Assembly: GCF_032191835.1 (NCBI RefSeq)
Contig: NC_083237.1
Location: 992,001-1,056,000 of the forward strand
DNA: 64,000 bases
Direction: 5' to 3'
Source of the DNA: Heteronotia binoei
Lineage: Eukaryota
The position numbers and the translations under genes are program-made. Under the pieces are notes generated by a model. It was not told where the DNA came from. It searched no databases and saw only the letters and a list, made by a program, of their open reading frames with translations. Below, one piece after another: positions 1 through 64,000 of the stretch. Each line of letters begins with the position of its first letter. Position 1 is the first letter of the stretch.

Positions 1-284
1 ATCTGAACCAGAGAGCTGAGTCTGGGGTCTTGATTACCTAACAACAGCCACAGAGCAGCTTATGCGGCTCCCCTTCGAACCTCTGCTCAGTCTTCACCGC
101 CCTAGAGGCAGCCATCCCCCCCACTAGCCCACCTCGCAAGGCTGTTGTGGAACTTAGGACAGGAAGACAGCCATTTCCTCTGCCATAAAACAAGCTGCCC
201 CCATCTTCTCCCGGCCCAGAGCGCCCTCCCCCCCGGCCACGGGGTGCCAGCCCCCTCCCTCACCTGCTGGCCCCCACGCAGCTC

Positions 285-3200
285 TCACGGGCGGTGGAAG
301 TCGATGCTGGCGTACGTGTGGCGGGCCCCGCCCTGGCTGGGGGCAGCAGCAGCACACAGGGTGGGGCCCCCCTCTGCGTGGGCCTCCTTCACCAGGTCGA
401 GGTCAATATAATTCAGCCCCAGCTCAGTCTGGGCCTCATGCGGCTGCCCTCCGCTCCACTCCGCCTCGGAGTCCTGGTGCTGCCTTCCTTGAGCCTCTGC
501 TTGCACAGGGCAGGTCACTGGCACCGTCGCACCATCGCCAGCAGGCCCCACCCCCTCGCTGGCCTCCGCCGACACAGCTTGGCGTTCCAGGTGGGCGCAG
601 CCGGGGGCTCTGGGGTCGTATTCAATGCTGACGTACTCCCCAGAGCTGTGGGGTGCTGCCAGTGTGCCTCTTCCCCCCACAAGCAGCTTCAGAGGGGGCC
701 GGGCCAAAGTGCCCGCCAGTTCTTCCAGGCTGTCCGAGCTGGCGGAAGAGGAGCTGGAGAGGCGTCCCGGGTGGAAGGGGAAGGAGAAGGGCCTCTGCCC
801 ATGCCTGTAGGAGCGGGGCAGGGAGTAGAAGGGCGGGGCCAGCAGGGGGCTGTACTCCGGAGGGGTGCTGGAGGCGGAGCGGCTGAAGGGAGACATGTTC
901 ATGTAGTCGCCCTGGCCAGGCCCGTCTGGAGAGGAGCTCCCGCTGGGGGACATCAGCATATAGCCCCCGCTCTCCTGGGGAGGGGAGATGCTGCCTGGGG
1001 TCATGGGGAGGTAGGCTTGGCCCTCGGTCACGCCAGGCAGCATGGCCATGTAGCCGGGCTCAGCGCTGCGGTTGAGTCCTTCAGGGTAACTGGCCGAGGC
1101 AGCTACCGGCTTGAGGGTCAGCTTCCAGGGGGGCAGGCTGTCTTTCTCCAGGGCCAGGGGGGGCAGCGAGGCCCTCTTGTTGGGCCCCCACTTGGCCAAG
1201 CCGGGCCCGTCCGGCCGAGCCAGCTTGCCCATGGAAATGTAGTCTGCCACCAGGTCGCTCAGCTGGTCTGGAGTGTGGGGTGGGTGCGAATCCCCCGGGC
1301 TCGATCCCCCCTCATCCGAGGAGACGGCGCTGTAGTCGCTCAAGGAGCCTGGCTTCTGCGGCCTCGCCCCCTTTTGCCTCGGGGGGACGGGGCTCCGGCT
1401 CAAGGCGAGCATCCCCTCCGGGGGGCGAGGTCTCCAGGGGAAAGCCGCCTGGCCTGGCGGGGGGGCCCCGGGGGGCTGCTGGTGGCGAGAGGGCACGGAG
1501 ATGGGGGTGGAGGCCGGGCTCTTGCCGGGGAGGCGGCACTCCTCGCTGAGGGCCTTCATGGCCTCCAGGATGGTCTCGTGCATGCTCTGCGCCACCACCA
1601 GGTCGTCCACTTGCATCCAGAGCTCTCCAGGGCCCGTCACCGCCGAGCGGCCCACCTCCATGAAGAAGAAATTCTCCGAGTGGCCGCAGCGCCGGACGTT
1701 GAGCAGCTGCAAGACCACGGCGGCCACGGCCGTGTTCAGCTTCACAAAGCTGATGGTCTTGTCCGTCAGGCAGAGGAGGTAGGTGCCGGCCAGTTGCCTG
1801 GTGTGGCCCAGACCTCGGGGCCGGAGGCTCACCTGCCAGACCTCCTTGAAGGTCGGGCCGGAGAGCGTGGCGGAGTCTCCCTCTCCCTCCAGGGGGGCGT
1901 TTCCTGCAAGAGAAGAGAACAGGAGCGGCGCTGAGCAGGAGCAGGCCAAGAAGGGGCTCAGGGGGAGAGCTGCTCGGCTCACAGAAAGCTCCAAGTTCAA
2001 TCCCCGGCAACAGCAGCAGCTCCAGTTAAGGACCAGGGCTCAGGTGATGGGCGGAACTAGACTGGGACCGAGTGCCCTCTAAGCTGAGTTAGCATATGGA
2101 CATCTGAAGCTGCCTTCTACTGAATCAGACCTTCCTGGGCCCCTCAAAGTCCCACTCAGCCACCGTCCCTCCCCTCATATGAACATATGAGGCTGCCTTA
2201 TACTGAATCAGCCCTGGGCCCATCAAAGTCAGTATTGTCTACTCAGACTGGCAGCGGCTCTCCAGGGTCTCAAGCTGAGGTTTTTCACACTTATTTGCCT
2301 GGACCCTTTTTAGTTGGAGATGCTGGGGATTGAACCTGGGGCCTTCTGCTTACCAAGCAGATGCTCCACCACTGAGCCACAGCCCCTCCCCTACATATGA
2401 AGCTGCGTTCTACTGAACCAGACCCTCCCTGGGTCCCTCAAAGTCAGTCTTGTCTACTCAGACTGGCAGCAGCTCTCCAGGGTCTCCAGCTGAGGTTTTT
2501 CACACCTATTTGCCTGGACCCTATTTAGTTGGAGACGCCGGGGACTGAACCTGGGACATTCTGCTTACCAAGCAGATGCTCTACCACTCAGCCACCGTTC
2601 CTCCCCTATGAGCAAGCTCACAGATTTTTAGCTTCCAGCTCACACATTTTTGTCTTAGCTCAGAAAGGATTGACCCCAGAGCACAATAATTTATGCTCAC
2701 AACTTTAATGCCAGGAGTTCACAAAGAAGGATTTTTGCTCACCAGAGTCTGCAACTTAGAGGGAACGTTGGCTGGGACCGTGGAGAGCGCTGCCAGCCTG
2801 AGTAGACGAGACTGACTCTGATGGACCGGGGGGTGGGGGGGCAGCCTGCTTTGGCAGAAGGCAGCTTCACAGGCTCATGTGCTGGGACTCCAGAGAAGGA
2901 GTCCCCCTCTCTCCCTGGGCCAGCTTCTTCGACTCCAAGCACACGGCCATCGTGCCAGTCTGGGCTAGGGGGAGCCGAGGGGAGACAGCAATCCGGAGAG
3001 GGGGGCATCCAGCTTCAGGGGCGACAGAAGGGCCTGTAAAACCCCAAAGCTGCTTCCTGCTGCCTCTTGGGTAGAGGAGTGGTTCATATCAAAGACTCCT
3101 CACCCGCATGCAGGGGAGGGGGCTGCTCTTCCTCTTTCGGCAGGCTGCTGGGTGATGGAGGAGCCTGGGACCCCCAGCCTGCCCCAAGAGCAAGAGGAGA

Positions 3201-6200
3201 GGGTCCAGCCAGCACCTCTGAGGCGGTGCCTTGCAGCCCTTCTGACAGGTCTCAGCACTGTGCATCCTCCAGGAGGTGCCTTCGCTGATGATAAAAAGGT
3301 AAAGGTCGTCCCCCGTGCAAGCACCAGTCGTTTCCGACTCTGGGGTGACGCTGCTTTCCTGACGTTTTCACAGCGCTTTTTGATGGAATGGCTTGCCATT
3401 GCCTTCCCCAGCCATCTACACTTTGCCCAGCAAGCTGGGTACTTATTTTACCGACCTCAGAAGGACGGAAGGCTGAGTCAACCTTGAGCTGGCTACCTGA
3501 ACCCAGCTTCCGCTGGGATCGAACTCAGGTTGTGAGCAGAGAGCTCAGACTGCAGTACTGCAGCTTTACCACTCTGCGCCACAAGACGGCTTCACTGATA
3601 AGACCCCTCCCCCAAACCCCAGATGCCCTAGGCAAAATGCACCTGCTTCTGGGGAGGGGGGTGAAGCCATCTTCAGCCCCTCCAGCTCCTGAGGTTCTGG
3701 CTGCTTCTTGGCTCCTCCTGCCAGTGGGGGAAGCAGCCGTGGAAGGGGAAGGATCTGGGGCAACTAACGGTGGTGGTGGGGAGGTTATGCCTGGGGGGGC
3801 TGGAAAGCAGACAAACAAACAGGTCCCCAAAGAGCTGGGTACTCTGGCAACCCGTGCCTGTCATCCTGGAAAGATGCAAGCAGTTGCCATGGAGACGACT
3901 GGGATGGGATGACTTTCGTGGAGGTGAACACCAGGTCTCCAGACAGAGCAAATGTTTAAGCTAAATAGTTCTGGGAACCAGGAGAGGTAAACAACTCCCA
4001 GGCAGGAATGGCCCCTGGAATCTGGCTGGTGCCCCCCCTCCCGCCTCTGCCAGTCACATGCATGGGCCACAAAGCGCCCCCCCCCAACTTCACTCCCACC
4101 TGCCTGGAGAACTGCTGGCTGCTAAGCAAACCTGCTCTTTCTAGCCCCCTCTGCCGCCCAGCCCCCGCTCCACACCGGGAATAGGACCCAGGGAAAAGTA
4201 CACCATGTACCAGGCAGCGCATACCAGCTGTGCACACACCCCGAGTGTTGCAAGTCAGATCACTGGGGAAAGAGAGTCAACAATTGGCATGGGGGGGATG
4301 GGTACTGGAAGGAGCTACATTGAATGGGGCGGGGCGGGGGGAGAGAACCAGGGCAGCTCAGGGCCCAGGAATGAACGGAGACAAAAATCAGGGGCTCTGC
4401 TCAGGGGTTGACCCCCCCCGCCCCCCTAGAGCAGAGTTCGGCTGGAGGCTCCTTTCAGCAAGCCACCAAGTTATGGCCTAATTGCATGGTCTGGTGTGGA
4501 AGCCACTCTGCCCTCTGCCCTGCAGCAATGCCCAGGGGAACCCACGCCCATTGGCCGCCCCCCTCCAGGCACAGCACTTCCAACTAACCCAGAAGCCTGG
4601 GAACAAACCTCCACGCCCCAACTGACAATCACTTCAAGCACTCCAGGACAGAGGCTGCCCTAACAGCTGCTCCTCCCCAGAAACAGCTGCAATCTTCCCT
4701 GGAGAACGAGTAAAAAAAGAATCTTTTGCATGCCAGGTCATTGGGGATTGGGGGGGGGGGAGGCAGCCTGGAGATTCAGTCCAGTCTCTCCTGCAGTCTG
4801 GGCCTGCCCCCTCTCTGCCCAAGGTGCAGCACAGAACCTCCAGGCCATAGAGGGCTCCCCACCCCCACAGCCCCCTGCCAAGAGGGGGGGAAGACAGGCA
4901 AGGAAACCCTTTGCTGAAAGCCTTTGGCTTTTTATAACTTTTTATGTCCTCCCTGTTAGGTCTTGTATTTCTGCCATAAACCACCTTCAGGTCCATGAAG
5001 GGGAAAGGGCAGCTCATGAATGTTTCAGTCAATCAATCAATCAAATGGCAGGAAGCCCCCAACTTCACCCTTCCTTTGGGCAAACAAGCTGCCCATTTTT
5101 ACCCCGGGGGAGACGGAGAGCTCTGCTCAGCCAGGAGGCTGGAAGGAAGGAGCCCTTTGCTTCACGAAGCATTTCCAGGGCAACCAAAGACTCCAAAGGT
5201 GAAGAGAAAAAGCAGCCCCCAGCAGTTGCATTAGGAGGAAGGCCTGCTCTGCAGGGAGGCTGTTCGTGGATCACTGCCACGCCCGCTGCAGACACCCAAG
5301 ACCCAGCAGGGTTCACACCAACCTCCAGTTGGAGAATCTGAACTCAGTGGGGCCCAAGAGCCGGCTGGGGGTCACCAAGAGGATCCAGTGCCCACAGAGG
5401 AAAGGGGCACCTAGAGGAGGGCACTGAAGCCGGGGCGGAGATGGGTGACAGGGCGTGGGCCTTGAGAAACAGGTGTGTGTGGGGGGGGGGGGAGAATGAG
5501 GGGCAGGTCAGGAAGACAGGTTGCAACCCACAGAGTTACCCTGAGCCACCCGGATCTTTCCTCATGCGCATGAGCTGGCTCCACCACACAAATCCCACAC
5601 TGGAGGTTTGTGATACACCCGTTGCCGTGGCCCGTCTATTCAGACTGGTTGGCTGTGTTGCACTTTGTTTCCCTCACTTTTCCTTTTGTGAAAAAGGCTC
5701 CTTTAATCCCGTATCCTAATATGCAAGCAGAATCCGATTGAAAGAAGCCGTCTGGGTCTGTTCAACGACCTATTGGGAAAGGCCTGATTTGCCAACACAA
5801 GAGCCAGAAAGATCCCAGGCACCCAAAAAAGGGTACTGAAACCAAAAGTGTTCCAAGTTGGGTATCCTGAATTTGGGTTATCCCACCTCAGTCAGCCTAC
5901 AGGTGGAGCAAGAAATGATGATGATGATGATATTGGATTTATATCCCGCCCTCCACTCCGAAGAGTCTGAGCGGCTCACAATCTCCTTTCCCTTCCTCCC
6001 CCACAACAGACACCCTGTGAGGTAGATGAAGATATTGGATTTATATCCCGCCCTCCACTCCGAAGAGTCTCAGAGCGGCTCACAATCTCCTTTCCCTTCC
6101 TCCACCCACAACAGACACCCTGTGAGGTAGATGAAGATATTGGATTTATATCCCGCCCACCACTCCGAAGAGTCTCAGAGCGGCTCACAATCTCCTTTCC

Positions 6201-7327
6201 CTTCCTCCCCCACAACAGACACCCTGTGAGGTAGATGAAGATATTGGATTTATATCCCGCCCACCACTCCGAAGAGTCTCAGAGCGGCTCACAATCTCCT
6301 TTATCTTCCCCCCCCACAACAGACACCCTGTGAGATGGGTGGGGCTGAGAGAGCTCTCACAGCAGCTGCCCTTTCAAGGACAACCTCTGCCAGGGCTATG
6401 GCTGACCCAAGGCCATGCTAGCAGGTGCAAGGGGAGGAGTGGGGAATCAAACCCAATTCTCCCAGATAAGAGTCCGCACACTTAACCACTACACCAAACT
6501 GGCTCTCCACACCAAACTGGGTCTCCAGTTTGGGGGGGGGGGGGGAAGGCAGAGGCCAAGAAGTCCAGCAAACTCTCTTCTGCTGCTCCCACTGAAGCTC
6601 CCAGGGCAAAGAAATCATCTGTACCTCAAAGCAATGATAAGCAGAGAGGCCTGGCCTGCAACTCCAGCCCCCAGGCTGTGTGGGGCTTAGAAAGTCAACA
6701 CCAGCACTCTGAATTGAGCCTGGCAACAAATGGAGAGCCAGAGCAGAGGGAACCCACCTGCAGTCCTTACGGCCTCCAAGACCCACTGCAAGCCACACCC
6801 TGGCCCTGCCATTCTGTGCCCACCACTTGGGCAGCAGTCTTCGAGGGCAGCCCCACATGCAAGTGCGCTGCAGCAGTCTAGTCTCCCCGTGACGAGAGCA
6901 GGCCCTGCAGCGCTGCTGCCCAGGGCCTGGCAAGACCCACTCAAGGCAGGCAGTCCGGGGGCTAAGAGTTCGGTAAGCCCCCCGCCCCGCCGCGCCACTC
7001 ACCCTCGCGGTGCAGCTCCACCAGGGCGGCGAACCAGGCCTGCTGCTGCTCGGCGTCCTCGGCGGCCACGCCGAAGGTGCCGTCGGGGCCGCAGAGGACG
7101 AGGAGGTGCCTGTGGCGGGCGTCGGCCCTCTTGCTGATGCTCAGCGCGGCGGCCAGCGGGAAGGCGCGCTTGGGGCGCGAGCTGGGCGCGCGGAACTTCT
7201 TCTCGCTCTCGTAGTACTCCAGGCGAGCCGGGCCGCTGCGCAGCACGAAGTAGCGCCGCCGCTGGGACTTCTGCTTCCGCAGGTAGCCGCACAGGCGCAC
7301 GTCCGAGGGGGGCCCCGCGCCTTCCAT
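285..7327 (-). CDS. IRS3: Insulin receptor substrate 3, intact; coding exons 7003..7327 (PH domain) and 285..1903 (PTB domain + tail), 647 aa
   Basis: Exon 1 reads [30 protein letters not shown]...[12 protein letters not shown]; [16 protein letters not shown] is IRS3-type rather than IRS1-type. Donor G|GTGAG at 7003/7002 and acceptor CTTGCAG at 1905/1904 join in phase 1. Exon 2 holds the IRS PTB domain (FKEVWQV...[31 protein letters not shown]), five YxxM motifs, NYIDLDL and TYASIDF. The PH/PTB intron and the position beside AGFG2 fit IRS3. Confidence 0.93.
2069..2770. mobile_element. hAT-like non-autonomous DNA transposon (TIR ~CARTGTTCCCTCTAAG) interrupted by SINEs
   Basis: Left end gagtgccctctaagctgagttagc, right end cttagagggaacgttg; the body resumes at ~2607 after the SINE cluster. 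Confidence 0.6.
2094..2606 (-). mobile_element. Three tandem tRNA-derived SINEs, family B (first one internally deleted)
   Basis: Reverse complement of a tRNA-like head GGTGGCTCAGTGGTAGAGCATCTGCTTGGTAAGCAGAAGGYCCCAGGTTCAATCCCC with tail ...AAGGCAGCTTCATATGTTCATATG. Confidence 0.85.
3293..3590 (-). mobile_element. Sauria SINE
   Basis: aaaggtaaaggt is the reversed (ACCTTT)n tail; the other end is a tRNA-like head GTGGCGCAGAGTGGTAAAGCTGCAG...GAGTTCGATCCC. Confidence 0.75.
5915..6510 (-). mobile_element. MIR/CORE-like tRNA-derived SINE (family A) with 4 tandem copies of its 3' 104 nt
   Basis: GATATTGGATTT unit starts at 5929, 6031, 6136, 6240; SINE head (reverse of GAGAGCCAGTTTGGTGTAGTGGTTAAG) at ~6480-6510; (ATG)n tail at ~5916-5930. 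Confidence 0.85.
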
Positions 7328-7725
7328 CGCCCCCGCGGGCACAAGGCCGCCCTCAGCGCCCCATCGCCGGGCGGGGGCAGCTTTTGCCAGGCCGGCCCGT
7401 CCTCCGGCTGCCGCCTCCTCCTCTTGCCACCTGGCCGGGGGGCGGGCGGGAGAGGGCGCAGCGGCTGCACCCCAGGGGGGCTCTCCTCCCCCCGCGCCCG
7501 GGAAGGCTGGCGAGGCCGGCTCTGCAGAGGCTGCCGGGCCCCGGGGGAGGGAGGGAGGGAGAGGCTCGCGGGGCCTGCTGCAGCCGGGCCCCTCTCCTCT
7601 CCTCTCCTCTCCTCCGGCTGCTTGGCTGGCCTCGCGGGGAGGCGCCGCCAGAGCCCTTTGCTCCCTGCCCGGGCAGCTGCTGCGGGGCTGCGGCGACTGG
7701 CCCACCGCGAGAGGCGCACAGGCCA

Positions 7726-9445
7726 CACGTGTCCGGCGAGCGGCTCCCTCTCTCCACGTGTCAAGAGCAAGAGCGAGCCCAGGCCGGCCGCGCGCCCCTC
7801 TCCTCTCCACGCCTCGCCTCTCGCGGGCGGCTGCTGCAGCGGGCGCCCCCTCCTCCCCCCCCCCCCCGGGCCGGGCGCAGGCAGCCGAGCCAGCAGACAG
7901 GCCCGCCCTGCACTCGCCGCCGCCGGTATTTATAGGGCCCTGCAGCCGCCGCCGCCGCCCCGCCGAGGCCCTAGCGCCTGACCGCGCGCGCGGGTGACAC
8001 GTGTCGGCCCGCCTCGTCCCCAGACGGGAGCCGCCTCCGGCAGGGCGCGAGGCCAAGGGCAGGCGGGGCGTTGCCAACCCCCCGGAGAGGCCGGGAGGGA
8101 GGGCGCCTCGAATTCCACCCCCCCCCCGCTCTCCAGGCCGCAGAGACCCCCTGGACGGAGGGAGGGCGCCCTGCGGCGGAGGTCCTTCCCCTCCCCGCCC
8201 TTGGCGCCGCCTTCCAACCCCAGCAACCTCGCTAAACAAGCCGGTGGGGAGGGAGGGATAAAGGCCTGGCCATTTATTGGGGGGGGGGGGGCTCATGAGA
8301 TGCGCTTGACCGCCCAGGTGCCAAACGCTTCAAGTGCCCATTCCTGCCCATCCAGCCTTTATTAAGGGGAATGGGACTTTTTCTCAAGGTCAGTTGGCAC
8401 CCTGGTCTTCCTCCGTTCCGTTTCAGCCGGCGTGACTGCGGCGTGTGAACACGTGGCGGGGGCGCAACGACGAAACTGGGACATCGACCATGCCCCGGCC
8501 CTCCCCACCGCCGCGGGTTCCTTTCCTCTCTATCTAACCACCCCCCGACTCCCCTGGACGTGGTGGGTTTCCCCGCCGCCCCAGTGCGGCAGAAAAGAGC
8601 CCAGAGTTTTGGAGAGTCGCTGCCGGCAGCCGCCACGTCTTCAGGCCCAGATCCCTCCTTCTGGGGACTGCAGTGACTCCCCGAAGCTCCTCCCTCCTTG
8701 CTGTAAAAAGAGAGCACGTGTGGATGCTCCTGAAAGGTTTGCGGCAGGGGAATTAACCCGGGTGGAGTGGACGGATAGAAAGCAGATCCTCCCCTGCACC
8801 GCAGAGGCTTCTTCGTGGCGGCCCCGCCAAGTCTCCCGCCCCAGCAGCCTTGGCCGCTCTGCAGGGCACAGGAGCAGAGGAGGGACAGGCCCTAGAGAGG
8901 GGCTGCCTGCCTCCCTGCCCAGAGCGGCCCGGGAAGGGCTTCTTCGAGGCCCGCAGGTGACGTGGGAGCGGGGGCGTTTGCACAGGCCGCGCCCCTGCCT
9001 GGGACGGGCTTGGGAGGATGCGCGAAACACGCAACGCCCAATCCCCCCTCCCCGCGAGTTCTTCTGGCCCCGGGGGGAGGGCTGTTTGGAGCGAGGTTGC
9101 CAACTCCCAGTTGGGGAAGGCCTGGAGATTTGGGGGGTGGGGCCTGGGCAGGGTGGAATTCGGGGAGGGGAGAGTGTCGTGCCATAGCGGCCCATCTCTC
9201 CAGGGGAACTAGTCTTCCTCATCTGGGGATCAGCCGTAATAGCAGGTCTCCAGGACCCACCTGGAGGTTGGCCTCCGTAGTTTAGAGAGTGTCAGGGCAG
9301 CCCTTGGACGGGGTTTCAGACACAACGTTTTTACGGCATCAGTCTTTTGAGAGTGGAGATGGCCGGGCTCGAACCAGGCACCCTGCGTTCGCCAAGCAGA
9401 AGCCCTTCCAAAGAGGCGGGGCCCCAGCGCCAGACGTCACGTGAC
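7726..9445. promoter_or_regulatory. IRS3 CpG island / promoter with TATA box and six CACGTG E-boxes
   Basis: TATAAAT on the - strand at 7928-7934; CACGTG at 7726, 7755, 7998, 8450, 8715, 9438; high CpG density from about 6950 to 9650. Confidence 0.65.
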
Positions 9446-9790
9446 AACAGGCGCCCTCCCTCTCGCCCTTCCTTGCCAGATGCCTGGAAATGTCGCCCTT
9501 GCCCGTAAAAGCCCTTCGCGGGAAATGCGCCTCCCCGGACTTCAGCCCCGGCCCCTCCCGCAGCGGAGCGCTCGGCTGCTTGTGCAAAAGTGCGGGGGAT
9601 CCAGAAGGAAGCCCCGCCACGGATTCCTACAGGCAGAAGGTCTCCCTTCCTTCCTTATTCCAGTAGTTGGTGGGCGGCGGCTGAACTTGGGGGGTCTCCC
9701 ATTCAGTGAGGGATTGAAAGACACCCCTCCCGCCCCCGTCTCAGTTGGAGACCAGCAGTCCCCGTCCTGATGGCCGCCAGCCCCCTAAGT

Positions 9791-10031
9791 CAGGGGTGGC
9801 CAGACTTGCTTATGGTGAGGGCCACATAGAATTAATAAACCTCAGATGTTTGAGAGCCACAAGACATGAACATCAGATGTTCGCAGGCAGGCAGGCAAAT
9901 AGAGGGAGAGAGAGGGAGAGGTGGAAAGGAAGCATCTTTAACTTTAAACGCATTCTCCAAGCCAGGCAGTGAGGGCTTCAGGAGCTACACAATATGCTTG
10001 TGGTTCCCGAGCCACAGTTTAGCTCCCCTTG
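9791..10031. mobile_element. hAT (Charlie-like) MITE, TIR CAGGGGTGGCCAAAC
   Basis: 15-bp imperfect TIRs; 8-bp flanks ccctaagt / ccctcagt consistent with a TSD. Confidence 0.75.
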
Positions 10032-11995
10032 CCCTCAGTGGTGTGATGAAACAGTCGTTTTTAGTGGCCAGCTGACCTCTGTATCTTTCCTGGGGTGGAC
10101 CCCCCCCTTTTCCAGTCCTGTGGCCTTTGGATCTGGGGTAGGTGACATGGGTGGGGCTGTTGGGGTGGGGACCCTTTGAATTGCCATGCACGCGCCCTTT
10201 GCAGCCCAATTCTGCATCTTTGCGAGAAGGGGGGGGGGGGGGCCAGAGCAGACAGAAGCCCATGAAGCCTGAGGCTGCAAATCAGCCAGCGAGGAGGGGG
10301 CTTCAAGGGGGGGGGGAGTCTGTCCAGAGAGGCCTCAGCCAGGAGAGACAAGAAGGGCAGACAAAGGGCATTGGAATATTTACACCAAACCTTCAGCCCC
10401 TGATAATCCCCGTCTCCCCGCCCCTTGTGTCTTTGACGTGTCCTTTGAACACAAGAAAATCCAAGGGCCAACAGTCCTCCCCCCCTCCCCCCCCCGGGAC
10501 CTGGACTGGGGCCCTTGCTTCTGCCCCAGCTCTCCTGATCCCTCCCCCCCACCTGCCCCCAGGTTGGCCTTCAGGGCTCCCGCATTTCCTGGGAGGAGAG
10601 CTAACACAATTAATTCTCAGGTGGGGAGAGGCAACTGTGGGGATCTGGCTAGCCTGGGTATTTATTTTATTTTATCCGATTTATTTCCCACCCTCCCCTG
10701 ACGATCTTCCTCTGCTCTGGGAAGGGGGCTGGCGGGGGGTGGGGGGTGAGGAGTGGCCTGCTCCACTTGGAAAGCAGACGCGGTGGTGCCCACATGACGG
10801 TGCCCTAGGATCTGCCAATGAGGGTGCATATGAGGCAGTTCCATCCCAGTCGAAAGGGACAGGATGGCCACAGCAGGTAGCCACAAGGCAGGGGTCTGTG
10901 TGGACGGGGCTTCTGCTCCTTCCTCTTAGCATCTGTCGTCCTCCTGCCCACACCACGTGGCTCGCCTCCTTGAAGCCCCTCCCCTCTCGAATCCAGCCCA
11001 CTCCCTCCAGGCCTTCTGCAGCCCCCATCCCAAGAAGACATCTCTGCTATGCCCCCAGCTCTACCAGCAGCTCCCCACCCCTGGCTGCCCCTTATGCCCG
11101 GAGTCTTCTTCCCAAAGCGATGCCCCCTCCCTTCATCCCATGCCCTCCCCTAAGCCCACCTTTGCCCCCCTCCCTGCTGCTCCTCAGCCCACCATGTGGC
11201 ACCAACTCTTCCCTGCCTTCTCTCTGCCAACCTTTGCAGACGACAGAGTTGAGTTTCCTTCTTCCTTGGGGTGCAGCCCTTCCTCCTTGCTTCCCCCCCC
11301 CCCTCCGTCAGAAGCCAGACACTTTCCTTAAGCCAAGAGCTGTGATTATGCAGAGATGTATGTGCAGCACCCTAAACATGCTCAGAGGCACTCTTTACTT
11401 GAGGAGAGCATCTCCTTTAAGCAGGGTGAAAATCCCCAAATCCGTAGCTCAGAGCAGTGTTCAGCTTCACAACAACCCTGCAGGGCTGGTCAGGGGTCAA
11501 AAGATGGTGATATGCCGTGCCCCCCCCTCCACACCTCATTTGCTTCAGTGCCCAGCGGGGGGAAGGGGGGCTTGGAACCCAGGGTGGTGTCTTTGGAAAG
11601 GGAGTGATGTCTGCTGGGCGGGGTGTGACAGTCTCTGGGAGGAGGGATGGAAGGGGTGACTTGGGGAGGGCTGCACAAGGGGGCTGGAAGAATCCCAGGC
11701 TGTGAGCCCCGCATTTGGCCAAAGGAAGCCACTGCTGCATGGGTCAGGTGGAGGCCGGCAGCAGCACCCCCTGCCCCCCCACCCGCAAGTAGAGCTTGCT
11801 GGAACTAGGATCCTAGTGTTACGCATGTGAAGGCCGGCCTGGACACGTTGGGTGTTATGTCCTGAGCTTGAGGCACAACAGAATGCACTGAGAGGATCCA
11901 AAGATCTGCATCCCGATTGGCTGCATAATTCTAACTGGCCAATTGGGAGTCAGTATCAGAGGACCCTAGGATCTGCCAATGAGCATGCATTTTCT

Positions 11996-12275
11996 CAGGG
12001 GTGGCCAAACCGTGTCTCGGGAGCCACGTGTGGCTCTTTCGCACATACTGTGTGTCTCTTGAAACCCGCACCACCCCATTGGCTGACTTGGAGGAGACAT
12101 TTTTCTCTTTAAATCACTTATCCAAGTCAAGCCCGCTGTCAGTTTGGAGAACACATTTAAAGTTGCTTTCTTTCCCCCTCCCCCTATCTATCCTCCTTCC
12201 TCCCTGTCTTGCGGCTCTCAAACATCTGACCTTTATTCTGTGTGATTGTTACATAACCAAGTTTGGCCACCCCGG
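11996..12275. mobile_element. hAT (Charlie-like) MITE, same family, opposite orientation
   Basis: TIRs caggggtggccaaac / gtttggccaccccgg; 8-bp flanks cattttct / catattct. Confidence 0.75.
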
Positions 12276-12488
12276 CATATTCTAATGAAGGATCCAAAAA
12301 GGGTGCGATCTTCCTGCGGGCTGGGCTTCCCCTGACCCATATTGCCGCATGTTCTGAGTGCTTGGTTGCCGTTTGTAGTCACTTAAGAAGCAGGCTATAT
12401 TGCTAATAGAGAGCTTTAATCACCATGCATTGAACCCAGTATTTAACACCTAGTATGTAACTTTTACATCATCTACTGTGCCATGGTA

Positions 12489-13180
12489 GGAGAGCCAGTT
12501 TGGTGTAGTGGTTAAGTGTGCGGACTCTTATCTGGGAGAACCGGGTTTGATTCCCCACTCCTCCACTTACAGCTGCTGGAATGGCCTTGGGTCAGCCATA
12601 GCTCTGGCAGAGGTTGTCCTTGAAAGGGCAGCTGCTGTGAGAGCCCTCTCAGCCCCACCCACCTCAGAGTGTCTGTTGTGGGGGAGGAAGGGAAAGGAGA
12701 TTGTGAGCTGCTCTGAGACTCTTCGGAGTGGAGGGCAGGATATAAATCCAATATCTTCATCTACCTCACAGGGTGTCTGTTGTGGGGGAGGAAGGGAAAG
12801 GAGATTGTGAGCTGCTCTGAGACTCTTCGGAGTGGAGGGCGGGATATAAATCCAATATCTTCTTCTACCTCACAGGGTGTTTGTTGTGGGGGAGGAAGGG
12901 AAAGGAGATTGAGAGCCGCTCTGAGACTCTCCGGAGTCGAGGGCAGGATATAAATCCAATATTTTCATCTACCTCACAGGGTGTCTGTTGTGGGGGGAGG
13001 AAGGGAAAGGAGATTGTGAGCCGCTCTGAGACTCTTCGGAGTGGAGGGCGGGATAAATCCAATATCTTCATCTACCTCACAGGGTGTCTGTTGTGGGGGA
13101 GGAAGGGAAAGGAGATTGTGAGCCGCTCTGAGACTCTTCGGAGTGGAGGGTGGGATATAAATCCAATATCTTCTTCTTCA
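12489..13180 (+). mobile_element. Family A SINE with 5 tandem copies of its 3' 104 nt
   Basis: Head GGAGAGCCAGTTTGGTGTAGTGGTTAAG with A-box and B-box-like GGTTTGATTCC; later units at 12767, 12871, 12975, 13078; ends in (TTC)n. Confidence 0.88.
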
Positions 13181-13884
13181 GTTCTGCTTTTAGATTTCCA
13201 GTTGGGTCTACAGCCTTCCTTCCAATCTCATTGTTCGCTGAATTCCCCAACCCTGTCGATTGTCTTGCCTCACTCCCTGTAACCCACCTGGAGGCAAAGT
13301 GAGAAAGGGGGACCAGGAATGACGTAAATAGGAAATAACAGGAAGTTGAACAGTCCCTGAGGCCCAAGGGCGTGATGCCTACCCGGCCAAGTGACTCGTG
13401 CGCTCCAGAACCCGTTCTCTCACATAGCATCAATCAGCTCCAGTTTGACATGTAAACTCCCCCCCTCGCACCACGCACCACGCAGCTTCACCTGCCGCCC
13501 TGTAGAATGGCCAGACAAGACAAACCAATTGCCTAGTGATGTTGTGGGTGCCAAGCTGCACTGTTTACCCAACCTGAGCTTGTTTTCTGCCATGCGCCCC
13601 TGGCGTTTGTGGGCAAACAGTCTCCGCAGTCACCCTCCTGCACGGACACCCGCACGTGGCCCAGCCAGGCGCCCCACTGTTGTGATCACAGCACAAGGAA
13701 GGGGCGGCATGAAGGCAGGGTCCCTCTCCGATCCCCAGGGAGGCTTCTCAAATTGCAGCCCCATCCAGTGGAGAGCAGGCAGGGAACCTTTACAGCCTCC
13801 GCTCGGTGGGGATTGGATAGATCAGTGAGGTGGGGTGGGATATTCCTCCTCTCTGGACCCCCTGAGTTATGGGGCCACATTCAT

Positions 13885-14540
13885 AAAATCATAGAATTGA
13901 AAGGGACCTCCAGGGTCATCAACCCCCTGCACAATGCAAGAAACTCACAAACACCCCCCCCCCCCACATACCCAGTGACCCTTCCATGATCACATAGTGG
14001 CACCCCCCCCCCCCCAAAATACAAAACCCCTTCAGGATTTGAAGCCAAACTGGCCTGGGGAAAAACTGCTGCCGGACCCCAAAGTGGCAATCAGCATTTC
14101 CCTGGGCGTGGAAGAAGGGGCCACAAGAACTGAGCACTGGTGCAACCCTTCCTGTCCTCTTTCTCATCATCTGCCTAATTCATTGCTGTCAGAGGATCCT
14201 GTGAATTAGAGGGCCACCTAGCCTCTGTTTAAAAACCTCCAAGGAAGGAGAGCCCCCCACCTCCCGAGGAGGAAGCCTCTTCCACTGAGGAACCGCTCTA
14301 ATGGTCATCTAGCCAACCCCCTGCACCATGCAGAAAAATCCTCCCCCTAAATTCACAGGATCTTCATTGCTGTCAGGTGGCCATTGAGCCTGTTTAAAAA
14401 CCTCCAAAGAAGGAGAGCCCACCACCTCCCGAGGAAGCCTGTTCCACTGAGGAACCGCTCTCACCGTCAGGCAGGTCTTCCTAACATTGAGGTGGAAACT
14501 CTTCTGGTTTAATTCCAACCTGCAGGTTCTGGTGTGACCT
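13885..14540 (-). mobile_element. CR1 LINE 3' end fragments, partly duplicated
   Basis: Reverse of CR1 ORF2 C-terminus (RKNFLTVRAVPQWNRLPREVVGSPSLEVFKQ) and 3' UTR ending in an ATTCTATG-type tail. Confidence 0.8.
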
Positions 14541-14644
14541 AGCTATGGCTGCCTCCCTCGACTTGGGGTTCAGTGACAGAGCACCTCACTGGCAGGCAGC
14601 CGGTGTGGCACAGGGGTTAGAGTATTGTACCAGGAAGGGGTGGG

Positions 14645-15215
14645 GGAGAGCCAGTTTGGTGTCGTGGCTAAGTGCACGGACTCTGGGAGAACTGGGGTTG
14701 ATTCCCCACTCCTCCACTTGCACCTGCTGGCATGGCCTTGGGTCAGCCATAGCTCTGGCAGAGTTGTCCTTGAAAGGGCAACTTCTGGGAGAGCTCTCTA
14801 AGCCCCACCCACCTCACAGGGTGTCTGTTGTGGGAGAGGAAGATAAAGGAGATTGTAGGCTGCTCTGAGACTGTCCTTGAAAGGGCAGCTGCTGTGAGAG
14901 CCCTCTCAGCCCCACCCACCTCACAGGGTGTCTGTTGTGAGGAAGGAAGGGAAAGGATATTGTAGGCTGCTCTGAGACTCTGTCCTTGAAAGGGCAACTT
15001 CTGGGAGAGCCCTCTCAGCCCCACCCACCTCACAGGGTGCCTGTTGTGGGGGAGGAAGGGAAAGGAGATTGTAGGCTGCTCTGAGACTCTGTCCTTGAAA
15101 GGGCAGCTGCTGTGAGAGCCCTCTCAGCCCCACCCACTTCACAGGGTGCCTGTTGTGGGGGGAGAAGATATAGGAGATTGTAAGCTGGTCTGAGTCTCTG
15201 ATTCAGAGAGAAGGG
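14645..15215 (+). mobile_element. Family A SINE with 4 tandem 107-109 nt internal units
   Basis: cacagggtg at 14815, 14922, 15031, 15140. Confidence 0.85.
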
Positions 15216-15440
15216 TGGGGAGGGACGGTGGCTCAGTGGTAGAGCATCTGCATGGGAAGCAGAAGGTCCCAGGTTCAATCCCCGGCATCTCCAACTAAAA
15301 AGCGTCCAGGCAAGTAGGTGTGAAAAACCTCAGCTTGAGACCCTGGAGAAAGAGCCGCTGCCAGTCTGAGAAGACAATACTGACTTTGATGGATGCAGGA
15401 GGTCTGATTCGGTATAAGGCAGCTTCATATGTTCATATGT
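15216..15440 (+). mobile_element. Family B tRNA-derived SINE
   Basis: GGTGGCTCAGTGGTAGAGCATCTGC...GGTTCAATCCCC head; CATATGTTCATATG tail. Confidence 0.85.
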
Positions 15441-15829
15441 ATAAATCTGCAGTCGTCTTCTTCTGAATAGTGAGCAGTGAGTCACAAAGGCCCATCCTGC
15501 CACACATCTCGTGAGTCTTTCAGGTGCTGCTGGCCTCTGGCTCTTTGCTACAGCTGCAGACAGACTCTCATCTGGAGAACAGGTTTGATTCCCCCCTCCT
15601 CCACACGCCCCTGCTGGCCATGGCTCTCTTGCATTCATTCTCCCGGGACTGGCCCTCTGATCACTCAAGAGATTTTGCAGGAAAGGAACTGCAGCCCAGG
15701 CCCCTTGCTCTGGCAGTGGCAGGGAGCAGTTCTGCTCTGGGGGGGGGGGCAGGGGGGTCAGGTGAGAGCTGCTGGCATCAGCCCTGAGGTCACAGAGAGG
15801 CCTTCCTCCTGCTGGGGCAGGCTGCCCCC

Positions 15830-16771
15830 ATGGTGCCCTGGGCCACTCTGGGCCTGGTGGCCCTGAACGTGGCCCTCTTCTGGCACCCCATCCGGTCTCC
15901 CGGCGGCTCCTGCCTGAGCGTGCAGACGGTGTGGGAGCAGGGCCAGTGGCACCGGCTGCTCCTGGCTCCTTTCCACCACCTGAGCCTGTGCCACCTGCTG
16001 ATGAACATGGCCACCCTCTTCTGGCTGGGCAGGGGCATGGAGCAGGAGGTGGGCAGCCTGCGGACGGGCGCTGTGCTGCTCCTCCTGGCCCTGCTGGGGG
16101 GGCTGCTCCACCTGGCCCTCAACGCTTTCCTGGCCGTGGCCACCGGGCACCCGTGGTACTGGGAACACTGCGCCGTGGGATTCTCAGGTGCGCTTCCTCC
16201 CCGCCCCCTCCATGCATGGCGGCAATGGGCTCACACAGGGGCCCAGGCTGCAGCCCCCAAATCCCCGGGGCTCACTGCCCGGCCAGGGACGCCTGGGGCC
16301 TCCGGCTGCTAGCCCTCCCTCCCTCTGGTGCCACGCAGGGGTCCTCTTCTCGCTGGAAGCCATGGGCCGGCAGGTGGAGCCCTTGCCGGTGGCCGTGTTG
16401 GCCAGCGGCGTCGCCTTGACGACCAGGTGGCTGTGCATTCTGGAATGCCTACTGCTCGCCCTCGTCCACCCCAGGTAGGCCCAGCAGGAGGGAGGGAGGT
16501 TGGCCAGCTCCAGCCCTTTCGGGGAAGCGGCCAAGCGGGGAGGCAGTCTGGGTGTGCTCAGAGGAACGCTTCAGTTTCCAGGGCAAAACCCCAGCCCGCC
16601 TCCCCATAGCCCTTTGTCAGGGGCGGGAGGGCAGGCCATTGCAGGCGGGAGCTGATGCACACGTCTCTTCCTTGCAGGAGCTCCTTTACGGGACATGTCT
16701 CCGGGATCCTGGCTGGGCTAGCCTTGTCCGCCTCCCCCTTGCAGCTTGGCAGTGGCGGCAGCAGCAACTGA
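15830..16771 (+). CDS. Rhomboid intramembrane serine protease, RHBDD1 (RHBDL4)-like paralogue; exons 15830..16187, 16339..16474, 16678..16771; 195 aa
   Basis: Exon 1 has WHRLLLAPFHH, HLLMNM and CAVGFS; donor at 16188. Exon 2 (after CCACGCAG) is GVLFSLEAM...LVHP; donor GTAGG at 16475. Exon 3 (after CTTCCTTGCAG) is RSSFTGHVSGILAGL. Phases 1 and 2 join without stops. These match the RHBDD1 motifs WQRLLLSPLHH, HLYFNM, CAVGFSGVLF and TSFAGHLAGILVGL (RHBDD1 sequence from memory). The start codon is uncertain. Confidence 0.85.
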
Positions 16772-19700
16772 GCCTCCTGGACGATGTGCTTCCTTCGCAA
16801 TATAGTCTTACCCCCCTCCCTCCCACGCCTGGGTCTGAGATTTAAGCGGGGGGGGGGGGGGAGGAATACTGCACCTCCCGACAAACAAGGTCACACCGGT
16901 TGGGTGCTCCTGCATCCTGGTGGCGTGGGGGGCTGGAGGAGGCAGTGACTCCCTGGCACAGCCGGCCAAACACGTGTGAATGCGCGTCGCCCTTGCAGAG
17001 AGAACGGAGGCCGGCGTCCCAGGCTCTTGCCACAGCCAGGGAGCCCAGGCAGGCGCCCAAGTCCTTTCCCTTCCCTCCACTCAGCACAAGGAGGGCAGGC
17101 CCAAGGCCTGCCTGGAGTAGTTATGTCTGGGCAGGAGGAGCCAAGGAGAGGCCTTCAAACCAGGGCTCAGGGGGTTAGACCTGCCCACTCTACCTTGAGA
17201 AATTTCCGGAAGGTTTTTTGGGGGAGAGGGTGGGGGAGTTGCCTGGGGAAGGGGAGTTTAGTGGAGATGATACCACTCCAGCACTTCATTTTCTCCCAGA
17301 CTCTGTTTACCAGAGTCTGCACTTTCCTTCAGTGGAAACTGGTATCTGTAGTCTGGAAATGTCCAGGTGAGTCAAAGTTTCTGCCTGGTGGCACCTTTAA
17401 AACCAGCTGAGTTTTATTCTGGGTACAAGCATGCACTCGGAAGCTTCTACCCAGAATTAAAAATTGCTGGTCTTACAGGTGCCTGACAGGTTTGGAAACA
17501 AGTTGTACCTCCAGAAGGATTCGAGGAAACTCCAGGAGGTCTCTGAGGAGGCAACAAAGTGCTAGCCTGAAGAGACGGGCCCCCCTGAGCGCAGGAAAGG
17601 GCTCTGAGAAAGGGGGCTGGCTGAGATGGAATTTAGGCCTGCAAATTGGGAGGAGGGCTCTCTGCTTTGATCTAACCCAAGAGAAGCACACAGGGGCACC
17701 CCATATCCTCTGCAAGCACGGCAGCCACGCCTTCTGCCACGTCACGGTGAGCCTTGCTTTCTGGACACAGAGGCAGATAACCCTTCCACAGGCAGTCCAT
17801 TGGAGGAGACTGTGCCCTTCACACCCCAGTCTTTGGAGGAGGTTCAGGAAAAACTTAATCTGACTCCTTTTAGACAGGAGCATGGAGCCAGGCACCCCCC
17901 CCCCACCACACAGTGCTTTGGGTGCAAACAGCAGGGTGATTACTAAACCAAAGGGTGTTGCCAGTCTTCCGCCCCCCCTTGCGGCAACCTCCTGGCTCTG
18001 CGACATGAGCACACAGAAGCAGACGTGACAGACACAGAAAGAGTGGGGAGAGATTTTTAAAGAGAGATTTTCATATCCATCTTTCCAGACATTTCCAGTG
18101 CAACAACTTTGTGTGCCCGTGAATACTATATCTATATATATAATTTGTGAGTATAGAGATATACATATATATCTTTAAAAACATAGTCCACACTTTTCTT
18201 TTTGAAAATATAAATTCCAGTCTTGATTCAGGGAACATGGCTCCACTCTTCTCAGGGAGACCAGAGGTTACAAAAGCAAGCCCCAGCAGAGATGGCAGGC
18301 TGGGAAGGGGAGGGACCTTTGAGGAGAGCCCTGGGATTGTGTCAGAAGCCACAAAGGGGGGGGACAGGAGGGGAGCAGCAAATTAAAGCAATTCCCCCCC
18401 TAACCCCCCCCCCCCAGTTTTCTTAAAATGTTTTCCTGTGCAAAACCCCTCCAACATTTAATAGGACCTTTGCCCCCACTTCTGCCGCACAAATCCGTGC
18501 TGCTCCCAGCCAGATGGGAATTCAGTTAGCCAAAGTGCAGTTTGCTCAGCTTTTGTGAAATCCCAGGCCGGCTGCTGAGTGCCTTTACCTCGGCTTCTGA
18601 CAACTGGATCCAAGAGGCTGCGTGGAAGAGGCCCCTGAGGGGCGGTTCTGGTGAGCTGGGAAACACGGAACACTGCAGGCGGCAAAGGCAGAGTGGCATT
18701 TCGGGTTGGGGTGGGCAGCTGGGGCAAGGGGCCCTCTTCTCCCCGTTCAAGCAGGCTCGGAGGTTTCCAGAGGGTCCCTTTTCTGGAATGGGGAGGGAGG
18801 GCAGGGTCTGCTTTAGGCCACCTGGCCGGTGGGGGGGGGGGAATTAAGCAGGACAAGGCAGGTGGGGGGGCAGCTGCAGTCTCCAGCTTCACACACTTGT
18901 GAGTTTTGCTCAGCAGCAAGCACATGCCAGTCCAGCCCAGGTCCCTGGGGGCAGCACAGAACACAGCCCTCAGTGGAGGCCGGGGGCAGCTCAAGGGGGT
19001 GCTTGCTGGGGCAGCGAGCCCTACAGACACGAGACCCCAGGCAGCTCCCTCAGATATTATTGCCCCTCCTTCCCTCCATGGCATCCATGCAGGGGTGCTG
19101 CAGAGACTCTTGCAAGCCCGCAACTGCCCGAGCCACTAACCATTTGTGCAATTACTGAGAGAAATGAGGGGGGGGGGGGTTTGATGAAAGGCTGGTGCTG
19201 TGGCTTATTCTCACTCCATCCACGGAACTTGGAAGCCTCCCTCTGGCTAAAAACCCACACAGTGGAATTCTCGCAGCAGGAGAACCGGAAAGCAGAAAAG
19301 CAAAGGGATCCTGCTAGAGGCCAAACAGAAGAGTGAACCTTGGCCCTTGGCAATCCACCAGCGCCAACAGCAACGGCTGCTAAGAGACTGGCAGGGGGGC
19401 GGCTGAAGAGGAAGCTCTTGAGATTGGAGCAGACTCAGACTCCAAAGAGAGTTCCCTTTTCCCAGCATGCACGGCAGCAATAGCCTCAACTTTGGCATCA
19501 TGTCCCAGCATGCACTGCAGGGGGAAGGGAGAGCCTCTCCAGCCGTTCTTAAGGTGCTTGCTTGAGCCTGTCACTTCCCTCCCTGCCATCTTTCTCCTAG
19601 CATGCACTGCTGCTGGATTTCCAGCAAGCCCCTAGCTTCCATTGAGAGCCCCACCATGCATTGCTTTGAGCCAGGCCCGCTCTTCAGCAGCCAGTAGTTA

Positions 19701-19854
19701 AAGCACTTCACAGCCCCCCCCCCCCTCCCAGGCAGAGACAGCAACAGACAGGCCGACTGGCTGAAGGGCCACCTGGCAGGCCGTGCTCCTATATACAGAG
19801 GCAAAGGTTGGGGGGGGGGGGCAGCGTCTCCTCCAGCATCTGCTGCCGCCGGTG

Positions 19855-22800
19855 CTATAAGAAAGGATTGGTGGGCGGCTGCTTCCCCAGAGCGAAGGGG
19901 ACGGGTGGCGCTGTGGTCATCGGTGTCTGTGAGGGAGAGACAGAAAGGCTGGTGAGCGGTGGGCGGCCAGGACACCCCTGTGCCAATTAAGTCCCTGGAC
20001 AGTCACACCCAATGAGCTCTCTAAGCAGCTTGGAATACACAGGATGGATGAAGGGGAGTTCTCAGATCATTTTTCACCTTGGGTGGGATGGGGGCATAGC
20101 TTTCTCCTTCAGGGCACCCCCTGCCCCAAAGATCTCTGGTATTGATTCTGTTGCCCGGAATGCAAAGAGGTTGGCTGTAGGGCAGGTATACTGGTCACCA
20201 AGGACAGCAGCAGACACCCCGCCCAGTCTGCTGGCGGTGTGGAGTGCCCCTCCCTGGGCTGAGTCTTCTGGGGGACTTCAGCCGGATGACCCCTCCTCTT
20301 TGCAGAGGAGGGCTCTGGTGTCTTCCACAGCACCAGATTGTATCAAGTCTCGCGTATCCATCAGGCCACATGCTGCCTTGATCTTCAGGATGGGGATAAA
20401 AACCTGGATCTGTTCACCACTTGACGAGGTGCCATTTTGCCCACCCAAGCCCCTTCCTGCATCGGCCACAGCCGATTTATGCTCCCTCACAGAGACTAGT
20501 GGACTCCTTTGGGTTCCAGAATGTGCTTCAGGATTCTATCCCTCCACCCCTCCCCCCGGTGACCCGTTAGATGAGCTGGCAGAGGACTGGAATCTCCGTC
20601 TCTCTGAAGCCACTGGCGAGGCTGCTCCCCAAGGTCCTCTTTGCCCGGTCCGAAATATGCCACGGAGCTTAGGAGGATGAAACTGGAGCTAAGACGACAA
20701 GAGCAAGTCTGGCGGCGACCCTGCAATGAAGCTGCAAGAACGTCTTCTGGGACGTTTATGAGATGGTGGGGAAGACCACGGAAAAGGACTTTTAGGCAGC
20801 CTCCATCGCATCCGCTAGCTCTTGCCCAGCACCATTTCTTAGGATCATTGTCATTAACTTCCATCAGAGAGAGTCCAAAATGTTATGAGATTCAGAAATC
20901 AGGTGTGAGGCCTTTGCAAGCTTCTTTGCAGATAAAATCTTGTCGCTCTGCCAGGACCTGCTCGCCAACCTTTGGGAGTTTAGGAACTGGAGGCCCCTTG
21001 GCTGTCTTTAGGCCCAACAGTGGACAAATTCAGCCAACTCTCCTGGGATTCTGGATGCTGCAAAACCTACCATGGTGTATGGCGTCCTGCAAGGAGCAAT
21101 CCTCTCCCCAATGCCCTCTTGGCCAGCTGGTGCATTGTTTTGGGCTGGGTTCCCATCAATATGCTGATAGCTCCTAGCTGTATCTGTCAGTGATTCAAAT
21201 GGGACCACCCCTCTCCTCCTCACCACACACACACACACACACCTCCCCCAACCCCTCTCCCCCACCAGAGGGGAAGGAAAGAGGGCTCCTTACCACAAAC
21301 GGGTTGGTTGAAATGCCCACTGGTTGTCCAACTTTGGTTATAGGAAATCCACCAAAGGGGGACCCTAAAGCAAGGGGAGAAGCCAAGCAACAGAAGGCCA
21401 GCTTCAGAGCGGGGAGGAAAAGTCACCCATGTCCCTCCCCTTCTCCTTTTCTCCCTCAGAGGATCTGGAGACGTCTCCAAAGGAAGTCCTGGTGCAGAGT
21501 CAGACTGGCCTTCCTGGCTTGGCCCATCTGGAACTGTGGGCCTCATGAGGAATTAGCCATCTGGTCCACCTGGCGCACCCGTCCCCTCTGGCCTCCAAGC
21601 TACCCCTCCCCCTTCATCTCCCCTATGACTGAGGGAGCCTGGACTCTCCAAAGCTCCTATCCTGGACATCTTGTTAAGACTGAGCTAAGGGAGAGATGGT
21701 GGTTCAGTGGTAGAGCATCTGCTTGGTAAGCAGAAGGTCCCAGGCTCAATCCCCGGCATCTCCAACTAAAATAGGGTCCAGGCAAATAGGCATGAAAAAC
21801 CTCAGCTTGAGACCCTGGAGAGCCACTGCTGGTCAGGGGAGGGACAGTGGCTCAGCGGTAGAGCATCTGCTCGGGAAGCAGAAGGTCCCAGGTTCAATCC
21901 CCGGCATCTCCAACTAAAAAGGGTCCAGGCAAGTAGACCCAGGAGAGCAGCTGCCAGCCTGAGCCACACACCCTCCAGTCCCAGAGCTTCATGGTGGGAC
22001 TCCTCAGACAGCCCCCTGGAAGCCCTGCCCATTTTGCAGACGAGGAGAGGAGCCTCAACTGCTGATGTGGAACATGCAGGAGACAAGAAAGGCGAGGGAA
22101 GGAAGGCGGGAGGGAGGGACCAGGCCCCCTAATCTGCTTCCCGCATCTTCACAAGGGCTACTCACCCCCGTTATGCTGGTGCCCCACCAGTGCCTGTGGG
22201 TGGAACTGCTGCTGCTGCTGCTGCAAGGGTGAAGCGAAGAGGCCAGAGAGGGGGGAGGCAGAGAAGCCGCCGGGGGAGCCCACCACAAAGGTGCCTGCAA
22301 GAAGAGAGCCAGAGGGAAGGACCTCACAGGAAACCCACAGCCAGTCAAGAGTCTCCGCTCCCAGCTGTGCCCAACACCCTGCTCCATGTTCGGAATACTG
22401 CAAGAAGTCACTCGGTGGGCCAGTGGCAGCTCAGACTCTTCCATGAGGCCACTGGCCTCACCTGCGCAGCTGCCATTTTACCAGAACCAGAGCTGGGGAA
22501 CCCACTTCCTACATTCTTTGTCACAGGATGTTTAAGGTTTATTCAGGCCCAATTAAACTACAACAAGAACCACACTCCCATCCTCTAAGCTCCAGCTTCC
22601 TGTCAATGGGCACCTCTTGGGCATTTGAGGCATAGCCGCATCCCCATGAGAGGCACTGACTGACACACCACCCAGCCAATGAGCAGGCAACTGTTTGGTG
22701 GTTTCTCGGGTGGGATTCTGTTCCACCTCTCTGCTGGGGGCTTCTGAAGAGGTGGACGAAAGAGAACACAGAAACAGGCCCTGGGCAACCATGCAAAAAT

Positions 22801-25800
22801 CGCAAATACCGGCTAGTAATCTAACTAGGAGCATGAAGACTTAACCAGCAGGGTAACAAGATATCCCATGAATTCAAGAAGTAAGGAAGAGAAGAGGGTA
22901 AACAGAGACAACAGAAAACATTTCCTCAACCTCCCGTGCTCCTCCTCCCAGTGAAGGAAGCCATCATCCCCACGGCCACCACGAAGAGCATTTGCGGGGT
23001 CTTTCAAGTAACAAGGGGAACAACCTCCCACTGCCAAGACGGTCTGTGTTGTCCAAGTGGGTTGATTTATACAGAGATGAGCCAGGGGCTCAAGGGCATT
23101 GTCTGAACAAACAGAATGTGAGCAGCGCGCCAAAAGGAGGTGGGGGCGGCTACAAGCACAGCCAGCTTCAAGAGGAGATTGGATAAAAATATGGAGCAGA
23201 GGTCCATCAGTGGCTATTAGCCACATATATATACACACACACACACATATATTGGCTACTGTGTGAAAGAGTTAGACTGGAGGGGCCACTGGCCTGATCC
23301 AACATGGCTTCTCTTCTGTTCTTATGTGACACAGAGTGTTGGACAGGATGGGCCATTGGCCTGATCCAACATGGCTTCTCTTATGTTCTTCTGTGACACA
23401 GAGTGTTGGACTGGATGGGCCACTGGCCTGATCCAACATGGCTTCTCTTCTGTTCTTATGTGACACAGAGTGTTGGACAGGATGGGCCATTGGCCTGATC
23501 CAACATGGCTTCTCTTATGTTCTTCTGTGACACAGAGTGTTGGACTGGATGGGCCACTGGCCTGATCCAACATGGCTTCTCTTCTGTTCTTATGCGAGAC
23601 AGAGTGTTGGACAGGATGGGCCATTGGCCTGATCCAACAGGGCTTCTCTTATGTTCTTCTGTGACACAGAGTGTTGGACTGGATGGGCCACTGGCCTGAT
23701 CCAACATGGCTTCTCTTCTGTTCTTATGCGAGACAGAGTGTTGGACAGGATGGGCCATTGGCCTGATCCAACAGGGCTTCTCTTATGTTCTTATGTGACA
23801 CAGAGTGTTGGACTGGAGGGGCCACTGGCCTGATCCAACATGGCTTCTCTTATGTTCTTATGTGACACAGAGTGTTGGACTGGAGGGGCCACTGGCCTGA
23901 TCCAACATGGCTTCTCTTCTGTTCTTATGTGAGACAGAGTGTTGGACAGGATGGGCCATTGGCCTGATCCAACATGGCTTCTCTTATGTTCTTATGTGAC
24001 ACAGAGTGTTGGACTGGAGGGGCCACTGGCCTGATCCAACAGGGCTTCTCTTCTGTTCTTATGTGACACAGAGTGTTGGACTGGAGGGGCCTTTGGCCTG
24101 ATCCAACAGGGCTTTTCTTATGTTCTTATGTGACACGGAGTGTTGGACTGGAGGGGCCATTGGCCTGATCCAACATGGCTTCTCTTATGTTCTTATGTGA
24201 CACAGAGTGTTGGGCTGGATGGGCCACTGGCCTGAACCAACAGGGCTTCTCTTCTGTTCTTATGTGACACAGAGTGTAGGACTGGATGGGCCTTTGGCCT
24301 GATCCAACATGGCTTCTCTTATGTTCTTATGTGACACAGAGTGATGGACTGGATGGGCCGCTGGCCTGATCCAACAGGGCTTCTCTTATGTTCTTATGTG
24401 ACACAGAGTGATGGAATGGATGGGCCACTGGCCTCATCCAACATGGCTTCTCTTATGCGACACAGAGTGTTGGACTGAATGGGCCATTGGCCTGATCCAA
24501 CATGGCTTCTCTTATGTTCAAAATATTTGCACCATTCCAACCATACAAAAAGAAGCACAAACTTCTGGGATAAATTTAAACACAACAAAACTCAATCTTT
24601 AAACCTTTTAAACAACCAAATACCTTTGTATTTTCAAACAGTGCAGTTTTAGGCCTGGTTTAAACTATGGCTGGGCTGGGGCCTCTATGGGAGGCGGCTC
24701 ATGAACAGCGTCTCACTTACACGGTGTTGCTCTCCAAGCACATCAGCTGCATCTATGCAAACTTTTGCAGGAGAAAGCTTTTGCCTTGCATTTAAATCAA
24801 GACTTACCTGGATCCACGAGGGTCATTGGGGGTTGCAGGTGGAGGGGAGGCGGAGGGGGGCCATCTCTCTGGGAAACAGGCAACCCCAAACCTCCTGCCT
24901 CGTCGTCCTTCTCCCCCCCCTTCTCCCATAACCCCCTGGGACAGGAAGATGAAGAAAAGGCTGGAGGAGGCTTACCTGGGGCCAAGCCGTTGGTTTGGAA
25001 AGGGTTCGTCGAAGGCAGCGTGGGCTGGGAAATAGCAGATGTCGCAAAAGGGTTGGTGCATGCTGCAAGTGAAAAGAGAGCGGTAGCAGAGGGGGCAAGC
25101 AGGCCAGCTGCCCCTTTGGGGGAAAGATACGGAAGAACTTACCCCCATAGGCAGCGGCTGGGCTGGGCGGAGGCAAAAGCGGTGACTGGCTCAGGGCACC
25201 AAAGACACTGGCAAAAGAAGAGATGGGCTCAGCACAAAGAGCGGCAGCCACTCCCTTGGCTCTCTCCCATCAGGGTGCAGGGGGGTCCTGAGGCCCCTCA
25301 TCCAAACCCCCCCCCCCCCGACTACACCACAGAGGCCGGCCAGCCAGCCTCTGCCATCTGGATAGGCAAAGATCTGAGCTCCTGCAAAAAAGCCCCCATG
25401 GGACAGCTGACTCTGAGGGACTCGGACAAGACCATCCGCCTGCAGCACAGGGGGGCAATCTGCTGAGACAGACCCTTACCGAGAGGAAACACAATACCTG
25501 CTTGGGACTCCGCCCACTCTGAAAGCCCCACCCATTTCTGGAATGCTCACTCCTGGCTGGCTGGCTGGCGAAGCGGGGAATCCGCCCATGTGGGTGCCAC
25601 CTGGAACAGGGAGGAAGAGCACGATGAAGCGGGATGCCTGGAAGGCTAGGTCGCTTCTGGACCAAAAGGGATGGAGGAAGGGGAATGTCCGCCACCGCCC
25701 TGTACTGAGAACAAAGCAATCCTGACCTAGAAGGCAAGAAGTCCAAGGACTCAGTCTTCATGGGTTCCCCACACACAATCTCCAAGCCTGCCTCTCCCCC

Positions 25801-28800
25801 GCCCCCGCCATTAAGGAATCCTGGTTTTTCCCACCCCAGAGGGCCAGTCCCCTGTCCAAAGGCGCCCAAGCTGCCCACCACCTGCAAGCAGCCGAAGCAT
25901 TACCTGCTGCGATTGGCTGGCTCTGGAAAGGGCTCGGACTGGAGGGCAACGGGTCCCCAAAGGCAGACACTGCGGGATTTCCCCCAAAGGCATCAAAACT
26001 GGTGAAAGTGGCGTGGGCTGGCACCTGACCTGGGAGAGCAACAGGGGAAGGCAGAGCTGCGACATCTGAAGCTGCCTTCTACTGAGTCAGACCCCCCTCA
26101 GTCCATCAAAGTCAGTCCTGTCTACTCAGACTGGCAGCAGCTCTCCGGGGTCTCAAGCTGAGGATTTTCACGCCTACTTGCCTGGACCCTTTTGAGTTGG
26201 AGATGCTGGGGATTGAACCTGGGACCTTCTGCTTCCCAAGCAGATGCTCTACCACTGAGGTGGCACAAGACCCCATCTCCCCTCCAGCTGTGGAAGGTCT
26301 CTCTAGCTGAGAACAACATTCTCCCAGGAATGCCGCTTAGGGAAGAATGCGATTGCCACACAAGACCTCACTTCTTCAGCCTGAGTTCGCACGCACACAC
26401 TCTCCCACACGGCAGGATTTCACTCACCACCAAAGGCAGGGAAGGCGGTAAAGGCCGGTCCAGACTGAGGGGCAGCAAAGGGGTCGCCCCCAATGTCGGC
26501 CAGAAGGTCCATGCTGGCTTTCTTGGCTGGCTGAGGGCCTTGCAGCTGGGACTTGTCCACAGACTGGAAGACAAAAGCTCATCAACCCGAAGGCCACAAA
26601 TCCCCTCCCCACCAGTTAGCCTTCTTCCCCTCCCCACCCACACTGGGGGACAGACCCTGGCAGGCGTCCGGGCCGCCGCCTAAAAGGAAACTGCCTTAAG
26701 AGCACGTTCAGATCAGCAAACAGGCAGCCCCAGCACAGAAGTAAGGATCCCAATGAAGGGATGGCCATGCGTGGTTTTTGTGCCAGCTGAGAGAACAGCG
26801 AGGCCAAAGTTCACCATCTCCTGCCCCTCTCGGAAGAGGCCAGCTGCTCTCTTGCCAGGGACCTGGAGCTCATCTCCACATCCACACCAGGGGTGTGGCA
26901 AGCTGCTGCAAGTGACTTGGCCTCCTCTCTGGACCTGCACCCGGGGAGCCTTCATTATCAGGCGAGGGGGGAGGAGCACTGGCAAGCACAGCAAGAGGCC
27001 ATAAGAGCAGAAGCGGGATGAAGCCACGTTACTAAAAAGTTACTCATGGGATGCTTCTGTTTCTTTCTGGTGGTTCCAAACTTCTACTCTCCTAAGGCGT
27101 TAGTCCCTGAATGTCCTGTATTGTTGATTGTGCTGACTCACTCTGTGGAATCTGCCTTCAGTCCACGTGAGACAGGCAGGCGATCAACCATGTAAATAAA
27201 TAAATATCCCCCATCAGAGAGGCAGCCCCAGGGTGAGGCAGGCAGTGGGCACCATGCAAAGAACTCAGGACTCCGCAACGGGGAGGGGAGGGGAGGGGAT
27301 GACCCCAGTGGGCCAAAAGGCTAACAGGCTCAGGAAGGGGCCTTGAAGGCAATGCATCTCCTGGCCACACGCAACCCCCCCCCCCTTCACTTGTTCACAG
27401 CTGACATAAACTGGACTGGAGGACCGTTGCAGCAGGAAGATCCTACTCATCTCTCCATTCAAGAGTTATGTGCAGCAGTTCCAACCTGGGCAGCCTTCAC
27501 CGCTGTAGCCACTGGCCCCGAGTCCCCCAGCAGTGTCTTGACCTCTGTGGTGGAGCTCTGGGTAGCCAGAGAAGTTAAGCTTTTGCCTTGCTCCGGTGTG
27601 ACATACCTGCAGACAAAGCCAGAAGGGAGGATCAGTCACCCAGCATGGCCTCCCAGAGCCACCTTTCCTCCCCTCTTCCCCGTAAGCCTTGTTCTATTTG
27701 ACTATGCCTTTCGCAAATCCTTGTGAACATTTTGGCACAAGAACAAGTTAGGAAAGAGAAACCAATGACTCCGACATGCAACACTCTGTGCACCAGTTAA
27801 TCTTCCGGGGCAGAAATAAGAGCTCATTGCAGTGAGAGGGGCCTTCCCCAGACCCGCTTCTCCCTTGCCTCACCATCGCTTTTTCTCATATTTCTCCTGC
27901 AGAAACTCCTTCAACTTCTGAGGGTCCTGGGAATCCGGAAGCAGAGAGGTCCGCGAGTCAAAAGAGCCCAGCCAGATCCTTTGGCATGCCTGGCAGGGGC
28001 AGAGATGGAATCAGAGCGGACCACCTCCCTCTAAACCCTTCCCTCTCTCTGGCTCCACTTCCCAGCCAAAGCCCAGGGTCAGACGCCAGCCTCCAACTCA
28101 CCTGGTTCCCACGGGACTGGAGGAACTGCACCTCGCTCTCCGTGAAGGTTGTCATGGAGATAGATTTGACTCGGTGAGGGGGATTCAGGCCACGGCTGGG
28201 GGGGGGGGGGGGATGAGAAAAAGGAACAACTGATAGAGTGCAAAGTCTCAGCAGCCCCAAAAGAAACAAAACCAGAACTCCTGCTTTCTAGTCCAGTTCA
28301 AGCAACCACCTGTTCCAAGGGAGCCTCCTGCAGGAGGGAGGGAGGGAGAGAGGACTGACCCAGAAGGAGCACCCCCAGTCCCCCTCGCAGGCTTCTGCTG
28401 GCTGAGCGATGCCCTCACTTTCTGCTACACAGAACTGCTGACATACAAGTTCTTGGCCTGCAGCTGTAAATTATTCAGAGCCCTTGCATGAAATATTCAG
28501 AAAGCCATTCGTGCAGCTGCAGGCCTCATGTGAATGACCCACTTGGGGGCCCAGGCGGCTTGGGGGGGGGAGTCTCGGTGTGAGTCACACTTGCAGCTCT
28601 TCTTCACGAGGGCGTGCAAGCACCAGAGGGAGGTGCAAGGACCCCCTTGGGTCACAGAGGGGGCACAAGCGGGGTTATCTGCTGAGCACTGTCCAAGCCC
28701 TGCAAAGAGATTCTGGGTGTCATCCACAGCCTACCTGTCTGGCACCCCTACGCAGGCATGATGGAATTTTTGTCAGGAACTCATTTTGTCCCAGGCAAAG

Positions 28801-31435
28801 CAGGGGACAAGCCCATGGGAATACAGCTATATGCTGATGATGCCATGTTGATACCCTTTACTCAAACAGGCCTTATAGATTGAAGTTTGAGTGCAGTGGC
28901 ACATTTAAGACCAACAGCCAAGTTTAATTCTGAGTATAACCTTTTGAAGGTTCCACTGGACTCAAATTTTGTTCAAAGGCTTGTTTGAGTAAACAATATC
29001 ATTATGACATCAGCATACAACCCTTCAACTCTTGGACAGACAGGGGTAACCTCAGAATACAGCCCCTCCCCTATATCCTCATGCCTGAGAGCCAGGGCTC
29101 GTGTTACATTTTGAAGGAAAGCATTTCACTTAACCTGCAGAAAACCAAAAACATCTGCAGGGAGAACACACAGACTGCACCCAGGACTAGAAGCAGAGCT
29201 GTCTGTATTCTAGTCTTTTTGGTAGGTGCTGTAGGCTTGCTCAGTCCCCCGCAATGGGGCTCTGCTCCTAGCTGTTGTTCTCCACCTCCCAGGGCTTGGC
29301 ATGTGTGAGTTCTTCTCTACGTGGCTTTCTGCAGTCAAGATAGGACCGGGGTGTAAATGCAGCAGTTGGGACTGGCCAGAGAACATAAGAAGAGCCCTGC
29401 TGGATCAGAACAATGGTCCATTTAGTCCAGGATCCTGCCTCATGAGTCCCTAGATGACCCTAGATTCTAAGATCCTGTGAATTAAGGGGGAGGTGTCAGT
29501 GAGTTGCCTGCATCGTGCAGGGGGCTGGACTAGATGACCCTGGAAGTCCCTTCCAACTCTAGGATTCTAAGAGCCTGTGAATTAAGGGGGAGGTGTCAGA
29601 GAGTTGCCTGCATCGTGCAGGGGGCTGGACTAGATGACCCTGGAGGTCCCTTCCAACTCTGATTCTAAGAGCCTGTGAATTTAGGGGGAGGTGTCTGTGA
29701 GTTCCCTGCATCGTGCAGGCGGTTGGACTAGATGTCCCTGGAGGTCCCTTCCAACTCTCTGATTCTAAGATCCTGTGAATTTAGGGGGAGGTGTCTGTGA
29801 GTTCCCTGCATCGTGCAGGGAGCTGGACTAGATGACCCTGGAGGTCCCTTCCAACTTTAGGATTCTAAGATCCTGTGAATTTAGGGGGAGGTGTCTGTGA
29901 AGTACCTGCACTGTGCAGGAGGCTGGACTAGATGACCCTAGAGGTCCCTTCCAACTCTAGGATTCTAAGATCCTGTGAATTTAGGGGGAGGTGTCCGTGA
30001 GTTCCCTGCATCATGCAGGGGGCTGGACTAGATGACCCTGGAGGTCCCTTCCAACTCTCTGAATCTAAGATCCTGTGAATTGAAGGGAAGGTGTCTGTGA
30101 GTTCCCTGCATCGTGCAGGGGGCTGGACTAGATGACCCTGGAGGTACCTTCCAACTCTAGGATTCTAAGATCCTGTGAATTTAGGGGGAGGTGTTTGTGA
30201 GTTCCCTGCATCGCACAGGGGGCTGGACTAGATGACCCTGGAGGTACCTTCCAACTCTAGGATTCTAAGATCCTGTGAATTTAGGGGGAGGCATCTGTGG
30301 GTTCCCTGCAATGTGGAGGTTGGACTAGATGACCGTTAGAGCGGTTCCTCAGTGGAACAGGCTTCCTCCTTGGGAGGTGGTGGGCTCTCCTTCCTTGGAG
30401 GTTTTTCAACAGAGGCTAGAGGGCCATCTGACAGCAATGAAGATCCTGTGAATTTAGGGGGAGGTGTTTGTGAGTTTAGAGCGGTTCCTCAGTGGAACAG
30501 GCTTCCTCCTTGGGAGGTGGTGGGCTCTCCTTCCTTGGAGGTTTTTAAGCAGAGGCTAGAAGGCCATCTGACAGCAATGAGGATCCTGTGAATTTAGGGG
30601 GAGGGGTTTGTGAGTTTCCTGCATTGTGCAGGGGGTTGAACTAGATGACCCTGGAGGTCCCTTCCAACTCTAGGATTCTATGATTCTGATAGAGCGGTTC
30701 CTCAGTGGAACAGGCTTCCTCCTTGGGAGGTGGTGGGCTCTCCTTCCTTGGGGGTTTTGAAACAGAGGCTAGATGGCCATCTGACAGCAATGCAGATCCT
30801 GTGAATTTAGGGGGAGGGGTTTGTGAGTTTCCTGCATGGTGCAGGGGGTTGAACTAGATGACCCTGGAGGTCCCTTCCAACTCTAGGATTCTATGATTCT
30901 GATAGAGCGGTTCCTCAGTGGAACAGGCTTCCTCCTTGGGAGGTGGTGGGCTCTCCTTCCTTGGGGGTTTTGAAACAGAGGCTGGATGGCCCTCTGACAG
31001 TGATGAGGATCCTGTGAATTTAGGGGGAGGGGCCTGTGAGTTCCCTGCCGGACTAGAGGCCCCCTCCCGCTCCCTCATTCCAAGGTCCAGGGGCTCCTCC
31101 TGCGCAGGGGTGACCTCGTGCCGCTCCTCCCGCCCGGGATCCCCGGGAGAAGGCCGGGGGGTCACTTCCGGCTCCGACCGCGGCGCCCGTGCACGTGACC
31201 CCCGCAGGCCCCGCCCCCCGCCGGCCCCGCCCACTCACAGCGCCCCCGAGCAGCCGGTGCAGACGAAGCTGCCGATGGTGATGTCGACGTAGGTGACGCC
31301 GCGCTGGCCGCACTCGAAGCACAGGCGGTTGGCGGGCTCGGAGGCGACGAGCTCCCTCACGCGGCGGGCCCACACCTCCGACTCCGAGTCCCGCGGGGAG
31401 CCGGGCTTCCTCGAGCCGGACCCGGCCGCCGCCAT
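19855..31435 (-). CDS. AGFG2: Arf-GAP domain and FG repeat-containing protein 2; exons 31239..31435, 28102..28195, 27874..27989, 27486..27606, 26428..26563, 25904..26029, 25498..25600, 25143..25207, 24976..25062, 22166..22294, 21294..21364, 19855..19926; 438 aa
   Basis: ArfGAP zinc finger CFECGQRGVTYVDITIGSFVCTGCSGALRGLNPPHRVKSISMTTF; DPQKLKEFLQEKYEKKRWY; KKASMDLLADIGGDPFAAP; four NPF motifs ending TNPFL*. All 12 exons are GT-AG and phase-consistent, total 1317 nt. Exons 4 and 7 are the least certain. Confidence 0.92.
20490..20960 (+). mobile_element. L2 LINE ORF2 fragment in the last AGFG2 intron
   Basis: Frameshifted peptides DELAEDWNLRLSEA, TELRRMKLELRRQEQVWRR..NEAARTS and CEAFASFFADKILSL resemble the L2 endonuclease-RT linker. 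Confidence 0.65.
21688..21940 (+). mobile_element. Two tandem family B SINEs (both 3'-truncated)
   Basis: Two tRNA-like heads at ~21690 and ~21838. Confidence 0.8.
23140..24517 (+). repeat. CR1 3' end followed by ~18-19 tandem copies of its terminal 67 nt
   Basis: Unit GTGACACAGAGTGTTGGACWGGATGGGCCAYTGGCCTGATCCAACATGGCTTCTCTTMTGTTCTTMT; preceded by CR1 ASFKRRLDKNMEQR-type sequence and an (AT)/(AC) microsatellite. Confidence 0.9.
26065..26245 (-). mobile_element. Family B SINE
   Basis: Reverse of the head and tail seen in the other family B copies. Confidence 0.8.
29440..31040 (+). repeat. Tandem array of CR1 3' UTR ends: ~9 units of ~100 nt, then 4 longer units (140-220 nt spacing)
   Basis: Repeated ATTCTAAGATCCTGTGAATTTAGGGGGAGG...GGACTAGATGACCCTGGAGGTCCCTTCCAACTCT; longer units start with GAGCGGTTCCTCAGTGGAACAGG at ~30338, 30478, 30701, 30903. 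Confidence 0.9.
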
Positions 31436-31760
31436 CAGCGCCAACCTTCGCCCCTCAGGCGCTCTCCGGCTCTGCGCATGCGCCGGCGGCCGCCCTCCGC
31501 GCATGCTCCGCCGCCTCGCCGCGACCTTCAGCCCACCCGCTCGGCCGCCCCCGCCCCCTCGAGCGACGCAGCCCCTCACGTCTGCACTGCGCATGCCCCG
31601 CGGTGGGCGGTGGCGGGGAGGCGCTCGCTGGGTCACGTGCCTCGCGGCGCGCGCGCAGCATTGGTTCTCTTCTCCCTCCTCCCCCGCCGATTGCGGGCGT
31701 CTCTCGGAGCGCATGCGCCAGTCCTTCCCGCCTTTTTATGTCGCCGTGGCCCTCAAAATG
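31040..31760. promoter_or_regulatory. AGFG2 CpG-island promoter with NRF1-type and ETS sites
   Basis: GCGCATGC cores near 31474, 31499, 31589, 31709; ACTTCCGG at 31164. Confidence 0.7.
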
Positions 31761-31929
31761 TTCACCTCAGAAAACTAGCTATAATTGTGAGGAAGAACAG
31801 GGCAGAGGTTTTAAAAAGTTCATTGTTGGCTTCTAACACGGGTCAGTAAGGGGCAGTGGACGCAGGTCAGGGCTATTGTTTGGCTCCCCTCACAACGGCG
31901 GACACCACCTTGTTAATCTCCCTACAAGA

Positions 31930-33070
31930 ATTCCAAATAATGATTTCCTTTTCACATAGCTGGACTGGCTGTACAGAAATGAATGCTCATCTATAAGACT
32001 GAATAAAGCTTTTCTGTTCTTTGGCTCCATCATCACCAAAAGGGAGGCAGCAACCGAGAAATCAGAAGGTGGCTGAGACTGGGAAAGGCAGCCATGAAGG
32101 AGACGGAAAAGATTCTTAAGCGTAAGGACGTGTCTTTGGAGATCAAGATAATAAATACCACAGCGTGAATGGACGTGACAGTTGGACAGCAAAGAAAGGT
32201 GACAGGAAGAAAGTTGGTTCCTTGGACATGTGAACATAAGAACATAAGAGAAGCCATGTTGGATCAGGCCAATGGCCCATCCAATTCAACCCTCTGTGTC
32301 ACATAAGAACATAAGAGAAGCCCTGTTGGATCAGGCCAAAGGCCCCTCCAGTCCAACCCTCTGTGTCACATAAGAACATAAGAGAAGCCATGTTGGATCA
32401 GGCCAATGGCCCATCCAATTCAACACTCTGCATCACATAAGAACATAAGAGAAGCCATGTTGGATCAGGGCAATGGCCCATCCAGTCCAACACTCTATCA
32501 CAGTGGCCAATATATATATATATATATATATATACACAAACACACACAGCGCCATTGATGGACCTCTGCTCCATATTTTTATCCAATCCCCTCTTAAAGC
32601 TGGCTATGCTTGTAGCCGCCACCACCTTCTGTGGCAGTGAATTCCACATGTTAATCACCCTTTGAGTGAAGAAGTACTTCCTTTTATCCGTTCTAACCCG
32701 ACTGCTCAGCAATTTCATGGAATGCCCACGAGTTCTTGTATTATGAGAAAGGGAGAAAGGGACTTCTTTCTCTACTTTCTCCATCCCATGCATAATCTTG
32801 TAAAGCTCTATCATGTCACCCCACATGTGGTGTTGGAGAGAGTTTTACAGATACCACAGACAGCCAGGAAGACAAATAAATGGGGTTCTAGATCAAACCA
32901 AGCCTGCCCTCTCTCTCCCTAGAGGCTAAAAGAGTTGACTGAGGCTATCATATGTTATGAGAAGACAGGAGTCAGTGGAAAAGGCAGGTCTGCTAGGGAA
33001 AGTTGAGAGGAGGACCCAACATGAGATGGGTGGGCTTGGCAAAGCAAGTCATGGCCCTCCGTCTGCAAGG
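31930..33070 (+). mobile_element. RTE-clade LINE 3' fragment, split by a CR1 insertion
   Basis: Degenerate RTE C-terminal sequence (KVGSLDM/WCWR.VLQIP.TARKTNKWVL) that resumes after 32829. Confidence 0.7.
32233..32822 (-). mobile_element. 5'-truncated CR1 with 4 tandem 67-nt tail units, flanked by ACATGTG direct repeats
   Basis: ORF MIELYKIMHGMEKVEKEVPFSLSHNTRTRGHSMKLLSSRVRTDKRKYFFTQRVINMWNSLP; units at 32234, 32301, 32368, 32435; ACATGTG at 32226 and 32823. Confidence 0.9.
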
Positions 33071-33894
33071 CCTGAGCCAAGGGTGTTCACTATAGGTCAT
33101 TAATTAATTAATTTAGAATTTATATCCCGCCCTTCCCACAAGTGGCTCAGTGAACCTCACCAAGAAACATATTATTTCACAGCAGGAGCATTGGTTAGCA
33201 GCCTGAAATCCTGGTAGGGGCTCTAGCCCTGAAGCCCCCATAAAGTTTACTTTTATGGGCAAAAGACGTGGAGAATACCAACAGTGTTCCCCTGCCAATG
33301 GTCATTGTGCCTCAGGGCTGACTCGACTTTCTTCTGTAAAAATCCCTGCATTAAATAATAATGGCCATAATCATTAATAAAACCCTTTCCCTGAATCAGG
33401 CATCCTCAGTCTTGGCTTACTGATTTGTTCTGGCATTGTTAAAGATTGGCTCCTGGCAGAAGTCCCAATGCCTCTGGCTTAAAAGCGTACATCTTACAAC
33501 TTAAGAGTATTTCATGTAATTAACACCTGTGTAGCGCAGCCAGGTCAACAATTCCCCCGTCTTACAGGTGGGATGGGCAGGTGGTTTGCCATCCAGAGCA
33601 TCTGAATTTGAAGTCCAGTGGGCAGTTACCTTAGCCCAGAAGAGCAAGACAAAATGGACTATCTCATGGTGCTTCAAAGATAAACGAAACAAGTATCTTG
33701 TGGGAAAATCTTTCTTCTGTATATTTGAGCCCCACTTCATCAAATGCTTGCAACATAATTCCCAACAGATATTAGTTGGCATGGACACTGCAGGATAGAA
33801 GAACACAAGAGATCCAGTCTGTAATCAAAGCCAGAGGTGTCCATAATCTCACCAGATTGCCTGCTGTGGCCCTGAAAGGCCTCACAAGTTGAGA

Positions 33895-34110
33895 AGAAGA
33901 GGAGGTTGGATTTATACCATACCCTTCACTCAGAGTCTCAGAGCAGCTTACAATCTCTTTTCCCTTCCACTCCTCACAACAGACACCCTGTGAGGTAGGT
34001 GGAGCTGAAAGATCTCTTTCGAGAACTGCTTTTGAGAGAACCATTCTGAAAGAACTTGTGACTGGCTCAAAGTCACATTATTAGGTGCATGTGCAGGAGT
34101 GGGGAATTTT
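33895..34110 (-). mobile_element. Degenerate family A SINE
   Basis: cacaacagacaccctgtgaggtaggtgg core and ggagtggggaat. Confidence 0.7.
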
Positions 34111-34275
34111 TACTCCCCCCCACAGTATTAGAAGCCAGGGGTAAACAGCATCTGGCCCTGGAGAGTCCATTTGTTCATCATGACTAAAAGCCACTGATGG
34201 GCCTCTCTGGGGATGTGTGTATGTGAGGGGCCAGGTATTTGAAATTCCTGCATTGTGCGACAGGTTGGACTAGAT

Positions 34276-34514
34276 CACAGGTGGCCAAACTTGCTTAAGA
34301 GTTAGAATAAATGTCAGATGTTTGAGAGCCACAAGACATTAACGTCAGATGCTTGAGAGCTGGCAAGAAGGAAGGAAATGGAGGGAGGGAGAGGTGGAAA
34401 GAAAGCAACTTTAAATCTCCAAGCTGACTGTCAGGGTGCTGGGGGCTTTGAAAGTCACACAATGTGTGTGCAAGAGCCACATGTGGCTCTTGAGCCACAG
34501 TTTGGTCACCCCTG
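34276..34514. mobile_element. hAT MITE inserted in a CR1 3' end
   Basis: TIRs cacaggtggccaaac / gtttggtcacccctg; TSD gactagat / gactagac. Confidence 0.8.
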
Positions 34515-35744
34515 GACTAGACCCTGAAAGTACCTTCCAACTCTATGATTCTCCCTTATTAATTTGTCGCTCCCTTTAAAAGCCAAGCTTGTGGCCATCA
34601 TAACATTCTCCAGTTTCACAAGCCAATCATTCCTCAAGCAAAGAAGTACATCCTTTAGAGTACATTTCTGTGCTTCGAGGCGACTTCTAGCATGTTAAAG
34701 CCATAGAAAAAACAACAGCTCCTAGTGACAAAACAGGAGAGCTGCGCATCTTTCTTCTGGCTGCTCTGGAGTGGGAGGCACTCTGGGCTTCTCTTGTCTG
34801 AACATTTCGAAGGGCTTGTGATCTTGAACATGTGAATACCACAGTCTGGCTTCTTAGGCAGGCAGGCACAGTTCCAAATATTTTTATTATGACTAAAAGG
34901 CTAACTTTGTGATTTCGAGGGACTGTGTGTGTGTACACCTGGGGTGGGCAATGATTCTGACTTTAGATTTTTAAACAGTCTTGTGTATGAGACAAAATTA
35001 GGAACTGCAAATCTTTTGTTTCTTGTTTCATTAAAAATACCATTTTTTGCAGCTTTCCAGTAAAAAAGAGGTAGGTGGAAAAGAGAGTATTTATTTAGCA
35101 GTTCACAGGTTCGCAGGGAATAATGTTCCATTCCTCAGCCCTGTGGGAATTCACAGCAGGTGCATCAAGGGATGGAGGTGTCTTGCCACCTTAATTGCTC
35201 CCCCTCCCAGCAGTGTTCTTGCAAACTCTTGTCATATGTTCTCTGAACCTGTTTTGGGCATATGTCCCCCCTCCCTTCAGACCAGCCCTTGCCTTTTTGG
35301 AGTTCTGCACAGCTAATTAGAAACCTTTTCATGTATAGAAGGCTTCATACATCTGATTGCATGTTTTGCAGGCAGAACATTTGTGTGGGGTTCCCAGGCT
35401 ATAAAACTGGGAAGGGGATGGAGACTCCTGTTTGTAACCCACTGTATCTCACCAGCTTAGAGTTGGACACTAACCTTTCCCCTGGAAGCAGAAAAGGAGA
35501 TGAGAATTCATAAGAATATAGAACAGAAGAAAAGCCATGTTGGATCAGGCTGATGGCCCATCCGGTCCAATGTTCTGTGTCACACAGTGGTCAAAACTCA
35601 GAGCCATCAGGAGGTCCAGCAGTAGGACTAGAACTCCAGAATTCAGCCTGGTTCTGTGTCCGTTTCCCAAATGCTTGTCTGCTGTTTCTTTGGTATGATT
35701 GCCTTCAGGTGATGCCTGGAGATTTTCCCCTGTTATAATTGATC

Positions 35745-36790
35745 TATAATTTAGAAAAGATGGCTGTGATTACTAGGAGCCAGCATGAGTTTCTCAAGAA
35801 CAAGTCATATCAGATCGACCTGATCTCCTTTTTTGAGGAAGCTACTACTTTGCTGGATCAGGGAAATGCTGCAGACATAGTTTATCTTAATTCCAGGAAG
35901 GCTTTTGGTAAGGTTCCACATACTGTTCTTGTCAAGTTGGTAAAATGTGGCTTCGATCCTGTTACCGTTAGGTGGATCTGTAGCTGGTTGACAGATCTCA
36001 CCCAAAGAGTGCTTGTGAATGGTTCCTCATCCTCTTGTGGAGTGCTTCAAGGATCTGTCCTGGCACCTGTTTTGTTCAGCATCTTCATAAATGATTTGGA
36101 TGAAGGAATAGAGGGAATGCACATTAAATTTGCAGATGGTACTAAATCGGGAGGGGGAGCAAATACAGTAGAAAACAGAGACAGATACAGGATCATCTTG
36201 ACAGGTTGGAAAACTGGGCTAAAACCAATCAAATTAATTTTAACAGAAATAAATATAAAGTTCTTCATTTAGGTAGGAAAAATCTAATGCATCTTTATTG
36301 GATGGGGAAACTTGTCTTGGCAATAGTATGTGTGAAAAGGATCTAAGAGTCTTAGTGGATTGTACACTGAGTCAGCAGTGTGATGCGGTAGCTAAAAAGG
36401 CCAATGTGATTTTGGTCTATATCAACAGGGCTCTCCTTCCTTGGAGGTTTTTAAACAGAGGCTAGGCAGCCATCTGACAGCAATGCTGATTTGGTGAATC
36501 ATGAGGTGGGCAGTTAGGGTTGCATTAGTGCTTCGTTCTTGTCCTTTTTTACATGCCCAGGGAAATGCTGATTGCCACTTTGGGGTCAGTCAGCAATTTT
36601 TCTCCAGGCCAGTTTGACAAGGAGTCCTGGAGGTTTTTGCTATCTTCTGGGCATGGGGCAGGGGTCACCATGGATGTATATGTGTGGGAAAGGTATCTGA
36701 AGTTCCTACATTGTGCAGGGGGTTGGACTAGTGACCCTGGAGATCCCTTCCAAGTTCCAACTCTATGATTCCATGATTCTGTGATCTTCA
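35745..36790 (+). mobile_element. CR1 LINE reverse-transcriptase fragment plus 3' UTR
   Basis: ITRSQHEFLKNKS..IDLISFF..LLDQGNAADIVYL..RKAFGKVPH; QGSVLAPVLFSIFINDLDEGIEGMHIKFADGTK; tail ctctatgattccatgattct. Confidence 0.9.
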
Positions 36791-36973
36791 GATGACTATG
36801 ATCTGTTCCTCTGGAGAAAATGTCTCCATTGGAAGCTGGACTTTTTGAAGTGTTGCCAACTCCAGTTTGGGAAAGACCTGCAGGGGGCAGAGGCTTTCCT
36901 AGAGAGGAGAGTGGCTCCAAAGAGGATGGGGGTCTGGGGGCTTCCAGGCATCCAGGACTCTGTTTCTGCTCGA

Positions 36974-37885
36974 GGAGAGCCAGTTTGGTGTAGTGGTTAA
37001 GTGTGTGGACTCTTATCTGGGAGAACCGGGTTTGATTCCCCACTCCTCCCCTTGCACCTGCTGGAATGGTCTTGGGTCAGCCATAGTGGTTACGTGTGTG
37101 GACTCTTATCTGGGACAACCGGGTTTGATTCCCACTCCTCCCCTTGCACCTGCTGGAATGGCCTTGGGTCAGCCCTAGCCCACACATTGTCCTTGAAAGG
37201 GCAGCTTCTGTGAGAGCCAGTTTGGTGTAGTGGTTAAGTGCGTGAACTCTTATCTGGGAGAGCCGGGTTTGATCCCCCACTCCTCCACTTGCACGTGCTG
37301 GAATGGTCTTGGGTCAGCCGTAGCTCTCTTTTCTGGGAGAACTGGGTTTGATTCCCCACTCCTCCACTTGCACCTGCTGGAATGGCCTTGGGTCAGCCAG
37401 AGCTCTCTTATCTGGGAGAACCGGGTTTGATTCCCCACTCCTCCACTTGCAGCTGCTGGAATGGCCTTGGGTCAGCCAGAGCTCTCTTATCTGGGAGAAC
37501 TGGGATGGATTCCCCACTCCTCCACTTGCACCTGCTGGAATGGCCTTGGGTAAGCCAGAGCTCTCTTATCTGGGAGAACCAGGTTTGATTCCCCACTCCT
37601 CCACTTGCAGCTGCTGGAATGGCCTTGGGTCAGCCAGAGCTCTCTTATCTGGGAGAACCAGGTTTGATTCCCCACTCCTCCACTTGCACCTGCTGGAATG
37701 CCCTTGGGTCAGCCAGAGCTATTGCAGGAGTTGTCCTTGAAAGGGCAGCTGCTGTGAGAGCCCTCTCAGCCCCACCCACCTCACAGGGTGTTTGTTGTGG
37801 GGGAAGAAGATAAAGGCAATTGTGAGCTGCTCTGAGACTCTGATTCAGGGTGGAGAGCCGAATATAAATCCCATATTGCCTTCTT
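36974..37885 (+). repeat. Two family A SINEs; the second has 6 tandem 79-nt units from its 5' half
   Basis: B-box-like motif recurs at 37265, 37344, 37423, 37502, 37581, 37660. Confidence 0.88.
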
Positions 37886-39204
37886 CTTCTTGAGCCACTG
37901 GTGCTCTGAGACTCAGAGGTCAGAATCCTGTAGCTCATTCGCCCTCCTGCCTATTGCCAAGCAGAAGTCATAGCTAGAACAATCAAATAGGACTGAAAGA
38001 GGAATGCTGGGCAGGGGGTGAGGTGCAATTGGAAGGAGAAACTTGGCAGGGCTCCTCACCTCCTGGGTGAGTTTGCAAAATAACGGGGAAAGATCTGCTG
38101 TTTCTTTCTGTTTGTTTTCCTCCACAGGACTTCGGCTGCCATCTGTTGGGTCCCTGGCACTCTACTGTCCAGGAATGGTGAAGGCTTGTGGCTTCCTGGA
38201 TCCTGGCCTCAGCCTGGAAGCTCAGGCCCTTCTGCTTGGGTTCTGCCAATGCACTAGGCATGGGCTTTCCTTGGAGCATGGGATTGGGCTACAGTGACCC
38301 ACTCTCAGGCAACACCAGTTGGCCTCCCAAAACAGTTGAGAAGTCTGAGTTTGGTTCAAGATTCAGCAGCCAGGCTCATAGGGAGGGTTGGAGAAAGGGC
38401 TGAAAGATCGGCAGCGTCTGCCTCTCTGTTCCCAGAGACTGTTTAAAGTGCTGATGTTGAAGTTCCAAAGGTCTTGGGACAGGGGGTCTGAAGCATTGTC
38501 TCCTTCAGTATTACCCTGCTTGCTAGCTAACACCTTTGGCTCAGGGCCTTCTCTCTGCACACCCCTAATCCCCACAAGGTGAAGCAGGCTGCAGCAAGAG
38601 ATAGGAATTTGTTAGGGCCATGTCATCCCCACAAACACACACTAGAAGTCTGCCCGCTGCTTACTTTGTAGACATTGAAGGCACCCTCTCAAGTCTTTTA
38701 ACAGTTTGTCCCAAGTTTACGTAGGATATATTCTGGGGTAGTTTTGTAGAAAAATAGGTGGTGGAGCTCATCCAGGAATTGTTATGCAGCTACACCTACT
38801 ATTCAATGGACAAGGTGGGAAGGAGGAGGTGGAATTCTCAGGAGGTTCAGGAGCTGTGCTCTGTGAGCTCCTGCTGAATCCGAGGTCTGGATGTATTACA
38901 GTCTTTTACAGATTGTGTCCACTTCTTTACACTGCATTTTGATATGCTTTATATAATTTTATACCATTAAACTCTTTCCCTTCTGTTGGTGATTTTGAAA
39001 TGGCTGTGTGGCTGACTGTTCATTTTACCTGGCTGGATAAATTCCTGGAGAGGCAGTCAACACATTTTCTCAGTAAAATAATTAAATAGCTTGCAAGAAG
39101 GGCATTTCTGCTTTAGGTCTCCGTTTGGGGAAAGGGCAAGGTACAAATGAAGTAAATAAACAATTCCACCTTGCTGTTGATGAAGCGGAACAGAAGCACA
39201 CAAG

Positions 39205-39720
39205 AATCATAGAATTGGAAGGGACCTCTAGGGTCATCTAGTCCAGCCCCCTGCACAATGCAGGGAACTCACAGACACCTCCCCCTAAATTCACAGGATC
39301 TTCATTGCTGTCAGATGGCCATCTAGCCTCTGTTTAAAAACCTCCAGGGAAGGAGAGCCCACCACTTCCCAAGGAAGCCTGTTCCACTGAGGAATCACTG
39401 TAACGGTCAGGAAGTTCTTCCTAATGTTGACCTGGAAACTCTTGATTTAATTTCAACCCATCGGTTCTGGTCCTACCTTCGGGGGCCACAGAAAACAATT
39501 CCACACCATCCTCTATATGACAGCCCTTCAAGTACCTTTCAGCTGCCTCTTCTCCAGGCTAAACATCCCCAGTTCCTTCAACCTTTCCTCATAGGACTTG
39601 GTCTCCAGACCCCTCACCATCTTCGTCGCCCTCCTCTGGACCTGTTCCAGCTTGTCTAGATCCTTCTTAAAATGTGGTGCCCAAAACTGAGCACAATATT
39701 CCAGGTGAGGTATTACCAGA
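39205..39720 (-). mobile_element. CR1 3' portion
   Basis: aatcatagaattggaagggacc tail followed by reverse CR1 ORF2 C-terminal sequence. Confidence 0.85.
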
Positions 39721-40239
39721 GGACAAAGCCTGCCCTGGAAGGAAGAAAGGAAGAGGAGCCCAAACCAACCATCCTCTAAGTCCTGGCACGCTTAAGACTT
39801 GCTACTGACAAGTGGACAGACTGGCAGCAAACTCACCTTCAGTGTTGAGTCTTTCCCTCCCACATGGAACCTGCTCCCTTCTTGGGAAATGTCTTGGAAC
39901 AATTCACAGTGGTTATACAACACTAAGTCAAGCACTTCTCATTGTGGAGGTCCTGGCCCAGGAGTGCTTTGGAAGGAAAATCCCCCTTTTCAGGCTGATG
40001 CATGTGATACTCCGCAAGAACCTGGTGAAATGTCTCGCCTCTCTCTCAGCTCAGTCCCATTTTCTCATCATTATAATTTGCTGAGAGCTGGCAAGATTTT
40101 TGAAAAAAAATGCTGGGCATCAGTCAATAATAGAGGAACCCCAAGCACTTTGTGCAGGCAAAACTCTTCATGATAAACATGGAGTAGAAGTCCATCAGTG
40201 GCTATCGGATAAACATATGGAGCAGAGGTCCATTAGCGG

Positions 40240-40490
40240 CTATTGTTGTTGTTGTTCAGTCGCAGTGGAGTCCGACTCTTTGTGGCCCCCTGGACCAAGT
40301 CACGCCAGGCCCTCCTGCCTTCCACCATCCTCTGAAGTCTGCTCAAATTCGTGTTTGTTACATCAGCAATGCTGTCCAGCCATCTCCTCTTTTGCTGTCC
40401 CCTTCTTCTTTGGCCTTCTGTCATTCCCAGCATCAGGATCTTCTCCAGTGAGTGCTCCCTTCTCATTTGGTGGCCAAAGTATTTGAGCTA
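40240..40490 (-). mobile_element. Bov-B/RTE 3' end nested in a CR1 3' fragment (~40185-40710)
   Basis: ORF MRREHSLEKILMLGMTEGQRRRGQQKRRWLDSIADVTNTNLSRLQRMVEGRRAWRDLVQGATKSRTPL with an (AAC)n tail. Confidence 0.85.
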
Positions 40491-40829
40491 TTAGTGGTTA
40501 TTAGCCACAGCTTATTGTTGGAACTCTCTGTTTGGGGCAGTGATGCTCCGTATTCTTGGTGGTGGTGGGGCACAGTGGGAGGGCTTATAGTGTCCTGGCC
40601 CCACTGGTAGACCTCCTGATGGCACTTGGGGTTTTTTGGTTACTGTGTGACAGGGTGTTGGATTAGACGGGCCATTGGCCTGATCCAACATGGCTTATGT
40701 TCTTATGACTTATTCATGCCTTGCATTGTAGCACATCCCTGTGGCCACCAGCTCTACACATGAGAGAGCCCTTGGAGCACAGGATATTCTGTTACAGAAC
40801 TGAAAGTTACTGTTCTGCTCTGCCCCCTC

Positions 40830-40960
40830 TGAAAAAAAACCCTCAAAGGGAATATGAAAATTCTGAATTGGAACTCATGAAGAAATTAAATACTACATGT
40901 CATCCTGGCTTCAACAGAGACCTGCATTTCCTTACTCATTACAGTCTCTAATGGCTCTAC
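40830..40960 (+). mobile_element. Penelope-like element, GIY-YIG C-terminal remnant
   Basis: REYENSELELMKKLNTTCHPGFNRDLHFLTHY resembles the Penelope C-terminus; short Penelope-type terminal pieces also near 15465, 17390, 28880, 48265, 51415. Confidence 0.55.
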
Positions 40961-43743
40961 AGGACCCACTTTTTAGAAATGTTAATTGGCAGTTTTCAAC
41001 ACACTGTATCAGATGATACCTTGAACCAATATCAGTTAATTCTGAAATGATTTATGCTGTTTCATTGCTTTCCTTGTCTATTTGAACCTGTGACCGCTCT
41101 CACCATCCATGACGTGCAACTACTACTTCTGTTTATGGGATTCACCCCTGACTTCCCTATCTTACGTCTTTTCTGTCACCTGCCCTTTAATACTTCTGAG
41201 TGGAGCTGCTAAGAACTGAACCCAGGATCTTTTGCATGCCAAGCAGATTGTTCTACCACCGAGTCACAGCCCCACAGTTTCTGGTGTTCTCCTCTGCTCT
41301 TTGCCTGTAATAGATAGCCAGAATCACACACAAGAAGCTAGTCCACAGTAGAGCAACCCAGTGTGACAGTTTTATTTTCTTTCCATTGTTTTTCAATATA
41401 TAAATACCCTCCCACGAATCCCCGGCATAAATATTTTTGCAAAGCAGTTTCATCATCTTGCTACGCTAGACAATCTTATGAAATATTTAAATCAGGGGCT
41501 GGAGCATAAAACCAAGGAGTCCCGACTGGGTTCTCCTTCACCCTGATGGTGCCGTACACAGTTTTTAACCCTAATTCATGCCAACGCCCCAACCGGTCCA
41601 GCCGTGTCTTGTGGACGCTAACAGGAAATTGTGGCAGATGGATTTGCACTCGGTTCTGAAGCAGAAGTGGGCGAGGGGATGGCATGGACGGTGCTAGGAG
41701 GGTCCCGGACCAGTTCCAAAAGCTTCATTCCCCATATCTGTTGGCTGAGGGTGTGATTTTGAAGACACGGAACAAAACTCCACCGGCCATGGGTGGGCTG
41801 TCAGGCACATGGCAGAGGAAAACCCCTTGACTCCACCTCTGCCAGCATGTGCCGTCACAAGGACAGAGAGAGAAAGCTCAGCAGGAAGAGGTGGTATTCA
41901 TGGAGAGGAATACAAACAAGAGACAGACTACAAGGCAGGTGAGATGCGTAAGTGGGGCCAAGAGGCAGGGCAGAGGCTGCCCAGGGGATGGGATGGACAG
42001 AGCTGCGGCTGCTGCTGCTTGGATGTTCCTGACACTGGTGAGCCTTCTGGGGCTCCCCTGTGACCCTACTGACTAGCTCCGTGAACAGGAAGGGGTGATG
42101 TCTAAAGAAGGTGCTCACCTCTGAAGGAGGCACTGAGTGCAGGATCACAACATTGAAGTGCAACAGGAGTCACCACCATGATCTCTACCCTGCCTGTTAA
42201 CCCACCTTGAGCAAAACCCACCCTGTGAGGCCCTGGAGTCCGCCTGTGCCCAAAGAGGGCGAGAAGTGCTGCCATGGCAAGAAGCCAGGCTGGAGTTCAG
42301 AATGCAGACTTTGTATCATGGTCAGATGCCCAGAGAAGACACAAATATGAGAGTTTTCTCATCTCCCCCCCCAATAACCCCTCCCCTACTGGCCGACTTT
42401 GAACAGCAGCACAATTCTAACAGCACTCGAAACCCAAGCCGCTCCCCATTCCAGTGGAAAAGGAGGCTCATTTTCACTGAAATATTCCCCCCCCCCCCAA
42501 AAAAAAATATTGAACCTGCAGTTTAATTTCTCTGGGCAGTGAAAAGGGGGTTTTTAAAGCAGATTTAAGTGAGAGGAGTCGGCAGGAGAGTAAAGACAGC
42601 ACGTGACGCATTCCAGAACCTTGAGTCTCCCGGCATCTGCTGAAATCCAGAACGACTGGCTCTCAAGGTAAGAAAAATGAATCAGAACATTAGAAATCAG
42701 GGCGGGAAAGAAGGAAAATGACACTATGGCGAGTCATTTTTGTAAACATGAGATGTGGCTAAATCAAAGCTTTCCTATGAGGGAAAACATTGACATTTTT
42801 ATTATGGGGGAGAAAAGTTTCTGGAAAACTGCATTTTCAACCCAAAGTTTGTGTCCCCTTCCTCCAATTTGCTAGACTAGAAAACTCTGGTTTCATAATT
42901 TCACTGCCAGACTGGGAAATTTTTGCTTCTTTTGTAAGCTGATGGAGACTGCCCCAGTTAGAGATACAGATGCCTGTGAAGCAGCAGCTCAACCTTATGG
43001 GGAGGCTATGAAGGGCCTGCTCTTCTTCTCTCCACCCTGCCCCACCCCTGGGGCTGGAGAGGCAGCTTGTGTTCAGGCATCCCAGTTTGAAGTCCTATCT
43101 CTGACCAGGAACTGGCCAACCAAACGGCCTGGCAGATGAAGGGGGAGACACTGCAGCCACTCCTGTCTGGGCTCTGCATGGAAACGGCGGCCCTGTTTCC
43201 CACCCTCCTCCCCAGCGATGGAAGAAAACCCCTGTGAGAACCTGGAACTGCCTCTGAGGCTTGGAGCCCTCCCTCCTGGCAAAGACGACAGGGGCACGAC
43301 TGCCCTCCCCACAGCTACCACGCTAGCTCCCCTCCAAGGAAGATGAATGGCAGCATCTTACGGGTTGGTTGTTGGCACAGACGTGGCTGCTTTGGAGGAC
43401 GAGGGGTTCCAGCTGGCAACCTATTCCCCACTCTAAGGGTGGGCCTGTGGGGCAGCCGTTTCCACAGAGGGTCCTTGAGGCGAGGCAGCGGGTTTTCCAT
43501 GCTGGTATTCCCAGCACTGCTTTTGATTCTGGATCTTGGCTAAAGAGCCATTTGCCGGGCTTCACCAGCAGTTGTGTTCTTGCCATAGCCCAGCAGTGGG
43601 CAGCACCCAAGCAGCCCATGGTCTCTGGTGAGTCCCAGGCCAGGGCCCACGGGCAGGGCACCACGCTGCCAGCAGTTAGCCCTGCGCCGTGTCCAGCTTG
43701 GCTGGCACAAGGCACCGGTTCCTCGGGGCTCAGCCCCGCGCCG

Positions 43744-58239
<14,496 letters not shown>

Positions 58240-58241
<2 letters not shown>

Positions 58242-61020
58242 CTTCCCGGGGCTGGCAGGCGGCGGGAGAAGAGCGCCCGGAGGGGGGCGCTGCTGGGGGG
58301 GAGAGAGAGAGAGCGAGAGGGAGGGGGTTAGGGGGAGCCGCGGGCCCCTGAGCCTGCACAGAGCGCTCCTCGCCGGGCCTGTCCCTCCGGGCGCCTACCT
58401 GCTATGTGGGGCCGGCTCGGCGGGGCATGTCCGGCGGCGGGGGGCCCCTCCGGCCAGGGGCGGCTCAGGGCATGGCGCGGGCGGGGCGCGGCCGCTACGG
58501 GGGTCGCCGGTCCATGGCGCGCCGCTCGGGGGGTGGAGTCCTCCTTTCTCAGGCTGGGGAGGGGGAGAGAGAGAGAGGCCGGGATGAGAGCCCCGCCCGC
58601 GGGCAGGCCCTGCTCGGCCGCGCACCTGGCGGCGCCTCCTCCTCCTCCTCCGCCGCCTGCATCCGCGCCCCTGCTGCGCCCATCATCCCGTTGCCGCGGC
58701 GACGCTGCCGGGCGGGGCCGGGGAGGACCGCTCCGCCCGAGGGGGGAGGGAGGGGGGGGAGGCGCCGGCCGGCCTGCAGGGCCCTCTCCCCGCCGCCGCA
58801 GCGCCGCTTACCTGCCTGCCCGCCCGCACGGTCCCCCCGGCGCCCAGCCCGCCTGACGCAGCGTCGCGGCGCCTCCCTCCGCCCCGCAGACGGAGGAGGG
58901 GAGGGGAGGGGCGCCTAGGCAGCAGCCGGCCGGCCGGCAGACCCACCCCACCGCGGGGCCCGGCGTGGGCCCTCTCCCTCCCTCCCTCCCTCTCTCGCCA
59001 GGGCCGGGGGCGCGCGAGGCGGAGCCGGGCGCCCTTGAAACGGAGAGGGGGGGGGCTGCTAGCCGCTGCCGCTAGAGGGACCCTCGGCTCCGCGTCCTGC
59101 CGAGGCCAGCGCCCTGGGCGCGCTTCGCTGGGCTGGAGATCGGGCCCCCTGGCTGCTCTGACGCAGCAGAGGCGGCGGCGGAGCTCTTTTTAGGCGGCGG
59201 GGGGGCGCCGGCCTCCAGGCCCGGCCCGCCCCCGGAGCCCTTCCCGGCCCCGCAGGATTTGCCTGGGGGGCTGCCAGGGGAGCCTTGTCTCGGAGGGAGG
59301 AGGCTCATCCGGCCACCGAGCATGTGCAAAGTGCAACCCCCCCCCCCGGAGGCCAAGGGGAAGGCGAGGCGGTCCAGACTGGGGAAGAGCGCCGCAATGG
59401 GCCTCCCGCCGCCAGGCCCAGGACGCAGCCGCTCTGGAGCGAGACGAGCCCAGTCCGAGGGGACGGAGCTCCCGGAGCAGGCGGCGCCCCCCGCCCCGCC
59501 GGCGGCTCCAGCTGGTGCAGCCCCGCACAGCGGCGCGAGAGGCGGTTGCCGCGCCCGGCTAGGCCAGCTGGGGGCAGCAGCGGCCTAGGTGAGGCCTCTG
59601 TCTCCGCCGGTGCCCATGGGATGCCCCTGTGCGAGGAAGAGGGCAGCCGGGGAGGGGGCTTCTTCGGTGCTTCTCGCGTGACCCCCTGGAGAAGGGAAGT
59701 TTCAGGGCCGGGGCGAGGAGCTGCGAGGGATGCCAACTCCAGGCTTGGACATTCCGGGAGGTTGGGAAATTCAGAAATGCGGTGCCGCCGAGCTGCTGCC
59801 CTTTTCTCCAAGTTAACGTTGCCTGGCCAGCAGTGGTAGTTCTGGGAGAACTCTCCAGGGCCCACCTGGCAATTGGCATGGGGCGTGGAACCACTCCGGG
59901 AGTGAAGGAGGAGCCGCTGGCCCGGCTCAGGTAGGGCTGCGGTCCTCCAGGTGCCAGCGGGAGACCTCCACGGGAGAAAGCGGCGGCCTGGGCGGGTGTC
60001 CTCAGTTGGCACCCAGGGGGGCGCGAGAGGAGAGGCTGCGGGGCAGGCGGGGCGGGGCGGGGCAGGGGGGCGGGGGTGCGCCCTGGCGGGGCCCCAGCGG
60101 CAGGGGGTGGGGGGAGGCAGGCAGGCGGGCAGTCAGCTGGTCGGGCGGGGGCCGGACTTCCTGGTGCTGCTGTTGCTGCCGCCGCCGCCTCCTCCGCGGC
60201 TCGGGCTGCTGCTGCTGGTGCTGCGGGGCTCGTGGGCAGGCGAGGAGCGGCTTGGTCCTTCCCTCGGCGGGTGCCGCCGCCGCCACGATGCCGGCCTCCT
60301 GAGCTGCAGCGGCGTCGGGGGATGGTGGCGGGCGGGCGGAGGTGAGGCCGCGCTGGGCTGGGCTCCCCTGCCTGCCTGCCGCCCTGGGGCCTTGGGAGCG
60401 TGGCAGCGCCGCCATGGGCCGGCCCCGGTAGCAGCCCAGCCGCCATGAGCGGGGGGAAGAAGAAGAGCGGCTTCCAGATCACCAGCGTCACCTCCGACTA
60501 CCAGCAGGCCGCCGCCGCCGGCGAGGCCAAGGAGCGGCCCGAGCAAGCCGGAGATGGCGAGGCCCCGCCGCCCGCCCCCAACGGGCCCGCCTCGCTGCAG
60601 GCGCCCGGGGGCTCCCGCTTCCGCGTGGTCAAGCTGGCCCAGGGCTCCGGAGAGCCCTACAAGCGCGGCCGCTGGACCTGCCGGGACTTCTACGAGCAGC
60701 ACGACGCGCAGCAGCAGCCCCTGGGCGGGCGCCTGGCCGAATCCGCCCGCCTCCCGCAGTCCCTCGACTCCCGCCTGGAGGTGGCCGGCCTCCTGCTGCA
60801 GCCCAAGCCCGCCGCCAGCCTCTACAGCCCCCAGCCGCAGCGCCGCCGCACCGCCCCCCTCCCCGCCGCCGCCGCCCCCCAGGCCCGCTCCCTGGGCGCC
60901 GGCCTGCCCCTCCTCGCCAGCCCCCGGGCAGCCCCCCCCAGCCCCCCCGCCCTGCTGCTGGAGGAGCACCCGCTGTCGCCCCGCAGCGCCCACAGGGAGG
61001 CGGAGGAGCGCGGCAAGGTG
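58240..61020. promoter_or_regulatory. CpG island, shared head-to-head promoter region of NYAP1 (-) and TSC22D4 (+)
   Basis: Very high CpG density and GC boxes (GGGGCGGGG run at ~60045-60075); candidate non-coding exon donors CAG|GTAAG on - at 58812 and TAG|GTGAG on + at 59588. Confidence 0.75.
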
Positions 61021-61700
61021 AGGCCTTTCTCCCCGTCCCCAGGCAGCCTGCTCTGTGGATCTTGGCCCGGTGCCCTTCCATGGCTGAGGTGGCAGCCGCA
61101 GAACGCCCCGCAAGACCAGCCTTGGCTGGCCCTCTGGACGGGGGGGGGGGGGGGGGATTAGCAGCAGCTGCCCCCCCTTGGCCAAACAAGGAGCCATTGA
61201 GGGATGAAGGGGTCACTGAAGAGGGAAGGGCAAGCCCCTTGAAGGGGGAGGGGAGGGGAGAAAGGCCTCCTTGGCCTCTGTGGCCTGCCCCCCCCCCAGC
61301 AGGCTTGTTCTCCTCTTCCTAGAAACCCATCCCTGTTTGGGCTGGCCGGAGCACACAAGCGCCTTGTCTTCGCTTGGTGGAGGGAAAGGCCGTGGTCTGG
61401 CCCCCCTGGGGTGGGGGAGCACGGCACCCTTCAAGGCCCAGATGGCAGTCAGCTGCTTTCTCAGCTCTGGCTGACAGCAAGGGCAAAGGGCCCCGTTGCG
61501 GAAAGGGTCAGGCTGAGTTCTTTCTTGCCCTGCCAGGTTCTGCCCAGAGAGTCCCGCTCACGGCCCTCGTCCCCGGCACCCCCCCTCCTTCGAGATGCCA
61601 GCCCCAGCCGGAGGACCTCAGACCCTTTCAGTGCTGCCCGCTTCAGCTTGGCACGGTCCATGTTTGGCATGGGGGTTGCGCACGACAGTGACGATGACAG
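60445..61700 (+). CDS. TSC22D4: TSC22 domain family member 4, first two coding exons (60445..61017, 61537..61700); 3' exons lie beyond the window
   Basis: MSGGKKKSGFQITSVTSDY; SRFRVVKLAQGSGEPYKRGRWTCRDFYE; SLDSRLEVA; exon 2 SRPSSP...FSLARSMF...HDSDDDS followed by GTAGGT donor. Confidence 0.93.
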
Positions 61701-62729
61701 GTAGGTGTGCAGGGCTACCTGGGGGGGGGAGCAGCGGAGGAGTGGGGGCTCTTCAGGCATTCTAGGCTGGGGAGGAGGAGGAGAGAACGGGGCCACAGGG
61801 CTGGTGATGGCCCCACTGGTCCCCAGGGCCACAGCCTCGGCGATGCCAGACATATGTTCCCAGGCAGCTGCTGCACTGCGGGGATGGATGGAGGCAGGAA
61901 CCTCTGGGTCTCCTCGGTGACAGAGGGATGCAGACACCGCAGGTCTGTGAGCGAGAACACCCTGAAATGCAGCAGCCTTCTGCTGATGGGGAAGTCTTTT
62001 GTATTTCAGCAAGAGGAAGGAAGCAGGGACCAGCAAGGCCGGATGTGTCCAAGGGTGAGGGTGGAGGGGGGTATCGTCCTGGCCACAGGAAAGGATAAAG
62101 CCCTTCTGAGACTCCGCAGTGATGCAACAGGCTGTGCTCGGCACTGAGCTCCCCTCCTCCCAAAACGTGTGTAGAACAGTTGCCTCAGTGTCGGCTTGGG
62201 CTGCGTTGACTCACTCTGGTGGCTGCTTTCTGCTAACCCTGACAAGTGGGCGGGGTGTCCTGGGGGAGGAGCTGTTAGGTGGAAATATAGGGGCGGGGGG
62301 GAGGGGATGCAGTGAGCTTGCCCCACCCCCAAAGGAGATGGGAGGGGGGGTTCCGGGGAGTTAGTGCCCACCCCCACCCCACATCTGCCTCCCAGGTGGG
62401 TGAGGCATGTGGCGCTTTGGTGCCGTCTTGGTTCTGGTCACTTGCCAGCCTCCTGGCAGGAGAGGGATCTAGTCCCAGCATGACCTTCTGTGATCCTTGG
62501 GCAGCTCTGCTCAGGCACTGGTCACGTCCCCTGGCCTCTGGCAGCTGGGCAGCATGCTCTTGGCTTTGGTGCCCCTCCTCTCCCCTCCACAGCTGCCGAG
62601 CCCTCTCCCTTTGCTACCACCAGTGGTGTCCCCTCCTTCGTGGCTCTGTGTTTACTTGGGGGCTGTGCTCCTTGTAGAAAGGGCAGCAGGGGCTTAGAAT
62701 CGCAGAGCTGGAAGAGACCTCTGTGCTCA

Positions 62730-62830
62730 CAGAATCCTAGAGTTGGAAGGGACTTCCAGGGTCATCTAGTCCAACCCCCTGCGCAACGCAGGAAACCCAC
62801 AAACACCTCCTAGGTCATCTAGTTCACGAA
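62730..62830 (-). mobile_element. CR1 3' tail fragment
   Basis: cagaatcctagagttggaagggacttccagggtcatctagtccaaccccctgc. Confidence 0.75.
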
Positions 62831-63259
62831 ATTCACAGCTATCTCTTCCCCCATCCACATCCGAAGTGACCCTGCTGCATGCCCAAGAGAAGATGACCAC
62901 AACAACAAAAAGTCCTCCAGAATCCCTGGCCTGATCATGCTGAGGGCAGGCCAAGGAGTTACCTGGAGATGGTTTTGGGGGGGTGTTCCTGGCAGGCTGC
63001 AGGAGACCAGGGGGGAGCTGGGCTACTGGCCTCCTGACGCAGTGACTGGGGAGTGGGCGGAGGATCCCCGGCCCAGACTCTGAGCAGATTCTGCAATGTA
63101 GCCCTCCCCCCCCCCAAGTTCACAGGAAAGGCCGTTCTGCCTCTGCATATGCTGAATTCTCCCCCCCTCCCAAATCTATATACTTAATTATCTTGTGCAT
63201 TTTTACCATAGTCTTCATCCAGAGAGAGAGATCAGGGCAGCGTAAAGAGTTTTGCATTT

Positions 63260-63380
63260 CGCCCTCACAACAACCCACTGAGGTGGAGAGAGCATGAGTG
63301 GGCCAGGGTCACCCAGCGTGTTTCTGGGGCTGAGCAGGGATTCGAACCTGGCTCTCCCACATCCTAGCCTGACACTCAAA
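63260..63380 (-). mobile_element. Old MIR-like SINE
   Basis: cctcacaacaaccc...gaggt core and gggattcgaacctgg B-box reverse. Confidence 0.55.
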
Positions 63381-64000
63381 CCTTTTCACTGTCCCCCCCC
63401 CCCTTCCCGCAACAGCAGTTCCAGCTTGCCTGCCTGCAGTGGTGGGTCTGAATACCATCTTGGACTGTTTATTTTCACACTGGCTGCCGGTTCTTCCTTT
63501 TTTCTCCACCCCTCCCCCCTCCCAGTAATTTCCTTCCAAGGCTTTCTCCAACTCCTTTCTAGATGAATTGTGGGGGGGGGGGTGGAGTTTCTCTCCCTTC
63601 CCTGCCTGCTGTTTGCTGCTCAGCAGCCCCCCTGCTCTTCTCCTGAGGGGACCCCAAGTGAGTTGGGGGGAGGGGTCTTGCCACCTCCTCTAGAAGGGCA
63701 GGCCAGGCTGGCTCAAACCGCCACCCCCCCCCCCACATTCCTCCTGGGATTTGATGGGGCTATTCTTAGTGGTGTTTATGCAAGCACTGCCAGGAGCCAG
63801 GACTCAACAGCCAGTGAGGACAGGGGGTGGGTGGCAGAGGGAGGGAGGGAGGGGGAAGGCTTCCAAGAGGAAGCCCTGCCCAGGTCAGGCCTGCTGAGGG
63901 CTCTTGGCACAGCCCCGCAGCCACGGAAGAGCCAGGGAGGCTGAATTGGGCAGGGGCTGAATGGCTTGGTGAATGCCAGCCTCCAGGAGCCCGTGTGTGC

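Follow-up and report, generated by a model that had tools for sequence, protein, structure and literature searches.

The structural archetype of rhomboid proteases is GlpG of E. coli. The ER rhomboid protease that acts in ERAD, RHBDL4, is encoded by RHBDD1; its ubiquitin-interacting motif (UIM) helps choose ubiquitinated substrates, and its p97/VCP-binding motif (VBM) recruits p97 (Bock et al., bioRxiv 10.1101/848754). RHBDL4 without the cytoplasmic domain still cleaves MHC202, with altered handling of substrate and fragments, and the non-proteolytic roles that have been proposed for RHBDL4 depend on a GxxxG motif (10.1101/848754). Recent rhomboid reviews cover the mammalian set only (PMC12476590, PMC12615303), and the name RHBDL5 is an alias of RHBDF2 (PMC12615303). 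The regions around IRS genes have been treated as paralogous blocks; the mouse Irs3 neighbourhood as listed is without a rhomboid gene, and the whole Irs3 region is absent from birds (PMC5482937). Full-text literature searches returned no published description of an IRS3-linked RHBDL4 paralogue, and the two rhomboid reviews (PMC12476590 and PMC12615303) gave no match to paralogue or gene-duplication terms.

The window analyzed here, a stretch of 64,000 nucleotides from the gecko Heteronotia binoei (NCBI RefSeq assembly GCF_032191835.1, contig NC_083237.1, positions 992,001 to 1,056,000 of the forward strand), contains a rhomboid gene beside IRS3. The gene is an unstudied, automatically annotated member of a well-known enzyme family and not a new kind of system. 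We think it probable that it encodes a functional, minimal, six-helix rhomboid protease without a tail, and that it is a paralogue of RHBDD1/RHBDL4 that predates the diversification of jawed vertebrates and most likely arose in the early vertebrate genome duplications.

The gene has three coding exons on the plus strand (358 + 136 + 94 nt = 588 nt) that splice to an open 195-aa product. Its features, in positions of the window, are:

15830 to 16187, plus strand: coding exon 1, beginning at the ATG and ending on base 1 of codon 120, with the donor GT at 16188; it encodes TM1, the L1 loop (W40/R42), TM2 (H55xxxN59), TM3 and the start of TM4 (G117-F-S119)
15992 to 16006, plus strand: codons for H55-L-L-M-N59, the HxxxN motif of TM2, with H55 and N59 invariant in the 68-protein alignment
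16184 to 16186, plus strand: codon TCA for Ser119, the predicted nucleophile (GFSG), in an alignment column without variation among 68 RHBDD1-type proteins ranging from sponge to vertebrates
16188 to 16338, plus strand: intron 1, 151 nt, GT..AG, phase 1, homologous to the first intron of canonical RHBDD1
16339 to 16474, plus strand: coding exon 2, 136 nt, encoding the remainder of TM4, the L4 loop and TM5 with the invariant E155
16475 to 16677, plus strand: intron 2, 203 nt, GT..AG, phase 2, homologous to the RHBDD1 intron at residue 189/190
16678 to 16771, plus strand: coding exon 3 with the stop, encoding TM6 with G170-H171 and G174xxxG178, and about 12 residues after the helix
16694 to 16696, plus strand: codon CAT for His171, the predicted general base, in an invariant alignment column
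16769 to 16771, plus strand: stop codon TGA, the end of the 195-aa frame

The spliced product was identical at every residue to the RefSeq model 'rhomboid-related protein 4-like [Heteronotia binoei]' of 195 aa (P0184). This agreement is far beyond chance; the three-exon gene is real and intact, and it was already predicted rather than unannotated. There is an in-frame stop 15 codons 5' of the ATG. The initial annotation had proposed three GT-AG exons joined in frame to 195 aa, and splicing and the RefSeq model bear this out. It had also placed a W(H)R motif, HLLMN, a GFSG nucleophile and GHVSG in the product, and each is found at the residues claimed: W40-H41-R42, H55-L-L-M-N59, G117-F-S119-G120 (intron 1 interrupts codon 120) and G170-H171-V-S-G174, with a spacing of 52 between Ser119 and His171.

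The product belongs, as judged by its domain match, to the rhomboid intramembrane serine proteases (PF01694, MEROPS S54). Exon 1 alone matched the Pfam Rhomboid domain PF01694 with an E value of 2.5e-13, and the full product matched with an E value of 5.2e-19 and 69.3 bits (cut-off 22.6) over residues 37-183, covering positions 1-138 of the 143 in the model. AlphaFold2, run on the alignment of 68 sequences, predicted a six-helix rhomboid core (pLDDT 89.3, pTM 0.84) with helices at residues 4-18, 53-74, 76-105, 119-128, 148-162 and 168-183. The closest fold match to this model was human RHBDL4, residues 30-210, with a TM score of 0.86 and 37% identity. Among PDB entries, Foldseek matched crystal structures of E. 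coli GlpG (E value 3e-5, TM score about 0.6), and the family profile also matched GlpG in a search of PDB sequences (E value 6e-6); a direct search of PDB sequences with the single 195-aa sequence gave no match at an E value of 0.01. Like GlpG, the gecko protein has a six-helix core of similar size with Ser on TM4 and His on TM6. Unlike GlpG, with which it shares about 20% identity, it does not have the separate cytoplasmic N-terminal domain that belongs to the bacterial enzyme. Derlins and iRhoms also resemble the predicted fold, but more weakly.

The catalytic and structural residues of rhomboid proteases are all present. S119, H171, H55, N59, W40, R42, G174 and G178 are invariant in the aligned family, and 18 columns are invariant across the 68 aligned RHBDD1-type proteins. 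What we infer for this protein extends from catalytic activity to membrane compartment and substrates: it would fold like the RHBDL4 core, and a Ser119/His171 dyad, aided by H55 and N59, would cut membrane-embedded or membrane-proximal substrates. Alternatively, the protein could have a mainly non-cutting role, either as a derlin-like factor for membrane thinning or retrotranslocation or by pairing or competing with RHBDL4 as a protein without a tail. The GxxxG motif needed for the proposed non-proteolytic roles of RHBDL4 is kept in the gecko protein, and this reading would also fit the weaker fold resemblance to derlins and iRhoms and the relaxed constraint described below. As a rule, a pseudoprotease has lost its Ser, its His or the GxSx context. 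In the present case, ten positions of catalytic or structural importance (W40, R42, H55, N59, G117, S119, E155, H171, G174 and G178) were kept in every one of 23 'like' proteins from across the jawed vertebrates, 14 from reptiles (turtles included), a caecilian and the coelacanth and nine from sharks and rays. We therefore consider a mainly non-cutting role quite improbable, and proteolysis by the predicted dyad remains our preferred reading.

Close relatives of the gene are found in many squamates and turtles. A HMMER search with exon 1 returned first a set of close relatives of 178-217 aa and then RHBDD1-type proteins at about 40% identity. The close relatives are annotated as 'rhomboid-related protein 4-like' (the 'like' proteins) in the squamates Gekko, Paroedura, Podarcis, Hemicordylus, Sceloporus, Pogona, Phrynocephalus and Naja and in the turtles Chrysemys, Mauremys, Gopherus, Lepidochelys and Pelodiscus. 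Models of the same name occur in the caecilian Rhinatrema, in Latimeria and in many sharks and rays; the caecilian and coelacanth proteins are more distant members of this group, and those of sharks and rays probably are too. The initial annotation had described the gene as kept in the gecko's own lineage, which is too narrow for a distribution over squamates, turtles, a caecilian, the coelacanth and sharks. In predicted proteomes of mammals, birds, crocodilians, frogs and ray-finned fishes we did not find the IRS3-linked rhomboid. The proposed loss in mammals agrees with the absence of the gene from the predicted mammalian proteomes in protein databases, the material that the search covered. 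In the model from Pogona vitticeps (P0182, 246 aa) about 50 residues spanning TM2-TM3 are repeated internally; the repeat is an artefact of assembly or annotation, or else a true duplication within an exon.

The exon structure and the order of neighbouring genes are conserved. By exact spliced mapping, the three-exon structure was found again in all five species so mapped (Heteronotia, Gekko, Paroedura, Sceloporus and Mauremys): exon 1 measures 358 nt in every squamate of the set and 370 nt in the turtle, while exon 2 is 133-139 nt and exon 3 is 82-97 nt long. Annotations of Paroedura and Mauremys show the order IRS(-)/rhomboid(+)/ArfGap(-), and those of Gekko and Sceloporus show rhomboid(+)/ArfGap(-). 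Four chondrichthyan genera have both RHBDD1 and the 'like' gene (in the same species in three of them, and in two different species in Mobula), and the two types are reported on contigs that differ in length. At four shark and ray 'like' loci there was no neighbouring gene within the 10 kb flank.

The gene is under purifying selection, as judged from codon substitutions. dN/dS (NG86) was 0.20-0.43 among squamates and 0.48-0.60 to turtle, and YN00 values were lower. The values of 0.5-0.6 to turtle indicate that constraint is relaxed, and along the path from gecko to turtle the branch lengths show the 'like' clade evolving about 2.7 times faster than RHBDD1. DNA contigs of related species, drawn from four public sequencing runs, were 85-95% identical over the three exons, with the alignment lost in the introns and no indels inside the rhomboid exons of these contigs. 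The initial annotation had taken frame-breaking changes in close relatives, together with a lack of spliced reads, as the mark of a pseudogene, and had suggested a dN/dS comparison. Neither result points to decay: there were no such changes, the frame and splice sites were intact in five genomes, and dN/dS was below 1. These findings bear on the possibility that the gene is a decaying or unexpressed relic that gene predictors picked up through homology alone. A feature that would fit a relic is that no AATAAA follows the stop codon, where we found only ATTAAA, at 17456 and 18382. Against it stand the intact frames and splice sites in all five genomes, the full-length predictions of the IRS3-linked rhomboid in about a dozen species, the dN/dS below 1 and the invariant catalytic residues, and we give this possibility almost no credence.

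The rhomboid gene is part of a block that has a counterpart elsewhere in the gecko genome. Its neighbours in the window are:

285 to 8296, minus strand: IRS3, head-to-head with the rhomboid gene (Pfam IRS, E value 2e-21; PH, E value 3.1e-08)
285 to 2000 and 6962 to 8296, minus strand: the IRS3 open reading frames found with Pfam, a PTB exon and a PH exon, respectively, with the PH domain near 7013-7321
21285 to 27623, minus strand: AGFG2, convergent with the rhomboid gene, found by tblastn with the open reading frames of the turtle ArfGap gene (L013)
21285 to 21395, 25494 to 25628, 26483 to 26536 and 27483 to 27623, minus strand: the exons of AGFG2 matched in that search
45674 to 47119, minus strand: the large exon of NYAP1 (Pfam NYAP_N, E value 2.6e-57, and genome search)

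The block on this contig (C15 in our numbering) thus reads IRS3(-), rhomboid(+), AGFG2(-), NYAP1(-), and the IRS3 exons are 67-71% identical to the gene upstream of the turtle orthologue of the rhomboid. A search of the whole genome with Pfam gave 11 rhomboid-domain matches. Canonical RHBDD1 lies on another contig, at C6:101.011 Mb (+), where its exon 1 is 84% identical to RHBDD1 of Paroedura and further exons lie at 101.0127, 101.0201 and 101.0240 Mb. The PTB exon of IRS1 is at C6:100.9636 Mb (-), about 47 kb from RHBDD1, again in a head-to-head arrangement, and NYAP2 is at C6:100.20-100.23 Mb, on the IRS1 side of RHBDD1, giving a block of NYAP2, IRS1(-) and RHBDD1(+). The initial annotation had called for a canonical RHBDD1 beside IRS1 in the same assembly, and this is what we found, head-to-head and with NYAP2 near. 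The gene beside IRS3 is 37-38% identical to RHBDD1 on C6 and has IRS3 and AGFG2 as neighbours, which upholds the view of it as a second RHBDD1-type copy. The idea that it is the sole RHBDD1 of this genome is rejected by the separate copy on C6.

The two genes share their intron positions. Intron 1, at codon 120, aligns with RHBDD1 residue 145, and intron 2, at codon 165, with residue 189; the exon matches of the gecko's RHBDD1 break at the same two points. A retrocopy of RHBDD1 is excluded, as both introns are retained at homologous positions. The stop codon aligns with RHBDD1 residue 219 or 220, which is the end of the match to the third coding exon of RHBDD1; the gene therefore corresponds to the first three coding exons of RHBDD1, with the tail exons absent.

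Phylogenetic analysis placed the 'like' proteins outside the RHBDD1 proteins of jawed vertebrates. The tree was made from 68 proteins and 275 columns with LG+C20 PMSF and was rooted on 15 invertebrate homologues, including those of Saccoglossus, Owenia, Amphimedon and Ixodes. The vertebrate RHBDD1-type clade was separated from the invertebrate homologues with support of 100/96. Within it, a gnathostome RHBDD1 clade (96/96) held four shark and ray RHBDD1 proteins together with those of ray-finned fishes and tetrapods, and a 'like' clade (95/71), inside vertebrates and outside gnathostome RHBDD1, joined the shark 'like' proteins to those of coelacanth, caecilian, turtles and squamates. Because it falls outside the 96/96 clade, the rhomboid beside IRS3 is a separate paralogue and not an orthologue of RHBDD1/RHBDL4. 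The tree puts the duplication node after the invertebrate split and before the jawed-vertebrate radiation, and orthology of the shark and sarcopterygian 'like' proteins has moderate support from it. When either 'like' clade was removed, the other still fell within vertebrates and outside gnathostome RHBDD1.

These results also bear on whether the gene is instead a lineage-specific duplicate of RHBDD1, made in sarcopterygians or reptiles, that evolves fast and looks ancient through long-branch effects. The stem branches of the 'like' clades are indeed long (0.65 and 1.23), and some rows have a biased amino-acid composition. However, an AU test rejected a sarcopterygian-specific duplication, in which the reptile and coelacanth clade joins tetrapod RHBDD1 (p = 0.013), branching within the sarcopterygian part of the 'like' clade, between coelacanth and squamates, agrees with the species tree, and the place of the gene beside IRS3 matches the paralogon. 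A shark-specific duplication was not rejected (p = 0.06). We regard a lineage-specific duplicate as very unlikely; the gene is neither the sole RHBDD1 nor a recent copy, two of the outcomes that would have spoken against the initial annotation.

The reading that we prefer is that the RHBDD1 paralogue stayed head-to-head with IRS3 after the early vertebrate genome duplications, which would mirror RHBDD1 with IRS1. The ohnolog reading proposed at the outset is supported by the tree, by the paired IRS-rhomboid blocks and by the rejection of a sarcopterygian-only duplication; the whole-genome-duplication origin itself is what we infer from them. An ancient small-scale duplication, or a later move of the gene to its place next to IRS3, would account for several details: the tree of 68 proteins does not place the duplication relative to lamprey, and the NYAP genes lie on different sides, NYAP2 on the IRS1 side on C6 and NYAP1 on the rhomboid side on C15. 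Furthermore, the genome has two more IRS genes, at G000:C1:19999706-20098906 and G000:C11:12736498, one of which adjoins a gene with an NYAP_N domain, presumably MYO16. The whole-genome Pfam search gave no rhomboid-domain match near either of them, which leaves a rhomboid in only two of this genome's four IRS regions. On the other hand, at least three families (IRS, NYAP and rhomboid, leaving out AGFG1 on C6) were duplicated together between C6 and C15 with the IRS-rhomboid pair still head-to-head, both introns were kept, excluding retroposition, and the IRS regions are paralogous blocks in published work (PMC5482937). Taken together, we consider a small-scale duplication or relocation unlikely, and the pairing with IRS3, mirroring that of RHBDD1 with IRS1, is a clean synteny marker for the IRS paralogon.

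The IRS genes of the gecko differ in how their domains are encoded. In IRS3 the PH and PTB domains are in separate open reading frames about 5 kb apart, and the turtle orthologue (L013, 1915-5312) has the same split, at about 2 kb. In each of the other three IRS genes of the gecko genome, one open frame of 1147-1202 aa surrounds the PTB domain.

The gecko protein is without the cytosolic tail that carries the UIM and VBM of RHBDL4. It resembles RHBDL4 in its core (35-38% identity, and the predicted-fold TM score to the human protein given above), its WR, HxxxN, GFSG, GH and GxxxG motifs, its two intron positions and its head-to-head pairing with an IRS gene, and differs in having 195 aa rather than about 315, no N-terminal extension of about 25 residues, and no cytosolic tail, UIM or VBM. 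From the GH motif to the C-terminus there are 26 residues in the gecko protein and 18-27 in the amniote and coelacanth 'like' members, in which we found no match to a UIM or VBM pattern. Both patterns matched in lamprey and in many RHBDD1 proteins. The shark 'like' proteins retain a tail of about 70 residues. Several shark and ray 'like' proteins (P0197, P0200, P0202, P0203 and P0205) end in an arginine-rich stretch, RRQRRRC or RRQRKRY, which resembles the RRQRL core of the p97-binding motif of RHBDL4; there was no UIM-like match in them.

The closest laboratory counterpart of the gecko protein is the delta-C truncation of RHBDL4, which likewise is a core without UIM and VBM. Delta-C is an engineered human construct of residues 1-268 that retains the N-terminal part and some of the tail, whereas the gecko protein, 37% identical in the core, stops right after TM6. 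Since it has no tail with UIM and VBM, choice of ubiquitinated substrates and recruitment of p97 as in RHBDL4 would not be possible. The protein would act as a natural 'delta-C' RHBDL4, clipping substrates with no direct link to their extraction or to the proteasome; if so, it would be a natural separation-of-function version of RHBDL4. Its naturally tail-less core offers a test of what a rhomboid core does without ubiquitin and p97 coupling.

A wider scenario, to which we give even chances, is that ancestral vertebrates had a further active rhomboid besides RHBDL1-4 and PARL, namely this RHBDL4 paralogue, which was kept in sharks and rays, coelacanth, caecilian, turtles and squamates and disappeared in separate events from mammals, archosaurs, frogs and salamanders, and ray-finned fishes, and that amniotes shed the ubiquitin/p97 tail and thereby uncoupled cleavage from ERAD extraction. 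An extra ancient RHBDL4-type enzyme would alter how many active rhomboids are counted for the vertebrate ancestor and would add one more case of differential ohnolog loss.

We made several further observations in the gecko genome. Two of the rhomboid-domain matches, at G000:C11:53955697-53956101 (L008) and C11:74827672-74828076 (L009), cover model positions 4-139 without interruption. One of them carries a TGA in frame, and the pair may represent a rhomboid gene without introns and its copy. In the window, 14743-15300 on the minus strand, immediately upstream of the IRS3-linked rhomboid, contains a cluster of short repeated units with near-identical translations of their open reading frames, which looks like a run of SINE-type elements. 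Runs of ten or more G residues flank the gene, at 15740-15750, before the start-codon region, and at 16850-16865, about 80 nt past the stop.
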